Source: a virus
Taxonomy: Duplodnaviria > Heunggongvirae > Uroviricota > Caudoviricetes
Reading direction: 5' to 3' (one strand)
Length of the DNA: 39,543 bases
IMG/VR virus record: IMGVR_UViG_2541047868_000004
Part shown: positions 1 through 39,543 of the stretch, one piece after another
Layout of the letters: every line of letters starts with the position of its first letter
How positions within the stretch are numbered: position 1 is the stretch's first letter
The notes under the pieces: generated by a model
Seen by the model: the letters and a program-made list of their open reading frames with translations, nothing else
What the model was told of the DNA's origin: nothing
Database searches by the model: none
Position numbers and translations under genes: made by a program

Positions 1-1158
1 ATGCTCACCGTTAAGCAGATTGAAGCAGCAAAGCCGAAAGAAAAACCATACCGCCTACTCGATGGTAATGGCCTGTACCTTTATGTCCCTGTGTCAGGGA
101 AAAAGGTATGGCAGCTTCGCTACAAGATTGACGGTAAGGAGAAAATCCTGACCGTAGGAAAATATCCGCTAATGACTTTGCAGGAGGCAAGAGATAAAGC
201 ATGGACCGCGAGGAAAGACATCTCGGTTGGCATCGATCCGGTAAAAGCGAAAAAGGCTTCGTCTAACAACAATTCCTTTAGTGCCATTTACAAGGAATGG
301 TACGAGCACAAGAAGCAAGTCTGGTCAGTAGGCTATGCAACTGAACTTGCCAAAATGTTTGATGACGACATTTTACCCATCATCGGCGGTCTTGAGATTC
401 AGGATATTGAGCCGATGCAACTGCTGGAAGTAATCCGCAGATTTGAAGATCGCGGTGCAATGGAGCGAGCCAACAAAGCCCGCAGAAGATGCGGCGAGGT
501 TTTCCGTTACGCTATTGTCACCGGCAGGGCTAAATATAACCCGGCACCTGACCTTGCTGACGCCATGAAGGGGTACCGCAAGAAGAACTTCCCGTTTCTT
601 CCTGCAGACCAGATCCCGGCATTCAATAAAGCACTGGCAACATTTTCAGGAAGTATCGTATCGCTCATTGCCACCAAGGTTTTACGCTACACTGCCCTAA
701 GAACGAAAGAGCTTCGTTCCATGCTATGGAAGAACGTCGATTTTGAAAACAGAATTATCACCATCGACGCCAATGTGATGAAGGGACGCAAAATTCATGT
801 GGTCCCGATGTCAGACCAGGTGGTTGAACTTCTCACTACGCTAAGCTCAATCACCAAACCAGTATCAGAGTTTGTTTTTGCCGGGCGCAACGATAAGAAG
901 AAGTCAATCTGCGAGAACGCGGTACTGCTTGTGATCAAACAAATCGGCTATGAAGGTCTGGAAAGCGGTCACGGATTCAGGCATGAATTCAGCACGATTA
1001 TGAACGAGCACGAATGGCCTGCTGACGCTATTGAAGTGCAACTGGCACATGCCAACGGCGGATCTGTGCGAGGGATTTACAACCATGCTCAGTATCTCGA
1101 TAAGCGCAGAGAAATGATGCAGTGGTGGGCGGACTGGATTGATGAAAAGGTGGAGTGA
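1..1158 (+). CDS. int: Tyrosine integrase (P4/IntS-like site-specific recombinase)
   Basis: 385-aa ORF starting at the window's first ATG; recalled as near-identical to E. coli IntS-type integrases that sit next to tRNA-Arg argW; catalytic domain at C-terminus. Confidence 0.9.
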   Translation: MLTVKQIEAAKPKEKPYRLLDGNGLYLYVPVSGKKVWQLRYKIDGKEKILTVGKYPLMTLQEARDKAWTARKDISVGIDPVKAKKASSNNNSFSAIYKEWYEHKKQVWSVGYATELAKMFDDDILPIIGGLEIQDIEPMQLLEVIRRFEDRGAMERANKARRRCGEVFRYAIVTGRAKYNPAPDLADAMKGYRKKNFPFLPADQIPAFNKALATFSGSIVSLIATKVLRYTALRTKELRSMLWKNVDFENRIITIDANVMKGRKIHVVPMSDQVVELLTTLSSITKPVSEFVFAGRNDKKKSICENAVLLVIKQIGYEGLESGHGFRHEFSTIMNEHEWPADAIEVQLAHANGGSVRGIYNHAQYLDKRREMMQWWADWIDEKVE

Positions 1159-1294
1159 TCCACCTTAACCACTATCGGATAGTACAAAGCCTTGCAATCC
1201 AGTGCAAAGCTTTGTGTGTTTCAGTTCCCTCACAATCACTATAATGTTCATTACGGTAATCATAAAACTAATGTATAGTTACATATTGTTTTCT

Positions 1295-3469
1295 TCATTT
1301 CACCACCCAACCAGAATTCCAGCGACCTGATTCTTTGATGTAGAGTCTTCCATTTACGATATCTCGATACTCGCTTCCAGGTGTGGCTATTTGTACTCCT
1401 TCAGGATTTCCAGTGCCAGCAATTATACTGTAACTAACGTCTGTGGCTAAATTCCTAACAATGTTAGCAGGAGGGTAAACGTTATCTGCAACAATAATAT
1501 TTGAGCAACTTGCTGTTACATCTACAAAAAACTCATTGCTTATCGAGTTGTGATAACAGTTGTTACTAATCACACCATTTTTAGCAGATGAATCAATACC
1601 TATAACTGCGTCTCCAGCTACAGATTCAAATGAATTTGATGTCACAGTGAATCCGTGGCATTCGCAGTTAATATGGACAGCTCTTCTTCCGTTCATTGCT
1701 GTATTACCTACAATTGATATGTTTCTACTTAACAAAGTTCCTTTGTATTCGCCATCATCCTCAAATATATAGAATATCGCCTTAGCCGTATCAACTTTAT
1801 TGTTGCTTGCAATCACATTAGCAATGTAATTCCCTCTAAGGAATATCCCATTACATGAATCGACTGTGTTTCCAGTGATGGAAACTCCGTCAACCCATCT
1901 CATATCAAGAATGAAGCCATCACAGGACTCAAAATTATTTCCTGATATCCTCCAGTCTCTGTGAAATATTCTACTACCTTCCAATCCGCTCTCAATAAAT
2001 GTTGGTGTAAGGCATGATATCACAGACTTTCCAGTGCAATTTTTAAATGTATTATGATGTATACACACATCTCTTGATGTTTCCCGAAGAGTTGTGCTTA
2101 CTTTCCTCCCGGTAAATATTATTGCTGGATTAGTGAAATTTATAAATGTGTTTGAACCAATGTCAACATTTTCCCACCTAGAAAAGCCACGAATGCCAGA
2201 ATAAGAATTACCATCAAAAGTACAATGGTGGATTTTTATATCAATAACTGGCTGCGCTCCATCTGTTGAACCGTGATTCCCTACGCCAACAGCCCATGAC
2301 GGTAGAGATTCTGACGGTCCAAAATAACAACCAGACACTTTAATGCTAGCGATATTATCATTGCTGGACAATGGTGTTTCAATCTGAATAGCATCTGAAA
2401 AACCTCTGTTACCTGCCCAATCCATAAACCCCATAAAACGGCAGTTTTCAATATTAACATTTCTCACGCGAGACAAGTCTATAGCATGCGCCCCTGAAAC
2501 ATTAAGGAATGTGCAATCCCGAAATATAATCCCATTAGTAAAAACAAATTCAAATATACTGGCTTGGTTTTTGTATATATTGCCATTGTTATTAAAAACA
2601 CCACCAAATACAGATATATTATTACCACATTCGACTTCAGATGTGTATATGCAAGCAAATGTATTTACACCTGTGTCTGAATTATCAAAAGCACGAATAA
2701 TAGTTGCACCTCGTAGATGTAAACTTGTGTTTGAGTATATCATTATTTTTTTTGTTATTTTTATAAGCCATTCACTACGAAAAGTTAAATTCAAACATCC
2801 GTTTATCTTTGCGATATTTAAAGCATTCTGTAAGGCATCGCTATCGTCGCTTACACCATCACCTGTAACCCCAAACCATGACGGTGAAACCTCATTCCCG
2901 TAAACCCTCTTCCACCTTCTACCGTTAAAACCTACAAGAATTGTTCCGTCATTATCTTCTGATGTCGTATCTGTTGGGTCAGCATAGAACACCCCATCAC
3001 CGCCATCGAACAAATTATTTCTTCCATAACAGATTATTTTGTCATTTGTGCCATTATATGAACGTATGTCTGTATAATTACCACCTCCTAAATACGATAC
3101 CCCGTCAATCTGATTTAGTTTCTGCTGAAACATGTCTGGATCATACTTCAGCACATTAGGAAAATAGAATTGCTGCGCACCATACGCATCATAAACAGCC
3201 ATAGAATGGCCTTGCACAGTTACGAACTTGGCAATCTGTCCGTTATATACCGGATATCCAGCAGCGTTAATGATGATTGGTTGAGAAACAGGAACGTGAG
3301 ATCCATCTTCGTTCTCTACATAAACCTGAATCTGGTTTTCAGGATTTACCGGGTCAGTATCAATTTTACCAATATAAATTTTGCCATTGGCTACAGCTTT
3401 AAAAGAACGAGCCATAGTGAAGAGTTGCGAAGGCATACTCACTACAACATTGGCTGTAATGTCTGTCAT
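1295..3469 (-). CDS. Tailspike protein: P22 gp9-like N-terminal head-binding domain plus divergent beta-helix receptor-binding domain
   Basis: 724 aa; first ~110 residues ([11 protein letters not shown]...[15 protein letters not shown]...NVLKYDPD) closely match the P22 tailspike head-binding domain; the remainder is Gly/Asn/Ser-rich, consistent with a parallel beta-helix. Confidence 0.85.
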
Positions 3470-3537
3470 TTAATTTGCTCCAGATACAAGGAATCGCCGC
3501 AGCATTGCTACAGTGATGCATTATTAATCAAACAAAG

Positions 3538-3553
3538 AGACCACTGTGGTTTT
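3538..3553. promoter_or_regulatory. Mnt-operator-like palindrome (AGACCACTGTGGTTT) between tailspike and mnt
   Basis: Palindrome ACCAC-T-GTGGT seen in sequence; resembles the P22 Omnt core (CCACGGTGG) recalled from literature; lies in the divergent promoter region. Confidence 0.5.
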
Positions 3554-3615
3554 ATTGAGGATGCAACCAGCAGATAATAAGATGCCGATCCACTCACAAA
3601 AGCGAGGCATCAAGA

Positions 3616-3867
3616 ATGGGAAGAGATGACCCGCAATTTAATCTGCGGCTACCTTACGAATTAAAGGAAAAACTAAAACAGCGAGCCAAATCCAATGGCC
3701 GCTCTCTTAATTCAGAATTAGTTCAGATAGTGACTGATGCTGTATCAAAGCCATCCAAAATTTCAGGCTATCGAGACGATGCGGAACGCATCGCTGATGA
3801 GCAGTCCGAACTTGTTAAGAAGATGGTGTTTGATACGCTGAAGGATTTGTACAAAAAACCCACCTGA
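3616..3867 (+). CDS. mnt: Mnt repressor (ribbon-helix-helix, Arc/MetJ family)
   Basis: 83 aa; strong similarity to P22 Mnt including C-terminal ...DAERIADEQSELVKKMVFDTLKDLYKK. Confidence 0.85.
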   Translation: MGRDDPQFNLRLPYELKEKLKQRAKSNGRSLNSELVQIVTDAVSKPSKISGYRDDAERIADEQSELVKKMVFDTLKDLYKKPT

Positions 3868-3883
3868 TGGTGGGTTCCATTTA

Positions 3884-4303
3884 TTAGTCGTGCTTTGTTG
3901 ACGGTATAAGGGATGCATTTGCCTCTTTAGGCTTCAAGGTATACATCCCACCATTAAATGGATCTACAGCAAGCCAACCAATTAACCCACCAAACACAAG
4001 GTTTCCACCAATATACCAACCATTAGCATTGGCTTTGATTGGCAGGGTAACTGGTTCGTACCCATCCTTCTCCATAGTGATCTGGTAGCTCTTTTTGCCA
4101 AAATAACTACCATCTGACTTGGCAAGAGTTACTCCTTGCGGGGTCTTACCTTGCGCAACAATCACGCCTGATTCGTCTTTTACCTTAAAGCTCGCACCGG
4201 AAGGATTGCTGTTCACTTGCACAAGCTGTGTTTCGTCACCAACAATAGTTGCGCACCCAGATAACAATATAGCGCCAGCAACGACGCCGATAATCCTCTT
4301 CAT
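3884..4303 (-). CDS. Putative lipoprotein (moron)
   Basis: 139 aa; signal peptide with lipobox LLSGC; SD GGAAAG upstream; occupies the position where P22 carries sieA. Confidence 0.6.
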   Translation of the reverse strand: MKRIIGVVAGAILLSGCATIVGDETQLVQVNSNPSGASFKVKDESGVIVAQGKTPQGVTLAKSDGSYFGKKSYQITMEKDGYEPVTLPIKANANGWYIGGNLVFGGLIGWLAVDPFNGGMYTLKPKEANASLIPSTKHD

Positions 4304-4437
4304 ATTACTTTCCGTTTTGTTAGAATCAGAAAGATCTTAATAATAAAAAGTATTTTCGTGAAGATATTGTCGATTGAGTTAATAACTCATTTACACCCAA
4401 CAGTGCCATGATGGCAAAGATAAGGAGAGTTAATCAT

Positions 4438-4962
4438 ATGAAAAAATCACTGTTAATTATCCCGCTTCTGCTGGCAGGGTGTGCAAAGGTTAGCGACTAT
4501 CAGGCAAGTTGCGAACAACGCTATCCAAAGCTTAGCGATATGGCTAATTGCCTTGATGCTAGCGTGAAGAGCGACTCACGCATGGCATCAGCACCAACAC
4601 CTAAGTTATATGTCCTTGCTGCGAAGATGCTCGGGCAAGGTGTCGATGATGGCAAGATAAGTGACGCGCAGGCAAGACTTGAGCTTCAGAATCTTTATGT
4701 TCAATTACAAAGCCAAGAACAAGCCCAACAAATAGCACAAAGCCAAGCATTCCAGCAGGCTTTATTGAATTATCAGGCTGTAAACACAATGCAAGCTATC
4801 GAGCAAAAAGCGCGCCAGCCTGTTATAACTCAACCTTACCCAACACGCGTTGACACTTCACAAACTGCAATTCAGGGTTTGGAAATACAGTCACATGCAA
4901 CAGTAGCAGTAACATCAGATAACAATCAGCAAAGGTATCGCCTATGCAGAGGGATACGATAA
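4438..4962 (+). CDS. Putative lipoprotein with Gln-rich central region (moron)
   Basis: ORF 4408..4962; likely start at ATG 4438 (MKKSLLIIPLLLAGC) preceded by AAGGAG; lipobox LLAGC. Confidence 0.55.
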   Translation: MKKSLLIIPLLLAGCAKVSDYQASCEQRYPKLSDMANCLDASVKSDSRMASAPTPKLYVLAAKMLGQGVDDGKISDAQARLELQNLYVQLQSQEQAQQIAQSQAFQQALLNYQAVNTMQAIEQKARQPVITQPYPTRVDTSQTAIQGLEIQSHATVAVTSDNNQQRYRLCRGIR

Positions 4963-5012
4963 ACCTCGCGTTCTACATATTTGGTTTTTGCACGTTCCTG
5001 GTGTTTGAAAAG

Positions 5013-7010
5013 CTATTCTGACAACGCATCAGACTTAGCCCCCTGAGTAAGGGCGTTAATGGCCTTTTGCGCCTGCTGCATGGCTTTCTCAAACGCTGTT
5101 GATCCGCGTGGGGTGTTTGCCATTCGGAGCATTGCATTTCTGAATGGCTCGCTCTCATAGGCGCGAGTAAGAAGTCCGTAGCTTACTGCTGCGCCAGTTG
5201 TAGCCGGGTTCATTGCCGTCCCATACCCAATTATGAACGGGATAGTTTGCTGCCCTGTGGGTGTTGTTACTGCCGCTTTTGCAGCCTGCTGCGTGGATTG
5301 CAGGTAGTTTTTTAATCCTTTCAGATAAGCAGCGTCCTGCCCCTTAAATGTGATGCCAGTCTGGTTTTGCAGGATGTTAAGCTGCCGAAGGAACTGGTCA
5401 GGGGATCCGCCAGATTTCTCCATCGCCTTTCCAATGATGCCATTGCGCATTTGCGTCCTGCCAACACGACCAACTGAGTTATACAGAGTCTTAATTTCCG
5501 ATTTGTTCTTGCTGAATAGCATGTTGTTGACAACTTCCGGCGTCAGGTCGCCTTTCATGAGAACATTCTTCAGCCTGGTATTCTTTAGTTTCGCCGCTTC
5601 GTCAGCGTAGACGGCATTGGCCTGCTGATATTTACGGAGAGTATCGTTGCCAAGATTCTGACCAATGGCACCATTGATATCGTCGGTCATTGCCTTGTAA
5701 ACGCGCTGAATGGCAGCATCGGAACGGTTTGGTAACACTGGTCGCTCACCTTTCACGTCCATTCTGAACTGGCTGCGCAGGTCGCTTAATTGCTTCAAAT
5801 CCAGATTTACCGGACCATCAGGACCAGCATTGCGAACAAGTTCATCACGATATGATTGAAGTTTTGAAATAGTCTCGTTATCAGCAACCTTACCAAGCTT
5901 CTGCAGGTTAGATATCTCAGTATCAATCTGCTGAATTGCTCGCGCAGGCTGGATATTGACTCCCGCCATTGCATTCTGAACCTGCTCAAGACGGTTCCCT
6001 GCAGCACGACGAATTCCTGATGTTTTCGCTTTAAGGCTGTCAATAACAACAGCTGGATCATACTCACCGAATTTATCAGCAAATCTCTGCACCAACTGGC
6101 TTCTCGCTTCCTGTTGCGTTGCTCTCATTCCGCTTGTGCCAGCCAGGGGGATATTTTCCGCTGTCGTCTGCGCCATTTTCCCGACGCGGGAAGTAGGCTG
6201 TAACAGGTCTGTGGTGTGCAGAGGAACTCCTTCACGCTCTGCAAATCTGATAGCCTGCTGCGCTTCTGGCGCAATAGCACCACTAACGCCACGATAAGCA
6301 GCACCTAATCCACGTCCAGCAGCGTTAATAGCGCCGCCTGCCAGAACGCCAACACCTAAATCGGTGGCGAGGGCTTCCGCATCATCTTTCGCACTATTTG
6401 CAGCAAGTGACCCGACTGCGTTTTCAGCGAGAAGGCGAGTTGCACCCTGAGCGATTCTACCAGCGAGTGTTGGTGCCTGTGTTGCCGCTCTCTCAATGCC
6501 AGCAGGAGTGAGGTAAGGCAATGCCTCAGCAAATACCCTGCCCTCTGTAGTTTGTGGAGTCAGCGCGCCTTGCTGAAGGCCAAAGTCCTGCTCTAATCCC
6601 TGCGTTGTTACTCGTGGCGCTGGGTGATATGTCCCATCGCCAATTCCGAGTTTACCGCCAGCCCAAGCCGCCGCGCTTGTTACAGCATCGGCAACTGATG
6701 CAGGTATGTTTGCCACGTTCACGCCAGCCTGCACCAGTCCGCGACCAGTTTCTTTCACGGCTTCACCAAGATCAGACATAAATCCACTTTGCTGTGGTTG
6801 TTGCTGTGCTACTGGTTGCTGTGTATCCACTGGCTGCACAGATGGCAATGGATAGGCAGCATAGAAAGCTTGCTTAGCCTGCTCTGCATTTTCTCCGGCT
6901 TGCGGGGCCACGACTTCATTGAAGTATTGCTCCTGAGCCTGCGCTTTTTGTTCTGGTGCTAACGCCTGATACTGTGGAGAGGCGATAACATCTTTCCATG
7001 CTTTAGCCAT
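5013..7010 (-). CDS. Ejection (internal virion) protein, P22 gp16-like
   Basis: 665 aa; last gene of the gp7-gp20-gp16 triplet by order; Ala/Gly/Gln-rich low-complexity composition. Confidence 0.7.
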   Translation of the reverse strand: MAKAWKDVIASPQYQALAPEQKAQAQEQYFNEVVAPQAGENAEQAKQAFYAAYPLPSVQPVDTQQPVAQQQPQQSGFMSDLGEAVKETGRGLVQAGVNVANIPASVADAVTSAAAWAGGKLGIGDGTYHPAPRVTTQGLEQDFGLQQGALTPQTTEGRVFAEALPYLTPAGIERAATQAPTLAGRIAQGATRLLAENAVGSLAANSAKDDAEALATDLGVGVLAGGAINAAGRGLGAAYRGVSGAIAPEAQQAIRFAEREGVPLHTTDLLQPTSRVGKMAQTTAENIPLAGTSGMRATQQEARSQLVQRFADKFGEYDPAVVIDSLKAKTSGIRRAAGNRLEQVQNAMAGVNIQPARAIQQIDTEISNLQKLGKVADNETISKLQSYRDELVRNAGPDGPVNLDLKQLSDLRSQFRMDVKGERPVLPNRSDAAIQRVYKAMTDDINGAIGQNLGNDTLRKYQQANAVYADEAAKLKNTRLKNVLMKGDLTPEVVNNMLFSKNKSEIKTLYNSVGRVGRTQMRNGIIGKAMEKSGGSPDQFLRQLNILQNQTGITFKGQDAAYLKGLKNYLQSTQQAAKAAVTTPTGQQTIPFIIGYGTAMNPATTGAAVSYGLLTRAYESEPFRNAMLRMANTPRGSTAFEKAMQQAQKAINALTQGAKSDALSE

Positions 7011-8311
7011 TAATCACCCCATAGTGAAGAAAAATTACTGCCAGTAGTAGGTTGTTGCGCTGGCGTATTCTGTACTGGCTCCTGATAATCAAACTGTTTT
7101 TTAACAGTGCTCAACTTGCTTTCAAGCTGATTTCTAATCTTTCCGATAGAGTCACGAAAAGCCTTTTCACTCATTTTGGGGCTTAGGGCACCAACCGCAT
7201 CGGATAATTTTTTACCCTCAGCATCTGAAAGAGCGCCCATACCCTTCAGGGACTGCACCATAGGAAGGAATGTTTGAGCTTTAAAGGTGTCGAGCCTTGC
7301 TTCAAAGTTAGCCGCATCAGAGCCAGGGACTGTCGGAAACGCTGAGCGAATTCCTACTGCTTTTGAAAGGCCGGGGCTTTGCTCTATCTCGTTGAGAGAA
7401 TCAAGCGCGGTGCTGAACGTATCAACTGCACCCTGAGCGGCGGCCTGCCTGTCAGCGCGGGCTATGTCAGCCTTTTGCCGAACATCTGCCTGTTTCTGTT
7501 TTAGCTCTTCAAGCTTTAACTGATTGCTTTCTCTGGCTATCTGTCTGTCCAGAGCCTTTTCTTGTAATTCTGCTCTTTGTATTTCGCGGGAAAGAGCAGC
7601 ATTCTGTGCGCTGATGTTCTGTCCACGTATCTGGATGTCCTGACCACGCGCTGTTAGTGCTTCTCCAGCCTGATTGCTGCGGATTGTCTCTGTCAGCCTG
7701 CCTCGGTCAATTTCACGACCAGCCATCTTGTCCTGAACATTGAAGTAATCAATCGGACCAAGAGCAGCCATTCCAAGGTGATCAACAAACTCACCAAATC
7801 CTGAAGGGTTCTGCTGATACATCTGAGCAACGCTGTTAGGGTCAACACCGACGCGAGTCAGTTCCTTGGCGTTGTTTTGCAGCCATGATTGCATCGCTTC
7901 TGGAGACGATGCCGCAAGGCGAGCGCCAGCCGCTAAGGTGCCGATAGAATTGCGCTGGTCTTCGTCTGTCCACTTCATACCAGACTGAATCTTCTCTAAT
8001 TGACCAGGATATTTGGTCATCAGATCTCGCACCTGCTGTCGATCACCTGACTGGATGGCTGCCGCATATTCTTTTTGGAATGCAGCATCCGCTTCCTGTT
8101 GCTTTGCGGCTTTATATGTTTGAGCGACACTACCAAGTCCCTGCAACGCCTGAAGGCCGATGTTATTGCGACCTGAACGCTCCATTTCGTTGTTCTGGCG
8201 AATATAGGCCAACGCCTCACTTACATCACTTGCCTTTGGCGCATTTGAGTTTTGCCCACCGATACCAGCAAGAAAACCGCCTGAGTTGATTCCTTGTTGC
8301 CAAGTAGCCAT
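7010..8311 (-). CDS. Ejection protein, P22 gp20-like
   Basis: 433 aa; position between gp7-like and gp16-like; coiled-coil-rich. Confidence 0.65.
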   Translation of the reverse strand: MATWQQGINSGGFLAGIGGQNSNAPKASDVSEALAYIRQNNEMERSGRNNIGLQALQGLGSVAQTYKAAKQQEADAAFQKEYAAAIQSGDRQQVRDLMTKYPGQLEKIQSGMKWTDEDQRNSIGTLAAGARLAASSPEAMQSWLQNNAKELTRVGVDPNSVAQMYQQNPSGFGEFVDHLGMAALGPIDYFNVQDKMAGREIDRGRLTETIRSNQAGEALTARGQDIQIRGQNISAQNAALSREIQRAELQEKALDRQIARESNQLKLEELKQKQADVRQKADIARADRQAAAQGAVDTFSTALDSLNEIEQSPGLSKAVGIRSAFPTVPGSDAANFEARLDTFKAQTFLPMVQSLKGMGALSDAEGKKLSDAVGALSPKMSEKAFRDSIGKIRNQLESKLSTVKKQFDYQEPVQNTPAQQPTTGSNFSSLWGD

Positions 8312-8320
8312 ATTCCCACC

Positions 8321-8995
8321 TTAAAACAATGATCCAAGACCACCGATAATGCCGCCACCAATAGCGCCAACAGCCGTACCTATTCCTGGCACCACAGAGC
8401 CAATCATCGCCCCTGATGCCGCACCGCTCATGGCACCTCCCAAGGCTGATTGCAGTCCTGAAGGTCGGTTAGCATTCGCCGCAGATGCTGCCGCCTGCTG
8501 TTGATACAATTGGCTGACGTTGTTAGCGTAGTTCTGTCCGGCGTTTGCCTGACCGGTAAGAGCACCAAGGCCGATATTTGCCAGATTGTTGTAGTTGTTC
8601 ATCTGACCTGACAGCCAGTTTTGACCGAGTGTAGGTGCGATTGCTGCCAACTGGTTTCCTGTTGCTGTAGAGCCTAATCCACCCGTTGCCTCTGCTGCTG
8701 CCAGACTCTGATAGCGCGCCTGCCCTGCAAGGTCTTTATACTGCTGAGAGTTGTAATACTGGTTAAGCGCCTGACCTTGCCCCTGAAGAGAGGAAAGATT
8801 CTGCAACTGTGATACGTACTGCTGAGCGAGTGGCGTGAACGGTGCAAGGTTCTGCATGTTCGTTTGCCACATTTCGCGTTGCAATTCGATACCCTTTTCA
8901 GTTGCGCGTGCCTGGGCTTTTGAACCGCCATCACTGCCGCCTTTGCAGTAAACAGCTTTGCTGAGGTGCTTATTGGCAATCTGGAAAATTAACAT
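8321..8995 (-). CDS. Ejection protein, P22 gp7-like
   Basis: 224 aa; Gly/Ala/Gln-rich with C-terminal glycine zipper; position after gp14-like; true start may be an internal ATG because the ORF overlaps the upstream gene. Confidence 0.6.
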   Translation of the reverse strand: MLIFQIANKHLSKAVYCKGGSDGGSKAQARATEKGIELQREMWQTNMQNLAPFTPLAQQYVSQLQNLSSLQGQGQALNQYYNSQQYKDLAGQARYQSLAAAEATGGLGSTATGNQLAAIAPTLGQNWLSGQMNNYNNLANIGLGALTGQANAGQNYANNVSQLYQQQAAASAANANRPSGLQSALGGAMSGAASGAMIGSVVPGIGTAVGAIGGGIIGGLGSLF

Positions 8996-9452
8996 TCTTT
9001 AGCTCCTCGTATTTTGAGCGCGGTAACTGATAAATCGTGATGCCTACAGGCTTTCCATTGCTGGTATAAGCATCATCAAGGTGACCAACACGGGTAGCGC
9101 CAAGCAAACGGATAATTGCCCGTCCGTATTTGGTGATGTCAGGAACCATGGTGATGCTGTTAAGGAATGGTGAGTTTTCGAGAAGCCATTTGCAGAATAA
9201 TCGATGCCCTTGCAGTGCATATTCGCCTCGGAATCCGGGGTCGTACACAGCATGGCATTCAACAACGCTATGCCAGAAGTTACGCACTTCATGAACCCCA
9301 GCCAGCACTAATCCTTCGTAGATGCCGAGATATACCGCATCAGGCTTGATGTAGTATTTATCTCCACTGTCTACGATATTTCCCGTGTTTGCCGGGTTGT
9401 TGAGGAATTCTGCAAGCTTCACCGGATTATCGATGAGCTTTATTTCCATCAC
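8970..9452 (-). CDS. Head completion / DNA stabilisation protein, P22 gp14-like
   Basis: 160 aa; position between tail needle and gp7-like, as in P22. Confidence 0.6.
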
Positions 9453-10402
9453 TGCTCCGCAATGATTTTGATGGTTGTGGCAGTAAACGCCGCACCATTC
9501 GACTGAATGGTTAACGTACTGCCATTTGTGGCAAGAAAGCCGTCTTTATCCACGCTGAAGAACGTAGCTAACAGGATGTTATCGGTCGTTGTCGCCGAGT
9601 TGCGGCTGCTTACCAGTGTGTCAGGAACAGAGCCGGAAAAGGTTAGCTGCATTGACCTGTTGGCTGTTCCGCTGGGCCACGTCCCGACGATCGCCAGCTT
9701 GAAGAACAAGGTTTTGTTCTCGTTGAACACAACCATCTTGTTGTTAACGGTGTCGAAGAATGGTGCCAACGTGCCGGATGACGGCGTGAGCGTTTTCAGT
9801 AGGCTAACAAGGTTGGTCGGCGCTGTTGGAATGGTTACTGATACTCCTGAGTAAACAACCTCTGATTTCTTGCGCGTGGTGGCATACTCAAGCGCAGATA
9901 TTCTTGTTGAGTGATCACCAACTGTGCTTTGTAGCGTCGAAATACTTCCCTCTGCCGCTGTGAGCCTGGTATCAAGTGCGTCGATATCAGTTGTATTCTG
10001 AGTTATGCGCGCATCATGGTTTGCTAACTCAGATTCATTGGCAGCAATTCGCGTCTCGTGATCAGCCAGCTCTGTTTCAGCAGCCGTAATCCTTGTTTCA
10101 TGATCTGCAAGAGTGCTTTCCGCTGCTGCAATTCTATTTTCATGATTGATGAGAGTTGCTTCAGCAGCTTCAATTCTGGATTCATGGTCTGCAAGGGTGA
10201 CATCCTGCTCATCATTCTTCACCTGTGCATCATAAGCCCCCTTCCCTGCTTCGTTGGCCTTGTTAGCCACGTTACCAACATCAGTGCCCTGTGCGATAAC
10301 GTAAAGCAGATACGACTGCGAGAAGATATTGCGTGGAAGGACTGATGTGTCGAGTCGTGTAGTCTGAATGATTACCGGCTCATTGAGATTCGAATCAGCC
10401 AT
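9449..10402 (-). CDS. Tail needle protein (P22 gp26-like) with extended C-terminal domain
   Basis: 317 aa; central trimeric coiled-coil heptad repeats ([35 protein letters not shown]...), followed by a ~140-aa Thr/Ser-rich C-terminal domain. Confidence 0.8.
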
Positions 10403-11820
10403 TACTCAATCCTTATCTGGCAGCCAGACAGAGTGACAGGTGACTTCGTGATAACGCGCAATTTGAAGCCGACATTTTTCCTGATTCGCCCGACACGCTT
10501 CCACAAAACGCGTTTGTCGTAAACGAACGGTTCATTCTGCTCAATCATCTGCTCACGCCCGTAATTGATGCCGTCAGTAGTTGCAGAGAGGAACAGGCGG
10601 TCAGCATACTGCGCAACGCCAGTTGAAGATTCAACTTCAAGGTCGAAAACTCTGGCGTTATCCGCTTTGAACAACGGAGTAAACAGCAGGTGTTCCTGTT
10701 GCTTGTCGTACTGGCTGCTGATATCGAATTGCAATTTCCCGGTCACGGACTCCAGCTTATCGCCGCACGTTATCTGATTGCCTTCGTAAATGAAGTCGAT
10801 AGCGCGGTACACATCGTCATACAGGCCTGTTTTCAGCACACACCATTGCGGACCATTGGCACTTGAAGATGCGTCGTACACGAGGACGTGACGCGGAAGA
10901 TGGATAATCAGCAACTCATGCGCATCAAACCGCAACGATTCCATCACGCCATCAGCCAGTTCATCAGCAGTGTAGGAGCGTAGTATTTTCTCAATGCTCG
11001 CGCTGGCGATTGGTGATACCTGACCGGAGCCGATGATATACACAGACGGCGCACCTGTTGCCGGATTGCTGATAAACGCATAGGAATCAGCAAACGGCGT
11101 TTTGCAGTAAGTTCCGGCGATGCCTTTTTGCACCATCAGCGATGGCTGTGCGACATACAAAGCAGCACCAACGGTGGTTGCACCAGTCAGGGAAAAATAC
11201 TCAATCGTCGATGAACCAAAACAGACGATGAAGTCTCGCCATGTTCCGATGCCGATGATGCCGTCAGGCTGAGACTCAGCACGATATTGTGCGCTGTAAC
11301 GGTCAGGATGTGATTCGTCTTCAAGGTCAGTGATGAACCATGAATCAGTACCATCTTTTGACCACGCATAACGCCCACGTAAGCGAGTAATGTCGCGAAC
11401 TGAACCTAACTCATACTGCGTGAATCCACTGTCTGTAGGCCAGTTTGAGACGGTTTTAACCGTGCCATCATAACGATACTCGACCAGTTGACCATTAACG
11501 CCTACAGCCTGTGATGTTCGACCATGCGCCATTGATACGCGACCACTTCCGGCGACGTCACCGACTTCACTTTCTCCTTTGTAGAGCTTCCCACCACACA
11601 CACGATAAACAGCATTCTGCGCCATGTTGTACTCGACGCCGCGCGATACACCGTTCACATCAGAGCGTTTGGCAATGCCCGGGAATGAGCGAAGATATCC
11701 GCTGCTGTTCAGGATTTCTTTGGGTGTAGCCAGCATATTCACTGGCAGATAGTCGATATAGTCGGCATTTCGGAAGTCTTTGCCGACACCTTTCATGAGC
11801 GGAAGTTGCTGAATCGGCAT
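10402..11820 (-). CDS. Tail accessory factor, P22 gp10-like
   Basis: 472 aa (P22 gp10 is the same size class); order gp4-gp10-gp26. Confidence 0.75.
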
Positions 11821-11829
11821 TTATTCACC

Positions 11830-12291
11830 TCACGTACTCGGATCATCTTTCTCGATGTAAAACCGATTCCACGTAAACGCGCTTTTGTTACCACTACCGC
11901 GAGGCATGTCATTTCGCCGCTCAAGTGGTGGTATTTTGGTTAAAGCGATGCAGATTGTCTGATATGCACTGTCAGCAGCGGCAAGGAGAGCGTCTGACGG
12001 CTGAATGACGTTATCCATGCACACTTGCACAGCGAGCTTCAAAGCGACGCCATCATTTGCCCATGCAGGGATACCTGAATCATCGTCAGGTAACGGCATG
12101 ATGCCGTTTTCTGTATCCGCAAACTGATATCCAAGCTCGATACCTTTCGCCTGCCATGCTGCCATCATGTCTTCGAGGTCATTAATGGCATCTTCAATTG
12201 CCTGAGGGTCGGCATCTGTCAACGTGGCATTGGAATACAGCCCGGCTTTTCGTAAAGCCTTAAGAACGAGATCACCCTTCGTTTTCGCCAT
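11830..12291 (-). CDS. Tail accessory factor, P22 gp4-like
   Basis: 153 aa; first gene after coat/small ORF in P22 order. Confidence 0.7.
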   Translation of the reverse strand: MAKTKGDLVLKALRKAGLYSNATLTDADPQAIEDAINDLEDMMAAWQAKGIELGYQFADTENGIMPLPDDDSGIPAWANDGVALKLAVQVCMDNVIQPSDALLAAADSAYQTICIALTKIPPLERRNDMPRGSGNKSAFTWNRFYIEKDDPST

Positions 12292-12460
12292 CTTCTTCCG
12301 CCTTAGCCACTTTTTGCTTCGTTGCGGTTTCTTCAGGAGTTTTTACCCAGCCTTTTTTCAGGTGAGATTTAACTTCTTCGTCATCAACAATGATGTAATC
12401 GACAGCAAACTGACCACAGGTGATCATGTTGCCCGGCTTATAGAGCATTGTTCGTGCCAT
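12272..12460 (-). CDS. Small hypothetical protein between coat and gp4-like genes
   Basis: ORF 12272..12499; likely start at ATG 12460 (MARTMLYKPGN...) preceded by GGGAGAAG; the upstream part of the ORF overlaps a hairpin. Confidence 0.45.
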   Translation of the reverse strand: MARTMLYKPGNMITCGQFAVDYIIVDDEEVKSHLKKGWVKTPEETATKQKVAKAEEDGENEG

Positions 12461-12471
12461 TGTCTTCTCCC

Positions 12472-12497
12472 AATAAAAATGGGGCCGAAGCCCCACC
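12472..12497 (-). terminator. Hairpin plus U-run immediately after coat gene (partial terminator)
   Basis: Minus-strand GGGGCTTCGGCCCC followed by ATTTTTATT. Confidence 0.5.
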
Positions 12498-12501
12498 AAA
12501 A

Positions 12502-13755
12502 TTACTGCCCGGCAATAACGATGCCCGTATATTCAGGAACAAGTACAGAGCAACCGTACAGGGTGGTGAAACGCGCAGTGGTTACACCTTTGATGTGGTC
12601 GAAGGCGTAAGACATGATCAGCGTAGCGCCCTGCTCGGTGGTTGCTGTCATTACTTGTGGACCCTGACCAGTTGGGAACGCCAGCTTGCCGTACATCAGT
12701 TCAACAGAACCATCAGCCCAGAACAGGTTAGCCGGTGCGGCATTTTTGTTGAGAATGGTGATTGCTGCGCTACTTGCCGCATTAGCATCAACGTTTGCAT
12801 ATGGTCGGCTGGCGACATCCGCGTTGTCAGGCGGCAGAATTTTCGGGGAGATAGTTACTGTCGTTCCGCTTACTGCCAGAACGCGGAATACCTGCGGCTG
12901 CCCGGTGGTATCTTTGGTGATCTGGTGTACAGAATTCACCCCTGCGATGGTAAACGCATCGCCAACCTGCAAACCTTCAGCAGATACCGTAATGGTCCCC
13001 TGCCGGTTATCCACTGGCATATCGTTAGCATCTTTCGCTTCAACCTTGTGCGCAGGTGCTGCTGCCAGCGTAATGGAAGTTGCTGTACCCTTCGGAACAC
13101 GACCAGAAATATCGGTCTTGTAGCTATCGAAGGACGCAACCGGAGGGATTTGCGCTTTTTCGTATGCTGTCAGGGTTGCGCCCTGAGCATAGGCACGGTG
13201 ACCAAGCTCGCCAGCAAGGTCTTTGTAGTTGAAGGGGTTCCAGAAAGAGCGACGGTTGATACCCTGAGGTACACCAATCGCCGTCATGGTGGCATCAATA
13301 CCTGCCGCACAGTTCCACAAATCACGGCCCTGTGAACCTGTGGTTGAGTCAGCCATCGTGATCACGTTAGTAGCACGCTGCGTAACCATGGAAATCAGGT
13401 CAGAGTCAATCTGTGCAGCAAGGCGCATACCTGCGGCGCGACCAGCTTCAGTTTTATGTTCCGGGTCACGCATTTCACGCGCATCCAGAGTGTACAGAAT
13501 GTTTTTCGGCTCCTTGAACACAGAAGGAACAAGGCGCTGAACCAGTGCTGTTGGCGTTTTGCCGCTGAGGTCTAGGCCTTCCTCAATGTTCATGTGGTAA
13601 TGCTGCGGACGATACAGAACATCACCTGCTCGCTGCATTGCTGTATCACCGGGACGGAATTTTTTAGCGTTACGGGAAACTACGCAGGCGGCCTCAAAGC
13701 CTTCAACGTAGTTTTCGAACATGATTTCAAGGTCTTTTGCTAATTGGTTAGCCAT
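12502..13755 (-). CDS. Major coat protein (P22 gp5-like, HK97 fold)
   Basis: 417 aa; C-terminal similarity to P22 coat (…NLFWADGSVELMYGK…); position after scaffold. Confidence 0.85.
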   Translation of the reverse strand: MANQLAKDLEIMFENYVEGFEAACVVSRNAKKFRPGDTAMQRAGDVLYRPQHYHMNIEEGLDLSGKTPTALVQRLVPSVFKEPKNILYTLDAREMRDPEHKTEAGRAAGMRLAAQIDSDLISMVTQRATNVITMADSTTGSQGRDLWNCAAGIDATMTAIGVPQGINRRSFWNPFNYKDLAGELGHRAYAQGATLTAYEKAQIPPVASFDSYKTDISGRVPKGTATSITLAAAPAHKVEAKDANDMPVDNRQGTITVSAEGLQVGDAFTIAGVNSVHQITKDTTGQPQVFRVLAVSGTTVTISPKILPPDNADVASRPYANVDANAASSAAITILNKNAAPANLFWADGSVELMYGKLAFPTGQGPQVMTATTEQGATLIMSYAFDHIKGVTTARFTTLYGCSVLVPEYTGIVIAGQ

Positions 13756-13773
13756 GCTTAATGCTCCGATAGG

Positions 13774-14667
13774 TTATTTTTTTGCCTTTTTAGCGGCGAA
13801 ATACGGCGTCCAGTCACCAGTTTCCAGCGCCTTGGCTTTCAGTTTGTCGAGGTTGTTGATTACTGCGCCGTTGCTCCCCTTAACTGTCGGGGTTGTGGCT
13901 GCCGTGGTTTTTGCTTTTGGCATGATTCTGGCCTTCGATTCGATACGTTCCAGCAGACGACCAATTGCTACGGGGTTGGTAGCTTCTGCCAGTTGCTTGC
14001 GCAGTTCAGCGTTGCGACCGAGTGCCAGAACAACGATTTCCGGCTTCTCTGACTCAAACAAGATCGCGTTTTGTGTCTCGATGGGGATTTCCTCGAGTAC
14101 GGCCTGCTCAGCTTCCTGATAGCCAGGAACTTTGAGAGCCTTAACACGTTGCTGATATTTGGATAATCGCTCTTGATAAGCAGCCTGAAGCTCCTGCTCC
14201 TTCTGCTTGCGAGCCATCTCCTGTTGCTGGTACTTTCCGTTATCCTCTGCCCACTTAGCCATGCGTTGCTGATAGATTTCTTCATCGAAACCGATGTCCT
14301 CATCATCCAGTTTTGGCATTCGCGGTGGTTGAGTGATTACCGGCTGCTGCTCGACGGGTTTCTGAGACTGACGCATCAGCTCTTTCAGCTCGCGGTCTTT
14401 CTCTTTAATCGTCTTGCGCAGGTGTTTTACCAGTCCATGCTCTGCGCTATCTTCGCTGGTTGGCGAATCCAGCTTTTCGTCACCAAAGTAGAATTCCTGT
14501 TCTGATTCGTCGTCATCAGTTTCAGTAGCTTCCTCTGCATCATTGCCAGAGGACTCACCGCCATCTTCTGTTTCGACTTCTTCAGCCAGTTCGACATCAT
14601 CAGGAATCTGCTCTGACGCGTCGGTTTCGATTTCAACTTCTGGTGTGTTTTCTGCCATCTGGTCCAT
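13774..14667 (-). CDS. Scaffolding protein (P22 gp8-like)
   Basis: 297 aa; acidic N-terminus, extensive coiled coil, basic C-terminal helix-turn-helix (…KAKALETGDWTPYFAAKKAKK). Confidence 0.8.
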   Translation of the reverse strand: MDQMAENTPEVEIETDASEQIPDDVELAEEVETEDGGESSGNDAEEATETDDDESEQEFYFGDEKLDSPTSEDSAEHGLVKHLRKTIKEKDRELKELMRQSQKPVEQQPVITQPPRMPKLDDEDIGFDEEIYQQRMAKWAEDNGKYQQQEMARKQKEQELQAAYQERLSKYQQRVKALKVPGYQEAEQAVLEEIPIETQNAILFESEKPEIVVLALGRNAELRKQLAEATNPVAIGRLLERIESKARIMPKAKTTAATTPTVKGSNGAVINNLDKLKAKALETGDWTPYFAAKKAKK

Positions 14668-14757
14668 TTGTTACCCCTGTTTACTCGATGTTCAGCCCAT
14701 CGGAAGGCAATAGGGTGCCAGGCCTCATAAAAACAGCCATTGCACGTTATGGGTTAA

Positions 14758-16956
14758 TTACTGCTGTGGTTGTTGCTGGGTTGATTTTTGCAGGATGCTG
14801 CTGATGTCCATGCGTTGTGCATGTCCCTGCGCCTGACTTTTCAGGACAAGCTCTGCATCAGCACGGGCATTGTCTCCTTGCTGTTGCTGGAACTGTCCGA
14901 GCAGTTTCAGAGCCTCACGGATATCAGATTTCTGCTGGCTATCGGCAGATGCGAGGATTTTCACAACATTTGCCGCTGCAACCTGAGCATCAGTCTGTGC
15001 CTGGAATGCTTTAACCTGAATGGCTGCCTGTTCGTTCTGCGCTTTCTGCAATTCAGCCTGACCAGCAAGAAGCTGACCTTGCGCTGCAACCATAGCCGGA
15101 TCTGGCTGACTGGCCTGTTGTTGTTTCGCCTGCTCAACCATCTGCTGCTCTTCTGGCGTTCTCGGCTTGATAACTCCAGACAGAAGCAACTGATTGCGGT
15201 TGTATTCTTTAAGGTCGTCCATCCCTTCGCCATCCATATTGTCGAGAATCATCGACGATACAAGGTCGTGCTTCGGCGTTCCCGGCGGGATAAGTGCCAG
15301 CATGGAAAGTAACGACTTAACAGTTGCATCACGGCGAGTAGCGAACGACTGACCGACATCGACAGTCACTTCATAGTTACCCTGCGAAAGGTCGTTAAGC
15401 GCGATAACCTGCCCTGTCTGACGGTCAACCACTTCACCAGTCATCAGCGCCACGTCATCGCTGCCGTCCTCATTAACGATACGCATCGGCGTATCACTGC
15501 CATAGACCTCACGCGCCATAGAAAGCCACACAACGCCAGCGCGGCGCATGGATTTAGCCATGTTGTCCATGTAGATATAGGACTGCGTGTCCATCCGGTT
15601 AAAAATGCTATCAACGGTATCGGTAGCGACGTTGCTCGGCATGTTCTCAAGCTGCGACGCACCTGTAATTTGCTGAATAGCCGTTCCGGTGTACTGCAAT
15701 AACCCGGCAAGAGCAGGAGGCATTTGTGTCGGAGGTGTCCAGCCAGCAACCTGAGCCTCTGAAATGACCGTTCCGTTTTTGTCCTTCTTGCTGGTCATGG
15801 GAAGAACTGCAGGTCTTTTCTTATTCCTCTCTGCCCAGTGATTCATTAATGGACCGGGAATGAAATCAACATCCACGATAGGAATGCCATCACCGCCAGC
15901 CTGAGTAGCGTTATCTGCAATCATAGAAACCATCAGGTTCTCAAGACGCTGTGCATCCATCGCTTTTGCTGCGTGGCCTTCGATTCGCTCCTGATTATCA
16001 ACAAATGAGCGACGCCCATATACCGGGATGAGAGGAATATGTTCGCCCGGAATACGCTTCGGTTCTTCCAGCCATTCAGCGCCAGACAGAAGACCGCAAT
16101 AAACGCGGCGCTTCTTCACCGTTCGCTCGCCAATCAGTTCGAATGCATCATCGGTCAGCTCGTCGACAATATCTTTGATTTGCTCTTCATCATAGATTGC
16201 CGTTTCTCCGCTGACAGGGTTACGCCATGCTGTGAGCTTCACCTTCTCTATGCGGACTTCGTAGTAACGTCCAACATAGATGGCATCGGGCGTTGACCAG
16301 TCATATTGAGTGCCAGTGTCATCACGAGAAAGGCTTGCCGCGATGGAATCAGGGTATTCAGCCTCGAACGCTTTAGGTGTCATGGAGAACATTTCCAAAG
16401 CCCACATAGCATCAGAGCGGTCATATTGCTTGCTGTCCTGATCGAAGAAGACGCATGTCGCTGGGTCGTAAACCGGGAGAAGGCTTATACGGCGTTGCTC
16501 GTTACTCGGATCCATTTCATCTTCGTAATCGGCACACATGCGGAAACAACCGAATCCGCCCGTTACGGCATCATCAAATGCGTTATCACACGCTTCGCCA
16601 CCGGATGTTTCCTGATAGTCAGCGCGGAATTTGCCGTTCATCTTTTCGGCTAACGCTTCCGATGCCTTGTCATCCTTCGGCCTGAATTTAACGCTGATGC
16701 GATTCTGTCGATACTCGCCAATGATGCGATCACATTCACGGGCAATCTTATTCAGCTCAAAGCGCGGGTAATGCTCAAACCTGCCTTCATCAAATGAGTA
16801 ACCAGCGTTTGTGCTGCCTTCCCACTGTGCGCCGGACACCCGGACGAAACGTTGAGCTTCAATAATCTGCTCACGCATATCCTGCGTTGCTGACCAGGCA
16901 TTATCAAAGTTGCACAGCACCTTGCGATGCCAGTCAGTCATCTTTTTTTCTGCCAT
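14758..16956 (-). CDS. Portal protein (P22 gp1-like)
   Basis: 732 aa; motifs shared with P22 portal (RRVY, GEHIP, PETPEEQQ, DPAMV, long C-terminal Gln-rich barrel helix). Confidence 0.9.
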   Translation of the reverse strand: MAEKKMTDWHRKVLCNFDNAWSATQDMREQIIEAQRFVRVSGAQWEGSTNAGYSFDEGRFEHYPRFELNKIARECDRIIGEYRQNRISVKFRPKDDKASEALAEKMNGKFRADYQETSGGEACDNAFDDAVTGGFGCFRMCADYEDEMDPSNEQRRISLLPVYDPATCVFFDQDSKQYDRSDAMWALEMFSMTPKAFEAEYPDSIAASLSRDDTGTQYDWSTPDAIYVGRYYEVRIEKVKLTAWRNPVSGETAIYDEEQIKDIVDELTDDAFELIGERTVKKRRVYCGLLSGAEWLEEPKRIPGEHIPLIPVYGRRSFVDNQERIEGHAAKAMDAQRLENLMVSMIADNATQAGGDGIPIVDVDFIPGPLMNHWAERNKKRPAVLPMTSKKDKNGTVISEAQVAGWTPPTQMPPALAGLLQYTGTAIQQITGASQLENMPSNVATDTVDSIFNRMDTQSYIYMDNMAKSMRRAGVVWLSMAREVYGSDTPMRIVNEDGSDDVALMTGEVVDRQTGQVIALNDLSQGNYEVTVDVGQSFATRRDATVKSLLSMLALIPPGTPKHDLVSSMILDNMDGEGMDDLKEYNRNQLLLSGVIKPRTPEEQQMVEQAKQQQASQPDPAMVAAQGQLLAGQAELQKAQNEQAAIQVKAFQAQTDAQVAAANVVKILASADSQQKSDIREALKLLGQFQQQQGDNARADAELVLKSQAQGHAQRMDISSILQKSTQQQPQQ

Positions 16957-16957
16957 A

Positions 16958-18373
16958 TCAACCTACACCACAAGGAATTGAGTAACTGGAATAGTCGGGT
17001 TGCGCAGCCGACTCCGGGCAATGCATACACATCATCAACGCATCAGCCAGGTTAGGAGATGGAATACCGAGCTTCTGCTTCATTTCGACCTTAGTCATAA
17101 GCTCCAGCTTCCCGTTGTTATTGAATTTGCGCTGAATCTGCGTCAGTTCTGCAAACAGCTTCTCCAGCATCTTCTCGCCTATCGCTTCTTTGTCGAAACT
17201 CAGCATGTCGTCGGGGTCTGCATACTCACCGTAGACAACCGCCCGATATGTCAGATACAGCCTGTCAGCCAGCGCGTAATAGAATTGCGCTCGCTTATTG
17301 CGGAACACATCACCAATAGTGCGAACGTTGTCTCCCTGTACGACTTCATCAGCCCATGCTCCGGCCTGATATGGTGCATCTTCATCAAATGGCGATTCGC
17401 TGCCCTTGAACATCGTGGCGGTTATTTTCTTGCCGGAGAACGCTTCCGTTGTCTGTCTGCGTAGCCCGGCACCAACACCATCACCATCCCACAGGTAGTG
17501 GTCAGCGCCGTCTTCAATCGCCAGAGAAGTAGCCCAGTCAGCGCCCTCGTTGATGTCCATCAGCAGACCTTCGGCAATGCGCTTAACTACCGAACCGTGA
17601 CGCGATGCATAACCTTTAGCATCCGGCCCTGTATCTGATGGGTCATGTGCAGAGACAACAGCGCCTTTCGCTTTCCATCCGAGTTTCTTGTGCGCATCGG
17701 TTGCGGCTTCAAGCCATTCACGTTTGATGATTGCCATATCACTTGCGCTTACTGGCTCACCAAGCCAGATGTGACGATACAGTGTCGGATTTCTGCGTTT
17801 ACACTCTTCCATCTCCAGACGGAGAACTTCAGGAAAGTGCGGGTTGTCGGTGTAGTTCACCGTCAGCAGACAAATATCATCAGGAGGATTTACGACGAAT
17901 CGCTGATAGGTATCGTCGAGGATGTTCTTCGGGTTGAAGCTCACCCATATTTCGGAAAATGGCTTACGGATGGTTGGTATCAGGATATCCCATGATTCCT
18001 TTGTTACCGCTTCCGCTTCTTCCACCCAGCAGATATCAATGCCTTCGAGCGATTTAATCTTCGTCGGGTTGTTTTTGATGCCGTAGAACATGAACTCAGC
18101 ATTCGTTCCGAGATGACGAATCATTGAACGCTGAATTTCAAACTCAGCCGAATACCCTTCACGCTCGATGGTATCTTCAAGCAACCGGATTACCGAATCG
18201 CTGATACTGTTTTGCAGTTCACGAGCGCAGAGAATACGCACAGGTTGCCGACGCGCCGCCTCAATAAGCAGCCTCGCAATTGCCCATGACTTACCGCTAC
18301 CTCGACCGCCTTTGGCGACTTTGTAGCGATGCGCCTCAATGAACGGTTCAAAGATAGGATTAATCGAGGTCAT
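16958..18373 (-). CDS. terL: Terminase large subunit
   Basis: 471 aa; Walker A GGRGSGKS near N-terminus; position between TerS and portal. Confidence 0.9.
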   Translation of the reverse strand: MTSINPIFEPFIEAHRYKVAKGGRGSGKSWAIARLLIEAARRQPVRILCARELQNSISDSVIRLLEDTIEREGYSAEFEIQRSMIRHLGTNAEFMFYGIKNNPTKIKSLEGIDICWVEEAEAVTKESWDILIPTIRKPFSEIWVSFNPKNILDDTYQRFVVNPPDDICLLTVNYTDNPHFPEVLRLEMEECKRRNPTLYRHIWLGEPVSASDMAIIKREWLEAATDAHKKLGWKAKGAVVSAHDPSDTGPDAKGYASRHGSVVKRIAEGLLMDINEGADWATSLAIEDGADHYLWDGDGVGAGLRRQTTEAFSGKKITATMFKGSESPFDEDAPYQAGAWADEVVQGDNVRTIGDVFRNKRAQFYYALADRLYLTYRAVVYGEYADPDDMLSFDKEAIGEKMLEKLFAELTQIQRKFNNNGKLELMTKVEMKQKLGIPSPNLADALMMCMHCPESAAQPDYSSYSIPCGVG

Positions 18374-18810
18374 TTTCCGAACAGAGTGCTCATCGGTGAT
18401 GTTTCAATCTGGATTGCGCCGCCGTCTTTGCCTGTTAGCTCGTGATCAACCTTGTCGCGCCATTTATCCTTCTGTCTGTTCTTAAGCCAGAAGATGGCGG
18501 CGGTTGTATCAGGCGGGTAATACTTCTCAAGCGGAGTTTCGACAATTCTGTTTTCAATAACACGAATATCGATGTCTGGAGCCACGAAGCCCATAGCGCG
18601 TTGATAAAGACGATCACTAACTTCTGCATCAGCGACGGCCTTACCCTTTTTTATGGACTCCGAAAACTCAGGATAATCAAGCTTCCACTTGTTAATAGTT
18701 GACTCACTGACTTCGAAGAAATCAGCAAGCTCTGCATCGGTGTAGCCCAGCAAGCACAGTTTGCGTGCCTGTTCGGCGTACGCCTCTTGATACTTTGTTG
18801 GGCGCGCCAT
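18370..18810 (-). CDS. terS: Terminase small subunit (Sf6 gp1-type)
   Basis: 146 aa; C-terminal …GKDGGAIQIETSPMSTLFGK recalled as Sf6 TerS; overlaps terL start. Confidence 0.8.
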   Translation of the reverse strand: MARPTKYQEAYAEQARKLCLLGYTDAELADFFEVSESTINKWKLDYPEFSESIKKGKAVADAEVSDRLYQRAMGFVAPDIDIRVIENRIVETPLEKYYPPDTTAAIFWLKNRQKDKWRDKVDHELTGKDGGAIQIETSPMSTLFGK

Positions 18811-18812
18811 GT

Positions 18813-19055
18813 TTATGCTCCGGTAGTGAACAGGTCTAACGCTTCCTTCGATTTACGCACCGCTTCGATAGTGCGGGTCGTGATATCTGAATTAGCGCCG
18901 CCTGACTGGAAGTGAATTTTGAATAGCTCAAGCTTCAGCTCGTCAGTGCCAATGAACTGAAATGCTTCTTCTGCGGCTGCGTTCTGGTTCATGACCAGTT
19001 TGTAAATCTCTAACTGGAATTTCTGTTCTTCAGTCATGGGAATAATCTCTGCCAT
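18813..19055 (-). CDS. Small hypothetical protein upstream of terS
   Basis: ORF 18813..19067; probable start at ATG 19055 (MAEIIPMTEEQ…) with GGAG upstream. Confidence 0.45.
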   Translation of the reverse strand: MAEIIPMTEEQKFQLEIYKLVMNQNAAAEEAFQFIGTDELKLELFKIHFQSGGANSDITTRTIEAVRKSKEALDLFTTGA

Positions 19056-19381
19056 TGTTGGCTCCATTTATCCGTTAAAAGGGATATCAGTTAAGTTATC
19101 CCGTGTAGGGTATAAGCCATTGTCGAGACCACTCATTGAATGGCCTCTGCAATAACCGATGTCTTTCCATCAGTCCGCCACCACAAAGAATCTTTTTTGC
19201 CATCAGGCAGGAGGTTCATCTTTCAGTGGCTGCCAGTGTTATTTCCCCACTTACTGGCTTGGGTTGTTTCGTGGTACTGCCGTAACTGGTTGCCCAGAAT
19301 AAATTCCGGTTTCATTATCAAGCCCACCCGTAGATGGGCTTTGTAATGAAGAGCTGTTATGAAAATTGCTCTAAACAAGCA

Positions 19382-19870
19382 TTAATAGCCATCAGAAGTA
19401 AGCGCTACAGATTTCAACCCCTCAATGTCATCCTTGGACAGGGCGAACCATTCACCGTGCTTTCTCTTTGCGGCAAATTTGCGATGAAGCATGTTTTCAG
19501 TTTCTCTTCCGCCAGGGATCAGGCACTCAAGCTTCAAACAGTCTGGTCCAGAGTTGCCAAGCGATTTGATGCGTTGTGGAATGTTGGATGAATACCCAAT
19601 TTTGGTTAGCCCAGTTTTCTTCGATGACAAAACGTATACCTGAGGAGGTTCTTTTCTCTGGTCTTCCATTACACGTCTCATTGTTGCCATAAGTCCGCCG
19701 TGCATCAGCATTTCAACAAAGAACGCTGACCGAACACCTGACGACTTAAGCATGCCAGAAAATTCACTTGCCAATTCCATTAACTCTGCGATGTTTTCAG
19801 GAACTTTTTGGCAGTTATCTTCCTTGTATAAGGAAATCATTCTTTGAAGCTTTTCTTCTAATTGGTTCAT
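19382..19870 (-). CDS. T5orf172 (GIY-YIG-like) domain protein with N-terminal helical domain (moron)
   Basis: 162 aa; C-terminal motifs VYVL…TGLTKIGYS…RIKSL…LHRKF…GEWFAL typical of T5orf172/MUG113; located between lysis genes and terS. Confidence 0.6.
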   Translation of the reverse strand: MNQLEEKLQRMISLYKEDNCQKVPENIAELMELASEFSGMLKSSGVRSAFFVEMLMHGGLMATMRRVMEDQRKEPPQVYVLSSKKTGLTKIGYSSNIPQRIKSLGNSGPDCLKLECLIPGGRETENMLHRKFAAKRKHGEWFALSKDDIEGLKSVALTSDGY

Positions 19871-20015
19871 AGCGTCTTTACCTTTTAGAAAGTGAGCCTG
19901 TTCGCACAGAAAAGCCGCCCCGAGATGGTCGCCACCATATACGGCAGTTCTCAGGCTCAGCTTTCTGAAAGACTCGGGATTGTTACGCGCTGCGATGCGC
20001 GGTTTACTGCAGATG

Positions 20016-20040
20016 TAAAAAAGCCCCGCAAATGCGAGGC
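20016..20040 (-). terminator. Intrinsic terminator-like hairpin downstream of Rz
   Basis: Minus-strand CCTCGCATTTGCGGGG followed by CTTTTTTAC. Confidence 0.45.
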
Positions 20041-20214
20041 TAAATCCTGGTGTTTGTGATGACTGGCTCTTATCTCAACGCAGCCCCTTACCGCGCGCCA
20101 GATGCTCAATATCAAGCATCAGCAATGAGATGTTTAATCTGGATTCACTCCAGAAGTGATCACCATCCTGTCTACAGAGCCAGATGTGAAGGATGATGAG
20201 TAAAATTATCGCTA

Positions 20215-20652
20215 TCATCGAAGGCATTGCGTCCTGATGTATTCCTGCAGATAGTTAACTTGCGCGGTTATCTTGTCGATTCCACTTCGGAGACGGTAAT
20301 AATTGAGTTCAGCATCTGCTGTAAGTCTTGGGCTTTCTCCATCGCCCATGCTGCTGGCTCCGGTCGTTGACTTTGCACAGGTGGCGGCGACTTGCAGGCG
20401 CTTACGCCCAGCAGAAACATCAGCACGGAGACTTTCGATAGTCGCGTTAGCATCAGCAAGCTCCTTTGTGTATCTGGCGTCGAGTTCTGCTACATCACGT
20501 TGACGCTTCTGCATGTCAGCGATAGTGGATGCGGCTTTGTCGCGCTGCTCTTTGTAGGTCATGGCGTTATCACGGTAATGATTAACAGCCCATGACAGAC
20601 AGACGATGATGCAGATAACCAGAGCGGAGATAATCGCGGTTAACCTGCTCAT
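20215..20652 (-). CDS. Rz: Spanin, inner-membrane subunit (Rz)
   Basis: N-terminal TMD, coiled-coil periplasmic domain; ATG 20652 overlaps endolysin stop (ATGA); ORF track extends to 20664. Confidence 0.8.
20268..20459 (-). CDS. Rz1: Spanin, outer-membrane lipoprotein subunit (Rz1), embedded in Rz in another frame
   Basis: Embedded ORF with lipobox LLGVSAC followed by Pro-rich segment ([13 protein letters not shown]); actual start probably the internal Met preceding the lipobox. Confidence 0.6.
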
Positions 20653-21152
20653 TGCTGCCCCCACAAACAGACTTCACGCTCAATATCGCGACGGGTCATC
20701 AGCCCTTTCCATTGCTTACCGCCAGCGTATGTCCAGCGGCGCAGCTGGTCACATGCGCCCTTGATATCGCCCTGGTTGATTTTGCGAAGAAGCGTCGATG
20801 TTCTGAAATTGCCAGCCCCCACGTTGTAGACGAACGAGTAAAGAGCGCCGCGCGTTGTTTCCGGTATATCGACTCTGATGTACGGGTTAATTTGTCTGGC
20901 GACAGTGGCAAGGTCTTTATTCAAGAGTGCTTTGCATTCTGCTTTGGTATACGTTTTACCGAGCATGATGTCTTTTCCTGTATGCCCGTGACATACAGTC
21001 CATACACCAACAATATCTTTGTATGGTATGTAGCTGACACCTTCCAGACCATCGTTACCACTTGGTCCAGTGATTAACACAGATGCTATAGCAATAGCCC
21101 CGCCACTTATCGCCGCTATTACGCTATTTCGTAGTGCCGGTGACATTGCCAT
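20649..21152 (-). CDS. SAR endolysin (T4-lysozyme-like muramidase, phage 21 R-type)
   Basis: 167 aa; N-terminal signal-anchor-release domain ([17 protein letters not shown]) then lysozyme catalytic region; near-identical to P21 R as recalled. Confidence 0.85.
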
Positions 21153-21327
21153 TCAATCTGTCCTCGCGCTCTTTGCGCTTGTAGTACCAGTTGATGCCAA
21201 ATGTGCCGACAGTACAAAGAATACCAATGATGACAGCCCAGTCATTCAGGGAGAGAATGCCACCCATCGCAGTCAGTCCTCCGAAGCTGTAACTGAACCA
21301 TTCTCTGATTTTGTCCATACGGTACAT
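21124..21327 (-). CDS. Pinholin (class II holin, S21-like) with dual-start motif
   Basis: 67 aa; MYRMDK dual start; two TMDs; basic C-terminus; paired with SAR endolysin. Confidence 0.75.
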
Positions 21328-21818
21328 GCTCTACCCCTTCATTGAGGGGATTTGCTCTATTTAATTAGGAATAAGGTCGATTACTGATAGAACAAATCCA
21401 GGCTACTGTGTTTAGTAATCAGATTTGTTCGTGACCGATATGCACGGGCAAAACGGCAGGAGGTTGTTAGCGCAACCTCTTGCTACCCGCTTTCACGAAG
21501 GTCATGTGTAGAAGGCCGCAGCGTAACTATCACCGATGAATTCATGATAGCCAGTGGCTACGGCTCAGTTTGGATTGTGGCGACCGGTGCTGATCTCCGG
21601 TTTGCTGCAACTGCCTACAGCGGGCTACGTGGCCACACCGAATCCAGCGAAAGATTCTTGCCCTTACACATCAGCCTGTGCATTCACCACAACGATAAGA
21701 GCACTGCGCGGCACCTTTCACCAATTCCGCGAGGTCTGCGGGTTCAATGCTCTTACCTGTTGTGCAAATAAAAAAGCCACCGTTGCAACTTAAGAGTCAC
21801 TAACGGCAGCTTACATCT

Positions 21819-22331
21819 TTAAACGGTATGATATTTCATTCTGGCGGCCTCAAAAGCCGCAGCGGCAAGTTCGGCAGTATCATGGTATCCAAGGTTAATA
21901 CACTTTCCAGACGCATTAATTCTTGCTCTCCATTTCCCGTACTTAGCATCCCAAGACACGCCACGGTATCCAGATTTATTATTCTTCTGAATTTTCCTGT
22001 TCTGCATATTTTCGGAATGAGTGACAAGACGAAGATTTGATATCCGGTTATCTGTTCTTACCCTGTTGATGTGATCAATAAAACCATCGGGCATGGTGCC
22101 ATAAACAATCAACCATGCCAGTCTGTGAGCAGGGTATGCTTTACCATTAATCATAATCATTAAATACCCATCAGAATTTATTGATGAGCATTTCTTGAAA
22201 GCAAAACGAGAGTTCCATGTCAAAGTGGTCCTCTCTCTTCCCCGCCTCCATCTCCAGTGAAAGTCGCCTGATGATGGATTGTAATCAACAACAGAAAGCA
22301 CCATTTCTGGCGTTAATTTTATTTCTTTCAT
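21819..22331 (-). CDS. Free-standing HNH endonuclease with AP2 DNA-binding domain
   Basis: 170 aa; HNH motif (AHRLAW…DHINR…DNRISNLRLVTHSEN) and AP2 region (SGYRGVSW…KWRARI); between Q/tR-prime and lysis cassette. Confidence 0.8.
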   Translation of the reverse strand: MKEIKLTPEMVLSVVDYNPSSGDFHWRWRRGRERTTLTWNSRFAFKKCSSINSDGYLMIMINGKAYPAHRLAWLIVYGTMPDGFIDHINRVRTDNRISNLRLVTHSENMQNRKIQKNNKSGYRGVSWDAKYGKWRARINASGKCINLGYHDTAELAAAAFEAARMKYHTV

Positions 22332-22453
22332 CGCTTTACCTTAGGGATAGAGCCTGTTCGCGTAGATATGACAGCCAAGAGCGGAGCGATGTTTCCACCA
22401 CCATATCTCAGGCCCATATCACTAAGACTCTTGTTTTGATTGCACGCGAATGC

Positions 22454-22478
22454 AAAAAAGCCCACAGGAGGTGGGCTT
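22454..22478 (-). terminator. Intrinsic terminator ~50 nt downstream of Q (tR-prime-like, end of short late leader RNA)
   Basis: Minus-strand AAGCCCACCTCCTGTGGGCTTTTTTGC, perfect 6-bp GC stem plus U-run. Confidence 0.7.
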
Positions 22479-22525
22479 GTGATGGTTGCTGAATGCAAAA
22501 GCAGCAGCATATGTGAATATTATGG

Positions 22526-23044
22526 CTAAATGGCTAATTGCATGTCAAGGCTTTTAACAGCAACATGCTTAACTTTCTCAACACGTTTACGCATTTTGAA
22601 AGCATTTTGCATTGGTTGGTACAAAACAAATAACGACGCTTTCAGGATGTCGTCAATTTCGTTTCTACAGGTTGCCAGTGAAGGTTTTCTCCATCCCTCG
22701 CCACCACGTCCACACATCTTGCGTGGCTTTGCAGTCGCGTGATAGTAGGATGCAATTGCTCGCTTAGATGAACCATGAGCGTAGTAGCTGAGGAGGATGC
22801 CAAAGGCTTTCTTGTCAATGTACATGACGGAATCGACGACCTGAGAAATCAACATTCCATCATCATCATTACACATTGGCCTTGTCATAACTCTTCCCGG
22901 CTCTACGCTCTCCATGAACTTCGCTATTACGCTGCTCATGCGCTTTTCCAGACGACCTGAATAAACCCATGCGCCCCACAGCTCAAGCCAGCCATTCAGC
23001 CAATCGTGCTGTTCTTTGGTGAGGTTTAGCTCTCTTATGCTCAT
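22526..23044 (-). CDS. Late-gene antiterminator Q-like protein
   Basis: 172 aa; position after ninH and before late terminator and lysis genes; Cys-containing basic protein; family assignment by position and general resemblance, not verified. Confidence 0.6.
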   Translation of the reverse strand: MSIRELNLTKEQHDWLNGWLELWGAWVYSGRLEKRMSSVIAKFMESVEPGRVMTRPMCNDDDGMLISQVVDSVMYIDKKAFGILLSYYAHGSSKRAIASYYHATAKPRKMCGRGGEGWRKPSLATCRNEIDDILKASLFVLYQPMQNAFKMRKRVEKVKHVAVKSLDMQLAI

Positions 23045-23229
23045 CGTCTTCCCTTTTTTCCTGGCGTGACCATCAGGACGCCGTTAACTATTACATGACG
23101 CTCGCCTTTGCTGTCTCGGTTGTACTTGAGCACTGTTCCTCTTGCGCAGGAAAGCATCCTTGCCACTTCGGTCTGATTGCCTCGTGTCTGGATAAGAAGC
23201 TCTGGTATCGTTTGAATTGTGGCGTTCAT
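23041..23229 (-). CDS. ninH: NinH
   Basis: 62 aa; strong similarity to lambda NinH (…TIPELLIQTRGNQTEVARMLSCARGTVLKY…). Confidence 0.85.
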   Translation of the reverse strand: MNATIQTIPELLIQTRGNQTEVARMLSCARGTVLKYNRDSKGERHVIVNGVLMVTPGKKGRR

Positions 23230-23588
23230 ACGTTCTCCAGTTCGGTGATTTTTATTCCAAGCCGTCCGCCTGGTACTTTCACACCACGAATTACGCGAAT
23301 GTCATCGAATTGCTCGTCGTCTTCCGCAAATCCGGCGTGGATAAGAGAGTCGAGTAAACCTTTCAGGATGTTATCGAGGTCGCGGCGGCGGGAGTCTGGA
23401 ACGTCTGCGATGACTTTGATGCGGAGCCGTGATTTGGTGAAAATATCTAACTTGAGTTGGTGGATGATTTGCTGAACGTCTTTTCGGTATTTCTGGCCTT
23501 TATCGCTGATGTAGTATTGGCTTCCCCGTCTTCGCCAGTAGGTATTCACCGACGGCGGGTATGGAAGCACAAACTGATATTCGTTCAT
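23226..23588 (-). CDS. rusA: Holliday junction resolvase RusA
   Basis: 120 aa; RusA motifs (LPYPPSVNTYW…DVPDSRRRDLDN…GGRLGIKITE). Confidence 0.85.
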   Translation of the reverse strand: MNEYQFVLPYPPSVNTYWRRRGSQYYISDKGQKYRKDVQQIIHQLKLDIFTKSRLRIKVIADVPDSRRRDLDNILKGLLDSLIHAGFAEDDEQFDDIRVIRGVKVPGGRLGIKITELENV

Positions 23589-23875
23589 GACTTAATCTTC
23601 CCCTCCTTCAGCAGTATCGCCTGCGTCCTGATCACGCCTTCGAGGTGGTAAAGTCTGGCGTCTTTGTTGTCGAGGTTATGGGTGCGTCGGTCGATTTCAT
23701 CGTGACACGCGCTACAAGCCCATGCGCCGATCAGGTCGTCAGGCTTCATTCCCGTTCCGCAAATTCCAGCCATCCGGTAATGTGCCAGAACTGTAGTTTC
23801 AGGATTACCATTGCATACGCCGTAAATACGTACCTGGCATTCTCTGCCGCGTGCTTCTTTGCGTAGGTTAGCCAT
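23585..23875 (-). CDS. YbcO-like protein (DUF1364, putative nuclease)
   Basis: 96 aa; close to E. coli DLP12 YbcO as recalled (MANLRKEARGRECQVRI…CSACHDEIDRR…). Confidence 0.75.
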   Translation of the reverse strand: MANLRKEARGRECQVRIYGVCNGNPETTVLAHYRMAGICGTGMKPDDLIGAWACSACHDEIDRRTHNLDNKDARLYHLEGVIRTQAILLKEGKIKS

Positions 23876-24080
23876 TTACCTTCCCTCGCAATTGAAGAAT
23901 TGACTGAAGGTCTTTTTTAATAAATATGCGAGTGCGAATTGAGCAGTAGTTTTCCTTCATTCTGGCGTAGTAATAGTCCTTTCGTTGCTTAAGCTTGTTG
24001 GCATCCGCTGTCATCCAGTCTTTTACAGCAAACTTAATTAACCAGCGGTGGCAGAGATACCATTTCATGTAATCACTCAT
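23868..24080 (-). CDS. Hypothetical nin-region protein
   Basis: 70-aa ORF translationally coupled between ninF and ybcO-like genes. Confidence 0.45.
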   Translation of the reverse strand: MSDYMKWYLCHRWLIKFAVKDWMTADANKLKQRKDYYYARMKENYCSIRTRIFIKKDLQSILQLRGKVNG

Positions 24081-24249
24081 CGTCTTCTTCCTCGTACATT
24101 GAGCTATTCGGATCGCTCATCAGTTCTGCGCAGCAGTGCTCACACACGTGAACTTCCAGCACATGCAGCTTCTGACCGCAGTTAGCGCACGTTAAAGCTC
24201 GCTCGACGCTTTCTTTCTGGTATTGAAGGGATTGGGATGGGCTAAGCAT
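24073..24249 (-). CDS. ninF: NinF
   Basis: 58-aa ORF (below ORF-track cutoff) translated by hand: [43 protein letters not shown]…, essentially lambda NinF. Confidence 0.8.
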   Translation of the reverse strand: MLSPSQSLQYQKESVERALTCANCGQKLHVLEVHVCEHCCAELMSDPNSSMYEEEDDE

Positions 24250-24614
24250 TATTGGATTCTCTGCATCATGAGAAAGACAATCATGGCGGCGCGGAGGGGA
24301 TTTTCATGTATAGCTCGCTTAGATTTACAGTAGGCCACACCGCGTGCACCCCACTCGTCTTCATCGAGATTGATAATGCTAATCCTGTATTTTTCAATAA
24401 TCGGCCATGCGTCTGCTGGGTTTGCGCATGGGTTAAAGGATCCGCGCTCAACTTCTACTTCAACTGCGTCTCCGTTTACAATGTCTCCCTCAAATGAGAC
24501 AAACACCATATCGCCATTCTCACCTTCTTTGTAATCCGGTGATCCGTTATGAATGGCTTCGAATACCGCCACGTTAATTTCAAAATCACTTAACTGTGAA
24601 TAATCCATTGTCAT
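24249..24614 (-). CDS. Hypothetical nin-region protein (NinX position)
   Basis: 121 aa; between ninE and ninF; acidic. Confidence 0.5.
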
Positions 24615-24787
24615 TTCCTCGCACGTTCTCTAAGCCACCGGATATCCCACAGGTGAGCCGTGTAATTGAAGGTTTTTACGTCAGATTCTTTTGGGATTGG
24701 CTTGCGTTTATTTCTGGAGCGTTTCGTTGGAAGGTATTTGCAGTTTTCGCAGATTATGTCGGTGATACTTCGTCGCTGTCGTGCCAT
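24611..24787 (-). CDS. ninE: NinE
   Basis: 58-aa ORF translated by hand: [58 protein letters not shown], essentially lambda NinE. Confidence 0.8.
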
Positions 24788-24927
24788 ACGTCCTCCTTCG
24801 TCTCTGGCAGCGGGAAATTACCTACTGGCGACCGCTCACATCTGATACACCATTGGTGCCAATAAGGTTGATTTGGCCGGAATCGATAATCGTCTTTGCT
24901 TTCTCCGCAGCGGTAGCAGTGTTTCAT
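24754..24927 (-). CDS. ninD: NinD-like zinc-ribbon protein
   Basis: 57 aa from internal Met of ORF 24754..24984 ([18 protein letters not shown]…CIRCE…); ATG overlaps ninB stop (ATGA). Confidence 0.6.
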
Positions 24928-25349
24928 GCGGCGTCTCCAAACCTCGCTTTCCATTCCAGTGCTAACCGGGCTTCGTCTGACCACTTAACGCCGCGCTCTG
25001 TACCGAATGCCTGTATAAGCTCTAATAGCTCCGCAAACTCGCTTACACGCATCCTGCTGGTTGACTGGCCTATTACCACGAAGCCATTCCCGGAAAGGTT
25101 AGGCACCACGTCCTGCTGCTTTAATGCTGCGGTAAACACACACTTCCAGCTTTCTGCATCCAGCCAGCGACCATGCCATTCAACCTGACGAGAGACGTCA
25201 CCTAAGCAGGCCCATAGCTTCCTGTTTTGGTCTAAGCTGCGGTTGCGCTGCTTAAACTCGACAATGATGTCTAAATCGCATGTCCTAAGATACTGAATGG
25301 CGTTATATCTTATAGATTCATTAGTAAGGTGATATTTGACACATTTCAT
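24924..25349 (-). CDS. ninB: NinB recombination protein (full length, divergent N-terminal 30 residues)
   Basis: From residue ~30 (…[28 protein letters not shown]…) near-identical to lambda NinB; probable start ATG 25349, 1 nt after HNH stop; ORF track extends to 25436. Confidence 0.75.
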
Positions 25350-25350
25350 T

Positions 25351-25938
25351 TTAATACCTCGCAAATTCGCCGAAACATTCATCCGCTTTATTTGCATATA
25401 CTTTATGAGCTTCCTTTGGGTCATCGTAAAACCCAAGATTAACTTTCCTCTTGTTGATTACGATTTGCGCCCTCCATTTTCTTGATTTCTTATCCCATGA
25501 AACGCCTTTATATCCTGATTTGTTATTTGCCTTTTTGTTTACGTTTTGGATGTTTTGAGATCGAGTTGCCAATCTAAGATTTGCTATACGATTGTCATCC
25601 CTAACGAGATTTATGTGGTCGATATCACTTTTTGGTAGACTGCCATTCATATAGAGCCACGCCAGCCTGTGTGCCTTATAAAGTTTTCCATCGACTTTTA
25701 TTACCCAGTAGCCTTCGCTACTCTTATGCCCTGCGATATCCCCAGCATTCATTCTCTGGCATTTCTTTACTTTCCATGTGAATTTCCCTGTTAACTCATC
25801 GTAGAGAAGGACTTCTTTAAGTCTCTGCTGAGTTATTTGATTGATTGGTTTGGTTGGGTCTGGAAGGATTTGCTGTACTGCGTGAATAGCGTTTTGCTGA
25901 TGTGCTGGAGATCGAATTTCAAAGGTTATTTTTTTCAT
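25351..25938 (-). CDS. HNH-AP2 endonuclease fused in frame to a duplicated NinB N-terminal leader (32 codons)
   Basis: ATG 25938 with SD GAGAGGGAAG; N-terminus MKKITFEIRSPAHQQNAIHAVQQILPDPTKPI equals lambda NinB residues 1-32, then HNH motif (AHRLAW…DHINLVRDDNRIANLRLA) and AP2 region. Confidence 0.8.
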   Translation of the reverse strand: MKKITFEIRSPAHQQNAIHAVQQILPDPTKPINQITQQRLKEVLLYDELTGKFTWKVKKCQRMNAGDIAGHKSSEGYWVIKVDGKLYKAHRLAWLYMNGSLPKSDIDHINLVRDDNRIANLRLATRSQNIQNVNKKANNKSGYKGVSWDKKSRKWRAQIVINKRKVNLGFYDDPKEAHKVYANKADECFGEFARY

Positions 25939-25954
25939 GACTTCCCTCTCACCC

Positions 25955-25986
25955 AAATAAAAAGGCCTGCGATTACCAGCAGGCCT
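25955..25986 (-). terminator. Intrinsic terminator upstream of the ninB-leader/HNH gene
   Basis: Minus-strand AGGCCTGCTGGTAATCGCAGGCCT (8-bp perfect stem) followed by TTTTTATTT. Confidence 0.65.
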
Positions 25987-26011
25987 GTTACAAGCTCAGT
26001 GATGTAGATGG

Positions 26012-26281
26012 TCATTGCTTCATCTCCCTTTCCATTTCATCAATGTCAACATCATCAGGAAGATGGGAACAATACGCTGCTATACCATGATGATTTATCT
26101 CATACCCTTTGAACGTTACCATCTGGTGCGTAATCTCAACTTCGTTCAGGAATCCTTCATCGCATAACTGCCTGGCTATTTTCGATTTGGTCTGGATTAT
26201 TGGTAGTGCCTGTTCTTTCAAAGCGCATGATATTTGTGCATCCCATGCCTTTTCGAGAATGGCTAATTGTTTTTTATTCAT
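26012..26281 (-). CDS. Hypothetical protein between helicase and ninB
   Basis: 89-aa ORF with ATGA coupling to helicase stop. Confidence 0.45.
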   Translation of the reverse strand: MNKKQLAILEKAWDAQISCALKEQALPIIQTKSKIARQLCDEGFLNEVEITHQMVTFKGYEINHHGIAAYCSHLPDDVDIDEMEREMKQ

Positions 26282-27732
26282 CAGAATCCTCCTTTCTTCT
26301 TGGACTGCGGTTCCTCGCGTTCACGGCGGCGCATTTCAGCAGACTGTTGGTCTGTGTCATAAATAGCGCCATTTGCCTGAATGCAATACACCGTGCCGGT
26401 ATTGCCATGACGATTGAGACGAAGGATTAGTTCGGTTTCACCAGGAGGAACACTGTCATCAAAAGCACCTTCACGATGGATCCCCACCCAATAATCGCAA
26501 TCCTGTTCAATCTGCCCTGTATCTCGTGAGTCACTTGGTAATGGGCGTTTATTGGTTCGGCTTTCCAGTGCGCGGTTAAGCTGTGTCAGAAGCACAACAA
26601 CGCAATCAAGCTCTTTGGCAAGGTTCTTCAGTCCTTTGGTGATCATGCCGTAAGCAAGGTCGTTGCGATCGGCCTTCTCAGCAGTCATTAGTGTCAGGTA
26701 ATCGACCAGAATCATGCCAACACATCCTTTTTCTCGCTTGATTCGACGGCTTTCGCTGACGATTTGAGCCAGAGATAATCCCGGCGTGTCGTCGATGTAA
26801 AGCATGTCGATTTCACTCAAGCGATTGGCTGTTTCGATCGCCCTGTTGAAGTCACCATCGTAATCACCCTGATAGCCGTCATCAGCGTCATTTGTCGCCG
26901 GAAGGTAAAAAATATTCGGGTTAACACCAGACTTCTGCCCTACCAGTTTTTCCAGTATCTGGTCACCTGGCATTTCAAGGCTGAACATCAGAGCAGGCTT
27001 TTTCTCATGCACTGCACAGTTGATTGCCATCTGGCTGTATAGCGTCGTTTTCCCCATCTTAGGGCGAGCGCCAATGACAAACAGAGAGCCTTTCACCAGA
27101 CCTTTCGGTGACAGCATCCTGTCCAGCGATGGGATCCCCGTGCTCATTCCTCGTTGTTCGCCTGACGGGTCAAATCGCTTCTCAAGGTCGCTAACCCAGT
27201 CTTCCATGACCTCACCAAATGAGCGAAGGCCGCGACGCGATCCGGTTTTTGCATGGTCTGTCAGTTGCGTGAAAATCGCCTGAATAGCTTCGTACTTCTG
27301 CGTTGCAGTCATTCCGTTGCGGGAATAGAGCAATTCCGTCGCTTCAGTCATGCGGTTGATGGCGTAGCGTTCCATTGCGGTTTCACGAACCTGCATTGCA
27401 TAGGCAACGATGTTTGCTGCGCTTGGCGTGTTCTTTGCGATCTCAGCGATATAAGCAAAACCGCCAACAGACGCCGTTAACGATTTACGCTCCAGTTCAT
27501 CGAAAAGCGTCAGGCCATCTACTGGCTTTTGTTCCCGGTGCATTCTGGTTATTTCTTCGAAAAGGATTTTGTGTGGTCGGCTGTAAAATGAATCAGGCTT
27601 CAGCATCGCCAGAACTTTCCGGACGCGCTCACTGCTGTCATCATCCAGAAGCAATCCACCAATCACCGCCTGCTCTGCCTCGATGCTATGGGGCGGCGCA
27701 TAAAAATTATCGGTCATCGTGTTCACCCTCAC
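26281..27732 (-). CDS. Replicative DNA helicase (DnaB family, P22 gp12-like)
   Basis: 483-aa ORF; N-terminal SIEAEQAVIGG, Walker A GARPKMGKTT; start may be the internal ATG at 27717. Confidence 0.9.
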   Translation of the reverse strand: MRVNTMTDNFYAPPHSIEAEQAVIGGLLLDDDSSERVRKVLAMLKPDSFYSRPHKILFEEITRMHREQKPVDGLTLFDELERKSLTASVGGFAYIAEIAKNTPSAANIVAYAMQVRETAMERYAINRMTEATELLYSRNGMTATQKYEAIQAIFTQLTDHAKTGSRRGLRSFGEVMEDWVSDLEKRFDPSGEQRGMSTGIPSLDRMLSPKGLVKGSLFVIGARPKMGKTTLYSQMAINCAVHEKKPALMFSLEMPGDQILEKLVGQKSGVNPNIFYLPATNDADDGYQGDYDGDFNRAIETANRLSEIDMLYIDDTPGLSLAQIVSESRRIKREKGCVGMILVDYLTLMTAEKADRNDLAYGMITKGLKNLAKELDCVVVLLTQLNRALESRTNKRPLPSDSRDTGQIEQDCDYWVGIHREGAFDDSVPPGETELILRLNRHGNTGTVYCIQANGAIYDTDQQSAEMRRREREEPQSKKKGGF

Positions 27733-28606
27733 GAACTTTCAGGTAGGTATTGTCGTTAAGCAGGAAATCAAATCCCTTTTTGTGCCAGACGGTTCCGCGT
27801 TGATGGTTTGGGCGCTCTTCGAACATCCATCGGCAATTTTCGCCAACGTAGCTCAAATAATTTCTCCAGTCCTGCATCGTGAACCCATGCCCGTCAAGCT
27901 GGCGGGTTATCACTCCGGCTTTGCGCCAGAACGTTCGGATCTGGTTTTTACGCTTGTCATTCAGTGCGCGGATTCTTGGCGCTTCAGGAAGGATTTCGTG
28001 GTAAGCATCGACAACATCCTGACAGCTAACGGGAGGTTTTTTCTTGTCAGACTTTTTGTCTGCTGTGGCACTCTCTAATACGTCAGTATTAGAGATAATA
28101 TTATTATATTCTTTATCTGTGGTAATTTGCTGGTAATCTGCTGGTACAGTATTGCTTGCAGGCATTGGTATTGCTGGCTTTGAGGTGGTAATTTGCTGGT
28201 AATCTGCTGGTACAAAATTTGACTGATAATCGTCATATTTCTCTACCGAGAAAACTGAGAATTTACCGTGTGAAACCCAGTCAATCATGCCGAGTTTTTT
28301 GAACTTTCTAAGCAGGTACTGAACGCGATCTGGTTTGAGTCCTGTTTCAAACGCCAGAGAGTTTCTACCGCCAAGTAGCTTCCCTCTGCCTACCAGAATT
28401 TCTCCTGCGTCAGTCATTACATACTCAGGCGTATGCTTTGCTTTGAGGATTAAGTGAACCCACAGATGCGCTGCTTCTGCGTCCTTGTAAAACGGCACAT
28501 CCATAATTTTACGGTGCAGCAAGGCATACCCCTTACCGCTGCTTTGATGCGGTTGTTGTAGCCTTCTGGCCTCTCTGGCTTCGGCTAGATTAGATATGTT
28601 ACTCAT
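27707..28606 (-). CDS. Replication initiator (O-like / P22 gp18-like) containing the origin
   Basis: 299 aa; iterons lie inside the coding region and encode repeated PADYQQITT; directly upstream of helicase. Confidence 0.7.
28118..28213. repeat. Origin-of-replication iterons with adjacent AT-rich segment
   Basis: Two 30-bp direct repeats GTGGTAATTTGCTGGTAATCTGCTGGTACA (28118..28147, 28184..28213), each with tandem TGCTGGTAAT-like units; AT-rich stretch at ~28090..28115. Confidence 0.7.
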
Positions 28607-28745
28607 GACCTTTCTCCTTCTGCATCAGCTTCACCTTTTCCAACTCAGCCCGGAATCGACCAGGCTGCTTGAAGCTGGACAGGAAGCGATCACGTAGTAT
28701 GTGTTTGTGAATTTTGTCCTGGTAAGGACTGAGTTGTTTTGTCAT
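28599..28745 (-). CDS. Small protein between cII and initiator gene (P22 orf48 position)
   Basis: 48-aa ORF translated by hand ([21 protein letters not shown]…); stop overlaps initiator start. Confidence 0.45.
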
Positions 28746-28777
28746 AATGACTCCTGTGGATTGATCCAGTAATGACC

Positions 28778-29071
28778 TCAGAATTCCATCTGGATTTGTT
28801 CAGAACGCTCGGTTGCCGCCGGGCGTTTTTTATTGGTGAGAATCGAAGCAACTTGTCGTGCCAATCGAGCCATATCGTCGTCAACGACACCCCATTCAAG
28901 AACAGCAAGCAGCATTGAGAACTTTGGAATCCAGTCCCTCTTCCACCTGCTGATCTGCGACTTATCAACTCCCACAGCTTCCGCTGTCTTCTCAGTTCCA
29001 AGCATTGCGATTTTGTTAAGCAACGCACTCTCGATTCGTAGAGCCTCGTTGCGTTTGTTTGCACGAACCAT
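28778..29071 (-). CDS. cII: Transcriptional activator CII (lambda-type)
   Basis: 97 aa from ATG 29071: [24 protein letters not shown]…, essentially lambda CII; ORF-track entry 28778..29131 includes a non-coding extension. Confidence 0.9.
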
Positions 29072-29150
29072 ATGTAAGTATTTCCTTAGATAACAATTGA
29101 TTGAATGCATGCAAATAAATGCATACACCATAGGTGTGGTTTAATTTGAT

Positions 29151-29182
29151 GCCCTTTTTCAGGGCTGGAATGTGTAAGAGCG
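29151..29182 (-). promoter_or_regulatory. nutR (boxA CGCTCTTAC, boxB GCCCTGAAAAAGGGC) between cro and cII
   Basis: Minus-strand sequence matches lambda nutR as recalled. Confidence 0.8.
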
Positions 29183-29190
29183 TTGATAAC

Positions 29191-29421
29191 TTAAGCAGCC
29201 ATTAATTCAGGCCAGATGCTTTCCCAATCAACCGGATGAAGGTCTTTGCGAGTCACTTCACCATTGCTGAACTTCTCAATCAGAACACAAAGTGCTGCGC
29301 CCAATTCATGATTACGGCTAAGTGCTTTCCTCAAATAGCCGATAGAAGTTCCGCACTTGGTGGCAAATTCTCTCTGCTCTTCCAGTGAAAGGGAGTTCAG
29401 ATACAAGCGGAGTTCTTCCAT
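29191..29421 (-). CDS. cro: Cro-like repressor (non-lambda immunity type)
   Basis: 76 aa; transcribed divergently from cI across the operator region; HTH-like segment TKCGTSIGYLRKALS; call is positional. Confidence 0.6.
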   Translation of the reverse strand: MEELRLYLNSLSLEEQREFATKCGTSIGYLRKALSRNHELGAALCVLIEKFSNGEVTRKDLHPVDWESIWPELMAA

Positions 29422-29455
29422 TTGCTATCTCCTTCCCGTTGTTGAATAAGGTGAG

Positions 29456-29511
29456 TTTACCTGCAGGTAAAAAACAAATCAATACCCACAGGTTATTTAC
29501 CGATAGGTAAT
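29456..29511. promoter_or_regulatory. OR operators / divergent pRM-pR region
   Basis: Perfect palindrome TTTACCTGCAGGTAAA (29456..29471) and related ATTTACCGATAGGTAAT (29495..29511) between cro and cI. Confidence 0.65.
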
Positions 29512-29529
29512 CAAAGATAGAATTAAATC

Positions 29530-30216
29530 ATGGATAAATACGAACAAAGACGACTAAGGCTGATAGAGATAAGAGACCGATTCTGTAATGGAAAGGCCTC
29601 AGAGTTGGCTCGTCGAATAGAAAGGGAACCATCATACGTTTCCAGAATGCTGTATCCGGAAGGAAAAAGCGGAAAAAAACGCATTGCTGACGATATGATG
29701 GAACTAATTGAAAAATCTTTTAATCTCCCACGCGGATGGATGGACATGCTTGCAGATAGCAAAGTTGGATCTGCAGACCATCTTGAGTTTGCGGGTAACG
29801 TTCGTGCGGGTTTTGTTCCGGTAATTGGTGAAGCCGTTTTGGGAGTTGATGGCTCAGTGGATATGATTGAATTCAGATCCGGTTGGTTAAGCATCTACAG
29901 TGGCGATAAAGATGCTTACGGTCTGAAGGTTAAGGGTGACAGCATGTGGCCAAGGATTCAGTCAGGAGAATATGTTGTTATTGAACCAAATACGCCAGTA
30001 CATCCAGGTGATGAAGTCTTTGTAAGGACCAAAGATGGTCATAACATGATAAAGATCATGAACAAAACAAGAGACGGAGACTATCAGTTTAGTAGTATAA
30101 ACAGCGATCACCGTCCAATCACTCTTCCTGTTGAAGAAGTTGATAAAATGCATTTTGTTTCAGCTATTGTGAAACACACTAGGTACGTAGACCAGGACGA
30201 TCTGCCAAAATTTTGA
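29530..30216 (+). CDS. cI: CI-type prophage repressor with C-terminal S24 (LexA-like) autopeptidase domain
   Basis: 228 aa; N-terminal DNA-binding region; C-terminal GDSMWP…K motifs of S24 peptidases. Confidence 0.8.
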   Translation: MDKYEQRRLRLIEIRDRFCNGKASELARRIEREPSYVSRMLYPEGKSGKKRIADDMMELIEKSFNLPRGWMDMLADSKVGSADHLEFAGNVRAGFVPVIGEAVLGVDGSVDMIEFRSGWLSIYSGDKDAYGLKVKGDSMWPRIQSGEYVVIEPNTPVHPGDEVFVRTKDGHNMIKIMNKTRDGDYQFSSINSDHRPITLPVEEVDKMHFVSAIVKHTRYVDQDDLPKF

Positions 30217-30230
30217 GGATAAAGCAGCAA

Positions 30231-30527
30231 ATGTTTATACCAGGTATAGTGGTCGCTGTTGTAATCATCTGCTTCATATGGGCAAAGTTATCTCCTGTAA
30301 GCTCTAAGCATACAGCTGAACTCATGAAGAAGAAGCATCTTATACATGAGGCAGAAACGATAATTAAGAAGTTCAAAGGCATGTCATATGACGACATGTC
30401 ATCAGATCAGATTGCTATGTATAAATGCGCCATTGAGCGTCTTGACTACTTAAACGGACTCAAACCCAAACACACCCCGGTAGAATCAAAATTGCCGCAA
30501 TGGCCAAGCAATCCAAATAGCTTCTGA
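30231..30527 (+). CDS. Small single-pass membrane protein co-transcribed with cI (moron)
   Basis: ATG 30231 with SD GAGGA; N-terminal TMD (FIPGIVVAVVIICFIW); followed by a strong terminator; ORF track starts at a TTG (30213). Confidence 0.55.
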   Translation: MFIPGIVVAVVIICFIWAKLSPVSSKHTAELMKKKHLIHEAETIIKKFKGMSYDDMSSDQIAMYKCAIERLDYLNGLKPKHTPVESKLPQWPSNPNSF

Positions 30528-30537
30528 CATCTCCTTT

Positions 30538-30560
30538 CAGCCCGCAAAGCGGGCTTTTTT
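30538..30560 (+). terminator. Intrinsic terminator after the cI operon
   Basis: AGCCCGCAAAGCGGGCT followed by TTTTTT. Confidence 0.8.
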
Positions 30561-30580
30561 ATATCAATCCAAAAAATTAA

Positions 30581-30661
30581 TTACCTGAAAATTCAAACAG
30601 GTAAACTCTCACACCAATTTTATTTACCTGCAGGTATAGACAACAGTTTTACCTGTAGGTA
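30581..30661. promoter_or_regulatory. OL operators / pL region
   Basis: Operator-like repeats TTTACCTGCAGGTA (30623..30636) and TTTACCTGTAGGTA (30648..30661), same consensus as OR; TTACCTG…CAGGTAA at 30581..30607. Confidence 0.6.
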
Positions 30662-30705
30662 TATTTTAAGCCATCAGCAGGACGCACTAACCACCATGAA
30701 GGTGA

Positions 30706-30736
30706 TGCTCTTAAAAATTAAGCCCTGAAGAAGGGC
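30706..30736 (+). promoter_or_regulatory. nutL (boxA-like TGCTCTTAA, boxB GCCCTGAAGAAGGGC)
   Basis: Matches lambda nutL as recalled; upstream of N. Confidence 0.8.
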
Positions 30737-30893
30737 AGCATTCAAAGCAGAAGGCTTTGGTGTGTGTGATACGAAACGAAGCATTGGCCGGAAGTGCGAA
30801 TCCGGATTAGCTGCCAATGTGCCATTGCGGGGTGTTTTCGTTCAGGACTACGACTCCCACACACAACCAAAGCTAACTGACAGGAGAATCCAG

Positions 30894-31791
<898 letters not shown>

Positions 31792-31914
31792 TTAAAAGAC
31801 AGGCATACTAATAAACACTGCACTGTGTATTCATTCCAACGAGTGAATACACGGAGCAATGTCGCTCGTAACTAAACAGGAGCCGACTTGTTCTGATTAT
31901 TGGAAATCTTCTTT

Positions 31915-31941
31915 GCCCTCTAATGTGAGGGCGATTTTTTT
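31915..31941 (+). terminator. Intrinsic terminator (tL1-like) in early-left operon
   Basis: GCCCTCTAATGTGAGGGC followed by GATTTTTTT. Confidence 0.75.
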
Positions 31942-31953
31942 GACGGAGGAATT

Positions 31954-32370
31954 ATGGAAATTGCAGATATTCTGGTTAATCCAGATAATTACGACCAATT
32001 CAATATCTCTACTCAATCAGTTGATTTGGGATGTGCAACTGTCAGCGCATGGCTACTTAATGGTAAACAGTTGGATAAATGCCTTGATGCACATATGACG
32101 GTTAACAGCTTCCTTGCAGAAAAAACACACTGGCAAGATGCAGGAGGGAAATATGCTGGATGGCTTGAAAGCATGGGATTTGAATATCAATCTGATGAAG
32201 GTTGGTGGAGCCTTATAGCTGTAACTCCTGAGACAATAGAATGCTTCGTTAAATACTCAAACGACGATGACTATAAACACCAGGTAGACTCTGCGATAGA
32301 AAGATATAAAAGAAAATCATTCAACCACGAAATATCATCAGTTCTTGATTTCATAGAAGTCTTCAAATAA
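31954..32370 (+). CDS. Hypothetical acidic early protein
   Basis: 138 aa; SD GGAGGA upstream; Asp/Glu-rich; first plus-strand gene after tL1-like terminator. Confidence 0.55.
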   Translation: MEIADILVNPDNYDQFNISTQSVDLGCATVSAWLLNGKQLDKCLDAHMTVNSFLAEKTHWQDAGGKYAGWLESMGFEYQSDEGWWSLIAVTPETIECFVKYSNDDDYKHQVDSAIERYKRKSFNHEISSVLDFIEVFK

Positions 32371-32453
32371 GCCGCCAAGCGCGGCTTTACCGCACACCAA
32401 TAACGCTTCACTTGAGGCGTTTTCGTTATGCAATCAAACAGAAGGAGCATCCT

Positions 32454-32624
32454 ATGCAACAGTTCGCTATTGCAGGGGCGGCATCGGTTCGCCCTTTCAA
32501 CCCAATTTTATCGGTGCAGCATTCACGAAAAAATATTTTAACCGGAGCAGACTTTAAACAACCTCGCGTTAAGAGCTTGCTGGATCGTCTTGTTGAGTTT
32601 CTGAATCAAAAGGTACATCCATGA
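32454..32624 (+). CDS. Small hypothetical early protein
   Basis: ORF 32412..32624; likely start ATG 32454 (MQQFAIAG…) with AAGGAG upstream. Confidence 0.4.
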   Translation: MQQFAIAGAASVRPFNPILSVQHSRKNILTGADFKQPRVKSLLDRLVEFLNQKVHP

Positions 32625-32785
32625 AAAAACCAACTTACGAGGAACTGGAAGAAGCCCTGAAAGAGCTTAGAAGAATGGCTTTCGCCAGACGCACTAACTC
32701 TCACAACTGCGGCCCATTTCAGTACTCTGATTTATGCGAGGACATCATTGAGGTAACTCAACTGATTAAGGTCGTTAAGCAATGA
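32621..32785 (+). CDS. Small hypothetical early protein
   Basis: 54-aa ORF (MKKPTYEELEEALKELRRMAF…) translated by hand; ATGA coupling with upstream gene. Confidence 0.35.
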   Translation: MKKPTYEELEEALKELRRMAFARRTNSHNCGPFQYSDLCEDIIEVTQLIKVVKQ

Positions 32786-32866
32786 GCGTTGCGGATACAT
32801 GGTCAGACGAAGAATTCATTCGTCAGATGAACAAAATGCTCAATCAGCACAAAGAACAGGAGAAAG

Positions 32867-33178
32867 ATGATGATTCTGACTCTGAATGATAAGCGTGAAA
32901 TATCGCAAATAATCGCAAGTTTTACCGATGATGATTACGAACGAATCAACAGTGAAGTTGATCGTCTCTGCAAACGTTGCGACCCAATAAGCGAAATGCT
33001 TCGCTCATATAAACCAGATGAACACACTAAGGACGCTATCGACTGGCTGGAAGATGATGACTGTAACTATCAGGAAAAAGCCGCTGAATGGTTCTGGGAT
33101 GCAATAACCGAAAGAGTTAAGGCTGAATATGCCTTCGCAATATTCAAACGCAGACACATTTATGGAGAAGCAGCATGA
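32867..33178 (+). CDS. Hypothetical early protein upstream of recT
   Basis: 103 aa; acidic; ATGA coupling to recT. Confidence 0.5.
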   Translation: MMILTLNDKREISQIIASFTDDDYERINSEVDRLCKRCDPISEMLRSYKPDEHTKDAIDWLEDDDCNYQEKAAEWFWDAITERVKAEYAFAIFKRRHIYGEAA

Positions 33179-34086
33179 GCAATATCGTTGAATTCGTTAA
33201 ACAGCAGGAGCAGTTATTCTGCGGAGCATTGACTGAACAGACGGTGACATGGGCTAAGGAAAGCCAGTTTGCAATTCAGTATTTCCAGAAAAATGATTGC
33301 CTGGCTAAAACAGCACTGGCAAATCCAACCAGTGCACAGAACGCCATCATCAATGTTGCGGCGATCGGCATCACCTTAAACCCGGCCAGCAAACTGGCTT
33401 ATCTGGTTCCGCGCGACGGCATGGTTTGCCTTGATATCAGTTATATGGGATTGCTCCATATTGCAATGGAGTCTGGTGTTATCTCATGGGGTCAGGCAAA
33501 ACTTGTTCATGCTAACGATACCTATGAGTCAAACGGGCTTGATAAAGCACCAACCCATAAATACAACGCCTTCGGTGATCGTGGTGATATCGTTGGCGTT
33601 TACTGCACAGTTAAGACGCCGGCAGGTGATTATCTAACGGAAGAGATGAGTCTGGCTGAAATTGAGGCTGTAAGGAAAACAAGCAAGGCGGCATTCAGCG
33701 ATAAAGGACCATGGGTAAATCACTGGAATGAGATGGCGCGAAAGACGGTCGTAAAGCGTGCAAGCAAGTATTGGCCTAAGGCATCACGTCTTGATAGTGC
33801 TATTCACGTACTAAACGAAGAAGAAGGTGTGTGGACTGAACCAGTTATGCCGCACAAATCAGAGGAAGATATCCGCGAAGATGAACGGAAACGCCAGCAG
33901 GAAATAATGGATAAAGCACAACTTCTTTGCGATGAAATGGCTCAGGCAGAAAACATGGACGATTTGAAGCGATATTTTGCAGAAGCATATCGCCTGACAT
34001 CTGGAATGAAATTGCAGCAGAACGTACAAGCCATTTACGCAGAATGCAAAGCGAAACTGGAGGTTGCCAGTGAGCAAACTATATGA
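33175..34086 (+). CDS. recT: RecT-family single-strand annealing protein
   Basis: 303 aa; motif …GPWVNHWNEMARKTVVKRASKYWP… resembles E. coli RecT (…GPWVTHWEEMAKKTAIRRLFKYLP…). Confidence 0.8.
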   Translation: MSNIVEFVKQQEQLFCGALTEQTVTWAKESQFAIQYFQKNDCLAKTALANPTSAQNAIINVAAIGITLNPASKLAYLVPRDGMVCLDISYMGLLHIAMESGVISWGQAKLVHANDTYESNGLDKAPTHKYNAFGDRGDIVGVYCTVKTPAGDYLTEEMSLAEIEAVRKTSKAAFSDKGPWVNHWNEMARKTVVKRASKYWPKASRLDSAIHVLNEEEGVWTEPVMPHKSEEDIREDERKRQQEIMDKAQLLCDEMAQAENMDDLKRYFAEAYRLTSGMKLQQNVQAIYAECKAKLEVASEQTI

Positions 34087-34552
34087 AATTGCCAATGAAT
34101 ACGCAAAATTGATGGATTCAGATTTAGAACCAGAGATGATTGCTGACACAATAGAAGGCATGGAAGGAGAATTTACCGATAAAATAGAGCAACTTCTTTC
34201 CATTATTAAAAATGAATCTGGTTATGCCGAACGCCTCAAGGAAGAGGCAAAGTCACTGAATGAGCGAGCCGCAGTAATTCAAAATAAGATTGACAGCATC
34301 AAATCATATATAGCGTCATCGCTTGAAATGGTTGGCAAGAAAAATATTCGAGCAGGTATTCACCAGGTAACAATCCGCAAACCGTCAGAAACTGTAGAAA
34401 TCATCGACTCAAGCGCCCTTCCTCCTGAATACGTTGAGTTTGAAACGACAATTAAAGCCGACAAACTGGCAATCAAACACCAACTAAAAGCAGGAATAAA
34501 TATCCCCGGCGCTCAACTCAAAGTTGGGAAACCTTCACTTCTTATCAAATAA
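34070..34552 (+). CDS. Gp157-like protein (recombination-module associated), function uncertain
   Basis: ~160 aa; probable GTG start 34070 with GGAGG upstream; coiled-coil; immediately after recT. Confidence 0.45.
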   Translation: MSKLYEIANEYAKLMDSDLEPEMIADTIEGMEGEFTDKIEQLLSIIKNESGYAERLKEEAKSLNERAAVIQNKIDSIKSYIASSLEMVGKKNIRAGIHQVTIRKPSETVEIIDSSALPPEYVEFETTIKADKLAIKHQLKAGINIPGAQLKVGKPSLLIK

Positions 34553-34563
34553 CGGTATCGCCT

Positions 34564-34878
34564 ATGAAAAAGACTCCATGGGAGAAATGGGAAGTCGATT
34601 TCTTGCGCGAAGTAGCGGCGACAATGCCAGTTGAAGTTATCGCTGAAAAACTGGAAAGGACTGAAAAAGCAGTAATGGCGAAAGCAACAAGGATTGGCGC
34701 TGACATTGTTAGCCGACTTCGTGGAAGACGCTGGACAAGAGCCGAAGTATCACTTTTCGGTAAGTTCTCCGCAGAAGAAATAGCAATTGCAACCTGCCGC
34801 TCAATTTATTCAGTAAGAGCTATGCGATACAAGCTAAAAAAACTCGATGAAGAAAGAGAAGGCATACGAATAAATTAA
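34564..34878 (+). CDS. Hypothetical early protein
   Basis: 104-aa basic ORF in early-left operon. Confidence 0.45.
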   Translation: MKKTPWEKWEVDFLREVAATMPVEVIAEKLERTEKAVMAKATRIGADIVSRLRGRRWTRAEVSLFGKFSAEEIAIATCRSIYSVRAMRYKLKKLDEEREGIRIN

Positions 34879-34894
34879 CATGGAGTAATTAACA

Positions 34895-35176
34895 ATGAAG
34901 CTAAACATCGACCTAGGCAAATACGTTATTACCGGAACAAAACACGATCTGATTCTTAGTGAAATAGGAGTTATCAAAGAAGGTGATAATGCAGGGAAAG
35001 AAACATTAAGTCGTATCGGTTATTACAGCAAGTTTGAGCATCTGGTAAAAGAGTTATGCAACCGTGAAATCCTGTTATCTCAGGCGCAGACGCTACAGGA
35101 TATTCAGCAGCATATCGAGACTTTAGGTGTATCACTTAGCATGGCTATTGACCAGTTCGTGGAGAGTAAATCATGA
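34895..35176 (+). CDS. Hypothetical early protein
   Basis: 93-aa ORF with GGAG upstream. Confidence 0.45.
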
Positions 35177-35337
35177 GAGGACTTGCATACAATCCCGGCA
35201 TTCTTCCGGCAGAAATGATTATTCGCCAGCGCGTAAAGCCAATGCCATCGAGAGAGGAATTGCTTAAGAGAAATTCTTTTCCGTCAGTGAATCAAAACAA
35301 ATATCTGAATGCGATGTGGTGGAGTGGAAAGAAATGA
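35173..35337 (+). CDS. Small hypothetical early protein
   Basis: 54-aa ORF ([20 protein letters not shown]…) with GGAG upstream and ATGA coupling. Confidence 0.35.
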
Positions 35338-35732
35338 AACAAATGACACTAATTGAGATGGATGGTTTTCTGAAAGGTAAATGCATCCCACGAGATTTAA
35401 AGGTTAACGAAACAAATGCTGAGTATCTGGTGCGTAAATTTGCTGAAGCGGAGGCCAAGTGCGCGGCGCTGGCTGCTGAAGTTGAGGCTGTGAAATCAGC
35501 ACATCAAGATGCTGTAAACACCATCATGTATACCGCCAATCGAACGGGTGTTTTATACACTGAGAAGGCAATTCAAATGTCCTGCAAAACCCCGGCCACC
35601 GACGCTTTCCTGGCTGAAGTACGGGCGCAGGGGGTTGAGATGATGCGCGAACACCCATCAATCAAACTTTGCTCTTTGACGCACATATGTGACGAGTTAG
35701 CCGCCCAGCTTCGCAAAGGAGTTCAGTTATGA
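35334..35732 (+). CDS. Hypothetical early protein, paralog A (shared C-terminal module)
   Basis: ORF 35316..35732; probable start ATG 35334; C-terminal 43 aa nearly identical to gene at 35959..36444. Confidence 0.5.
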
Positions 35733-35962
35733 GCATCCGAACTGAACATGGATTTGGTCCGTTAACGGTCGAAGTCGAATGGCTTGATGATTGCCCTAAG
35801 TGCCAGCACGGCAAAGCCAAGGTAACAGGATGGTCGGTAACCAAAGATTCTTTGTGGGCGGGTGATGAGGCCGTCTGTTCCAAATGCGGTCACAAAGGTG
35901 AAATCGATGCTGATGGAGAGAATGCCTGGGTGGAATGGGACGAAATCGAGGAGGCACAATGA
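35729..35962 (+). CDS. Small zinc-ribbon protein
   Basis: 77 aa; CPKCQHG…CSKCGHKG four-Cys motif; ATGA coupling. Confidence 0.5.
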   Translation: MSIRTEHGFGPLTVEVEWLDDCPKCQHGKAKVTGWSVTKDSLWAGDEAVCSKCGHKGEIDADGENAWVEWDEIEEAQ

Positions 35963-36444
35963 GCAACATCGACACACTGGCGCTGCGTGAGGCGGCAGAA
36001 GCAATAAAAGTCGTGGCAACGCCGCAAAAATTGCTTGCGTTTCGTATGAAGGTCACACCGCAGGTTGTGCTGGCGCTACTGGATGAAATTAAGCGGCTGG
36101 AGGACACAAATATTGATGCAATGTGCCGAATTGCAGAGCTTGAGACTAATCTCGCGGCGCTGTCGGCGGAGAGTGAGCTGGCTCGTAAAGCAGTTCAGGC
36201 ATTTTGCGATGTTGTTGGCGACAGCACCGAGGTTATCTGTGAGGAGATTGGGAGAGATGGCGTTCTGGTTATTTTGGAGGCCATGAAGGCAACAGGAAAT
36301 ATGCCAGCCACTGATGCTTTCCTGTCTGAAGTGCGGGCACAGGGGGTAGAGATGATGCGAGAACACCCATCAATCAAACTTTGCTCTTTGACGCACATAT
36401 GTGACGAGTTAGCCGCCCAGCTTCGCAAAGGAGGCAGCCAGTGA
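35959..36444 (+). CDS. Hypothetical early protein, paralog B (shared C-terminal module)
   Basis: ORF 35935..36444; probable start ATG 35959 with GAGGAGG upstream; C-terminus matches paralog A. Confidence 0.5.
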   Translation: MSNIDTLALREAAEAIKVVATPQKLLAFRMKVTPQVVLALLDEIKRLEDTNIDAMCRIAELETNLAALSAESELARKAVQAFCDVVGDSTEVICEEIGRDGVLVILEAMKATGNMPATDAFLSEVRAQGVEMMREHPSIKLCSLTHICDELAAQLRKGGSQ

Positions 36445-37160
36445 GCAAGATTGACTATCAGGTACTGCGTGAAAAGGCAGAGAAAGCAACGTGTGGTGTG
36501 TGGTCGCTCGAATATGGAGAGGGCCGATTTGATGGTGATGATGCACTAATTCATCGCGAGGCTGCTGGATATATTCCAATTTGCAGAATTGAAGGAGCGC
36601 ATCCAGAAAGCGGTTTCGATGAAGATTTCCAAATGGAACAGCAGGCCAATGCTGAATTCATCGCCGCAGCCAATCCGGCTACCGTCTTGGCGCTGCTGGG
36701 CGAGCTGGAAACAGCAAAAAAGCGCATAGCAGAACTGGAAGCCGAACCTGTAAGCCAAGCTTACAACTTGCCAGAATTAATCGAAGGCATGGAAGTTTCC
36801 ATTGATGTAAGTACTTGTGATGCTGATTTAGGTAATCGCTATTTCGGCACCGTCACCGAGGCGTTAGAACTTGATACTGCCAAGAATGGTTACATCCTCC
36901 TGGTTCAGGACGCAGAGCCAAACTTCGATGTAAATGGCAACTCTCCGGTAACTCCGGATGGTTGGATAAGCTGTAGTGATCGAATGCCGGATACCAAAAC
37001 AGCCGTTCTTGTTGCCGTGGAGTTTGACAGGAAAGGTGACTGGCGAATGAAATGGGCGACTTACATCCCGGGTCATCCTGACGCTAATGATGGGTGGATA
37101 ATTCCTGGTGCGTCGTGGAAACCGTCACACTGGATGCCGCTACCAGAGCCTCCACTTTGA
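36441..37160 (+). CDS. Hypothetical early protein with DUF551-like C-terminus
   Basis: 239 aa; GTG start with AAGGAGG upstream; C-terminal …WKPSHWMPLPEPPL resembles DUF551 endings. Confidence 0.45.
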   Translation: MSKIDYQVLREKAEKATCGVWSLEYGEGRFDGDDALIHREAAGYIPICRIEGAHPESGFDEDFQMEQQANAEFIAAANPATVLALLGELETAKKRIAELEAEPVSQAYNLPELIEGMEVSIDVSTCDADLGNRYFGTVTEALELDTAKNGYILLVQDAEPNFDVNGNSPVTPDGWISCSDRMPDTKTAVLVAVEFDRKGDWRMKWATYIPGHPDANDGWIIPGASWKPSHWMPLPEPPL

Positions 37161-37256
37161 AAGCGAAGCTTATACATATCTTTTACATCAGCAATCTATT
37201 GTTAATCTCCAATCAATGTTACGTTGTCATCTCACTCATGCTTTGGAGGTAGTGAT

Positions 37257-37436
37257 ATGTCTTGTCCAAAATGCGGTTCTGGAAATATTGCAAAAGAAAA
37301 AACAATGCGTGGATGGTCTGATGATTATGTGTGCTGCGATTGCGGATACAACTACTCTAAAGACGCATTTGGAGAGCGTGGTAAAAACGAGTTTGTCAAA
37401 ATTAATAAAGAACGCGAAGGCAACGAAAAAAGCTAA
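37257..37436 (+). CDS. Small zinc-ribbon protein
   Basis: 59 aa from ATG 37257 with GGAGG upstream; CPKCGSG…CCDCGYN. Confidence 0.45.
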   Translation: MSCPKCGSGNIAKEKTMRGWSDDYVCCDCGYNYSKDAFGERGKNEFVKINKEREGNEKS

Positions 37437-37500
37437 TTTATTTATTCATATATGAAAACAATGTAACCAATATTCGAATTGAAGAACTGAAAGAACACCA

Positions 37501-37525
37501 AGCCGCCTGATGGCGGTTTTTTATT
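37501..37525 (+). terminator. Intrinsic terminator before xis
   Basis: GCCGCCTGATGGCGG followed by TTTTTTATT. Confidence 0.75.
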
Positions 37526-37567
37526 GCCTGATTTGCAGGTTCGATTCCCTATTCGGAGATAGCACTC

Positions 37568-37768
37568 ATGCAACACGAACTACAACCTGATTCACTGGTT
37601 GATTTGAAATTCATCATGGCCGATACTGGCTTCGGTAAAACCTTCATCTACGACCGGATTAAGTCCGGCGACCTGCCAAAAGCCAAAGTTATCCACGGGC
37701 GAGCAAGATGGTTATATCGTGACCATTGTGAATTCAAAAATAAGCTCTTAAGCCGCGCCAATGGGTAA
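37568..37768 (+). CDS. xis: Excisionase / AlpA-family DNA-binding protein
   Basis: 66 aa; AlpA-like HTH region (…FIMADTGFGKTFIYDRIKSGDLPKAKVIHGRARW…); last phage gene before att core. Confidence 0.65.
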   Translation: MQHELQPDSLVDLKFIMADTGFGKTFIYDRIKSGDLPKAKVIHGRARWLYRDHCEFKNKLLSRANG

Positions 37769-37840
37769 AATAGCGGGTAAAATATTTTTCACATCTAAAA
37801 AACACCATTCCAATCAATCCCCTGCCGCGTCAAGTAGATG

Positions 37841-37856
37841 TCTGCAGGGGACACCA
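37841..37856 (+). other. Prophage attachment-site core (attR): duplicated 3' end of tRNA-Arg (argW)
   Basis: TCTGCAGGGGACACCA matches the 3' end of argW (…TTCGATTCCTGCAGGGGACACCA) as recalled from memory; located 73 bp after xis. Confidence 0.6.
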
Positions 37857-38295
37857 GATACCCTTCAAACGATATCTACCTTCACCCCGTAAAAGATAAG
37901 TTTGGCAGCACATTTGCCCTATCTACTCATTTTTCCTGCAACAGGTTGAAATCTCAACACGGTCAGAAAACGCTGATGACTAAACAGCCCTGGGCTGGGC
38001 GATGTAACCATCACACACAATCCTGATCGCGAAATATGGCGTGACTTGATACTTCACTCCACAATGCTTTCCTTGATGAATTCGCAGGCCCGTGATACAC
38101 GGGACAGGTCGCTGAATTACGACAATGCCCTGGAAATCAGCGAGCCGTGTATCCGGAGTACATTTGAGCGACTGTACCAGAACATGAATGAGGCGTTTGG
38201 ATTAGGCGATTATTAGCAGGGCTAAGCATTTTGGTATTATTATTTTCCGGTTGAGGGATATAGAGCTATCGACAACAACCGGAAAAAGTTTACGT

Positions 38296-39543
38296 TTATA
38301 TTGCTGAAGGTACTGGCGTTTCCATCACTATTTGCTCACGTTTTTTACTCAGGAAGAAAATGCCAAATAGCAACATCAGGCAGACAATACCCGAAATTGC
38401 GAAAAAAACCGTCTGGTAGCCTGCGTGGTCAAAGAGTATCCCAGTCGGCGTTGAAAGCAGCACAATCCCCAACGAACTGGCAATTTGAAAACCAATCAGA
38501 AAGATCGTCGACGACAGGCGCTTATCAAAATTTGCCACGCTGTATTTGAAGACGGATATGACACAAAGTGGAACCTCAATGGCATGTAACAGCTTCACTA
38601 ATGAAATAATCCAGGGGTTAACGAATAGCGCGCAGGAAAGGATACGCAACGCCATAATCACAACACCGATAAGTAATGCATTTTTTGGCCCTACCCGATT
38701 CACAAAGAAAGGAATAATCGCCATGCACAGCGCTTCGAGTACCACCTGGAATGAGTTGAGATAACCATACAGGCGCGTTCCTACATCGTGGGATTCGAAT
38801 AAACCTGCATAAAAGACAGGAAAGAGTTGTTGATCAAAAATGTTATAGAAAGACCACGTCCCCACAATAAATATGACGAAAACCCAGAAGTTTCGATCCT
38901 TGAAAACTGCGATAAAATCCTCTTTTTTTACCCCTCCCACATCCGCCGCTACGCACTGGTGTTCCTGCTCTTTAAAACGCATGTTGATCATCATAAATAC
39001 AGCGCCAAATAGAGAGACCAACCAGAAGTTGATATGGGGACTGATACTAAAAAATATGCCAGCAAAGAATGCGCCAATAGCATAGCCAAAAGATCCCCAG
39101 GCGCGCGCTGTTCCATATTCGAAATGAAAATTTCGCGCCATTTTTTCGGTGAAGCTGTCAAGCAAACCGCATCCCGCCAGATACCCCAGACCAAAAAAGA
39201 GCGCCCCCAGAATTAAACCTACAGAAAAATTGCTTTGCAGTAACGGTTCATAAACGTAAATCATAAACGGTCCGGTCAAGACCAAGATGAAACTCATACA
39301 CCAGATGAGCGGTTTCTTCAGACCGAGTTTATCCTGAACGATGCCGTAGAACATCATAAATAGAATGCTGGTAAACTGGTTGACCGAATAAAGTGTACCT
39401 AATTCCGTCCCTGTCAACCCTAGATGTCCTTTCAGCCAAATAGCGTATAATGACCACCACAGCGACCAGGAAATAAAAAAGAGAAATGAGTAACTGGATG
39501 CAAAACGATAGTACGCATTTCTGAATGGAATATTCAGTGCCAT
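38296..39543 (-). CDS. cscB: LacY-family oligosaccharide:H+ symporter (sucrose permease CscB-like); host gene
   Basis: 415 aa; 12-TM MFS transporter; sequence recalled as essentially CscB; gene starts exactly at window end. Confidence 0.75.
   Translation of the reverse strand: MALNIPFRNAYYRFASSYSFLFFISWSLWWSLYAIWLKGHLGLTGTELGTLYSVNQFTSILFMMFYGIVQDKLGLKKPLIWCMSFILVLTGPFMIYVYEPLLQSNFSVGLILGALFFGLGYLAGCGLLDSFTEKMARNFHFEYGTARAWGSFGYAIGAFFAGIFFSISPHINFWLVSLFGAVFMMINMRFKEQEHQCVAADVGGVKKEDFIAVFKDRNFWVFVIFIVGTWSFYNIFDQQLFPVFYAGLFESHDVGTRLYGYLNSFQVVLEALCMAIIPFFVNRVGPKNALLIGVVIMALRILSCALFVNPWIISLVKLLHAIEVPLCVISVFKYSVANFDKRLSSTIFLIGFQIASSLGIVLLSTPTGILFDHAGYQTVFFAISGIVCLMLLFGIFFLSKKREQIVMETPVPSAI

Follow-up and report, generated by a model that had tools for sequence, protein, structure and literature searches.

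A mosaic tailspike with a candidate K2 capsule-specific tip in a P22-like prophage of Escherichia coli

Results

Organization of the int-tailspike region

The DNA analyzed, referred to here as the window, is a stretch of 39,543 nucleotides with an HK620/Sf6-like prophage of E. coli (Lederbergvirus, P22-like) at the argW site. The features relevant to this work are the following:

1-1158, plus strand: int, gene for an IntS/HK620/Sf6-type tyrosine integrase of 385 aa (ORF call, Pfam)
1184-1215, no strand assigned: stem-loop of the integrase module (folding, alignment with the annotated HK620 terminator, conservation)
1230-1265, minus strand: second, AU-rich hairpin in the tailspike 3' UTR (minus-strand fold; travels with the receptor-binding cassette)
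1295-3469, minus strand: tailspike gene, 724 aa (ORF call, Pfam, PHROG)
1298-2884, minus strand: receptor-binding and candidate enzymatic part of the tailspike, aa ~196-724 (right-handed parallel beta-helix and short C-terminal domain)
2885-3118, minus strand: neck domain, aa ~118-195 (common to tailspikes with unrelated beta-helices)
3125-3469, minus strand: head-binding (particle-attachment) domain, aa 1-115 (Pfam PF09008 Head_binding)
37842-39543, no strand assigned: host flank on the right side, which includes argW (attR side), a DUF4942 fragment and cscB (100% identity to empty argW sites)

The int product shows the Pfam domains Arm-DNA-bind_3, Phage_int_M and Phage_integrase, and the gene is 96-97% identical at the nucleotide level to those of HK620, Sf6 and CUS-3. 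Regarding the integration site, argW, attL lies upstream of int and beyond the edge of the window, and identical contigs continue past int into yfdC-mlaA-fadL. On the right side, the host flank is 100% identical to the empty argW sites of strains F11, MS15236, 317, GABEEC10 and others, and includes cscB (38296-39543), a 415-aa ORF for a LacY-family symporter. A search with ARAGORN found no complete tRNA in the window, and the idea that the spacer hairpin could be a tRNA-derived attP core was dropped, as the annotation of HK620 and Sf6, like that of CUS-3, places the attP/attL core upstream of int. The tailspike gene closes the late operon and adjoins the mnt/immI region, with a Mnt/Arc ORF at 3616-3867 and injection genes of the P22 gp16/gp20/gp7 type upstream, and it converges with int, the same order being found in HK620, Sf6 and CUS-3.

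The original prediction described convergent int and tailspike genes with no serotype-conversion cassette of the gtrABC or oac type between them, and ORF calls and inspection of the spacer (1159-1294, exactly 136 bp) confirmed it. No gtrABC-, oac- or wzy-like gene was found in these 136 bp, no acyl- or glycosyl-transferase domain in the 30 other window ORFs scanned, and the host cscB was the only multi-transmembrane ORF of the whole window. The sole ORF of the spacer, a 42-codon GTG frame (1202-1330), was considered as a remnant similar to hyp24 of Kapi1, but the Kapi1 spacer is not homologous and the frame overlaps the tailspike stop, so it was treated as spurious.

A modification gene is indeed carried at this junction by relatives such as Sf6 (oac), HK620 (an O-antigen modification gene) and CUS-3 (the capsule O-acetyltransferase neuO), as had been pointed out for many P22-like and Sf6-like prophages, but its absence turned out not to be noteworthy, because 24 of the 41 comparable prophage loci lack a cassette, which makes this the commonest state, and Kapi1 provides a precedent. 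This prophage of E. coli MP1 is also P22-like and located at argW, its int adjoins the tailspike gene through a 171-bp spacer, and it has no recognizable gtr or oac genes, although its spacer and its tailspike tip are unrelated to those of the window. Kapi1 uses and modifies O-antigen (bioRxiv 10.1101/2021.04.09.439263). Both the missing cassette and the modular tailspike are thus ordinary, textbook features.

Modular structure of the tailspike

The 724-aa protein matches PHROG 2234, "tail spike protein", with an E value of 6e-173, and has no family in NCBIfam; at least 23 contigs in public assemblies encode it in exactly the same form. The conserved head-binding domain of P22 type that had been proposed for it was recovered by Pfam (PF09008 on aa 1-112, E 2e-66) and by its match to aa 1-118 of Sf6 gp14 (E 3e-65), and also to P22 gp9. 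In 80 IMG/VR loci, kept from 588 confirmed matches, the identity of the domain is 95-100%, and the 73 tailspikes sharing it end in 55 different receptor-binding tips. The divergence predicted for the rest of the protein was also borne out, since the tailspikes of Sf6, P22 and HK620 resemble the protein only up to about aa 115-118, while the match of the DNA to other phages stops around positions 3122-3135. Judged by sequence, the tailspike is a mosaic in which a receptor-binding part of foreign origin is combined with a conserved head-binding domain of P22 type.

A neck domain lies between these two parts. It is 49-58% identical in six tailspikes of the census that belong to four other types of receptor-binding domain, it is also present in two Citrobacter tailspikes (P0005 and P0006), and it gives weak matches to 5w5p and 6tgf; its model consists of beta-strands with pLDDT of 53-70. 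As it is common to spikes with unrelated beta-helices, the neck is a third mosaic module.

Fold and relatives of the receptor-binding tip

The monomer model of the tip is a confident right-handed beta-helix (pLDDT 86) with tailspikes among its structural neighbors. Structurally it comes closest to depolymerase-like beta-helices, with 21% identity at most to any solved structure and 10-16% to the receptor-binding domains of P22, Sf6 and HK620 in structural alignments. At the sequence level, no match to characterized tailspikes (those of P22, Sf6 and HK620 and the CUS-3 enzyme) was found past aa ~118, the best match among GenBank phage proteins was 27-31% identical, and near-identical tip DNA was absent from 50,697 phage records. 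By sequence, then, the tip does not align to any characterized tailspike, in agreement with the original prediction.

Closer relatives of the beta-helix, with 50-55% identity, were found in siphovirus tailspikes whose N-terminus is different (P0003 and P0004, on siphovirus-like contigs). Of the 91 phage records matched by tblastn, 48 come from phages of Gram-positive hosts. Across 42 homologues there are invariant motifs, which suggests a candidate active site.

Hairpins of the spacer

The hairpin that had been noticed in the spacer is real and conserved. It occupies positions 1184-1215, where A1184-A1196 pairs with T1203-T1215 around the loop ATCCAG in a stem of 13 pairs, with a single C/A mismatch on the plus strand that becomes a G-U pair on the minus strand, and its folding energies are -14.9 and -17.9 kcal/mol on the plus and minus strands, respectively. 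Downstream of integrases of this type its pairing is conserved, with 84% of cells paired over 24 variants (25-47% when the partners are slid), and a few compensatory changes occur. The first 68 nt of the spacer, on the hairpin side, recur in 853 E. coli genomes, and the hairpin aligns with an HK620 feature annotated as "terminator for prophage excision transcript". The same hairpin adjoins int in HK620 and in Sf6-like and CUS-3-like genomes, with another gene before the tailspike, supporting that it belongs to the int module, and most likely it is the terminator of the int/excision transcript.

The proposal that this hairpin acts as a bidirectional terminator was supported only in its int-sense half. 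An intrinsic terminator that truly works in both directions, for int as for the late (tailspike) operon, would fit its position between convergent genes, the perfect and more stable stem of the tailspike-sense RNA, the z value of -3.55 obtained for the minus-strand fold of 1150-1300, and the fact that the mismatch of the window and the variant of HK620 are both G-U pairs on the tailspike-sense strand. We hold this reading as doubtful, because the tailspike-sense stem is followed by ACUAUCCGAUAG, with no U-run, conserved T-rich tails exist only on the int-sense side (the tail is GUGUGUUUCAGUU in the window and more U-rich in relatives), a scan for consensus terminators flagged nothing in the spacer, and the hairpin is separated from the tailspike by another gene in the genomes mentioned above. 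The convergent tailspike transcript may also be stopped or stabilized by the hairpin at 1184-1215, as a putative secondary effect of the int-module terminator.

The second hairpin (1230-1265) has a different distribution, as the stretch 1227-1294 is kept with the same tailspike in strains MS15236 and E3 and is absent in HK620, Sf6 and Kapi1.

Capsule and O-antigen types of the hosts

The exact tip (99% identity) was found in only two of 5,426 complete E. coli genomes, those of MS15236 and E3. Their O clusters differ (O6 wzx/wzy in MS15236, O18-family wzx in E3), so the attempt to deduce the specificity from the O-type failed. By contrast, both strains have the same kps region 2, of the K2 type, with identical protein accessions. 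The K2 capsule is a teichoic-acid-like polymer of galactosyl-glycerol-phosphate. K1 was considered as the receptor, as MS15236 is a cerebrospinal fluid isolate, and was discarded because its region 2 is of the glycerol-phosphate (K2) type and has no neu genes. No literature was found on strain MS15236 or on protein WP_021518010.

This K2 region 2 is present in 141 of the 5,426 genomes (2.6%), among them CFT073 and strains with O6:K2:H1 or O2:K2:H1 in their names, in such a way that the chance of both tip carriers being K2 is 7e-4; as the idea of K2 was formed after the first host, the second is the real test, with a chance expectation of 2.6%. The backbone genes of the two strains share only 96-97.5% identity and their kps regions 2-3 share 99.8-100%, and their prophages occupy different sites (torT and dacD), that of MS15236 being degraded, with an IS100 insertion and an int remnant. 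In addition, F11, MS15236, 317 and GABEEC10, which match the host flank of the window, all carry the same K2 variant.

Among the 80 P22-like loci there is one other homologous tip, the L019 type, whose receptor-binding domain is around 31% identical to that of the window. It was found in 24 genomes, O25b ST131 strains included, of which at least 17 are K2, a count judged against 94 of the 141 K2 genome names that leaves the other 7 unassigned; these hosts are largely clonal (ST131, AVS series), so a tiny hypergeometric p-value overstates their independence. As a control, none of these 94 K2 genome names appeared among the 16 genomes with the unrelated L016-type tip; the control tip chosen first (L013 type) had not matched any complete E. 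coli genome.

The second spike of the Vectrevirus vKMB47 is related to both tips, with an identity of 48% for the L019 tip (E 2e-179) and of 27.7% for the window tip (E 3e-41). This lytic phage was propagated on CFT073 (K2) and forms haloed plaques, while its sibling vKMB14 does not infect CFT073 (PMC11162368). Between the two phages, the first spike is 98% identical and the second is unrelated. As CFT073 is O6:K2, the second spike of vKMB47 could target O6 and not K2. The second tailspikes of vKMB47 and vB_EcoP-101101UKE1 and the L019-type prophage spike belong to the same receptor-binding family as the window tip over the whole helix and the C-terminus, with shared motifs (HA[IV]DL, FSEAIQ, GVGNH and LY[IV]KESG..GW) and association with K2 hosts. 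The identity of the window tip to the Vectrevirus and L019 spikes is 27-31%, against 48% between those two, and it occurs in 2 complete genomes against 24, so it represents a separate and rarer lineage.

Discussion

Putting these data together, we consider it probable that the window holds a P22-like prophage with a three-module tailspike whose tip is a K2 capsule depolymerase, and a hairpin that serves as terminator of the int module. According to this model, the head-binding domain would plug the tailspike trimer into the tail, and the low-GC beta-helix cassette would have been acquired horizontally together with its own 68-nt 3' UTR. The beta-helix part would bind and depolymerize the group-2 K2 capsule, and not the O-antigen, allowing the phage to tunnel through it as CUS-3 does through K1 with its endosialidase tailspike, and the hairpin at 1184-1215 would end the int/excision transcript. 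The original prediction had left open whether the specificity was for a different O-antigen or a capsule; the host associations favor a capsule, K2, and speak against a single O-antigen. These same associations suggest K2 as the candidate receptor, which the tip would cleave as a glycosidase or a phosphodiesterase, keeping in mind that at 27-31% identity between tips the substrate may differ, and that carriage of a prophage may not reflect the capsule through which it entered. For the degradation of K2 as such, the haloed plaques of vKMB47 and its growth on CFT073 (PMC11162368) are the sole evidence, and it is indirect. The matches to phages of Gram-positive hosts fit a teichoic-acid-like substrate. 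With K2 as the proposed receptor, the absence of an O-antigen conversion cassette is unremarkable.

HK620 and Sf6 (and P22) resemble the window in the integrase, the head-binding domain and the overall beta-helix fold, and HK620 also in the int-proximal hairpin, and the substrates of their spikes are O-antigens (O18A1 for HK620, S. flexneri Y for Sf6 and Salmonella O4/O9/O1 for P22). That the window tip is likewise an O-antigen-specific endoglycosidase for one E. coli O-type, in a prophage that lost the cassette or never had it, is unlikely, as the O clusters of its two hosts are unrelated, the hosts of the L019 tip include O25b with K2 as the common factor, and at 37 °C O6-specific phages do not get past the capsule of K2 strains (PMC12488582). 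We give still less credit to a tip that recognizes another widespread glycan (colanic acid, ECA or other exopolysaccharide), or that binds without cleaving, the link to K2 being a coincidence or lineage hitch-hiking. Such a reading could invoke that the exact tip is known from two hosts only, that the best structural match is PfbA of S. pneumoniae, a host-cell adhesin without known enzyme activity, and that the protein (1-652) matches PHROG 8280, "tail spike protein with colanic acid degradation activity", with an E value of 3e-112. This last match, however, covers positions 1-459 of the 632 of the profile and is mostly due to the shared N-terminal domain, reason by which the label was set aside, and the motifs invariant in 42 homologues suggest an active site. 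Moreover, a ubiquitous receptor would not predict the restriction to one capsule locus that was found, with 2/2 carriers of the exact tip and at least 17/24 of the L019 tip, in a small and partly clonal sample, within a class that makes up 2.6% of the genomes, and 0/16 for the control tip.

The depolymerase reading for K2 can be taken further, although tentatively and with the odds against it: the tip could be the first identified temperate P22-like representative of a family of E. coli K2 capsule depolymerases, possibly cleaving phosphodiester and not glycosidic bonds through conserved His, Glu, Gln and His residues (H328, E359, Q362 and H399 of the full-length protein), a family common to spikes of phages that attack the wall teichoic acids of Gram-positive bacteria. 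The gp12 protein of phi29 has wall teichoic acid as its substrate and ends in a C-terminal chaperone that cleaves itself, a module absent from the window tailspike.

K2 is a main capsule of extraintestinal pathogenic E. coli, which cause urinary and bloodstream infections, and is present in CFT073/ST73, F11 and part of ST131. No description of a K2-specific E. coli depolymerase was found in the searchable literature, and K2 is absent from the known E. coli K specificities listed in PMC12488582. The K2 capsule keeps out other phages at 37 °C (PMC12488582). The assignment of a receptor is both useful and testable. If it is true, two divergent lineages of K2-associated tips, one temperate and P22-like and the other from lytic Vectrevirus, would be candidate enzymes for the decapsulation of K2 strains, and these tips would be markers to predict phage host range from genomes.

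The closest parallel is CUS-3, a prophage of E. coli K1 that is also a P22-like Lederbergvirus at argW, with 97% nucleotide identity in int, the same order of attL, int, junction and convergent tailspike gene, a P22-type head-binding domain, and a tip that is capsule-specific and not O-specific. It differs in that its tip, an endosialidase whose substrate is polysialic acid, shows no similarity to the beta-helix of the window, and in its neuO-bearing junction, which is empty here, no modification gene having been found anywhere in the window. If the assignment holds, the window prophage would be the second capsule-specific P22-like prophage beside CUS-3, and its counterpart for K2.

Organization of the Integrase–Tailspike Junction

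The following features were assigned to the region:

1-1158, + strand: tyrosine integrase gene (int), 385 aa; Pfam Arm-DNA-bind_3, Phage_int_M and Phage_integrase
1184-1215, spacer: stem-loop detected by folding, A1184-A1196 paired with T1203-T1215, loop ATCCAG
1230-1265, in the spacer half 1227-1294: AU-rich hairpin that travels with the tailspike tip
1295-3469, - strand: tailspike gene, 724 aa; Pfam Head_binding (aa 1-112, E 2e-66) and, weakly, Beta_helix

The int and tailspike genes lie on opposite strands, separated by a gene-free spacer of 136 bp, and the ORF calls and Pfam matched exactly the coordinates and empty spacer of the original prediction. At the DNA level, HK620, Sf6, CUS-3 and further Lederbergviruses of E. 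coli match the integrase and the greater part of the window with 95-97% identity. In the three named phages the attP/attL core is located upstream of int, so int and tailspike remain neighbours in the prophage. Contigs encoding exactly the window's tailspike run on beyond int into yfdC-mlaA-fadL, the neighbourhood of argW, and from about 37842 to the right end the window consists of host DNA that includes cscB and is 100% identical to the empty argW sites of several genomes. Therefore, the window is an integrated prophage, with attR near 37842 and attL and the intact argW just outside. As its first base is that of the int ATG start and its last belongs to the start codon of host cscB, it was cut at gene boundaries.

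The expectation of a modification gene at this junction was legitimate, since Sf6 (oac), HK620 (an "O-antigen modification protein") and CUS-3 (neuO) each have one there. Elsewhere in the window no multi-transmembrane ORF was found except host cscB, and Pfam scans of 30 other ORFs gave no acyl- or glycosyl-transferase domains. A census of IMG/VR yielded 80 loci whose head-binding domain is 95-100% identical to that of the window, 41 of them with the same integrase downstream. The junction was direct, without a cassette, in 24 of these 41 (the gap being no longer than about 200 bp in 22 and about 480 bp in 2), contained a multi-transmembrane ORF in 12 (3 of these gtrABC-like triplets), and had other content in 5; phage Kapi1 likewise has an empty arrangement. 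A cassette is indeed missing here, but as this is the commonest state among such junctions, the lack is not noteworthy.

The Spacer Hairpins

The hairpin at 1184-1215 has folding energies of -14.9 kcal/mol in int-sense RNA and -17.9 kcal/mol in tailspike-sense RNA, and aligns base for base to an HK620 element annotated as "terminator for prophage excision transcript". The 68 nt directly after int were found in 853 E. coli genomes, regardless of the sequence beyond. Over 24 variants the pairing is kept in 84% of cells, versus 25-47% with slid partners, and one lineage has an entirely different stem at an equal position. On the int-sense side T-rich tails follow (GTGTGTCTCAGTTTTGT and similar), and the sequence next to the stem on the tailspike-sense side is ACUAUCCGAUAG. 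The HK620 alignment, the recurrence after int, the conservation and the int-side tails support that the hairpin is a component of the integrase module, most likely its terminator, even though the consensus scan called none in the spacer. The proposed bidirectional terminator is therefore retained as a likely int terminator, on the HK620 annotation and the T-rich tails, but action in the second direction, while possible, was unsupported.

The spacer half 1227-1294 is kept in both other genomes with the window's tip and absent from HK620, Sf6 and Kapi1. Both of these genomes, MS15236 (L003 5915-6134) and E3 (L004 5930-6117), keep the window's 3' UTR and hairpin after the tailspike, but of the IntS-type int they retain no more than the last ~60-85 nt, with host DNA (torT or dacD side) directly beyond. 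This abutting of the int remnant to host DNA indicates that an "int tail + hairpin + tip" block moved to prophages using other integration sites.

The Tailspike Is a Mosaic with a Divergent Tip

Similarity to Sf6 gp14 and P22 gp9 at the protein level, and to other phages at the DNA level, stops at aa ~113-118 (window ~3122-3135), in agreement with the mosaic originally proposed. The neck domain (aa ~118-195) is 49-58% identical to tailspikes with unrelated helices, and the helix part, or tip (aa ~196-724), is 50-55% identical to tailspikes on two siphovirus-like contigs with another N-terminal adaptor. GC content is 31-42% over the gene versus 45-57% nearby. Judged from its sequence, the tailspike is a three-part mosaic. 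Among 73 complete tailspikes (572-981 aa long) sharing the 95-100% identical head-binding domain, 55 tip clusters were found, so that tip swapping is the rule on a domain of this type; one adaptor carries a very large tip repertoire in these loci (L007-L086).

No near-identical DNA for the tip was found in 50,697 phage records. A full alignment of the C-terminal part to a characterised tailspike was sought and not found, the best translated match being 27-31%. The AlphaFold2 model of aa 114-724 is a confident right-handed beta-helix (pLDDT 86, pTM 0.85), listed with the cyanophage Pam1 spike, AlgE4, Klebsiella K64-1 S2-4, GH110 enzymes and phi29 gp12; the tip is unlike any characterised enzyme. 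In a 42-sequence family alignment H328, Q362 and H399 are invariant and E359 near-invariant (full-length numbering), together with an asparagine ladder.

Hosts of the Tip Share a K2 Capsule Cassette

Among 5,426 complete E. coli genomes, only two had the tip at 99% identity: MS15236, a CSF isolate from Sweden whose prophage adjoins torT, and E3, from poultry in China, whose prophage adjoins dacD. Their O-antigen clusters differ, with O6-family wzx/wzy and an IS1 insertion in MS15236 and an O18-family wzx in E3, whereas their group-2 capsule region 2 is alike: its products include a CDP-glycerol glycerophosphotransferase and an XcbB/CpsF protein, and the accessions are identical in the two genomes. 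This region is present in 141 genomes (2.6%), including CFT073 and strains named O6:K2:H1 and O2:K2:H1, and is therefore K2. The his, gsp and colanic-acid genes of the two hosts are 96-97.5% identical versus 99.8-100% for kps regions 2-3; they are distant strains with a K2 cassette in common. As the K2 idea arose from the first host, the second alone is a fair test, with a chance expectation of 2.6%. The host flank of the window is 100% identical to F11, MS15236, 317 and GABEEC10, all with the same K2 variant as MS15236 and E3.

Over the 141 genomes, K2 region 2 (L095 8193-15824) has two sequence variants, a rare one (>=99% identity to MS15236; 13 genomes, including both tailspike hosts, F11 and 317) and the CFT073 type (~98.4%; 128 genomes). 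In MS15236, IS1 lies inside the glycosyltransferase region of the O6 cluster (L089 18289-20271) and IS100 interrupts the tailspike-bearing prophage (L003 9826-11627). The strain is possibly rough, and the prophage it carries possibly defective.

The only homologous tip in the census is the L019 type (692 aa, receptor-binding part ~31% identical), found in 24 complete genomes. At least 17 of these partly clonal hosts, including O25b:H4-ST131 strains, are on the K2 list, as judged against 94 K2 genome names of the 141; the 16 genomes with an unrelated control tip (L016 type) gave 0 among the 94. The second tailspike of Vectrevirus vKMB47 is 48% identical to the L019 tip (E 2e-179) and 27.7% to the window tip (E 3e-41). 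This phage was grown on CFT073, which is also O6, and its plaques are haloed, while its sibling vKMB14 did not infect CFT073 (PMC11162368). The first spikes of the two are 98% identical and the second unrelated. Identities of 27-31% between tips do not fix the substrate. In the vKMB47 record (L101) only the last 690 nt of the second tailspike are annotated (CDS 42854-43543); a 556-codon frame is open over the whole region 3899-5569 and can be aligned to the prophage tips over its entire length.

Any match to the tip was found in 91 phage records, 48 of them from Bacillus, Staphylococcus or Streptomyces phages, which fits a teichoic-acid-like substrate. The K2 capsule is a polymer of galactosyl-glycerol-phosphate, in agreement with the gene content of capsule region 2.

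Other ORFs of the Window

Two lipoprotein-like ORFs, both showing a signal peptide and a Cys, with mnt on one side and the gp16-type injection gene on the other, occupy the site of P22 sieA: 3884-4303 (-), 139 aa, with a weak PEGA-domain match, and 4408-4962 (+), 184 aa. Their matches are PHROGs 6823 and 6067, respectively, both of non-annotated function, and from their position the two ORFs may be superinfection-exclusion or moron genes. The ORFs 21819-22331 (-), 25351-25956 (-) and 19382-19870 (-), two HNH_3 + AP2 in the nin/Q region and one T5orf172/MUG113 (GIY-YIG-like) just beyond the lysis genes and before the terminase genes, are probably homing-endonuclease-type insertions.

Discussion

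The modular tailspike, the empty junction and the known int terminator are normal for P22-like prophages. What is added here is a specific, testable receptor proposal: the window tip may belong, as a rare and divergent member, to a candidate K2-capsule-associated depolymerase family. A literature search of incomplete coverage found no published E. coli K2 depolymerase. If the tip is such an enzyme, this prophage would be a K2 analogue of CUS-3, the K1 prophage with an endosialidase tailspike.

Follow-up and report, generated by a model that had tools for sequence, protein, structure and literature searches.

The mnt gene lying beside the tailspike gene of this phage probably constitutes, together with its flanking signals, a mnt-only immI region of the P22 type ("ant moron"), that is, a self-contained cassette in which no operator-controlled promoter is aimed at the tailspike. 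Its parts would be a homologue of the Pmnt promoter, one operator abutting the -35 hexamer (centre at about -45), an intact mnt of the class termed here Gln6, and a bidirectional terminator. The mnt-only arrangement as such is already known, as it was described in 2008 and 2021. Villafane et al. 2008 gave the region the name "ant moron" and listed ST64T, ST104 and Para1 as carrying mnt plus one unknown gene (PMC2629481), and Zaworski et al. 2021 described the mnt-only ant moron of phage L, citing genetics by which L is without a functional immI (PMC8022706). The puzzle is that a repressor and its operator are held under strong purifying selection though their only known target, Pant with ant, is gone. 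An answer would show the purpose of "orphan" phage repressors, be it immunity in trans against antirepressor phages, insulation of a structural gene, or another one.

Layout of the locus

The window, by which we mean the whole 39.5-kb stretch of DNA analysed, is a P22-like genome (Lederbergvirus). Its ORF list starts with int (1..1158, + strand), followed by the gene of a 724-aa tailspike (1295..3469, - strand), in which a P22-type head-binding N-domain (residues 1-112, Pfam Head_binding, E=1.8e-66) is joined to a beta-helix receptor domain. A ribosome-binding site for the tailspike, GGAG (3478..3481, - strand), can be read off the sequence and is kept in relatives. Across a gap of 146 bp, mnt diverges from the tailspike gene as an intact ORF of 83 aa (3616..3867, + strand) that is preceded by GAGG (3604..3607, + strand), likewise read off as its ribosome-binding site. 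Thus, the sequence-only reading, which had placed a mnt gene next to the tailspike, was right on this point, as both Pfam Arc and Repressor_Mnt are recognized in the product.

A predicted bidirectional intrinsic terminator, found by hairpin search and folding, overlaps the mnt stop codon (3857..3876, both strands). Its - strand, which faces tailspike-bound transcription, forms a 9-bp GC-rich stem followed by UUUUUUGU, and the folding energies amount to -15.4 kcal/mol (- strand) and -14.0 kcal/mol (+ strand). The epsilon34 record annotates a late-strand terminator over the 3' end of mnt as well. Upstream of the terminator on the tailspike strand lies a lipoprotein-like moron gene (3884..4303, - strand), a homologue of epsilon34 gene 15 and of GALLYPH_14 from the E. 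coli phage Gally, and divergent from it a second lipoprotein-like moron gene (4408..4962, + strand), whose Gally homologue is GALLYPH_13. Their lipoboxes read LSGC and LAGC, respectively, and a Pfam search with the two genes gave zero matches. Promoter-like sites are found between them on the + strand (4299..4326, 11.6 bits) and on the - strand (4362..4334, 10.1 bits). The gene-16 homologue (5013..7010, - strand; ORF list) follows. An AT-rich block (~1200..4800, 33-45% GC) extends over the moron genes and the receptor domain of the tailspike, compared with 48-55% GC in the late genes next to it.

In P22 (BK000583), immI is arranged in the order mnt - Omnt/Pant/Oarc/Pmnt - arc - sar - ant, upstream of gene 9. 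The window resembles it in occupying the slot flanked by the gene-16 homologue and the tailspike, in a mnt that runs antisense to the late operon and encodes both Mnt domains, in a core CCAC-N-GTGG placed ahead of a TTGAGx -35 of Pmnt, and in having a terminator between module and tailspike. Unlike P22, it lacks Pant, the Arc operator, arc, sar and ant; furthermore, its operator is changed at +/-5 (T to A) and +/-7 (G to A), and the N-domain of its Mnt is replaced. The absence of arc and ant, which had been asserted from the sequence alone, was borne out by tblastn of the whole window with Ant, Rha and Arc queries from P22, L088 and N7, which found mnt only; at E<=1, the sole extra match to Ant or Rha queries was at chance level (ant_L088, E=0.93). 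Rfam gave neither sar nor any other match in the window, with P22 as positive control (sar, 97.8 bits). By a manual count, 7/21 positions of the P22 Arc operator are matched in the window, by which measure the Arc operator is gone.

Mnt is intact and of a different DNA-binding class

The window Mnt comprises a ribbon-helix-helix domain (residues 3-50, Pfam Arc PF03869, E=2.8e-22) and a C-terminal coiled-coil tetramerisation domain (residues 53-80, Pfam Repressor_Mnt PF11423, E=2.2e-18), and it shares 76% identity with P22 Mnt. Among PDB entries, it matches 1mnt (E=2.8e-34) and, with a nearly identical sequence, 1qey (E=3.1e-12). The gene is a mosaic with its joint at the domain boundary, codons 1-45 being 64% and codons 46-83 being 85% identical in nucleotides to P22 (L003), and its product combines an N-terminal ribbon-helix-helix of the Gln6 class with a P22-like C-terminal domain. 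The beta-strand DNA contacts of P22 Mnt, reportedly worked out by Knight and Sauer in 1989, are Arg2, His6, Asn8 and Arg10. Arg2, Asn8 and Arg10 are kept in the window Mnt and His6 is replaced by Gln, which fits a changed operator specificity rather than lost function.

The gene is under purifying selection and shows no decay. An identical Mnt protein is encoded in 40 loci, the window counted; compared with ST160, mnt of the window has dS 0.44 and dN 0.048 (dN/dS 0.11), and within the DNA-binding domain the comparison with phage L yields 26/31 synonymous and 9/104 nonsynonymous differences. A nonsense codon interrupts mnt in 2/69 Gln6 loci.

A conserved putative operator of the Gln6 class

The predicted Mnt operator is the palindrome GACCAC-T-GTGGTT at 3539..3551 (centre 3545), to which neither strand is assigned, and which is supported by its sequence, by the alignment of 69 loci described below and by the spacing of P22 Omnt. 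An operator-like palindrome within 3538..3553 had been proposed from the sequence, and it indeed proved conserved and spaced as in P22. It lies 70 bp ahead of the tailspike start and, on the tailspike strand, downstream of the terminator at 3857..3876. Since the arms are complementary at 5/6 positions and the exact arms have only 5 bases, an inverted-repeat search with a 6-base seed did not report it, and the palindrome was checked by eye and by pattern search. By itself, a 5+5 palindrome within 146 bp would be weak evidence, with a chance expectation that we estimate at ~0.1.

Three further observations make it convincing. First, the core CCAC-N-GTGG is found just once in all 39.5 kb of the window, where chance would give 0.19 matches. 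Second, 10 nt separate the operator from the -35 of Pmnt, as in P22, where Omnt (AGGTCCAC-C-GTGGACCT) starts 10 nt ahead of the Pmnt -35 TTGAGA. Third, GACCAC-N-GTGGTC is perfect in 62/69 Gln6 loci while the centre base varies freely (T26, C21, A14, G8). The left flank carries indels of 11-13 bp among the same loci. A more extended signature, consisting of GACCAC-N-GTGGTC, TTATTG(A/T)GG, 17 bp and TA(A/T)GAT, is shared throughout the 69-locus alignment and by phage L, from which the window is one base off (3551). ST160 and L have the operator AAGACCAC-G-GTGGTCTT, of the same class as that of the window.

Point changes in the operator are found in 7/69 Gln6 loci, the window counted. The right arm GTGGTT, with T at 3551, is found in only two of the 69 loci, the window itself and L027, a metagenomic contig identical to it. 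Judging from the alignment, this T derives from an ancestral C, which in the right arm is the outermost of the conserved bases; the change probably weakens one half-site of the window operator, lowering its affinity. In a more distant mnt-only clade (L219-L224), the left operator arm is degenerate.

Very likely, GACCAC-N-GTGGTC is the cognate operator of Gln6-type Mnt, because it accompanies Gln6-type ribbon-helix-helix proteins in separate contexts. Three independent ones were found, namely the mnt-only loci, complete immI modules, and an unrelated element. In the latter, an integrative element (L117 8150..8670; also L114), three copies of GACCAC(C/G)GTGGT(C/T) precede the gene of a 147-aa ribbon-helix-helix protein starting SREDPQFKLRMP, and a 523-aa ATPase-like ORF comes after it. 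This element, as well as the complete module L088, came from a search of viral contigs with a 15-nt operator pattern, which hit at least 120 loci; 90 of 120 matches listed were without a P22-like gene. When genome contigs were scanned with the operator pattern, only chance matches in unrelated taxa turned up, and a protein scan of genome contigs confirmed no relative.

The idea that residue 6 by itself dictates the operator class was discarded: in phage N7 and in an ETEC prophage, Gln6 is paired with the operator TAGCAC-C-GTACTA, so specificity is not set by this residue alone. Both N7 (L229, 2660..2745) and the ETEC prophage (L230) carry complete E. coli mnt-arc-ant modules, with an Mnt-like protein ARNDPQFNVRMP.

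Promoter candidates in the 146-bp gap

Promoter calls are based on consensus scoring only, for which P22 Pant (16.7 bits) and P22 Pmnt (14.3 bits) served as controls of the position weight matrix (PWM); as background, scores of >=10 occur about 0.5 times and scores of >=6 about 8 times per kb per strand. Where P22 has Pmnt, the + strand of the window holds a candidate -35, TTGAGG (3555..3560), and a candidate -10, TAAGAT (3578..3583), the two being separated by a 17-bp spacer and scoring 11.7 bits together. From this we infer that the Pmnt homologue would start near 3590, placing the operator centre near -45. Its hexamers recur throughout the mnt-only loci, the -35 as TTG(A/T)(G/A)G in 69/69 and the -10 as TAAGAT in 52 and TATGAT in 17. 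The mnt leader also contains a possible hairpin, GATGCC...GGCATC, which was discarded because its 5' arm is upstream of the inferred start site.

In P22, Pant (TTGACA-17-TATATT) fully overlaps Pmnt in the opposite orientation, its transcription starting at Omnt and the Arc operator filling the spacer common to both promoters. The two Pant hexamers correspond to ATCGGC and TTGCAT in the window. Pant is likewise absent from 69/69 mnt-only loci, and the TTGACA -35 is kept in P22 and in the complete modules of the Gln6 class. The top tailspike-directed candidate within 3470..3615 is TTTTGT-16-TATTAT with 5.9 bits, which amounts to background because sites of >=6 bits come at ~8 per kb per strand; a consensus promoter scan of both gap strands returned zero sites. 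On these sequence grounds, Pant is lost, and nothing above background aims at the tailspike. The earlier suggestion that an operator-controlled promoter reads straight into the tailspike gene thus finds no support in the sequence, nor does the comparison with immI regions of P22-like phages, which had been proposed as a check, lend it any.

We therefore consider it quite unlikely that a Mnt-controlled promoter in 3470..3615 drives the tailspike directly and independently of the late operon. In its favor, the operator is conserved despite the loss of arc and ant, and a weak -10-like TATTAT (3574..3579), whose ST160 counterpart is TATGAT, is found on the tailspike strand; the altered Pant hexamers, a best score of 5.9 bits against 16.7 for P22 Pant, and the empty consensus scan on both strands speak against it. 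Expression data from Gally, discussed below, bear on both sides.

Distribution and origin of the mnt-only cassette

Our comparative set consisted of 80 IMG/VR loci encoding Mnt relatives, together with phage records. Gene content goes along with the class of Mnt: in 69/69 loci with Gln6-class Mnt (start GRDDPQFNLRLP, Gln at mature position 6) arc and ant are absent, and in 17/17 loci with His6-class Mnt (P22-type start ARDDPHFNFRMP) both are present. Across the 69 Gln6 loci, the distance from mnt to the tailspike start is 135, 146-148 or ~425 bp. In the loci L024, L035, L052-L056, L061, L065 and L070, an AT-rich insert of ~280 bp comes directly after codon 4 of the former tailspike start, and the tailspike begins anew beyond it; two of these loci have a stop codon in mnt. 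The stretch comprising tailspike start, gap and mnt is present in 112/5426 complete E. coli genomes (~2%).

Among named phages, a mnt-only ant moron is carried by Salmonella phages L, ST64T, ST104, ST160 and SE1 and by E. coli phages Gally and vB_EcoP-720R6. As in ST160, Gally, 720R6 and L, mnt of the window adjoins the tailspike gene and diverges from it, with the same Pmnt and the same Gln6 N-domain. The closest DNA relatives are vB_EcoP-720R6 (98.3%) and Gally (97.3%); Gally Mnt is 100% identical to that of the window, and the Gally record annotates a "Mnt repressor" beside the "tailspike protein". Salmonella phages ST160, SE1, ST-87 and others match the stretch in one piece at 82.7% identity. 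Unlike L and ST160, the window has another tailspike receptor domain and other moron neighbours, and phage L (L086) shares operator, promoter and N-domain with the window but has an unrelated Mnt C-terminal domain. The cassette spans E. coli and Salmonella phages with differing tailspikes and neighbour genes.

Complete immI modules of the Gln6 class were found in several IMG/VR loci (L088/L209, L212-L217, L223). They resemble the window in their Mnt (ARDDPQFNLRM) and in an operator, (G/A)AGACCAC-C-GTGGTCTT, that occupies the corresponding place ahead of the mnt promoter. Unlike the window, they keep the TTGACA -35 of Pant, arc and ant, and they occupy a site in the tail region with no P22-type tailspike beside it. 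Phages with such modules have their nearest matches among Erwinia siphoviruses and Yersinia myoviruses. Because these complete modules share the Mnt class and the operator, sequence comparison indicates that the mnt-only cassette arose from a complete immI module via loss of Pant, arc and ant.

The locus had alternatively been read as a deletion remnant. This stands as far as the derivation from a complete immI module is concerned, but not in the sense of decaying junk, as dN/dS of 0.11 and the constraint on the operator show that the cassette is not decaying. Accordingly, the slimmest chance among the readings considered falls to a functionless relic, in which mnt and operator would persist merely through youth or by hitch-hiking with the tailspike and moron region. 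Such a relic would be compatible with the Gally mnt deletion, which had no phenotype in the assays done, with mnt RNA at background in stationary LB (PMC9928086), with the operator point changes (7/69, window counted) and with the stop codons in mnt (2/69). It is hard to reconcile with the low dN/dS, with a DNA-binding domain kept while synonymous sites are saturated in the comparison with phage L, with arms that are near-invariant around a centre base taking all four values and beside a flank with indels, and with the spread of the cassette over E. coli and Salmonella phages of varied tailspikes and neighbours.

Expression of the Gally homologue

Gally offers expression data for a locus encoding the very same Mnt. 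The values given here were converted from log2(fpkm+5) and compare stationary LB with macrophages; counting was possibly not strand-specific (PMC9928086). In stationary LB, mnt is at ~8 fpkm, which is background, and it rises to ~330-500 in macrophages, about 40-fold (PMC9928086). The tailspike gene goes from ~10 fpkm to ~100-220, about 20-fold, without induction of the late operon, and the injection gene stays at ~10 fpkm in both conditions (PMC9928086). GALLYPH_14, the lipoprotein gene upstream, reaches ~2000 fpkm and belongs, with GALLYPH_13, to the most strongly induced genes in macrophages, and the small downstream gene GALLYPH_17 is the closest expression match to the tailspike (PMC9928086). 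Furthermore, Misson et al. 2023 obtained a viable Gally lysogen with a mnt::KanR deletion, which survived in macrophages as the wild type (PMC9928086). Viability of this deletion fits a phage with no antirepressor to hold down.

As tailspike RNA goes up while the injection gene remains flat, some tailspike-sense RNA must arise without the late operon and start downstream of gene 16. It could originate from read-through of the terminator from the very active moron promoter, from internal promoters, or from an unrecognised promoter in the gap; for the window, the moron gene at 3884..4303 is a possible source of such read-through. The rise from ~10 to ~220 fpkm against an injection gene at ~10 speaks for a Mnt-controlled tailspike promoter. 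However, mnt and tailspike RNA rise together and not inversely, which is unlike one repressing the other, and the tailspike tracks GALLYPH_17, a pattern that points to read-through or to promoters that are internal or lie downstream. The ~40-fold change of mnt also argues against tight autoregulation. As a speculation, the AT-rich block at ~1200..4800 could be silenced and released as one, which would fit the joint induction of the five rightmost genes of Gally.

Possible roles of operator-bound Mnt

In the mnt-only cassette that we favor, the lysogen would produce Mnt from Pmnt, and tetramers of it would occupy the single operator. The tailspike would be transcribed as in P22, with antiterminated late polymerase crossing the terminator at 3857..3876 and running antisense through mnt. 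Gene 9 of P22 is reportedly served by antiterminated late transcription, a finding credited to Berget, Poteete and Sauer in 1983. Mnt stimulates Pmnt indirectly. In cis, operator-bound Mnt would be limited to tuning Pmnt or to hindering polymerases that cross the site.

Most likely, the selective value of Mnt lies in its DNA binding, either in trans on Pant of phages with the same operator or as a barrier before the tailspike. Ranking the roles of bound Mnt, we would place autoregulation and repression of Pant in trans first, a roadblock before the tailspike second, and no role at all last. Among the complete modules sampled, no ant under GACCAC-N-GTGGTC was found in phages related to those of E. 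coli or Salmonella, which weakens the idea of an action in trans for those hosts.

As a roadblock or insulator, Mnt bound at 3539..3551 would attenuate incoming polymerases, whether from late transcription or from read-through that began at the lipoprotein-gene promoter, thereby trimming the tailspike dosage or keeping the gene quiet in lysogens. We regard this as unlikely. In its favor, the operator stands past the terminator and 70 bp ahead of the tailspike start, both of its arms are constrained although Pant is gone, and the upstream moron gene is very highly expressed in Gally (PMC9928086). Villafane et al. 2008 had raised the possibility that late transcription reading through into the tailspike gene is affected by Mnt and Arc (PMC2629481). 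On the other side, Gally tailspike RNA climbs even with mnt RNA up 40-fold, and the left arm is decayed in the mnt-only clade L219-L224. Antiterminated polymerases are, moreover, usually hard to stop.

More broadly, Mnt and its operator might gate tailspike transcription that proceeds in lysogens independently of the late operon, whether through a gap promoter or through a roadblock to read-through, a reading to which we give about the same small chance as to the tailspike promoter itself. If true, a structural gene of the virion would be expressed from the prophage under the control of Mnt, for instance inside macrophages as in Gally.

Between the operator and the tailspike start, the + strand can fold into a small hairpin (3502..3519, 7-pair stem, -7.0 kcal/mol), which might halt antisense transcripts exiting the tailspike gene. 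In phage L, a predicted + strand terminator is annotated across the tailspike start, near the counterpart of this hairpin.

Finally, we considered whether STnc6030, the antisense RNA of phage BTP1, is a transcript derived from Pmnt, and rejected this, as BTP1 has neither mnt nor the operator and the two are not homologous. In BTP1 (L208), the ant moron is wholly lost, and a gap of 155 bp (14023..14177) separates gene 16 from the tailspike. STnc6030 is a lysogenic antisense RNA over the junction of gene 16 and tailspike that excludes superinfecting BTP1, and is thus related in concept.

Follow-up and report, generated by a model that had tools for sequence, protein, structure and literature searches.

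Two prophage-expressed lipoprotein genes at the sieA position of a P22-like coliphage and their possible part in superinfection exclusion

Which genes take the place of the exclusion gene sieA in P22-like phages that do not carry it? The gene is found in only 22 of 66 P22-like phages, always between genes 16 and 9 (Leavitt et al., PMC10883804), and the question is raised here by a stretch of DNA of 39,543 nucleotides (the window), the genome of a P22-like (Lederbergvirus) coliphage in which two genes encoding lipoproteins, lipoA and lipoB, were identified at the equivalent place.

Layout of the variable slot

An earlier note on this DNA had described two divergent lipoprotein genes between a gp16-like gene and mnt, and both open reading frames were found there (Table 1). 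Its placing of them at the sieA position agrees with the P22 record, where the gene order is 16 / sieA / orf59a / mnt / arc / ant / 9, so that lipoA and lipoB together occupy the sieA position of P22. The description of the arrangement as that of a prophage was not borne out, as int adjoins the tailspike gene in the window, which is the gene order of an excised phage and not of an integrated prophage. Two phages, Gally of E. coli LF82 and vB_EcoP-720R6, share 99.0-99.5% identity with the window over the 1.6 kb around lipoA and lipoB. The slot is flanked by mnt on one side and by the gp16 homologue, convergent with lipoB, on the other, and the tailspike gene marks the outer limit of the variable region that extends from gp16. 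Neither arc nor ant follows mnt, and neither gave a tblastn match in the window. Slot content varies among otherwise collinear phages, and GC content is 0.42-0.45 at the slot versus 0.48-0.55 in the ejection genes.

Table 1. Features of the window in and around the slot that holds lipoA and lipoB.
Feature	Position	Strand	Evidence or note
Integrase gene	1-1158	+	
Tailspike gene with P22-type head-binding domain	1295-3469	-	Pfam Head_binding, E 1.8e-66
mnt, Arc/Mnt-type repressor gene	3616-3867	+	Pfam Arc, E 2.8e-22; Repressor_Mnt, E 2.2e-18
Bidirectional intrinsic terminator hairpin	3857-3876	.	AACCCACC-TGAT-GGTGGGTT; terminator scan and sequence
lipoA, 139 aa	3884-4303	-	Lipobox LLSGC
Divergent control region of lipoA and lipoB, 134 nt	4304-4437	.	
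lipoB, 174 aa as read here	4438-4962	+	Lipobox LLAGC; Gln-rich
1-nt deletion in lipoB	4858/4859	+	ACACTT^CACAAA here versus ACACTTACACAAA elsewhere
Gene for gp16-type DNA transfer/ejection protein	5013-7010	-	phrog_770, E 2e-238
gp20 gene	7010-8311	-	

The terminator hairpin is common to the convergent genes mnt and lipoA; it has an A-run on one side, the minus strand reads TTTTTTGT, and the epsilon34 record annotates a Rho-independent terminator at the equivalent place. Between the divergent lipoprotein genes, the core of the control region (4314-4420) is specific to the combination of lipoA with lipoB, and a near-palindrome, GAGTTAATAACTC, lies at 4376-4388. Sigma-70-like sites in this region are weak, with three found by the promoter scan versus 2.8 expected, which is not above chance. 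The open reading frame of lipoB extends from 4408 to 4962 on the plus strand, but loci diverge in sequence further upstream than about -35, so that the ATG at 4408 is not conserved and the ATG at 4438, preceded by the ribosome-binding site AAGGAGAG at about 4423-4430, is the conserved start. Homology to epsilon34 stops 10 nt upstream of the start codon of lipoA, and that to VSe13 sets in 17 nt upstream of the start codon of lipoB, showing that the mosaic joints hug the coding sequences.

Lipoprotein families, folds and genomic contexts

Both products have the sequence features of a bacterial lipoprotein (Lgt/LspA substrate), namely a basic n-region, a hydrophobic h-region and a lipobox of the form [LVI][ASTVI][GAS]C within the first ~25 residues. 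The N-terminus of lipoA, MKRIIGVVAGAILLSGC followed by AT, starts with MKR and has Cys17 as its lipobox cysteine, while that of lipoB, MKKSLLIIPLLLAGC followed by AK, starts with MKK and has Cys15. The lipoboxes reported in the earlier note, LLSGC in the 139-residue lipoA and LLAGC in lipoB, were confirmed and are kept in most relatives (112 of 120 for lipoA and 83 of 90 for lipoB). With Ala at position +2 in each protein, export by the Lol pathway is predicted, and both would be outer-membrane lipoproteins facing the periplasm. No transmembrane segment was predicted beyond the signal peptides, the Kyte-Doolittle maxima being 1.3 for lipoA, which is below the typical threshold for a transmembrane segment, and 0.47 for lipoB.

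Relatives of the two genes are spread over many genera of the Enterobacterales. Compared with epsilon34, lipoA had a dN/dS ratio of 0.045, and lipoB, compared with VSe13, one of 0.05; in more distant pairs synonymous sites were saturated, with dN of 0.13-0.30 for relatives down to 60% identity and 0.68 for a 37%-identical copy (L191). Judged by these substitution rates, lipoA and lipoB are real genes under strong purifying selection.

The product of lipoA belongs to phrog_6823 (profile E 9.2e-86 over residues 1-139 of 139), a PHROG of unknown function, and is 97% identical to gp15 of epsilon34, whose gene 15 has been on record since 2008. More than 728 proteins of the Enterobacterales belong to it. 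Pfam PEGA (PF08308) scored 17.6 bits against a gathering cut-off of 20.8. In the AlphaFold2 model (pLDDT 80) residues 25-93 together with strands at 121-131 form a confident beta-sandwich of transthyretin/PEGA-like type. Fold searches returned generic beta-sandwich matches only. The sandwich is interrupted by a conserved Gly-rich hydrophobic segment at residues 95-116 (NGWYIGGNLVFGGLIGWLAVDPFNGGM), part of which (95-112) is modelled as a low-confidence helix within the most conserved stretch of the family, NGWYIGGNxVFGGLIGWLxVDPFNGGM. In contrast, PEGA and transthyretin-like (carboxypeptidase regulatory-like) domains have no such insertion before their last two strands.

The relatives of lipoA occupy a range of sites. 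In P22-like phages they lie in the slot between gp16 and mnt, in HK97-like prophages of E. coli between the tail chaperone gene T and the tape measure gene, in siphovirus prophages of Proteus just upstream of the tape measure gene, and in lambda-like tails between gpI and gpJ, while chromosomal non-phage sites were found in Enterobacter and Xenorhabdus. lipoA is thus a roaming moron cassette that has been placed between mnt and lipoB, bringing the bidirectional terminator with it.

The product of lipoB matches phrog_6067, likewise a PHROG of unknown function (profile E 4.4e-100 over residues 1-159 of 161), and intact copies have 157-161 residues. Its predicted four-helix bundle (residues ~18-96, pLDDT 82-90) carries the conserved Cys25 and Cys38 and is followed by a Gln-rich helix or linker (~97-125; residues 85-130 are 30% Gln), then by a Pro-rich stretch and finally by a C-terminal Cys hairpin with the motif TTxCxxxGNxxxCxS(Y), which is kept even in distant members of the superfamily. 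Fold searches gave only generic helical-bundle matches, Foldseek against BFVD gave none at E<=0.001, and profile searches against PDB sequences gave nothing meaningful. Searched exhaustively by profile, the family grew to 229 representatives, none of them named; sampled members share the architecture, and none of the 10 compared with Pfam had a significant match.

The genomic position of lipoB is far more constant. The gene adjoins a gp16 homologue in all 80 IMG/VR loci, and was also found next to gp16 in Serratia, in two species of Tatumella, in Providencia, in an Enterobacteriaceae MAG, and in Morganella, where it is the sole gene between gp16 and the tailspike gene. This position is kept down to 37-60% identity in lipoB, and where gp16 itself is only 25-47% identical. 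The Enterobacterales clade of lipoB is therefore slot-specific, lying tail-to-tail with the gp16 gene in every context examined. Of the distant relatives, one (37% identity) is again placed between mnt and gp16, where it overlaps the stop codon of mnt, and another is chromosomal and has no phage association. Among the 69 lipoB loci with mnt, 41 have lipoB on the mnt strand with its start 50-100 nt downstream of mnt, an arrangement that suggests co-transcription with the lysogen-expressed mnt. Alleles of lipoB that are 97-99% identical adjoin different types of gp16, so that nothing visible ties lipoB specifically to the ejection proteins.

Neither protein matches a known housekeeping lipoprotein, a match that by the earlier note would refute its reading, and the wider families include non-phage chromosomal members. 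Literature searches with the protein accessions and locus tags, and for PEGA-domain prophage lipoproteins, returned nothing relevant. Both families are already catalogued, and prophage lipoprotein morons in a variable slot are of a familiar kind.

Transcription in lysogens

Evidence for expression comes from LF82, the E. coli strain whose Gally prophage is 99% identical and whose RNA-seq data were re-analysed by Misson et al. 2023 (PMC9928086, tables S1 and S4). By their coordinates, GALLYPH_14 corresponds to lipoA and GALLYPH_13 to lipoB. Values are given as log2(fpkm+5), with samples B1 and B6 taken as DMEM cultures from the caption of table S1. Expression of lipoA rose from 6.2/4.8 in stationary LB to ~10 in B1/B6, 11.0 in macrophages at 1 h and 9.4 at 6 h, the last being a 14-fold increase over LB (q 1e-31); similarly, lipoB rose from 6.3/6.0 to ~8, 10.3 and 8.6, a 6-fold increase at 6 h (q 5e-27; PMC9928086). 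The gp16 gene adjoining lipoB stayed at 3.6-4.15 across all conditions (PMC9928086). As both lipoprotein genes are transcribed in Gally lysogens while gp16 remains at background, their transcription from the prophage is autonomous, and lipoA and lipoB are two separate prophage-expressed moron cassettes. In the classification of Misson et al., Gally carries no morons (PMC9928086). Levels in LB exceeded the prophage background 3.3- and 4.5-fold (PMC9928086), and Gally was called moron-free because both genes fell just below the authors' 5-fold cut-off in this medium (70 and 51 versus 78).

Superinfection exclusion and rival readings

P22 SieA is the closest positional counterpart of these proteins. 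It is encoded in the same slot between gp16 and gene 9 and is prophage-expressed as lipoA and lipoB are, and sieA shares the orientation of lipoB, which is convergent with gene 16 and the same as that of mnt. However, SieA proteins, of types A, B and C, are multi-pass inner-membrane proteins with the motif FxRYPxEAxxFNK, whereas lipoA and lipoB are secreted lipoproteins that lack both transmembrane segments and this motif and are not similar to SieA in sequence. Neither type A (P22) nor type B, recovered from prophage HS1 (ECHS_RS01600, motif FNRYPGEARKFNK), gave a tblastn match in the window or in 160 lipoA and lipoB loci, and the motif was not present in any of the six frames of the window. 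The genes thus lie between homologues of genes 16 and 9, as sieA does, and the equivalence is one of position only. Because neither type was found in any of the lipoB loci examined, lipoB and SieA are alternative occupants of one slot, and their alternation fits functional replacement and, equally, simple cassette exchange.

Other phage lipoproteins and moron products offer further points of comparison. Cor (of phi80, N15 and HK022) and Llp (of T5) are phage outer-membrane lipoproteins that inactivate FhuA; they are small and phage-encoded, and lipoA and lipoB are predicted to share their outer-membrane location. Cor is also a prophage-expressed moron in the tail-gene region. In contrast, lipoA and lipoB are 2-3 times larger than Cor and Llp, and the predicted folds differ. 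The earlier note had likened the two proteins to Cor and Llp; homology of the Cor type was not supported, since phrog_1119 matched over residues 1-20 only, which is the signal peptide (E 0.0034), and NF047972 over residues 1-30 only (E 0.19; 11.7 bits versus a cut-off of 31). In a PHROG scan at E<=0.1 only the families named in this text matched, and no PADLOC-DB v2 model matched either protein at E<=1. In the HK97 record, the positions between T and the tape measure gene and between I and J are labelled as slots of the 'moron products' gp15 and gp22, and it is exactly these two positions that lipoA relatives hold in siphovirus prophages, where they are, like gp15 and gp22, autonomous single-gene cassettes within tail operons. 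HK97 gp15 is reportedly a membrane-associated exclusion protein; it has 62 residues (189-nt coding sequence) and is unrelated in sequence to the 139-residue lipoA. Neither lipoA nor lipoB has sequence or fold similarity to Cor, to SieA, to HK97 gp15 or to any PADLOC family.

From their position and expression, we tentatively infer that the products of lipoA and lipoB act on the periplasmic side of the outer membrane to guard the lysogen against superinfection, a reading for which the presence of lipoA relatives in known exclusion and moron slots also speaks. Under such a mechanism, lipoB would block the trans-envelope conduit that gp7, gp20 and gp16 of incoming P22-like phages build, or it would lock a secondary Omp receptor of these phages, as Cor and Llp do to FhuA; it would then replace the inner-membrane SieA in function, with no homology between them, while lipoA would act as a broader modifier of the envelope or of a receptor. 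Of the two genes, lipoB is the better candidate, being slot-specific, restricted to P22-like elements, oriented like sieA and exclusive with it, and lipoA is the weaker one, as it is promiscuous and also occurs on chromosomes. As it is conserved in this slot across many genera of Enterobacterales, lipoB is also the gene that most obviously suggests itself for an alternative exclusion mechanism acting in a different cell compartment. That lipoB represents a new exclusion class, substituting for SieA by blocking assembly or docking of the P22-like conduit, with lipoA as another exclusion lipoprotein, of broader range and shared by podovirus and siphovirus prophages, is a more speculative and, on present evidence, rather unlikely extension. 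Against any exclusion reading stand the lack of resemblance to Cor, SieA, HK97 gp15 and the PADLOC families, the classification of Gally as moron-free, the chromosomal relatives, the different gp16 types beside near-identical lipoB alleles and the frameshift in lipoB of the window, and the mutual exclusivity with sieA may reflect only the replacement of cassettes at a recombination hotspot.

A role in lysogenic conversion or host fitness, in which lipoA and lipoB would be envelope lipoproteins of the Bor, Lom or SlyB type that are switched on under host-like conditions, is the main rival, itself of rather low probability. It would account for the 6- to 14-fold rise from stationary LB to macrophages and the already high levels in DMEM (PMC9928086), and the features of the modelled lipoA, which would combine a lipid anchor, a beta-sandwich and a Gly-zipper-like hydrophobic helix, are compatible with it, as is the movement of lipoA among unrelated prophage types and chromosomal sites. 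A distant relative of lipoB is also a chromosomal gene, and the chromosomal, non-phage members of the lipoA family and of the wider lipoB family fit a general envelope role. However, LF82 lacking Gally survived in macrophages like the wild type (PMC9928086), the in-vivo CRISPRi paper does not speak in its text of any fitness signal for GALLYPH_13 or GALLYPH_14, and lipoB of the Enterobacterales is confined to one slot, beside gp16, in one type of phage, which is hard to square with a general host-fitness gene. Less probable still, and in our view improbable, is a service to the lytic cycle, either by Llp-like masking of receptors on lysing cells, which would keep progeny from being wasted on debris, or through an envelope or spanin-like role, with no part in prophage defence. 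The Llp of T5 provides a precedent for a phage outer-membrane lipoprotein with a dual role, and lipoB has a weak PHROG match to an Rz-like spanin (E 0.08), confined to the signal-peptide region, but transcription of both genes runs against the late operon or lies outside it, both are expressed in uninduced lysogens in which late genes are at background, and most P22-like phages lack them, only 3 and 5 distinct phages carrying them among 50,697 phage records.

Two further readings concern the locus itself. The earlier note had treated lipoA and lipoB as a pair, and a cooperating divergent pair, such as a two-component exclusion system or a toxin/immunity-like module, would explain why the genes are adjacent, divergent, joined by one common 134-nt control region and co-induced in Gally. 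The two genes nevertheless assort independently: lipoA is present in just 10 of 80 IMG/VR lipoB loci and lipoB in just 17 of 80 lipoA loci, epsilon34 combines lipoA with an hkcB-like gene, VSe13 has lipoB beside a different small gene, and among 5426 complete E. coli genomes lipoA occurs in 124 and lipoB in 186 while the whole 1.6-kb arrangement occurs in 25. This largely refutes a functional pair, which was rejected on the co-occurrence counts and appears very improbable.

The remaining reading, on which opinion is evenly balanced, is that lipoB of the window is a decaying pseudogene, or that its deletion is a sequencing or assembly error, and that lipoA is the only functional gene at the locus. 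In the DNA alignment a single A is missing relative to Gally and VSe13, and no copy compared shares the deletion; of the E. coli genome matches listed, every full-length one spans 526 nt against a query of 525 nt, and all 80 IMG/VR copies of lipoB match residues 1-161. The resulting frameshift at codon 141 replaces the native 21-residue tail, YTNCNSGFGNTVTCNSSSNIR, with 34 unrelated out-of-frame residues (141-174); the native tail carries two conserved Cys, and the in-frame stop would be the TAA at 4920-4922. The earlier note's account of a Gln-rich lipoB of ~174 residues with an LLAGC lipobox thus holds for the lipobox and the Gln-rich region, and the length is an artefact of the deletion. 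As the lost tail contains the C-terminal Cys hairpin that even distant superfamily members conserve, the copy in the window may be inactive. On the other side, the deletion leaves the helical domain and the rest of the first 140 residues untouched, the shifted frame stays open for 34 codons, and the importance of the tail is deduced from its conservation only.

Returning to exclusion as the tentatively preferred reading, lipoB would, if this is true, be one substitute for SieA in those P22-like phages, roughly two-thirds of the total, that have no sieA, and a periplasmic substitute for SieA would make the finding considerably more interesting. In LF82, an isolate from Crohn's disease, lipoA and lipoB are among the most strongly transcribed Gally genes in DMEM or in macrophages, and the two genes are overlooked candidates for lysogenic conversion.

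Expression and integrity of the two lipoprotein genes

The published description of Gally, the prophage of E. coli LF82 that is nearly identical to the window, as lacking morons rests on a 5-fold cut-off applied to overnight cultures in LB (Misson et al. 2023; PMC9928086, tables S1/S4). In the same data set, the Gally copies of the two lipoprotein genes, GALLYPH_13 (lipoB; LF82_138) and GALLYPH_14 (lipoA; LF82_139), reach about 2^10-2^11 fpkm in macrophages; the DMEM samples give about 2^8 fpkm for lipoB and about 2^10 fpkm for lipoA (PMC9928086, tables S1/S4). In the window, lipoB is frameshifted at codon 141 by a single-base deletion found in none of the approximately 270 other copies inspected; the deletion reflects either decay into a pseudogene or an error in the assembly. 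Between the two genes, a near-palindrome, GAGTTAATAACTC, could be a binding site for a regulator. The 107-nt core of this intergenic region was found only in phages carrying both genes. One complete E. coli genome (NZ_OZ038590.1, hit H31) has an ISEc52 insertion within the homologous 1.6-kb region.

Coordinates of features in the window
Feature	Position	Strand	Product or detail
Integrase	1-1158	+	
Tailspike	1295-3469		724 aa
lipoA/lipoB intergenic core	4314-4420		107 nt
Near-palindrome	4376-4388		candidate site
lipoB deletion	4858-4859		single base

The immunity I remnant and its possible link to lipoB

The immunity I region of the window (3470-3867) retains only mnt, and neither arc nor ant was found there. 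The target of Mnt in the window could be a former Pant that would now read into the tailspike gene. Expression of mnt from Gally rises 40-fold in macrophages, yet deletion of the gene gave no phenotype (PMC9928086). In a distant P22-like contig (L191, 6753-7429), a lipoB-like gene overlaps the mnt stop codon by 4 nt, an arrangement that would imply an mnt-lipoB operon in that contig. The gap between mnt and lipoB is only 50-100 nt in 41 of 69 more closely related loci.

lipoA relatives in HK97 moron slots

Comparison with the HK97 record (L192) showed that, in siphovirus prophages, each of the two HK97 moron slots can hold a relative of lipoA with 68-78% identity (L007-L011 and L182-L183, each at 6001-6414). 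The first slot lies between the tail chaperone T and tape measure genes, at the position of HK97 gp15, and the second between gpI and gpJ, at that of gp22. Four of these HK97-like E. coli prophages with a lipoA relative (L007, L009, L010 and L011) have, in addition, a porin gene (Pfam matches to Porin_1/Porin_4) inserted between M and L, two minor tail genes, at about 10261-11424; this is a putative further outer-membrane moron in the tail operon.

Gene order and tailspike divergence

A gap of 136 bp separates the end of the integrase gene from the stop codon of the tailspike gene (1295), and this gene order is that of an excised or circular phage. The integrated prophage of LF82 has int at one end and the tailspike at the other. 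The window probably represents a viral or phage contig and not a prophage in situ. The window, Gally and the phage vB_EcoP-720R6 share the N-terminal, head-binding part of the tailspike, in which the first 115 residues are 96% identical. Full-length tailspikes differ in size, with CDSs of 2400 nt in Gally and 2946 nt in 720R6 against 724 aa in the window, implying that, among near-identical neighbouring genes, the window tailspike would have a different receptor-binding domain and a different host O-antigen specificity from those of Gally and 720R6.

What the first reader, a model, noticed from the sequence alone, without database searches (positions are those of the whole stretch)
19382..19870. 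T5orf172-domain protein inserted between lysis cassette and terS
A 162-aa protein with a clear T5orf172 (GIY-YIG-like) C-terminal domain and a ~75-aa N-terminal helical domain sits where P22-like phages carry variable morons. Whether it is a nuclease, a DNA-binding module, a homing element or part of an exclusion/defence function cannot be decided from sequence.
Basis: partly seen in the sequence, partly recalled or inferred. Interest (0 to 1): 0.5.

Follow-up and report, generated by a model that had tools for sequence, protein, structure and literature searches.

The report
Small GIY-YIG nuclease in phage rha slot
A P22-like temperate phage carries a small, well-conserved gene for a probable DNA-cutting enzyme (T5orf172 branch of the GIY-YIG nucleases) in a swappable slot between its lysis and DNA-packaging genes; the gene is real, already annotated in related phages, and untested for function, so it is an ordinary but unstudied accessory gene.

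Summary
Window 19382-19870 (minus strand) encodes a 162-aa protein. Its C-terminal half passes Pfam's cut-offs for MUG113 and T5orf172, models with the GIY-YIG fold, and keeps the core Tyr/Arg/Glu residues. Its N-terminal 75 residues model as an acidic three-helix bundle that matches no known family and has no zinc finger. Both halves are under strong purifying selection (dN/dS about 0.05-0.12).

The gene is not new. About 99% identical copies are HK106 gp64, a gene of phage Chlobot, and genes in 82 of 5426 complete E. coli genomes. RefSeq names them "GIY-YIG nuclease family protein". A copy about 33% identical sits at the same position in epsilon34 and g341c.

The gene occupies the "rha slot". 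This is a conserved terminator plus a structured leader of about 150 nt, found in 994 E. coli genomes. In other phages the leader is followed by Rha, KilA-N or another T5orf172 gene.

No sigma-70 promoter was found, so expression is most likely late, by Q-dependent read-through.

The most likely function is a late-expressed DNA endonuclease used for selfish spread or inter-phage conflict. That function is inferred, not shown.

Verdict: new member of a known kind, modest interest.

The parts
19382..19870 (-). CDS of the 162-aa T5orf172/GIY-YIG-family protein (stop codon 19382-19384)
   Evidence: ORF list. Pfam MUG113 6e-15 and T5orf172 2.8e-10. PHROG 4284 7e-88. 98.8-99.6% nucleotide identity to HK106, Chlobot and E. 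coli prophage copies. dN/dS 0.05-0.12.
19646..19870 (-). Codons 1-75: N-terminal acidic three-helix bundle (net charge -2, pI 5.4; one Cys, one His, so no zinc finger)
19385..19645 (-). Codons 76-162: basic GIY-YIG-fold (T5orf172) domain. Y79, K90-I91-G92, R100 and E125 are invariant; H129 and G139-E140-W141-F142 are nearly invariant.
19871..20021 (-). Conserved structured non-coding leader ending in the Shine-Dalgarno region (AAAAGGTAAAGACGCT-ATG). It is shared with phages whose slot gene is Rha, KilA-N or another T5orf172.
   Evidence: RNA fold z=-2.6. 12-sequence alignment with 1-nt indels and a near-invariant 3' half. 83-99% identity in 994 of 5426 E. coli genomes and 153 phage records. 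Homology with CUS-3, epsilon34 and phiKp_30 stops at 19865/19866, just inside the ORF.
20022..20041 (-). Intrinsic terminator hairpin (followed by a T-run down to about 20014) between the lysis cassette and the slot gene
   Evidence: Terminator scan: 8-bp stem, 6 GC pairs, TTTTTT tail. The same element is annotated as a terminator in HK106, epsilon34 and phi80.
20053..20062 (-). Upstream copy of the imperfect 10-bp direct repeat (minus strand TCATCACAAA) at the cassette boundary relative to the empty site
   Evidence: Comparison with the empty site of vB_EcoP-611R6, locus L007.
19340..19349 (-). Downstream copy of the direct repeat (minus strand TCATTACAAA; 9 of 10 identical). About 703 bp between the repeats are absent from the empty site.
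19321..19340 (.). Hairpin AGCCCA-N8-TGGGCT just downstream of the cassette. In the empty site it directly follows the small ORF. Its U-tract on the gene strand is poor.
   Evidence: Sequence. Not reported by the terminator scan.

Best explanation
The gene encodes a small, catalytically competent GIY-YIG endonuclease of the T5orf172 subfamily. It is a basic nuclease domain of about 87 aa joined to an acidic three-helix bundle. The bundle more likely mediates oligomerisation or partner binding than sequence-specific DNA recognition. The gene sits in the 'rha slot' of lambdoid and P22-like late operons. It has no detectable promoter of its own and lies behind an intrinsic terminator. It is therefore most likely made only late in lytic growth, when Q-modified RNA polymerase reads from the lysis genes through to the packaging genes. 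I propose that it then cuts DNA of co-resident rivals, such as related phages or prophages that lack it, or satellites. Such cutting would bias recombination and inheritance towards its own cassette, in the homing or marker-exclusion style. Shown here: domain identity, fold, conservation of the catalytic core, purifying selection, slot anatomy, and exchange of the ORF between diverged flanks. Inferred: timing of expression, nuclease activity, the target, and the selfish or competitive role.

For: Precedent: T5orf172 proteins are the main putative homing-endonuclease family of ICP1 phages and cluster next to terminase genes (35% of neighbourhoods) (PMC10448857). The T5orf172 nuclease Odn cleaves DNA and is inactivated by mutating the conserved Glu (PMC8263062).

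Mobility: the ORF is 98.8-99.6% identical across P22-like, lambda-like (HK106) and DLP12-like contexts, while the leader immediately upstream is only 83-89% identical in those same loci. It is sporadic, present in 82 of the 994 E. coli genomes that carry the leader. An empty site exists, with a 9/10 direct repeat at the junctions. Relatives occupy other late-operon sites next to essential genes: between the tail tube and tail chaperone genes, and between other lysis cassettes and terminases.

Expression: same strand as the late operon, a terminator upstream, and no sigma-70-like promoter in 18700-20400.

A working gene: dN/dS 0.05-0.12 in both domains.

A second homing-endonuclease-type gene (HNH_3+AP2) sits on the other side of the lysis cassette.
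Against: No recognisable sequence-specific DNA-binding module. No CapR/DUF723/DUF4397 zinc finger, NUMOD or HTH was found, whereas 87% of T5orf172 homing endonucleases in PMC10448857 carry a zinc finger. The N-domain is acidic.

At 162 aa it is shorter than characterised GIY-YIG homing endonucleases (my own knowledge: I-TevI is 245 aa).

The mosaic boundaries fall in conserved flanks, namely the near-invariant 3' leader and the 19158-19290 segment. Ordinary homologous recombination explains the swaps without any nuclease.

The slot's other occupants (Rha, KilA-N) are DNA-binding or regulatory proteins, not nucleases.

73 of 82 E. coli copies sit in one DLP12-like prophage context, and at least two of the loci inspected are degraded. 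That pattern looks more like vertical inheritance or host-level retention than active homing.

No activity, target or transcript data exist.
Confidence: 0.4

Rival explanations
1. Prophage-encoded defence or superinfection-exclusion nuclease. The gene is expressed, at least weakly, from the lysogen or a cryptic prophage, and it cuts incoming foreign phage DNA, to the benefit of the host.
Against: No sigma-70 promoter was found between the upstream terminator and the ATG. The gene is co-oriented with the late operon and insulated from it by a terminator. It shares its leader and first two codons with Rha and KilA-N genes, which are late-operon phage genes. The PADLOC match covers only the T5orf172 domain. 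There is no membrane anchor, sensor or partner gene conserved across contexts.
Confidence: 0.2
2. A regulatory DNA-binding protein that works like the Rha and KilA-N proteins found in the same slot. In this reading the T5orf172 domain serves mainly as a DNA-binding module that modulates replication or transcription late in infection, with little or no cleavage.
For: It has the same slot, the same conserved leader and the same ATG-AAC start as Rha (CUS-3, phiKp_30, phi80) and KilA-N (HK620 hkbK). T5orf172 often co-occurs with Bro-N and KilA-N domains and was first predicted to bind DNA (the bioRxiv paper citing Iyer et al.). In that family the CapR DNA-binding domain has been domesticated as a repressor. 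phi80 rha is annotated as inhibiting DNA synthesis in IHF-deficient hosts.
Against: The catalytic-type residues Y79, R100 and E125 are invariant across 65 homologues, which a pure binder would not require. CapR's DNA binding resides in its zinc-finger domain, not in T5orf172. There is no sequence similarity to Rha or KilA-N.
Confidence: 0.15
3. A structure-specific DNA-processing nuclease that trims or resolves branched replication or recombination intermediates late in infection, so that concatemers can be packaged. It has no sequence specificity and no conflict role.
Confidence: 0.1

Closest known systems
HK106 gp64 (YP_007151734) and the copies in phage Chlobot and E. coli prophages (WP_016245257)
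   Same: Essentially the same gene: 98.8-99.4% protein identity (98.8-99.6% nucleotide), 162 aa, downstream of Rz and a terminator. RefSeq names it 'GIY-YIG nuclease family protein'.
   Different: The phage backbones differ: a lambda-like siphovirus and DLP12-like prophages against the P22-like podovirus here. Their leader allele is only 83-89% identical. None has been studied experimentally as far as I could find.
Salmonella phage epsilon34 gp68 / g341c gp64
   Same: Same slot, same leader (97.8% identity), same two-domain architecture (161 aa, MUG113/T5orf172).
   Different: Only about 33% protein identity, so it is a distinct allele of the family occupying the same slot.
ICP1 T5orf172 homing endonucleases and Odn (Gp88) (PMC10448857, PMC8263062)
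   Same: C-terminal T5orf172 nuclease domain with conserved Arg and Glu. N-terminal accessory domain. Phage-encoded, near terminase or other essential genes, sporadic distribution.
   Different: Those proteins carry N-terminal zinc-finger (CapR/DUF723/DUF4397) or RepA_N DNA-binding domains and come from lytic phages. This one has an acidic three-helix bundle, no zinc finger, and sits in temperate lambdoid phages, which I could not find mentioned in that study: terms such as HK106, epsilon34, P22, lambdoid and temperate are absent from its text, and the phage names and accessions from its supplements.
I-TevI and the Seg family of free-standing GIY-YIG homing endonucleases of phage T4
   Different: In those proteins the nuclease domain is N-terminal with a long C-terminal DNA-binding region, and they are over 200 aa (my own knowledge). 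Here the order is reversed, the protein is shorter, and the second motif Tyr is Lys (KIG).
Rha (phi80, P22, CUS-3) and KilA-N (HK620 hkbK) proteins of the same slot
   Same: Same genomic slot, same upstream terminator and leader, same first two codons, same late-operon orientation.
   Different: No sequence or domain similarity: Phage_pRha+ORF11CD3 or KilA-N against T5orf172.
GIY-YIG defence nucleases SNIPE (DUF4041) and PD-T4-3
   Different: SNIPE is a large membrane-anchored protein with DUF4041, and PD-T4-3 is a 5hmC-specific restriction enzyme. This protein has no transmembrane segment, no DUF4041 and no PADLOC system-level match.

Membership tests
T5orf172 (PF10544) / MUG113 (PF13455), GIY-YIG clan | Profile HMM match above the curated gathering score | tested here: met
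   MUG113 56 bits (cut-off 22.3). T5orf172 41 bits (cut-off 20).
GIY-YIG nuclease superfamily | Compact beta-beta-alpha-beta-alpha core fold | tested here: met
GIY-YIG nuclease superfamily | Catalytic core: Tyr of the first motif, Arg in helix 1, metal-binding Glu in helix 2 | tested here: met
   Y79, R100 and E125 are invariant in 65 homologues. Y79 and R100 align with UvrC Y and R in the HMM alignment. The equivalence of E125-N126 to I-TevI E75-N76 rests on my recollection of the I-TevI sequence and on helix position, so it is inference.
GIY-YIG nuclease superfamily | Second motif Tyr (the Y of 'YIG') | tested here: not met
   The position is K90 ('KIG'), invariant in the family. UvrC has Y at this aligned position. 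This is the usual T5orf172 variant and does not exclude activity: Odn, a T5orf172 protein, is an active nuclease.
GIY-YIG nuclease superfamily | Mg-dependent DNA cleavage | not testable with these tools
   Needs biochemistry.
Free-standing homing endonuclease gene | Sequence-specific DNA-binding or targeting domain | tested here: not met
   The N-domain has no Pfam match at E<=10, which covers DUF723 and DUF4397. It has one Cys and one His and net charge -2. Only generic helix-bundle structural matches were found.
Free-standing homing endonuclease gene | Sporadic presence or absence among closely related genomes, with a recognisable empty site | tested here: met
   82 of the 994 E. coli genomes that carry the leader have the gene. 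The empty site is in vB_EcoP-611R6. The ORF is linked to two leader alleles.
Free-standing homing endonuclease gene | Cleaves the gene-less allele and is over-inherited in crosses, with co-conversion of flanks | not testable with these tools
The flank identity pattern is equally compatible with ordinary homologous recombination.
Moron (autonomous promoter-gene-terminator unit expressed from the prophage) | Own promoter upstream and terminator downstream | tested here: inconclusive
   No sigma-70 consensus site in 18700-20400 (0 found, 1.9 expected by chance). The clear terminator lies upstream, not downstream. The downstream hairpin has a poor U-tract. The scan is a simple consensus test and cannot exclude weak or non-sigma-70 promoters.
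Rha / KilA-N slot proteins | Phage_pRha or KilA-N domain | tested here: not met
   No such Pfam hit for this protein. The CUS-3 slot protein has Phage_pRha+ORF11CD3. The relation is positional only.
Known anti-phage defence systems (PADLOC-DB v2) | Match to a system protein model | tested here: not met
   Only a domain-level hit to candidate PDC-S57 (E=7e-6, aa 73-146 against profile positions 3-83 of 212). No validated system matched.

The most novel reading that the evidence does not exclude
The 'rha slot' may be a conserved expression socket. It consists of an intrinsic terminator, a structured leader of about 150 nt that is near-invariant in its 3' half, and a shared ATG-AAC start. It is present in about 18% of complete E. 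coli genomes and in phi80, HK620, Stx and Klebsiella phages. Unrelated ORFs (Rha, KilA-N and two T5orf172 lineages) are swapped into it. If the leader is a regulatory RNA element, for example an attenuator or translational gate, and the occupants are functional analogues, then Rha, KilA-N and T5orf172 proteins would share one late-phase role, such as shutting down replication of rivals or of the host. This small nuclease, with its previously undescribed three-helix partner domain, would be the enzymatic version of that role.
Probability: 0.15. Interest if true: 0.55.

Novelty: new member of a known kind. Interest (0 to 1): 0.3.

Why it matters
The function of T5orf172 nucleases has been worked out only in the lytic Vibrio phage ICP1. 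There they act as homing endonucleases and anti-satellite weapons. This gene shows that a compact variant without a zinc finger circulates among temperate enterobacterial phages and prophages, including about 1.5% of complete E. coli genomes. It sits in a slot whose usual occupant, Rha, has itself never been explained. If this protein is an active nuclease with a defined target, it would be a simple handle on how lambdoid phages compete or exchange modules. It could also indicate what the whole rha slot is for. As it stands, it is a routine accessory gene with an existing database annotation and no phenotype.

Tried and rejected
1. NCBIfam returned no family for the full protein or the N-domain.
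2. Pfam on the N-domain alone at E<=10 returned nothing.
4. A profile search with the N-domain alone (alignment A4) found only truncated copies of the same gene. There is no evidence that the N-domain pairs with other effector domains. The sensitivity of that word-indexed search is limited.
5. Rfam found no family in the whole window at gathering threshold, and none in 18700-20300 at E<=1.
6. The IHF consensus WATCAANNNNTTR occurs at chance frequency (44 found, 47 expected), and the leader holds no exact site. A specific IHF-regulation idea borrowed from rha could therefore not be supported.
7. The simple sigma-70 scan found no promoter, so the classical 'moron' reading was set aside as unsupported.
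8. I rejected the idea that the gene is an essential packaging co-factor like the HK97 gp74 HNH protein, because the slot is empty or differently filled in close relatives.
9. Literature searches for SC0352, MUG113 plus phage, and Rha/IHF found no functional study of this protein. The ICP1 T5orf172 survey does not include HK106 or epsilon34.
10. The in-frame upstream GTG start used by some annotations (174-aa and 224-aa versions, P0003 and P0001) was rejected for this window. A 1-nt indel in this leader allele puts that GTG out of frame, and the ATG at 19870 is the start common to all alleles.

Full report
**Observation.**
It lies in the late operon of a P22-like temperate phage. The window encodes a P22-type coat protein, a P22-type portal, a tailspike with the P22 head-binding domain, a tyrosine integrase, an S24 repressor and RusA.

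On the same strand the gene order is:
- Q antiterminator (22526-23044)
- an HNH_3+AP2 protein (21819-22331)
- holin (21124-21327)
- lysozyme (20649-21152)
- Rz (20215-20664)
- a 50-aa ORF like Sf6 gene 65 (20075-20227)
- an intrinsic terminator (20041-20022)
- the gene in question
- DUF2560 (18813-19067)
- terS (18370-18810)
- terL (16958-18373)

**Protein identity.**
Pfam matches MUG113 (E=6e-15) and T5orf172 (E=2.8e-10) over residues 78-151, both well above the gathering scores. PHROGs places the whole protein in phrog_4284, function unknown. NCBIfam has no model for it.

In the 65-sequence alignment Y79, K90-I91-G92, R100 and E125 are invariant. H129 and G139-E140-W141-F142 are nearly invariant. 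A profile search of PDB sequences aligns VY...KIG...R with the Tyr, Tyr-Ile-Gly and Arg of the UvrC GIY-YIG domain. The Tyr/Arg/Glu core is therefore intact. The second motif Tyr is Lys, as is typical of T5orf172.

T5orf172 nucleases can be active. Odn of phage ICP1 cuts DNA, and mutation of its conserved Glu kills it (PMC8263062).

**The N-terminal domain.**
Residues 1-75 are acidic (net charge -2, pI 5.4), with one Cys and one His. No Pfam or NCBIfam family matches at E<=10. Structural searches return only generic helical bundles.

This is therefore not the CapR/DUF723/DUF4397 zinc-finger module that 87% of the T5orf172 homing endonucleases surveyed in PMC10448857 carry. The domain is shared by a family of proteins of about 160 aa, including epsilon34 gp68. 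A search with the domain alone found only truncated copies of the same gene. Its acidity argues for oligomerisation or partner binding rather than DNA recognition. That is inference.

**Selection.**
Codon-level comparisons give dN/dS of 0.11 (N-domain) and 0.05 (C-domain) between the window and a relative 80% identical. Two relatives of the 50%-identity branch give 0.07 and 0.05. Synonymous sites are near saturation. Both domains are functionally constrained. Some truncated or frameshifted copies also exist.

**Distribution.**
- Copies 98.8-99.4% identical at protein level are HK106 gp64 (a lambda-like siphovirus) and a gene of phage Chlobot.
- 82 of 5426 complete E. coli genomes carry the gene, and 80 of them hold at least 80% of its length. 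PGAP annotates it as "GIY-YIG nuclease family protein" in nearly all listed records.
- 73 of those copies lie in a DLP12-like prophage with a DUF1398 gene downstream. At least two of these prophages are visibly degraded. 8 copies lie in P22-like prophages with DUF2560 downstream.
- A 33%-identical relative occupies the same position in epsilon34 and g341c.
- More distant relatives (48-80% identity) sit after other, non-homologous lysis cassettes and before other terminases. One lies between the major tail protein and the tail assembly chaperone of a lambda-like tail operon. All are co-oriented with the late genes, and no partner gene is conserved across these contexts.

**Slot anatomy.**
Pairwise comparisons define the boundaries. 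Relative to the empty site in vB_EcoP-611R6, about 703 bp are extra in the window. They are bracketed by an imperfect 10-bp direct repeat: TCATCACAAA at 20062-20053 and TCATTACAAA at 19349-19340 on the gene strand.

The first 190 nt or so of this segment comprise the terminator plus a structured leader (fold z=-2.6). This stretch is shared at 83-99% identity with phages whose slot gene is different:
- Rha in CUS-3, phiKp_30, phi80 and a Klebsiella phage
- KilA-N in HK620
- the distant T5orf172 in epsilon34

Homology with those phages stops just after the first two codons (ATG AAC).

The leader occurs in 994 of 5426 E. coli genomes and in 153 phage records, including Stx2a phages. Single-nucleotide indels within it show that it is non-coding. 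It matches no Rfam family.

The T5orf172 ORF is 98.8-99.6% identical in all contexts, while the leader in those same loci is only 83-89% identical. The ORF has therefore been exchanged between two leader alleles. The near-invariant 3' part of the leader and the conserved downstream segment (19158-19290) provide ample homology for ordinary recombination. This mobility does not by itself prove nuclease-driven homing.

**Expression.**
The simple scan found no sigma-70-type promoter in 18700-20400 (0 found, 1.9 expected by chance). It found a clear terminator just upstream of the leader. The same element is annotated as a terminator in HK106, epsilon34 and phi80.

The gene does not have the classical promoter-gene-terminator anatomy of a moron. 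The most economical reading, from established knowledge of lambdoid late operons, is Q-dependent read-through late in lytic growth. This was not tested here.

An in-frame upstream GTG used in some database versions of the protein is out of frame in this window's leader allele. This supports the ATG at 19870 as the start.

**Interpretation.**
I consider a late-expressed, active GIY-YIG/T5orf172 endonuclease acting in selfish spread or inter-phage and satellite conflict the best-supported mechanism, with confidence about 0.4. The grounds are:
- the conserved catalytic core
- the precedent of ICP1 T5orf172 homing endonucleases and Odn
- the terminase-proximal and structural-operon insertion sites
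- the sporadic distribution and the empty site
- a second homing-endonuclease-type gene (HNH_3+AP2) on the other side of the lysis cassette

Against it are:
- the lack of any recognisable DNA-targeting domain
- the small size of the protein
- the fact that ordinary recombination suffices to explain the mosaic
- the predominance of one, apparently vertically inherited, prophage context

The rivals are:
- a prophage-expressed defence nuclease (0.2), supported by intact copies in degraded prophages and GIY-YIG precedents in defence, and weakened by the absence of a promoter and by the late-operon setting
- a Rha/KilA-N-like regulatory DNA binder (0.15), supported by slot equivalence and weakened by the invariant catalytic residues
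- a structure-specific processing nuclease (0.1), supported by SLX1 as the top structural hit and weakened by dispensability and the presence of RusA

**Comparison with known families, and novelty.**
The protein is a member of the T5orf172/MUG113 branch of the GIY-YIG superfamily. The HMM, fold and catalytic-core features are met, and the YIG tyrosine is replaced by Lys. It cannot be filed as a demonstrated homing endonuclease, because the targeting-domain feature was tested and not met, and homing itself is untestable here. It is not a member of any PADLOC-defined system.

The gene itself is already present and named in RefSeq. What I could not find described is its temperate-phage subfamily with the three-helix N-domain, or its relationship to the rha slot. 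I rate it a new member of a known kind, interest about 0.3.

The most novel reading not excluded is that the conserved leader is a regulatory socket and that Rha, KilA-N and T5orf172 occupants are functional analogues. I give that a probability of about 0.15.

Noticed in passing
window 21819-22331 (-): A 170-aa protein with HNH_3 (2e-18) and AP2 (1.6e-8) domains lies between the Q antiterminator and the holin. This is the same architecture as the 'IPA-HNH' homing endonucleases of PMC10448857. The lysis cassette is thus bracketed by two homing-endonuclease-type nuclease genes. CUS-3 has no annotated gene there, only 'boundary sequences'.
   Followed up: partly
window 19871-20060 (-): A conserved non-coding terminator plus structured leader (RNA fold z=-2.6). 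It is 83-99% identical in 994 of 5426 E. coli genomes and in phi80, HK620, Stx2a, Salmonella and Klebsiella phages. Its 3' half is near-invariant, and interchangeable ORFs (Rha, KilA-N, T5orf172) that begin ATG AAC follow it. No Rfam family matches. One possible compensatory change was seen in an inner hairpin. It may be a regulatory RNA element of the rha slot.
   Followed up: partly
window 20075-20227 (-): A 50-aa ORF with a hydrophobic N-terminus ([18 protein letters not shown]...) overlaps the end of Rz. It is 97-99% identical at nucleotide level in CUS-3, epsilon34 (gp67), HK620 and 611R6 (like Sf6 gene 65). Function unknown, possibly a small membrane protein of the lysis module.
   Followed up: no
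window 20053-20062 and 19340-19349: An imperfect 10-bp direct repeat (9 of 10 identical) sits exactly at the two junctions of the roughly 703-bp leader+gene cassette relative to the empty site in vB_EcoP-611R6. This is consistent with microhomology-mediated insertion, or with deletion of the cassette in the 'empty' phage.
   Followed up: partly
L021 5001-5492 (metagenome contig, relative P0013): A 52%-identical relative is inserted between the major tail protein (Phage_TTP_12) and the tail assembly chaperone (Phage_TAC_2) of a lambda-like tail operon. This is a completely different late-operon site from the post-lysis position of its close (dN about 0.12) sister P0014.
   Followed up: no
L023 5001-6187 (Klebsiella variicola prophage, relative P0009): In this prophage the 77%-identical relative is followed directly by an overlapping 232-aa Endonuclease_NS (PF01223) gene. 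The overlap suggests a two-nuclease cassette in the same slot.
   Followed up: no
L001 3634-3957 (HK106) against window 18974-19296: Downstream of its copy of the gene, HK106 (a cos-type lambda-like phage) retains the first 94 nt or so of a DUF2560 gene typical of P22-like phages. The remnant indicates that the cassette entered HK106 from a P22-like donor.
   Followed up: partly
L009 (E. coli pF138-4, 42.7-kb 'plasmid') and L008: Full-length copies of the gene persist in degraded DLP12-like prophage remnants. In one, IS150 replaces the lysis genes, and that record is deposited as a plasmid yet carries chromosomal ybdK/ybdJ genes. In the other, the tail genes are truncated.
   Followed up: no

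Follow-up and report, generated by a model that had tools for sequence, protein, structure and literature searches.

Two diverged copies of a widespread structured leader RNA precede exchangeable cargo genes in a phage late operon

Background

Hairpins that sequester the ribosome binding site (RBS) of T4 homing-endonuclease genes, among them mobE and I-TevI, were reportedly described by Gibb and Edgell; these hairpins are short and gene-specific, and are relieved by late promoters located inside the hairpin. In FourU-type RNA thermometers and in the lambda cIII structures, a U-rich strand lies on the Shine-Dalgarno (SD) sequence and the RNA adopts two conformations. Lambdoid morons, a term associated with Juhala and colleagues (2000) and with Hendrix, are said to be terminator-flanked accessory genes among the conserved late genes. 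They are defined by a promoter of their own and by prophage expression, and to our knowledge a common structured leader has never been described for them.

Two published RNAs resemble the locus studied here more directly. At the IsrK-orf45-anrP locus of Gifsy-1, an antirepressor-like gene is transcribed and translationally silent (Hershko-Shalev et al. 2016, PMC4825925), with an RNA structure masking the RBS and alternative structures turning the locus on (PMC4825925). P22F is one of ten small RNAs of phage P22 found by sRNA-seq (Naaz et al., Noncoding RNA 2026, PMC13397905), an 89-nt sncRNA that ends, on its 3' side, 6 nt from the start of rha. Infected cells and outer membrane vesicles both contain it as a discrete species of that length, RT-PCR with inner and outer primers confirmed it, and no function has been assigned to it (PMC13397905). 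That paper describes neither a family nor a fold for this RNA, and reports no covariation, cargo swapping or second copies (PMC13397905).

Here we analyse a stretch of 39,543 nucleotides from a tailed phage (Caudoviricetes; IMG/VR record IMGVR_UViG_2541047868_000004), referred to as the window, in which two unrelated genes are preceded by similar sequence. We find that the two upstream stretches, leaders 1 and 2, are diverged copies of one widespread folded RNA leader. The leader family was previously uncatalogued: it is missing from Rfam, and its P22 member alone had been reported, as P22F in 2026. We call the family P22F-like after this sole experimentally detected member. With a probability of about 0.6, we take both stretches to belong to a single structured 5' leader RNA family that throttles translation of its cargo in cis and at which the cargo is swapped.

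The locus differs from each of the known systems in some respect. As with the T4 genes, a hairpin covering the SD would keep accessory nuclease genes translationally quiet in highly transcribed operons, but here one large conserved multi-helix leader is common to unrelated cargos, and an internal promoter was not found in a sigma-70-type scan. Like a moron, the HNH cassette described below proves to be cleanly inserted when compared with HK75, whereas the promoter expected of a moron was not detected. The leader is much larger than the FourU and cIII structures and has conserved inner helices, the likeness being that a U-rich strand pairs with the SD in a weak closing helix and that two conformations are possible. 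Leader 2 shares with IsrK the order of Q-like gene, late-type promoter, terminator, read-through RNA and cargo; IsrK, however, uses a trans-acting short isoform and the upstream ORF45, neither of which is evident at the window leaders. Homology to IsrK was considered and rejected, since our covariance model (CM R1), run with filters off over Gifsy-1 29000-35200, returned nothing at 34077-34348, and the window holds no match to the Rfam isrK family.

Results

Two related leaders in one late operon

Both leaders lie on the minus strand, as do the genes, helices, terminators, promoter, insertion and 3' flank described below, and are followed by start codons at 19870 and 22331. Leader 1 (19871..20006) precedes the gene for a T5orf172/MUG113 (GIY-YIG-like) protein of 162 aa (19382..19870; Pfam 6e-15 and 2.8e-10), and leader 2 (22332..22461) that for an HNH_3 + AP2 protein of 170 aa (21819..22331; Pfam 2e-18 and 1.6e-8). 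The leaders share the block GAGCCTGTTCGC (19894-19905 in leader 1, 22350-22361 in leader 2), the block CCACCATAT (19932-19940 and 22398-22406), a further block GCCTGAGA and a small hairpin upstream. Their local alignment scores 29, against 15.2 +/- 2.2 for dinucleotide shuffles, none of 2000 of which reached that value. When both strands of the whole window are searched, leader 1 is the best non-self match of leader 2, and the two are reciprocal best non-self matches.

Each leader lies just downstream of an intrinsic terminator. Directly 5' of leader 1, after Rz, is a hairpin with an 8-bp stem (6 GC) and a T-run (20016..20041), at a position whose homologue is an annotated terminator in HK106, epsilon34, phi80 and ES18. 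Directly 5' of leader 2 is a hairpin and T-run (22452..22478) that is annotated as a terminator in HK629 and lies ~40 nt downstream of the -10 element of the late promoter pR' (22519..22548; TTGACA-18-CATAAT, 11/12 consensus positions). This promoter overlaps the end of the Q gene, and its sequence carries the pR' annotation in HK75. The initial annotation had named the two genes T5orf172 and HNH-AP2 and described similar sequence 5' of both start codons, downstream of terminators; Pfam bears out the gene identities, both terminator-like hairpins with T-runs are present (20041..20022 and 22478..22458), and the pairwise alignment that it proposed places the similarity above chance. Its estimate of a ~70-bp leader was too short, as the covariance model extends the homologous elements to 20006..19862 and 22461..22323, ~135-145 nt each.

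Members, range and context of the family

A profile search of the window with CM R1 gives exactly two matches, leader 1 (142 bits, E 8e-27) and leader 2 (72.6 bits, E 8e-13), scores that are partly by construction because both leaders sat in the training alignment. Links found by nhmmer and blastn through the intermediates Hafnia Pocitis76, Klebsiella Kp4856, HK97 and P22 join the two leaders and support their homology independently of CM R1. Copies of leader 1 occur in ~150 phage records at 80-99% identity, while the sequence of leader 2 is unchanged in HK629 and the PhiR12 phages and is found identically in 40 of 5426 E. coli genomes.

The family as a whole has hundreds of members, with CM E-values of 1e-12 to 1e-26, in P22, phi80, HK97, HK022, HK620, ES18, Stx phages and Enterobacterales prophages, and falls into at least seven sequence subtypes. 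P22F maps onto it, CM R1 scoring 108 bits at the P22 locus: it is a member of subtype F, the window leaders being of subtypes A and B, and it sits between the post-Rz terminator and rha, covering the leader from P1b to the SD. At the Rfam gathering threshold the whole window has zero matches, and by E-value the region 19800-22600 has only two chance-level matches (E above 1); no family of Rfam 15, isrK (RF01394) included, corresponds to a P22F-like leader. The microRNA-size 24B_1 RNA of phage 24B, which sits between lom and vb_24B_43, was also compared and is unrelated.

Every copy of the family belongs to the late operon, runs in its sense direction and occupies one of four genomic slots: between Q/tR' and holin, between R and Rz, between Rz and terminase, and at a mid-tail position. 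A terminator-like hairpin is present within 75 nt upstream in 140 of 146 copies, a count that includes many near-identical copies and hence, like the cargo counts below, non-independent events. The layout of the module is fixed, with an intrinsic terminator in almost all copies, a GC hairpin (P0), and then a long interrupted helix (P1-P2-P3-P4-P5). Leaders 1 and 2 follow this plan: each runs in the sense direction of the late operon, has a terminator immediately before it and ends no more than ~10 nt from the cargo start.

A consensus scan for sigma-70-type promoters found no such site on the minus strand of either leader. An upstream ORF (ATGGTGG...) within the leader was considered and rejected, since phi80, HK620, HK106 and subtypes C to G lack its ATG and the frame of the conserved block differs between leaders 1 and 2.

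A covarying fold with the SD in its base

Covariation supports a conserved fold for the family, predicted from a structure that was derived by hand and then carried into the covariance model, a procedure that overcame register shifts between subtypes. In a plain MAFFT alignment, 78.7% of cells are paired (slid partners, 30-48%), with compensatory change at 24 of 36 pairs. For 42 distinct sequences aligned with the CM, a set related to the training set, 89.4% of cells pair (slid controls, 33-46%) and 28 of the 36 pairs are compensatory; on each of the five measures, 0/500 shuffles did as well. A held-out set of 25 genome loci, none of them in training (22 named Enterobacterales and three labelled as MAGs of other taxa), gives 93.7% paired against 34-47% for slid controls, and 23 of 36 compensatory pairs against 3-6 (0/500 shuffles). 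There are 70 G-U pairs to 34 A-C pairs, an excess that speaks for an RNA of the same sense as the gene. From the raw MAFFT alignment, RNAalifold retrieved no helices but P0 and P3, owing to the register shifts between subtypes, and single-sequence folding z-scores are weak (-1.75 for leader 1, -1.73 for leader 2), so folding energy alone is not evidence here.

In the predicted fold of leader 1, the P0 hairpin pairs 20000-19997 with 19990-19987, and the long helix joins a 5' strand at 19972-19952 to a 3' strand at 19900-19881, the base of which is the SD itself (AAAGG, 19885-19881). The corresponding helix of leader 2 joins 22427-22409 to 22356-22339, with an SD (UAAGG) at 22343-22339. Across the family the SD region lies a few bases before the cargo ATG, and the outermost helix pairs it (AAAGG or CUAAGG) with a U-rich anti-SD (CUUU or CUUAG); columns 46-50/144-148 of P1 covary from UA to CG or AU. 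An SD-paired fold is predicted to be possible for both window leaders. Occlusion is moderate thermodynamically, because the SD lies in weak terminal pairs: its predicted unpaired probability has a median of 0.26, against 0.45 with the upstream part shuffled, and leader 2 (0.46) and P22 (0.41) are no more strongly occluded than shuffled controls. In leader 2, the fold that pairs the SD and the fold that leaves it open come out at the same energy, -39.8 kcal/mol.

An alternative, open pairing was seen by eye, with a nearly invariant GAG and one compensatory lineage (GAA/UUC, subtype F). A formal column count of this distal helix on the CM alignment failed: subtype F is shifted in register by one column, which makes the count uninformative. 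Helices P3-P5 and a GUGCGAA bulge are kept beyond the need of simple SD masking, and this conservation points to a ligand, a protein or a processing step.

Cargo exchange and the HNH insertion

The genes behind the leader encode Rha, KilA-N, ANT, P22_AR_N, T5orf172 or HNH_3+AP2 domains, and most classified copies among the sampled loci precede the first four, HNH-AP2 and T5orf172 being a minority. Between phages of Salmonella, E. coli and Klebsiella the leader is near 100% identical, and this identity ends abruptly at the ATG. The leader being so well kept across these phages, unrelated cargo ORFs have therefore probably been swapped precisely at the start codon, and the T5orf172 gene is one among many alternative occupants of its slot. 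At the other end of this post-Rz slot is a conserved non-coding 3' flank (19140..19283), which is homologous, as judged from 94.5% identity to its nucleotides 59-204, to the P22 sncRNA P22G; a query with 19390..19060 matched 77 loci with many different cargo types.

Compared with HK75 and SPN9CC, pairwise blastn and the junction sequences define an insertion of ~703 bp (21815..22518). Inside it are a new initial transcribed region and leader 2, with the terminator before it and the HNH-AP2 gene after it. The segment is inserted at the initial transcribed region of pR', where HK75 and SPN9CC have no leader. The terminator upstream of leader 2 acts as a new tR' brought in by the insertion, and the ancestral tR' (21770..21811), homologous to the annotated Tr' of HK75, now lies downstream of the HNH-AP2 gene. 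It is 100% identical over 50 nt to SPN9CC sequence just past pR' (L144 409-458), a match that ends one base inside the annotated tRNA-Asn of SPN9CC. A tRNA gene or remnant between HNH and holin was looked for and none was found, the 50-nt match there being the ancestral tR'.

These results bear on what the initial annotation had made of the shared leader. Its suggestion of a mobile cassette boundary holds, the leader being the 5' border of cargo exchange with identity breaking after the ATG and a conserved flank at the 3' side. A shared module of regulatory character is likewise borne out by the covarying fold containing the SD, but not the link to nucleases, and the search of other genomes that it called for shows the leader to be widespread in lambdoid and P22-like phages, mostly before non-nuclease cargo. 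The term moron, which it applied to both genes, fits them only loosely, because the consensus scan found no sigma-70-like promoter in either leader; the HNH cassette does show the insertion relative to collinear relatives (HK75, SPN9CC) that the term implies. Its further proposal of a homing target finds no support, with leader 2 lying inside the insert and HK75 and SPN9CC lacking a leader at the insertion point.

Discussion

The leader probably limits translation of its cargo, and the most likely mechanism is that of a cis-acting leader curbing potentially toxic genes in the late transcript. The leader is transcribed within the Q-antiterminated late operon; the conserved fold, for which covariation is the evidence, builds the RBS into the base of the long helix; and this helix may then throttle translation of potentially toxic DNA-binding regulators, antirepressors and nucleases. 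Among these cargos, Rha is harmful to phage growth in hosts that lack IHF (PMC4936722). The 3' arm AGGCUC could pair alternatively with a conserved upstream GAGYC and so open the RBS. In P22, according to the literature, a stable small RNA builds up from the structured core. Leader and 3' flank would serve as the homologous-recombination boundaries of the cargo slot, in keeping with the identity pattern at both ends.

Other explanations would account for part of the same evidence. Chance resemblance or a generic SD context might be suspected from the shortness of the shared blocks, but is negligibly probable given that no shuffle reached the alignment score and that the family has hundreds of members at the CM E-values reported. 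That the HNH-AP2 and T5orf172 proteins encoded downstream home to the leader, or recognize its sequence, is highly improbable: a highly conserved DNA stretch is a good potential target, two nuclease-family cargos occur in one window, and an independent HNH_3+AP2 gene follows a subtype-F leader in Klebsiella phage RothD, yet a clear majority of classified copies at the sampled loci precede non-nuclease cargo, leader 2 lies within a segment inserted at the pR' initial transcribed region, and covariation points to selection on RNA pairing. A promoter in the leader, from which the cargo would be expressed autonomously in the prophage as in a classical moron, is very doubtful. The HK629 annotators placed a 'putative pR'' hexamer in the leader, and the upstream terminator would insulate such a unit; the real pR' (22548..22519, so annotated in HK75), however, lies upstream, and our scan, confined to consensus-type sites and leaving weak or other-sigma sites outside its scope, found no sigma-70-like site on the minus strand of the leaders.

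The near-perfect identity between phages up to the ATG, together with a 3' flank common to loci with different cargos, would also suit a recently spread DNA-level mosaic linker, a crossover site with no RNA function. We consider this quite unlikely, as two-sided compensatory changes keep the helices in diverged subtypes, G-U exceeds A-C on the sense strand, and the element keeps one position and orientation with respect to the SD and ATG in four different genomic slots. Finally, the main product might be a trans-acting small RNA, cut or terminated before the cargo start and directed at host or phage targets, with its place ahead of the cargo gene being incidental, as the accumulation of P22F as a discrete 89-nt species with RT-PCR backing (PMC13397905) and the strong primary-sequence conservation in loops and bulges would suggest. 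Against this, the element always adjoins an ORF start and has the SD within its fold, its loops differ so greatly among subtypes that a seed would not be preserved, and a promoter of its own was not detected in the leaders; a predominantly trans-acting role is unlikely, though such a reading is compatible with the cis model.

A bolder version of cis control, which we offer tentatively and with the odds well against it, would make of the leader a riboregulator with two states, a portable 'expression adaptor' serving a whole guild of cargos. A factor from phage or host would bind at the conserved inner helices and purine bulge, or these parts would sense temperature or processing, and this input would flip the AGGCUC arm between its proximal partner, with the SD masked, and the distal GAGYC, with the SD free. 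If so, a single late-operon signal would gate the whole set of interchangeable cargos, antirepressor-like and nuclease alike. Henthorn and Friedman reportedly hypothesized that the region upstream of rha is regulated by IHF; exact matches to the IHF consensus WATCARNNNNTTR occur in the window only at 32014-32026, with none in either leader. Two-state control, if true, could account for the lethality of rha to phage in IHF-deficient hosts.

Returning to translational throttling in cis, the leader family adds a covariation-supported cis-regulatory RNA to P22, phi80, HK97, HK022, ES18 and the Stx phages, and gives the orphan sncRNA P22F a hypothesis at the level of function. It accounts for the identical upstream sequence of Rha, KilA-N, ANT, T5orf172 and HNH-AP2 genes and for their swaps at the start codon, and provides a handle, in the form of compensatory mutations in P1 and P2, on how toxic antirepressor-like genes, ant and rha of Stx phages included, may be restrained during late transcription. 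The family also flags misannotated start codons and one misplaced pR' annotation.

Homologous leaders in one late operon

The window is a lambdoid/P22-like prophage whose late genes lie on the minus strand. The Q gene (23044..22526) and the late promoter pR' (consensus TTGACA-18-CATAAT, 22548..22519) are followed by an intrinsic terminator (22478..22458), leader 2 (22461..22332), directly after it an HNH_3+AP2 gene (22331..21819), and then holin, lysozyme and Rz genes, the last of them reaching 20215. Between Rz and leader 1 (20006..19871) lies another intrinsic terminator (20041..20022); leader 1 in turn precedes a T5orf172/MUG113 gene (19870..19382) and the terminase genes. The sequence blocks shared by the two leaders that the initial annotation quoted are present where it placed them, and the similarity is above chance, with a local alignment score of 29 against 15.2 ± 2.2 for 2000 dinucleotide shuffles, none of which reached it. 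Apart from itself, leader 2 has no match anywhere in the window, on either strand, as good as leader 1. The two leaders are homologous, and the common element has about twice the length first described.

A conserved RNA fold

The leaders match no Rfam family, and single-sequence folding of both window copies is unremarkable (z about -1.7). The comparative support for a fold is strong. A structure model derived from leader 1 consists of a small hairpin, P0, and, downstream of it, a long helix (P1-P2-P3-P4-P5) whose 3' side carries a GUGCGAA bulge. In a structure-blind MAFFT alignment of 25 diverse members, 78.7% of cells are paired, against 30-48% in controls with helix partners slid out of register, and 24 of the 36 pairs are compensatory; the observed values were reached by 0/500 shuffles on three measures and by 2/500 and 14/500 on the others. 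Realignment of 42 distinct sequences with R1, a covariance model built for the leader family, gives 89.4% paired (slid controls 33-46%), 28/36 compensatory pairs and 0/500 shuffles on all five measures. Held-out genomes were collected by scanning one genome per species for a pattern; the scan gave a mixture of true and chance matches, from which R1 picked out 29 matches in 25 loci, taking none of the chance matches from other phyla. These are 93.7% paired (slid controls 34-47%; shuffles 0/500), with 23/36 compensatory pairs against 3-6 in the slid controls. All but three of the 25 loci are from Enterobacterales (22 loci; Pantoea, Yersinia, Rahnella, Providencia, Buttiauxella, Shimwellia, Pluralibacter and others), the other three being short contigs whose labels assign them to MAGs of other taxa; in four of the held-out loci there are second copies, diverged and unselected by the pattern scan. 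The excess of G-U pairs over A-C mismatches (70 vs 34) matches expectation for RNA read from the gene strand. Weak opposite-strand profile matches occur in the leader regions of phi80 and of the comparison loci L002 and L128, and at window 19882-19971 (+); a second element on that strand was rejected, as the matches reflect the near-palindromic long helix.

Distribution, slots and cargo genes

The leader family is widely distributed. Leader 1 (subtype A) is found at 80-99% identity in about 150 phage records, including P22-like Salmonella and E. coli phages, phi80, HK620, HK106, epsilon34, Stx1/2 phages and phages of Klebsiella, Enterobacter, Pantoea and Providencia, and in more than 100 IMG/VR contigs. 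Leader 2 (subtype B) is rarer: HK629 and PhiR12 phages have it, as do 40 of 5426 complete E. coli genomes, each of the latter at 99% identity or more. Blast walks starting from diverged copies join the two through Hafnia Pocitis76 and Erwinia Midgardsormr38, Klebsiella Kp4856, HK97, HK022, mEp phages and phiEt88, and P22, ES18, BTP1 and Klebsiella RothD, and seven or more subtypes (A to G) can be told apart by sequence. Short MAG contigs binned as Bacillota, Collinsella and Cellvibrionaceae (L209, L220, L170) carry near-canonical enterobacterial-phage leaders (126-134 bits) and are probably mis-binned phage contigs.

The leader is always in sense orientation and always in the late operon, where it occupies four slots: (i) from Q/pR'/tR' to holin (the window HNH gene, HK629, RothD); (ii) the R-Rz interval of Stx2 phages, ahead of a P22_AR_N antirepressor; (iii) from Rz to the terminase region, the commonest; and (iv) a position within the tail genes, followed by a KilA-N gene, in ES18-like Salmonella phages and in some Klebsiella phages. 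Several phages, the window included, have two copies of different subtypes. A terminator-like hairpin with a T-run lies within 75 nt upstream in 140 of 146 testable copies, which are not independent of one another. Stx2a phage Stx2_EC3283 has leaders of different subtypes 1.3 kb apart (149-294 and 1515-1661 of its locus), one upstream of Rz before a P22_AR_N antirepressor and the other after Rz before a Rha gene; the former gene appears to be the 'd_ant'/ant of Stx phages, judged by its position after R, R not itself having been identified in this locus.

In every case the leader ends a few bases 5' of the ATG of a gene, and these genes, the cargos, differ: their Pfam domains include Phage_pRha (+ORF11CD3), several KilA-N types (+P63C), ANT, P22_AR_N, T5orf172/MUG113 and HNH_3+AP2, and one protein has no Pfam match. 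A shuffled KilA-N/Bro-N/Rha/T5orf172 regulator set, reportedly described by Iyer, Koonin and Aravind in 2002, covers most of these domains. RothD has a subtype-F leader before a second, independent HNH_3+AP2 gene.

The proposed tie to nucleases does not hold, since nuclease-like cargos are a minority and unrelated genes stand behind the same leader family. The emphasis on homing was also misplaced: comparison with HK75 and SPN9CC, whose Q gene and pR' are the same, shows a ~703-bp insertion (window 21815-22518 (-)) in both the window and HK629. Besides leader 2 and the HNH-AP2 gene, the insertion brings an initial transcribed region and a terminator, both new, so that leader 2 is part of the inserted unit and not its target. 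What survives of the initial reading is a shared regulatory and cassette-boundary module. In slot i the insertion follows directly on CATAAT, the -10 hexamer of pR', and stops immediately before GTAAGCTGCC, and the ancestral tR' of HK75/SPN9CC-type phages is kept downstream of the HNH gene (21811..21770 (-)). A -10-like TATGCT lies as far from pR' as TAAGCT does in HK75, and therefore Q loading may be preserved. The ~490 nt from the HNH stop to the holin start (21328-21818 (-)) have no long minus-strand ORF and are 85% identical to the HK75 tR'-holin spacer; this interval holds no tRNA gene, and SPN9CC has tRNA-Asn and tRNA-Thr there.

For the post-Rz slot (iii), homology breakpoints were mapped. 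Identity between phages with different cargos extends through the leader up to the ATG and picks up again 30-100 nt past the stop codon, where a non-coding stretch (19283..19140 (-)) is conserved and has 94.5% identity to the P22 sncRNA 'P22G' (PMC13397905). The 3' flank region containing this stretch is matched by 77 loci of many cargo types. Such a layout is consistent with ORFs being replaced through homologous recombination at the conserved flanks on either side.

A Shine-Dalgarno region in the base helix

The conserved fold places the Shine-Dalgarno (SD) region in its base, where the outermost helix, P1, pairs it with a U-rich strand. The partners differ by subtype, being UCUUU/AAAGG in leader 1, CUUAG/CUAAG in leader 2, CUUUC/GAAAG in Kp4856, CUUUU/AAAAG in HK97 and CUA/UAG in Providencia and one Yersinia copy, and covariation is seen in the P1/SD columns. 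Thermodynamic modelling predicts moderate masking: the median probability that the SD is unpaired is 0.26, against 0.45 with the upstream part shuffled, and in leader 2 and P22 masking is no better than in this control.

The leader may, as a hypothesis, be a switch between SD-paired and SD-open states. The two folds are isoenergetic in leader 2 (both -39.8 kcal/mol) and 2.2 kcal/mol apart in leader 1. In the SD-open fold, the 3' arm AGGCUC, which the SD-paired fold also uses, could find its partner in a nearly invariant upstream GAGYC; subtype F has both strands changed jointly, to GAACC and GGUUC, in a single evolutionary event. A formal count of this pairing was uninformative, the alignment register being at fault. 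The fold would throttle cargo translation within the late transcript, possibly flipping between two states, and the structured core could be a stable processing product across the family, beyond P22.

Relation to known systems and annotations

A 2026 sRNA-seq study of P22 infection describes P22F, an RT-PCR-validated 89-nt sncRNA with 'no known function' whose 3' end is 6 nt from the rha start (PMC13397905); by sequence it is a subtype-F member of the leader family. In IHF-deficient hosts, rha of phi80 and P22 is known to block growth of the phage (PMC4936722); no exact IHF consensus was found in either window leader. The nearest functional precedent, non-homologous to the family, is the IsrK locus of Gifsy-1, where an antirepressor-like gene just 3' of Q, promoter and terminator is transcribed and translationally silent owing to an RNA structure that has alternative conformations (PMC4825925). 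As a kind of element, the structured leader that masks an SD is known; uncatalogued are the family itself, its portability, both between unrelated cargos and among several slots, and its accompaniment by an upstream terminator.

Gifsy-1 also has a weak partial R1 match downstream of anrP (33272-33380 (-); 17 bits, E 0.02), with a U-run, a GCG..CGC hairpin and AGAGCCUUUCAGAAG, features like those of the leader's 5' half; this match may be what remains of a truncated leader. Presumably isrJ is located nearby.

The GenBank 'putative late promoter pR'' hexamer of HK629 (2595-2600 of its locus, about 22361-22366 in the window) falls within leader 2 and is probably misplaced, the consensus pR' annotated in HK75 lying upstream of the terminator (window 22548..22519). 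The rha genes of P22 (NC_002371; locus L138, 1526-2131) and phi80 (locus L126, 1612-2166) are annotated with start codons inside the structured leader; the ATG behind the conserved SD is ~40-70 nt further downstream, and both CDS annotations are probably over-extended.

Follow-up and report, generated by a model that had tools for sequence, protein, structure and literature searches.

A phage late-transcript leader built of conserved RNA modules, among them a tRNA-shaped element

What lies in a long stretch of a phage late operon that appears to encode nothing? A 39,543-nucleotide stretch of viral DNA (Caudoviricetes; IMG/VR record IMGVR_UViG_2541047868_000004), referred to here as the window, contains about 490 bp between an HNH gene and the holin gene in which an earlier note on this DNA had seen no convincing open reading frame. 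Every gene of the Q-to-lysis region of the window lies on the minus strand, as do all features described below, and these genes comprise Q (23044..22526; Pfam Phage_antitermQ), a homing-endonuclease-like gene with HNH_3 and AP2 domains (22331..21819; Pfam HNH_3 2e-18, AP2 1.6e-8), a class II holin gene, which is the first gene served by the leader (21327..21124; Pfam Phage_holin_2_3, 4e-21), an endolysin gene (21152..20649), and an Rz-like gene (20664..20215). The description of the interval as non-coding was borne out, with no sense-strand ORF of 30 or more amino acids in 21818..21328. Two ORFs of 75 and 79 amino acids run antisense opposite the leader, neither with a Pfam match, and the possibility of a hidden gene in the interval was rejected on these grounds.

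The earlier note had offered lack of conservation as a reason to dismiss the interval, and that objection clearly fails. At 95-100% identity, the 491-base leader has matches in 175 phage records as well as 1417 of 5426 complete E. coli genomes (100% in strains 317 and 04-00955), and no RNA feature is annotated over it in any listed record among the matches. The whole leader, taken as 497 nt, folds at -187 kcal/mol compared with -150 kcal/mol for shuffled sequences (z = -6.4), and none of 100 shuffles equalled it. The leader at 21818..21328 consists of four conserved modules, namely a relic of the terminator tR′, a long bulged hairpin (LBH), a tRNA-shaped RNA (KL), and a lambda-type holin leader. 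The seemingly empty interval is the 5′ leader of a Q-dependent late transcript, made of conserved RNA modules, and we hold the structural description of these modules with high confidence.

Transcription of the leader depends on a late promoter, pR′ (TTGACA-18 nt-CATAAT, 22548..22519), found with 11 of 12 matches in a sigma-70 promoter scan. The promoter overlaps the end of the Q gene and phage-21-type Q-binding repeats, AATTAGCC/ATTTAGCC, just upstream of the -10 hexamer. The Q-binding element was assigned by comparison with the analysis of phage L, in whose genome paper Q proteins of the phage-21 type are described as binding these repeats and the transcript start is placed ∼15 bp past them (PMC8022706). 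The first terminator after Q, t1, was correctly recognized in the earlier note; it spans 22478..22452 (stem 22478..22458), consists of an 8-bp GC-rich stem and U6 with a ΔG of -12.5 kcal/mol, and is annotated as a rho-independent terminator in phage HK629.

The second minus-strand hairpin with a U-run proved stronger than originally described. At 21812..21766, a 17-bp hairpin is followed by UUUUUUAUUU, with a ΔG of -19.8 kcal/mol and z = -5.4, and this combination of a stable hairpin and an immediate U-run is the structure of an intrinsic terminator, which a simple terminator scan missed because of an internal bulge. The Q-to-holin interval was aligned among the window, HK629, HK75, CUS-3, and BTP1, all of which are identical through the pR′ -10 hexamer. 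In HK75, CUS-3, and BTP1, the counterpart of the 21812..21766 hairpin directly follows the -10, and in HK75 this ortholog is annotated Tr′. The window and HK629 have an insert of ∼700 bp exactly between the -10 and the tR′ hairpin, which brings in an initial transcribed region of its own along with terminator t1 and the HNH-AP2 gene; this cassette is missing from HK75, CUS-3, and BTP1, which are otherwise collinear. Because the cassette was inserted right after the -10, the original tR′ was displaced beyond the HNH gene, which now lies between two terminators that the late transcript meets in tandem. Judged from this alignment, the hairpin at 21812..21766 is the tR′ that first belonged to the late promoter and was left behind downstream when the cassette came in, and it is the predicted second terminator of the late transcript. 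Nothing was found that points to the Q-independent regulatory element suggested in the earlier note, whose second hairpin corresponds to this tR′.

The LBH occupies 21765..21688 and forms 18 bp with a single A bulged out. Its homolog in lambda (NC_001416, 44788-44864) is located immediately after tR′. Its 5′ strand (21765..21748; CACAAC-A-GGUAAGAGCAUU) and 3′ strand (21703..21688; AGUGCUCUUAUC-GUUGUG) enclose a 40-nt cargo (21747..21704), and among relatives this cargo comprises at least 27 different sequences of 31-172 nt. The hairpin is recovered by minimum free energy (MFE) folding (z = -4.2), with a ΔG of -36 kcal/mol for the whole structure. Across 27 distinct stem variants, 96.5% of cells are paired and seven of the 18 pairs have changed on both sides, a result that none of 500 shuffles matched, and controls with slid partners brought pairing down to 38-65%. 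On the transcribed strand, 55 cells are G-U and one is A-C, and selection has therefore acted on the RNA that is transcribed and not on the duplex DNA. With 18 bp plus the bulge, the LBH also has the size expected of an RNase III substrate, about two turns of double-stranded RNA.

The KL element is a tRNA-shaped RNA of 124 nt at 21694..21571, with a score of 90.6 bits under the family model, R1, whose seed alignment includes the window copy itself. A closing stem of 9 bp, two of them G-U, is formed by GUUGUGGUG (21693..21685) and CGCCACAAU (21582..21574), and is joined by an AAU link to a D-like hairpin (21681..21666; GCACA-GGCUGA-UGUGU, loop GGCUGA). A variable arm takes up the middle, followed by a T-like hairpin (21601..21583; ACCGG-AGAUCAGCA-CCGGU, loop AGAUCAGCA), and the loop segments GCUGA and UCAGC of the two hairpins are complementary and kiss over 5 bp. 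When the window KL is folded in isolation, the MFE structure is the same as the comparative model, with every helix intact.

A search of a viral collection with a pattern from the 3′ part of KL returned more than 70 distinct sequences of common design. In this design, GUUGUGGUG and AAU precede a hairpin of 5 bp whose loop is GGCUGA; a variable stretch leads on to another 5-bp hairpin, with AGAUCAGCA as its loop, and then comes CACCACAAC, which pairs with GUUGUGGUG and directly adjoins the T-like hairpin. The window element has each of the defining parts of this family, including the 9-bp closing stem with its AAU link, both hairpins, and the complementary loop segments. The variable stretch ranges from 6 to ∼180 nt across the family, and in the smallest member (L217, 66 nt) a 6-nt link takes the place of the variable arm. 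The AAU junction and the loop positions G, AGA, and A are nearly invariant. The search patterns fixed parts of the KL sequence, and invariance in those parts is no evidence.

Compensatory changes occur in all four KL helices, the pseudoknot included. In a first set of 50 distinct sequences, 96.8% of cells are paired and ten pairs have double changes, in 43 such cells, which none of 500 shuffles reached; in the D-like helix, which was free of any search-pattern constraint, four of five pairs covary. Since the T-loop was kept constant by the first pattern, four more scans were run in which a mutation of the D-loop pentamer was required and the T-loop was left free. In this second set, 54 model matches were aligned, with the kissing helix, which is absent from the model, scored as a pseudoknot. 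Double changes were found in 14 pairs and 113 cells, with a covariation score of 0.302 compared with 0.103 for shuffled alignments, and again none of 500 shuffles reached the observed value. D-loop ACUGA occurs with T-loop UCAGU in 14 distinct sequences (kissing G-C to A-U), GCCGA with UCGGC in six of seven (U-A to C-G), GUUGA with UCAAC once (C-G to U-A), and UCUGA with UCAGA once. Three of the five kissing positions covary in the family. Eight of the nine closing-stem pairs covary in the family. The suggestion that the interval may hold a structured RNA is supported, with covariation evidence for two modules, LBH and KL.

The LBH and KL also overlap. The strand GUUGUG is needed both for the lower part of the LBH stem and for the closing stem of KL, and therefore only one of these two structures can be complete at any time. 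In one lineage, three strands have changed together (CGUAAC / GUUGCG / CACCGCAAU), and this joint change, seen in a single lineage only, hints at ordered or alternative folding of LBH and KL.

Several sub-types of the element were found. HK75-type phages have a version in the same place with the same closing stem and with canonical tRNA loops (GCUC-AAUGGC-GAGC and GCCGG-UUCGAUU-CCGGC), scoring 27 bits, and lambda has a reduced KL-like version with closing stem UGUGCUG/CAGCACA, scoring ∼21 bits. The loops are short in yet another sub-type, in which GCUAAG or GCCAG pairs with AAGCA or AGGCA. Both loops change as a set among the sub-types, which again indicates a loop-loop contact.

The relationship of KL to true tRNAs is one of shape. 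KL has the tRNA topology, in which an acceptor-like stem directly adjoins a T stem of 5 bp, a D hairpin comes 2-3 nt after the 5′ strand of the acceptor, and the D and T loops are in contact, but it forms no cloverleaf with an anticodon arm of the kind that tRNA models detect, and it does not end in a discriminator and CCA, the window reading CGCCACA-A-UCCA. The 3′ end after the stem varies in the family (ACCCA, ACCAA, ACAGC, and others), with no conserved CCA. The earlier statement that no tRNA cloverleaf is recognizable was supported by both programs used, as ARAGORN called no tRNA gene in the window with default settings or 90% thresholds, and an Rfam search of the window at E ≤ 10 gave nothing meaningful, including no match to RF00005. 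The tRNAs of BTP1 were recovered with these tools at 55-61 bits. ARAGORN calls at an 80% threshold were discarded as noise, one of them even falling within the HNH coding sequence. Rfam searches of the window, the canonical KL (L128), and ten related loci with permissive E-values gave no family for LBH or KL, and the only matches were real tRNAs and one sub-threshold hammerhead.

The earlier note had also raised the possibility of degraded tRNA remnants. Under such a reading, the modules would be neutral, decaying relics of former tRNA genes with no present function, which would fit the presence of tRNA-Asn and tRNA-Thr in the same slot of sister phages, the reduced version in lambda, and a weak ARAGORN call of tRNA-Cys at 21775..21682 at the 80% threshold. 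That call, however, is no better than the one within the HNH coding sequence, and the high score and intact helices of the window KL, together with family-wide compensatory substitutions that signify purifying selection on structure, already contradict neutral decay, making it barely credible. By its model score and its preserved pairing, the window KL is best read as an intact member of a separate RNA family and not a degraded remnant.

The KL family is widespread in phages and related elements. In several types of phage a single copy separates Q from the holin-endolysin pair, other copies precede a terminase gene or a tail gene, and many copies are single and lie directly in operon 5′ leaders. 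A Pseudomonas D3-like phage has KL between the nin region and the holins, and a T1-like phage has it 99 nt upstream of tRNA-Met. Another sub-type resides in the early region of CPS-53-like prophages and is present in 848 of 5426 E. coli genomes and at 237 places on plasmids, with no annotation. In many contigs, including P1-like phage-plasmids, KL copies form same-strand arrays with real tRNA genes, and in the P1-like phage JL22 the order is tRNA-Asn, tRNA-Thr, four KL-family copies interleaved with LBH hairpins, tciABC, and tRNA-Met; the ORFs annotated there as plp and gp76 run antisense over KL copies. BLAST with the minimal element matched 163 GenBank phage records, with hosts in Klebsiella, Escherichia, Pseudomonas, Salmonella, Aeromonas, Erwinia, Hafnia, and Burkholderia, and the feature beneath these matches was either none or a hypothetical protein. 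Among species-representative genomes, a genome-wide pattern scan gave 93 loci, about 15 of which were confirmed by the model and the rest of which are mostly chance, and the model-confirmed hosts were Enterobacterales, Aeromonas, and one Methylobacillus MAG. The KL family is probably undescribed, because Rfam 15 has no family matching it and its core strings occur in no paper in the searched literature. The small RNAs svsR, StxS, and AsxR/AgvB were considered as identities for the element and rejected, being located elsewhere or of different form.

The arrays bring forward the possibility that KL is a gene for a trans-acting small RNA, in which the scaffold would serve processing and stability, the variable arm would be the effector that base-pairs with, or binds, a target in host or phage, and the leader would only supply transcription. 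The variable arm spans its full range of 6 to ∼180 nt, and differs even within one array, on a constant scaffold, and arrays of three to four copies among tRNA genes are the arrangement of stable-RNA genes. There are also precedents for regulators from this part of lambdoid prophages, including the short regulatory RNA StxS (PMC7547250) and the anti-sRNAs (PMC4104026). Against this, the smallest member has no variable arm at all, and the many single copies placed directly in operon leaders are not readily accommodated; we consider a trans-acting role unlikely on balance.

A cis-acting role in transcription, either as a put-like polymerase-modifying RNA or as a Q-independent regulator, would suit the promoter-proximal position of KL and LBH in long operons with internal terminators. 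However, the phage has Q together with its binding site, which in principle would suffice, and as many as four copies placed in tandem amid tRNA genes are unlike a polymerase-loading site. A search of the whole genome of HK022, a phage with known put RNAs, with model R1 at E ≤ 0.1 gave no match, the put sites being unannotated in that record, and on this result the put-like antiterminator reading was rejected. A role as a transcription element of either kind is extremely unlikely.

Comparison with related prophages showed how the site between tR′ and the holin leader is used elsewhere. A total of 124 IMG/VR contigs were fetched via a 23-mer of the conserved downstream block and sorted by the content between tR′ and that block. 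In 65 of the 124 the cargo is tRNA-Asn and tRNA-Thr, as in BTP1, consistent with the earlier description of the Q-to-S interval as a cargo site for tRNAs, and the remaining contigs have a common framework with variable contents. Hammerhead cores occur in some relatives, either within the LBH or directly after KL; in three, a complete type I core starts the LBH cargo. Four relatives (L068, L097, L160, and L177) have the Hammerhead_1 core (RF00163; 24.7 bits, E = 0.001, below the 34-bit gathering score), and the window has no match to a hammerhead core (CUGANGA...GAAA with three stems; RF00163). At one site, tRNAs, tRNA mimics, a long double-stranded stem, and hammerheads alternate, and the site therefore hosts four kinds of RNA-cleavage signal.

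The company of hammerheads, the compact pseudoknotted fold, and the nearly invariant junction nucleotides could be taken to mean that KL is itself a new class of self-cleaving ribozyme. Yet KL has no similarity to any Rfam ribozyme family, its tRNA-like architecture explains the fold, and its commonest neighbors are real tRNAs and not ribozymes, which makes a ribozyme very unlikely.

The last module, at 21570..21328, is a lambda-type holin leader of 243 nt, identified in alignments with lambda, HK629, HK75, CUS-3, and BTP1 and corresponding approximately to lambda 44945-45185, with homology to the ∼240 nt upstream of lambda S. It is common to phages with different Q types and different holin types, and its counterpart in CUS-3 is annotated as the bsq3 boundary sequence. 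The module starts with a long imperfect hairpin of ∼20 bp (21564..21515; ΔG -24.3 kcal/mol, z = -4.3), which in some relatives is followed by a U-run and then a different holin module. Just upstream of the holin start codon is a small hairpin, CCCCUCAAUGAAGGGG (21349..21334), which two holin types have in differing versions at the same place, and which we take to occupy the position of the stem-loop upstream of the lambda S gene (the sdi structure). The holin-leader sequences are so nearly invariant that no covariation can be read from them, the 21564..21515 hairpin included. An MFE-favored helix, GGCAAGAGG.../...CCUCCUGCC, in these 243 nt varies inconsistently among relatives and is not claimed.

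The conservation of this module may arise at the level of DNA, for instance through recombination among mosaic genomes, and this is a serious alternative. In its general form, the argument is that the conserved blocks are boundary sequences or linkers kept by homologous recombination among mosaic lambdoid genomes, with no RNA function. CUS-3 has both bsq3 and bsq4 boundary sequences annotated exactly here, module junctions coincide with the ends of conserved blocks, and the 243-nt leader is 95-99% identical across different Q and holin modules with no usable covariation. The general form nevertheless leaves unexplained the compensatory changes in the LBH and in the four KL helices, as well as the excess of G-U over A-C on the transcribed strand, and KL is found beyond the lambdoid mosaic as well, in T1-like, P1-like, and Pseudomonas phages. 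We consider it quite improbable as an account of the leader.

The explanation that we judge best, and to which we give about an even chance, is a modular late-transcript leader whose modules would be cis-acting signals for RNA processing and end protection. The particular route by which such a leader would be processed is drawn from its anatomy and context and is more tentative, with the odds leaning somewhat against it. Along this route, Q-modified RNA polymerase would read through t1 and the relic tR′, RNase III would cut the LBH stem, and the tRNA-maturation machinery would recognize KL as it does the sister-phage tRNAs in this slot, with RNase P, most plausibly, acting at the 5′ side of the KL closing stem. 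The promoter-proximal leader would be severed, and the lysis and late mRNA would be left with a base-paired, protected 5′ end; alternatively, KL would be released as a stable small RNA. A broader proposal, for which we see slightly less than an even chance, is that KL represents an unrecognized class of phage tRNA-shaped RNAs, present in lambdoid, P1-like, T1-like, and Pseudomonas phages, with a Watson-Crick kissing helix in place of the elbow of tRNA and an arm of free form where the anticodon arm would be. Together with LBH it would form a modular processing island at the start of phage operons, whose interchangeable parts (tRNA, tRNA mimic, RNase III stem, and hammerhead) would all cut and cap the transcript.

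The lambdoid phages and P1 are among the best-studied genetic systems, yet KL is unannotated in every record examined. If KL is a tRNA mimic handled by RNase P or a related enzyme, this would account for the alternation, at a single site, of tRNA genes, tRNA-like elements, an RNase III stem, and hammerheads. An old observation of processing in the lambda late leader would become testable, and lysis and late gene expression would seem to depend on leader cleavage. Likely mis-annotations would also be corrected, such as the ORFs antisense over KL arrays in P1-like phages, and RNA databases would gain one more family.

The closest known system is the late leader of lambda (pR′-6S RNA-tR′-leader-S; ∼44590-45185), which has the same order of promoter, short terminated RNA, leader, and holin. 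The LBH stem is homologous to that of lambda and is followed there by the reduced KL-like domain, and the last 243 nt of the window are ∼95% identical to the sequence upstream of S. The two differ in that the window Q is of the phage-21 type and not the lambda type, that the terminated RNA is ∼60 nt in the window compared with 194 nt in lambda, that the HNH cassette of the window duplicates the terminator, that the LBH cargo is different, and that KL is full in the window (90.6 bits) and degenerate in lambda (21 bits).

The tRNA-Asn and tRNA-Thr genes in the late leaders of P22-like and Stx phages (BTP1, Sf6, and L) occupy the same slot between tR′ and the S-leader on the same strand. KL shares their topology, in that its closing stem continues directly into the T-like stem, its D-like hairpin is reached over a link of 3 nt, and its two loops are in contact. 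Unlike these tRNAs, KL has neither an anticodon arm nor a conserved CCA, its loops are of 6 nt and 9 nt, its loop contact is a 5-bp Watson-Crick helix, and it is missed by tRNA detectors.

Other non-tRNA molecules with the shape of an acceptor, T-arm, and elbow include YrlA (Y RNA-like), tmRNA, the tRNA-like structures (TLS) of plant viruses, and mascRNA, and tRNA mimics are often handled by tRNA enzymes. YrlA, tmRNA, and TLS are represented by families in Rfam, none of which matched KL. To our knowledge, neither a kissing-helix elbow nor the substitution of a variable arm for the anticodon arm is known from the YrlA, tmRNA, TLS, or mascRNA families.

Long, near-perfect stems cut by RNase III are known from rRNA operons, T7 R1.1, the lambda N-leader, and sib, and the LBH resembles them in form. 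The stems of rRNA operons enclose rRNA, and the LBH likewise encloses a variable cargo, but the sequence of its stem is conserved to a degree unusual for a signal that is structural alone, and it is a candidate substrate. RNase III processing sites in the Q-mediated late transcript of lambda are the subject given in the title of Daniels et al. 1988 (Virology 167:568; ref. 49 in PMC7547250). Perreault et al. 2011 proposed that clustered hammerheads in prophages divide long phage transcripts into shorter mRNAs (PMC3088659); no hammerhead is present in the window, whereas relatives have type I cores at the same site, and the role proposed for those hammerheads is the same as that proposed here for the leader modules.

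Six bases of the leader, GUUGUG (window 21693-21688), form both the 3′ strand of the lower stem of the long bulged hairpin (LBH), which encloses variable cargo, and the start of the closing stem of the tRNA-shaped kissing-loop element (KL), making the lower-LBH and KL-closing pairings mutually exclusive. In two related loci, L151 and L297, the shared strand and both of its partners are altered together (CGUAAC / GUUGCG / CACCGCAAU). In the window-type KL, the variable arm includes a second UGUGGC (window 21626-21618, the UGUGGCCAC region) for which the closing-stem GCCACA is a possible partner, and the whole leader adopts this alternative pairing in its MFE fold.

Both L151 (11275-11402, minus strand) and L297 (7221-7348) carry a short-loop sub-type of KL, which is also present in L162 (4280-4408), L175 (3552-3675), and L135 (4413-4551). 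The D loop of this sub-type reads GCUAAG, GCCAG, or GCUCU and the T loop AAGCA, AGGCA, or AGGAA, and a loop-loop pairing of 3 bp is possible (GCU:AGC, GCC:GGC).

The relatives L068 (7921-7967, minus strand), L097, L160, and L177 each carry a complete hammerhead ribozyme core of type I (CUGANGA...GAAA, with a GUC or GUA cleavage triplet). The core is sited in the LBH interior in the first three and directly 3′ of a KL element in L177. Differences among the hammerhead stems of these loci are compensatory changes, and the cores are sub-threshold in Rfam, scoring 24.7 bits vs a gathering threshold of 34 bits.

Near the late promoter, the initial transcribed regions of the window (22452-22525) and phage HK75 (1995-2045) are unrelated, despite the same Q protein and Q-binding repeats. 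Two such regions exist in same-Q phages because the HNH cassette, which includes an initial transcribed region, terminator t1, and the HNH-AP2 gene, begins right after the -10 element, and this leaves a question over the location of the sigma-dependent pause element that Q loading requires. In the HK629 record, a "putative pR′" is annotated downstream of t1, a position that is probably wrong.

At the holin end, the S-leader, the near-invariant lambda-type holin-gene leader, starts with a long hairpin. In L006, L025, L110, and L132 a U-run comes next, and beyond it a different holin module (alignment A5, columns 57-70); in these relatives the hairpin resembles a terminator and marks a mosaic junction.

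Four KL-family copies lie between tRNA-Thr and tciA in the P1-like Escherichia phage JL22 (ON018986.2, 2499-3316), on the tRNA/tciABC/ban strand; the ORFs annotated antisense to these copies, "plp" and gp76, may be miscalls. A KL-scaffold variant in HK75 (2122-2255) and 13 similar loci is called by neither ARAGORN nor the Rfam tRNA model, has an insert of ∼76 nt at the anticodon-arm position, and possesses the canonical D and T loops of tRNA.

Follow-up and report, generated by a model that had tools for sequence, protein, structure and literature searches.

The window, a stretch of DNA of 39,543 nucleotides, comes from a P22-like phage of E. coli in which an HNH-AP2 endonuclease gene lies in frame within the recombination gene ninB. 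An earlier note, made from the sequence alone, had described here a nuclease ORF with a NinB leader, a downstream NinB ORF, and a hairpin; all three lie on the minus strand, at the positions it gave. The ORF at 25938..25351 (−) encodes 195 amino acids followed by TAA. It consists of codons 1–32 of the resident ninB, carrying the ninB ATG and Shine–Dalgarno (SD) signal (25843..25938), followed in frame by the body of the endonuclease (codons 33–195 and the stop, 25351..25842), which has no start of its own. The stop codon (25353..25351) is followed by one A (25350) and then by an ATG (25349..25347) that, as had been described, opens a complete NinB of 141 amino acids ending at 24924 (−). The first 34 residues of this protein (codons at 25248..25349) are divergent, and the remainder, from the RNRSLDQN motif to the stop (24924..25247), is of the lambda/ES18 type, in agreement with the earlier description.

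The breakpoints were set by alignment with the uninterrupted ninB of lambda, P22, and ES18, the comparison that the earlier note had proposed. The leader DNA is colinear with lambda and ES18 up to ...CCAACCAAACCAATC, and ES18/lambda homology resumes at CGCAACCGCAGC. The insert spans 25842..25248 (595 nt) and replaces 18 nt (GTAGTAACTATTCAGGAG); resident ninB codon 32 is the last one before the insertion, which keeps the frame, and the 18 nt to the right of the insertion point are replaced by divergent sequence in the occupied allele. The claim that an HNH-AP2 gene had been inserted in ninB was supported, with an in-frame junction at codon 32 and with presence or absence at one precise site among homologous phages. 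The cassette is composed of the endonuclease ORF without a start, a stop plus one base, and a 34-codon ninB 5′ end. The leader–HNH–stop–ATG–NinB arrangement is not the product of chance.

Upstream of ninB, a 26-codon ORF resembling ninA (MTIYITELVTGLLVIAGLFIWVRGKS; 25935..26015, −) occupies the place at which ninA is annotated in P22 and ES18. ATGA overlaps link it to an upstream 89-amino-acid gene and to the ninB start. Stem-loop prediction placed a terminator-like hairpin with a T-run inside this small ORF (25953..25986, −). The 8-bp stem (25986..25963; TTTTTATTT) has six GC pairs and is followed by a T-run to ~25953, and its folding energy is −17 kcal/mol (z = −1.55). The same hairpin and T-run precede the uninterrupted ninB of lambda and ES18, with scattered substitutions in the flanks, and P22 records annotate the hairpin as a terminator. 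The strong terminator proposed just upstream of the nuclease is therefore present as a terminator-like hairpin, but it is not part of the insertion event, since the same element is found in lambda, P22, and ES18, which lack the insert. A search of the locus against Rfam gave no family with E ≤1 other than a chance Trp_leader match over the terminator. A group I intron around the nuclease was rejected because Rfam returned nothing for it, and an intein was rejected because the nuclease ORF is closed by TAA and NinB begins anew, in another frame, at an ATG of its own.

The nuclease and its borrowed translation start

Residues 87–129 of the fused ORF (~25680..25552) match Pfam HNH_3 (PF13392; E = 9e-17, 60.8 bits against a cut-off of 24.8), and residues 141–181, within the AP2-like domain (~25518..25363), match Pfam AP2 at 29.4 bits, which is below the cut-off of 33.3. 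The protein also matches phrog_99 (E = 1e-74). In an AF2 model with a core pLDDT of ~90, the top Foldseek match is I-HmuI (1u3e, probability 1.0), and residues 146–192 form three strands and a helix of the AP2 type. This C-terminal module of the model superposes on the AP2 domains of TEM1 and ERF1 (rmsd 1.4–1.5 Å, 27–33% identity, Foldseek probability 1.0), so the AP2 fold is supported by the predicted structure, with a sub-threshold sequence score. The residues D107, H108, N116, N129, and N132 are invariant in an alignment of 11 sequences; an HNH catalytic motif, with a histidine as general base and asparagines as metal or structural residues, is thus recognizable in both the sequence and the predicted fold. 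Compared with a lineage at 66% protein identity, described below, the nuclease has a dN/dS of 0.074. Judged by its low dN/dS, conserved catalytic columns, above-threshold HNH_3 match, and I-HmuI-like predicted fold, the nuclease is intact and constrained. It resembles the HNH-AP2 endonucleases (HNH_3 plus AP2, with I-HmuI, PDB 1U3E, as the prototype fold of the HNH part) in domain order, size, invariant catalytic motif, and the C-terminal three-stranded sheet and helix of AP2 type. It differs from them in its NinB-derived N-terminal extension of 32 residues and in the sub-threshold Pfam score of the AP2 domain.

The extension (MKKITFEIRSPAHQQNAIHAVQQILPDPTKPI) is identical to lambda NinB (MKKLTFEIRSPAHQQNAIHAVQQILPDPTKPI) at 31 of 32 residues, the exception being I4 in place of L4 (phmmer against 1PC6, E = 1e-14). 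The presence of an in-frame NinB N-terminus was therefore upheld, but the strict identity that had been claimed for the 32 codons was not. In the structure model, the leader has a low pLDDT (45–58) and is not packed on the nuclease, and the model supported no functional role for it. A scan for start codons found canonical in-frame starts in the fused ORF at codons 1, 63, 97, and 123 only, which makes the NinB ATG the sole start that gives a complete nuclease. Free-standing homologues of the nuclease start at the position of residues 34–36. The endonuclease relies on the start codon of ninB itself, and 1 nt past the nuclease stop a complete ninB opens again. Judged from the sequence, the ribosome-binding site, ATG, and first 32 codons of the resident ninB would drive translation of the nuclease as a leader fusion.

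A GAGG SD lies in the last nuclease codons (..A R Y; 25357..25360, −), 7 nt before the ATG at 25349, and is also kept in a locus of the divergent lineage (L006). It would also allow independent initiation of the downstream ninB, besides strict translational coupling. Readthrough or frameshifting that joins the nuclease to NinB was rejected in view of the spacing, which varies between loci (1 nt and another frame in the window; 0 nt and in frame in L006). The reading given by PGAP in RefSeq E. coli genomes, a partial HNH pseudogene plus a 164- or 161-residue HNH protein starting at ATC or ATA, was also rejected. We regard it as an annotation artefact, because both pieces belong to one continuous frame with no canonical start before codon 63.

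The replacement ninB 5′ end and the apparent mobility of the cassette

The ORF opened at 25349 belongs to the NinB/lambda Orf family. It matches PF05772 (E = 3e-46, profile positions 4–131), phrog_72 (E = 2e-46), and the solved structure 1PC6 (E = 1.6e-70), covering the full-length profile; it keeps the DQNRKLW motif and conserved channel residues, with the equivalents of the invariant columns R37, Q41, N42, and W46 retained. A structure model of this hybrid NinB has a pLDDT of 80, with helix α1 at residues 11–23. As far as can be shown from sequence, the 5′ end supplied by the cassette and the resident body, joined at the conserved RNRSLDQN motif, rebuild a full-length NinB.

The replacement 5′ end is constant across loci and tied to the HNH gene. 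Across 15 loci it is identical at 100–103 of 103 nt, while the leader and the ninB body vary. Among complete E. coli genomes, it is confined to the same eight that carry the HNH gene, and HNH precedes it every time in L007, L020, L127, L128, and L129. No replacement 5′ end without HNH was found among the loci compared, and at the protein level it was absent from 50,697 phage records, in which all matches fell below 60% identity. The nearest natural NinB N-termini are those of P0251 and P0248 (41–47% identity), and similar N-termini occur in the NinB lineages P0248, P0251, P0206, and P0208 (41–47%); that of lambda reaches only 26%, and the replacement segment is four residues shorter than the lambda-type N-terminus. 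The most plausible reading of these 34 downstream codons is that they are a ninB 5′ end of foreign origin, brought by the cassette. Since no natural donor ninB with the same 5′ end and without the nuclease was found, this foreign origin rests on the similarity of 41–47% over 34 residues.

The flanks of the insert are matched by 406 phage records and 2070 E. coli genomes. The insert itself is present in eight of 5426 complete E. coli genomes, 2070 of which carry ninB; the cassette is thus rare and not sweeping. Filled sites were found in these eight genomes, in 12 IMG/VR contigs, and in Salmonella contigs. Empty sites, the large majority, were found in lambda, P22, ES18, and 2062 E. coli genomes. 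Presence or absence at one precise site in homologous genomes is what is expected of a homing gene. At the DNA level, the insert occurred in none of the 50,697 phage records, in which the best nuclease matches (~67% identical over ~200 nt) came from unrelated siphophages. Species-representative genomes of GTDB held no close relative, only an HNH protein of 33% identity in Pseudocitrobacter.

Across 16 loci, a conserved core of the element (nt 73–711 from the leader ATG; 25228..25866, −) occurs as seven haplotypes and is at least 98.7% identical. It runs from the final 24 nt of the leader through the HNH-AP2 body and the replacement 5′ end into the ninB body, of which it takes in the first 20 nt, so that conservation ends within ~25 nt of the insert on both sides. 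The surroundings are diverse, with 11 upstream contexts, nine downstream contexts, eight alleles of the ninB body (83–100% identical to the window), and nine leader haplotypes (82–100%), in which every variable site lies at nt 72 or before. A single identical core haplotype is common to seven loci with six different upstream contexts, and in an E. coli cluster (P0001) six of the 32 leader residues differ, compared with one of 163 in the nuclease body. The element is thus more conserved than its flanks and sits in unrelated backgrounds, as a homing gene would. The earlier note had named an unrelated ancestral origin of the leader–HNH fusion as the finding that would count against it; instead, the leader tracks the local ninB allele and most sites are empty. 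The cassette looks mobile.

Two loci (L006 and L021) represent a lineage at 66% protein identity with, once more, a leader, HNH, a stop, an ATG, and MKTIRYHLIDE. Their leader matches the local uninterrupted ninB of Cronobacter type (L113), with the same protein and 97% nucleotide identity over the first 27 codons. This matching empty-site ninB came from a scan of JGI metagenomes, which gave no further full-length members of the lineage. The replacement 5′ end, where the downstream ninB of this lineage is known for its first 11 codons only, diverges together with the HNH gene. The architecture of the cassette, as judged from these comparisons, is old and conserved. The left junction lies at codon 32 in one lineage and at codon 27 in the other; this difference of ~5 codons points to an insertion site that either varies slightly or has undergone reshaping.

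Proposed mode of spread and alternative explanations

We consider it likely, with a probability of about 0.72, that the recombination-mediator gene ninB (lambda orf) has been invaded, within its coding sequence, by a free-standing HNH-AP2 homing-endonuclease cassette. We infer nuclease-driven homing, including the activity of the nuclease and its choice of target. In co-infections, or in encounters between a phage and a prophage, the nuclease would cut a cassette-less ninB near codons 32–42. The break would be repaired from the cassette-bearing allele, with two homology arms, the leader/ninA region on the left and the ninB body on the right, and repair would copy the cassette across by intronless homing. 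The cassette-bearing allele is presumably protected, because a divergent synonym of the gene stands in place of the sequence across the insertion point. The gene end that the element carries would make an intron or intein unnecessary and would preserve ninB even though the element lies in its coding sequence.

The earlier note had instead proposed that homing duplicated the local ninB target and that the downstream copy was later recoded by mutation, escaping cleavage. Two homologous ninB 5′ segments do flank the nuclease and can be aligned (NAI motif, I-V...RNRS), and any homing endonuclease needs an escape from self-cleavage. However, loci with different leaders share the same nucleotide sequence in the downstream segment, which was thus not derived from each local target. 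Its constancy across backgrounds, its invariable company of HNH, its co-divergence with the nuclease in the 66% lineage, its closer similarity to P0248, P0251, P0206, and P0208 than to the lambda-type N-terminus, and its shorter length all contradict a recoded local copy, which we consider quite unlikely. A variant with a single ancient duplication followed by long divergence may be conceived.

Movement may also be separated from the nuclease, in that ordinary mosaic recombination of the lambdoid type, acting at the conserved ninB flanks, could spread the cassette without nuclease action. In its full form, this explanation holds that the nuclease and the variant ninB 5′ end are a module shuffled by homologous recombination (Red, Erf, or RecA), and that the nuclease is inactive on ninB or has another role, such as phage–phage competition or defence. 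The nin regions of lambdoid phages are highly mosaic, N-terminal ninB swaps without a nuclease exist (P0162), the cassette is infrequent, and decaying copies with a truncated NinB behind an intact HNH gene occur in prophage remnants (L128 and L129). Against this explanation stand the strong purifying selection on the nuclease, with its catalytic residues kept, and the recurrence of the same in-frame architecture at the same gene position in two lineages, each leader matching the local ninB. The core also ends close to the insert on both sides, as conversion tracts would, and the protein has a size typical of free-standing homing endonucleases of the HNH_3-AP2 kind. This passive explanation is unlikely in our view. 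Far less credible is a functional fusion in which the N-terminal module of NinB aims the HNH domain at recombination intermediates or at NinB, like the DUF968 Orf–HNH proteins of Gram-positive phages. Orf-like domains joined to HNH motifs have been described, and the leader contains NinB helix α1, which forms part of the dimer interface in the RAGNYA fold (PMC4118853). Yet only 32 of the 146 NinB residues are present, which do not make an Orf domain; the leader is modelled with low confidence and unpacked, and it follows the local ninB allele while the nuclease stays constant. In addition, the HNH of DUF968 proteins is a C-terminal zinc-finger extension of a full Orf-like domain (PMC4118853). 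A fusion of the DUF968 type was rejected, given that only NinB residues 1–32 are present and PF06147 is not among the Pfam matches.

Related systems and a second cassette at ninB

The preferred reading, a homing-endonuclease cassette that brings its own ninB 5′ end, can be compared with known systems. The T4 seg and mob genes (SegF, MobE) are free-standing nuclease genes between or beside conserved phage genes that spread by intronless homing. Their spread proceeds through double-strand-break repair with co-conversion of flanking markers, and the donor allele is protected by differences in the target sequence. Seg and Mob genes are normally intergenic and have their own starts. The ninB cassette shares with them its presence or absence among relatives; unlike them, it lies inside an ORF, lacks a start, is fused to the leader of its target, and carries a replacement gene segment. 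In the Aeromonas phage Aeh1 (nrdA-mobE), a gene is split by insertion of a homing endonuclease gene ("genes in pieces"). The same holds for nrdD of FelixO1-like phages (PMC4837284). These cases also place a homing endonuclease gene inside a phage coding sequence with the host function retained, but there two polypeptides reassemble, whereas in ninB nothing is split: a single-chain NinB is rebuilt, and the native 5′ end survives only as a leader.

The closest analogue is the "gene hybrid" made by mobile ORFs of fungal mitochondria, seen here in mirror image. Mobile endonuclease ORFs (mORFs) make gene hybrids in atp6 of Allomyces macrogynus and in atp6, atp9, cox2, and nad3 of Glomus (PMC3630166). 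In both systems, an endonuclease ORF moves together with a terminal segment of the invaded gene that is of foreign origin, the hybrid gene is functional without an intron or intein, and the carried segment is far more divergent from the native one than close relatives are. The shared architecture, a nuclease and a foreign terminal segment in phase with the native segment beside them, is inverted at ninB. Fungal mORFs replace the C-terminus; the ninB cassette replaces the 5′ end, and the native 5′ end that it displaces is translated as the leader of the nuclease. Fungal mORFs encode LAGLIDADG or GIY-YIG enzymes in mitochondria, whereas the ninB cassette encodes an HNH-AP2 enzyme in a temperate dsDNA phage of enterobacteria and is expressed through bacterial restart or SD coupling. 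Because the enzyme family and the host differ, the ninB cassette is not a member of the fungal mORFs by descent.

A second type of cassette is located at the opposite end of the same gene. Stx-converting phages, such as Stx2-converting phage 86 (gp71/gp72), carry an I-HmuI-like NUMOD4-HNH gene at the ninB 3′ end. In these loci, resident ninB codons 1–42 lead into a type-II NinB body of foreign origin, and the end of the nuclease ORF is formed by the last 9–10 codons and the stop of the resident ninB. The Stx-type cassette is common (63 phage records at ≥95% identity) and absent from the window. It shares with the cassette described here the host gene, the design principle, and the junction at the same CGCAACCGCAGC (RNRS) 12-mer, and differs in its nuclease subfamily, in the gene end affected, and in having its own start. 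In rare genomes (L020/P0241), both cassettes together replace all of ninB but the shared 12-nt RNRS-coding sequence; of the native gene, a 32-codon head and a 9-codon tail are left over only as extensions of the two nucleases. We tentatively suggest, at somewhat less than even odds, that two complementary cassettes both target ninB of lambdoid phages, each with a replacement part of ninB and with junctions at the same 12-nt sequence; the carried halves are perhaps remains of one foreign type-II ninB that once lay between both nucleases as a composite element.

Literature searches found no report linking ninB to a homing endonuclease. The locus illustrates a route by which a selfish nuclease can settle inside a useful phage gene, in its coding sequence, almost free of cost, by borrowing the translation start and supplying a spare front end. 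The cassette accounts for a class of ninB mosaics among the prophages of E. coli and Salmonella, and it flags a systematic mis-annotation in RefSeq, in which the fused gene appears as a "partial HNH pseudogene" and an HNH gene with a non-canonical start. P22 and lambda genetics, a 195-residue enzyme, and a target gene already known make the cassette a small and manageable system in which to measure homing between temperate phages and prophages, and the cassette may yield a new sequence-specific HNH-AP2 nuclease with a likely target within ~40 bp. If the proposal of two complementary cassettes is true, they would also drive ninB mosaicism across enterobacterial prophages, and, besides introns and inteins, "bring your own gene end" would stand as a third strategy of general use to homing endonucleases in the coding sequences of bacterial viruses.

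Organization of the interrupted ninB locus

The whole arrangement lies on the minus strand of the window. A ninA-like ORF of 26 codons (26015..25935), which contains a terminator-like hairpin (stem 25986..25963) followed by a T-run, leads via an ATGA overlap into a fused ORF (25938..25351) that encodes NinB codons, then an HNH_3 domain and finally an AP2-like domain. Codons 1-32 of the fused ORF are those of NinB, and 31/32 are identical to lambda (I4 in place of lambda L4). The frame runs uninterrupted from this leader into the HNH_3 domain (Pfam E=9e-17), and the AP2-like domain scored 29.4 bits, slightly below the Pfam cut-off. PHROGs gave the same division, assigning residues 1-33 to NinB (phrog_72) and residues 26-194 to an HNH endonuclease (phrog_99). 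One base past the TAA stop codon (25353..25351), an ATG at 25349 opens a 141-aa ORF extending to 24924, with GAGG located 7 nt before the ATG and kept in both cassette lineages described here. This downstream ORF encodes a full NinB (PF05772, E=3e-46; lambda Orf structure 1PC6, E=1.6e-70), in which residues 1-34 are unlike those of lambda. The coordinates in the earlier note, from the fused ORF to the complete NinB, were all correct; its statement that the 32 codons are identical to lambda NinB is right as to their origin, with I4 as the one departure from strict identity.

The junctions were set by alignment with ES18 and lambda, the comparison to an uninterrupted ninB that the earlier note had proposed. 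The left homology extends from upstream of ninA to CCAACCAAACCAATC (codon 32), and the right homology picks up again at CGCAACCGCAGCTTAGACC, which encodes RNRSLDQN, the most conserved part of NinB. The insert thus defined is 595 nt long (25842..25248, minus strand) and takes the place of 18 nt (GTAGTAACTATTCAGGAG) of uninterrupted ninB. In a megablast search of 50,697 phage records, the two flanks alone were matched by 406 records and the middle of the insert by 0. The strong terminator that had been singled out upstream is present as a hairpin. Since the same hairpin and T-run occur in lambda and ES18, and a terminator is annotated at this position in P22 records, it belongs to the ordinary nin operon and has no special role in the insertion. 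A weak Rfam Trp_leader match over the hairpin (window 25957-26048, minus strand), scoring 19.2 bits with E=0.76 where the gathering threshold is 41, was taken to be a chance likeness of the terminator stem-loop.

Origin of the ninB 5' end and proposed movement of the core

The divergent start of the downstream NinB had been explained as a local target that was duplicated and then recoded. The carried 5' end is 100-103/103 nt identical in 15 loci; among complete E. coli genomes, the 8 that bear the nuclease are the only ones to have it, and the phage collection lacks it. Wherever clusters with this N-terminus have a readable context (L007, L020, L127, L128, and L129), the 195-aa nuclease ORF always lies upstream, ending 1 nt before. 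The N-terminus shows 26% identity to the lambda type versus 41-47% to other natural NinB lineages (P0251 from Yersinia kristensenii, P0248, and the P0206/P0208 group), with which it has the motif Y-x-L-x-N-E-S-I-R-x-N-A-I in common, and its loop preceding strand 2 is shorter by 4 residues. This constancy, the linkage to the nuclease and the non-lambda similarity fit a foreign ninB 5' end travelling with the nuclease, and do not fit duplication followed by recoding. The hybrid NinB retains all family-invariant residues, and its model has a pLDDT of 80. Separately, P0162 (E. coli NinB, 145 aa) is a natural mosaic without any nuclease, in which different N-terminal 55 residues (MKQIYMLRNEAIRNNAIDAILSLPIDDKSPHEVHIKEPKRSNPQNRLMWALLQ) are joined to a lambda-type body, indicating that ninB 5' ends are exchanged by other routes too.

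The whole arrangement was found in 8/5426 complete E. coli genomes, 2070 of which carry ninB, in 12 IMG/VR prophage contigs, and also in Salmonella contigs. One IMG/VR contig (3300045988_080485) matches the window exactly over the compared region, -90 to +1075 from the leader ATG. With the same numbering, 16 loci were compared position by position. The core (nt 73-711) falls into 7 haplotypes, all at least 98.7% identical, and one identical core haplotype is common to 7 loci in 6 upstream contexts. The leader has 9 DNA haplotypes, none of whose variable sites lies beyond nt 72, and the ninB body has 8 alleles (83-100% identical), with first variable sites at nt 704-716. The upstream and downstream contexts number 11 and 9, respectively. 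Similarly, between the window and the E. coli cluster P0001, which has 592 members, 6/32 leader residues but only 1/163 nuclease residues are different. Such a pattern would be expected if the core moves into recipient DNA that supplies the leader and the ninB body.

The surroundings of these loci vary. The window (positions 1-24900) comes from a P22-like E. coli podophage or prophage, with phage vB_EcoP-720R6 as the best match (79% coverage, 97% identity), followed by CUS-3 and Kapi1. E. coli TUM1880 has an ISVsa5 (IS4-like) transposase directly upstream of ninA and the leader (L002:1667-2875) and, between ninF and ninG, an additional HNH endonuclease gene (L002:4953-5519), in the same place as the ES18 'endonuclease' gp68 (L001:2482-2700). 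The nin region appears to be a nuclease-gene hotspot. In two contigs the 195-aa nuclease ORF is intact and the NinB after it is truncated, to 108 aa (L128:912-1827) or 93 aa (L129:912-1782). A bacterial formate/nitrite transporter gene comes next in L129, which therefore appears to be a decaying prophage remnant still keeping the nuclease ORF.

The nuclease and its translation start

Free-standing homologues of the nuclease (161-170 aa) begin with M-x-(I/L)-T-x-x-R-L-K-E-L-L-H-Y-D, corresponding to residues 34-36 of the fused protein. In the fused ORF, in-frame ATG, GTG or TTG codons occur only at codons 1, 63, 97, and 123, and codon 63 is already within the conserved domain. The nuclease can therefore be made only from the ribosome-binding site and ATG of ninB. 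In the AlphaFold model, the nuclease core (35-135) has a pLDDT of ~90, residues 146-192 form an AP2-type three-stranded sheet and helix, and the leader (pLDDT 45-58) is unpacked against the enzyme. Foldseek matched the model to I-HmuI (probability 1.0) and to plant AP2 domains (rmsd 1.4-1.5 Å). The HNH catalytic columns are invariant in the alignment, and dN/dS is 0.074, with saturated dS, between the nuclease bodies of the window and of the second lineage (P0002). In RefSeq E. coli TUM1880 and EC16 (L002:3073-3660, L003:3019-3606), PGAP splits what is one fused ORF into two features, a 'partial HNH endonuclease' pseudogene and an HNH of 164 or 161 aa given the start ATC or ATA. We rejected this reading as an artefact of the fusion to the NinB leader, and the mis-annotation looks systematic.

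Related cassettes and a proposed mechanism

The P0002 lineage (L006 and L021) encodes a nuclease only 66% identical to that of the window, in the same order: NinB-type leader, HNH-AP2, TGA, and at once ATG AAG ACT ATT AGA TAT CAT TTG... The replacement NinB begins with MKTIRYHLIDE, and the contig ends 35 nt beyond the stop (L006:4577-4614). Here the stop is followed directly by the ATG, in frame and with a 0-nt spacer; in the window lineage 1 nt separates them and the frame changes. The first 27 leader codons give a protein identical to, and are 97% identical in nucleotides to, the uninterrupted ninB start in L113, a metagenomic Cronobacter-type ninB. In both lineages, therefore, the leader matches the local target gene, and the nuclease and replacement 5' end diverge together. 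Judged by these sequences, the cassette architecture is old and constrained.

A 3' counterpart was found in L020 (IMGVR_UViG_2751185961_000005; L020:3590-4589), where the same 5' cassette is followed, from 12 nt past the junction, by a very different type-II NinB body and then by a NUMOD4-HNH (I-HmuI-like) ORF that ends in the lambda-type NinB tail, the 9 residues KARWGDRVA. In Stx-converting phages this 3' arrangement is common and comes after a lambda-type N-terminus (codons 1-42): 63 records have it at no less than 95% identity, including Stx2-converting phage 86 (gp71/gp72, L126:792-1803). In these phages, DNA homology to lambda ninB ends directly past CGCAACCGCAGC and is back ~30 nt before the ninB stop, so that the NUMOD4-HNH ORF ends in the last 9-10 codons (KARWGDR[VA]A) of the resident gene. 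Thus, ninB hosts two nuclease cassettes of one design, one per end. In L020 both are present and meet at CGCAACCGCAGC, the 12-nt RNRS-coding sequence that is the sole link between them; apart from this 12-mer, the NinB predicted to be expressed there derives from cassette-borne DNA. Against the same natural type-II proteins, the carried N-terminus is 41-47% and the 3'-cassette body 70-75% identical. The two carried halves may once have been one foreign ninB, part of a wider reading of ninB as the shared target of two complementary cassettes, to which we give slightly less than even odds.

We found no literature connecting ninB with a homing endonuclease. Curtis et al. (PMC4118853) mention Orf-HNH fusions; these are DUF968 proteins that contain an entire Orf-like domain, and they are distinct from the ninB cassette. 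Of known systems, the closest are the mobile ORFs of fungal mitochondria, which make gene hybrids in Allomyces (atp6) and Glomus (atp6, atp9, cox2, and nad3) (PMC3630166). In comparison, the ninB case is a mirror image, in a bacterial virus and with an HNH-AP2 enzyme, in which the displaced native segment is now used as the translational leader of the nuclease. Among phage elements, the cassette would be a variant of intronless homing, as in the T4 seg and mob genes; unlike genes split by endonuclease insertion, nothing is split. Rfam detected no intron at the nuclease locus. The nuclease ORF ends in a stop codon and NinB is in another frame, which excludes an intein.

As read from the sequence, the nuclease is fused in frame to the ninB start and followed by a stop, one base and an ATG, preceded by GAGG, which opens a complete hybrid NinB. 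The nuclease would cut empty ninB alleles near codons 32-42, and repair from a cassette-bearing genome would copy the cassette; the ninA/leader region on one side and the ninB body on the other would be the homology arms. An occupied allele would escape cutting, since other sequence now spans the insertion point. What is kept of the homing event first proposed is a homing-type in-frame insertion with leader fusion; target duplication with recoding is not supported. The cassette lies downstream of a terminator antiterminated by N/gp24, a position in the operon that, by established lambda biology, predicts delayed-early expression alongside the phage recombination genes.
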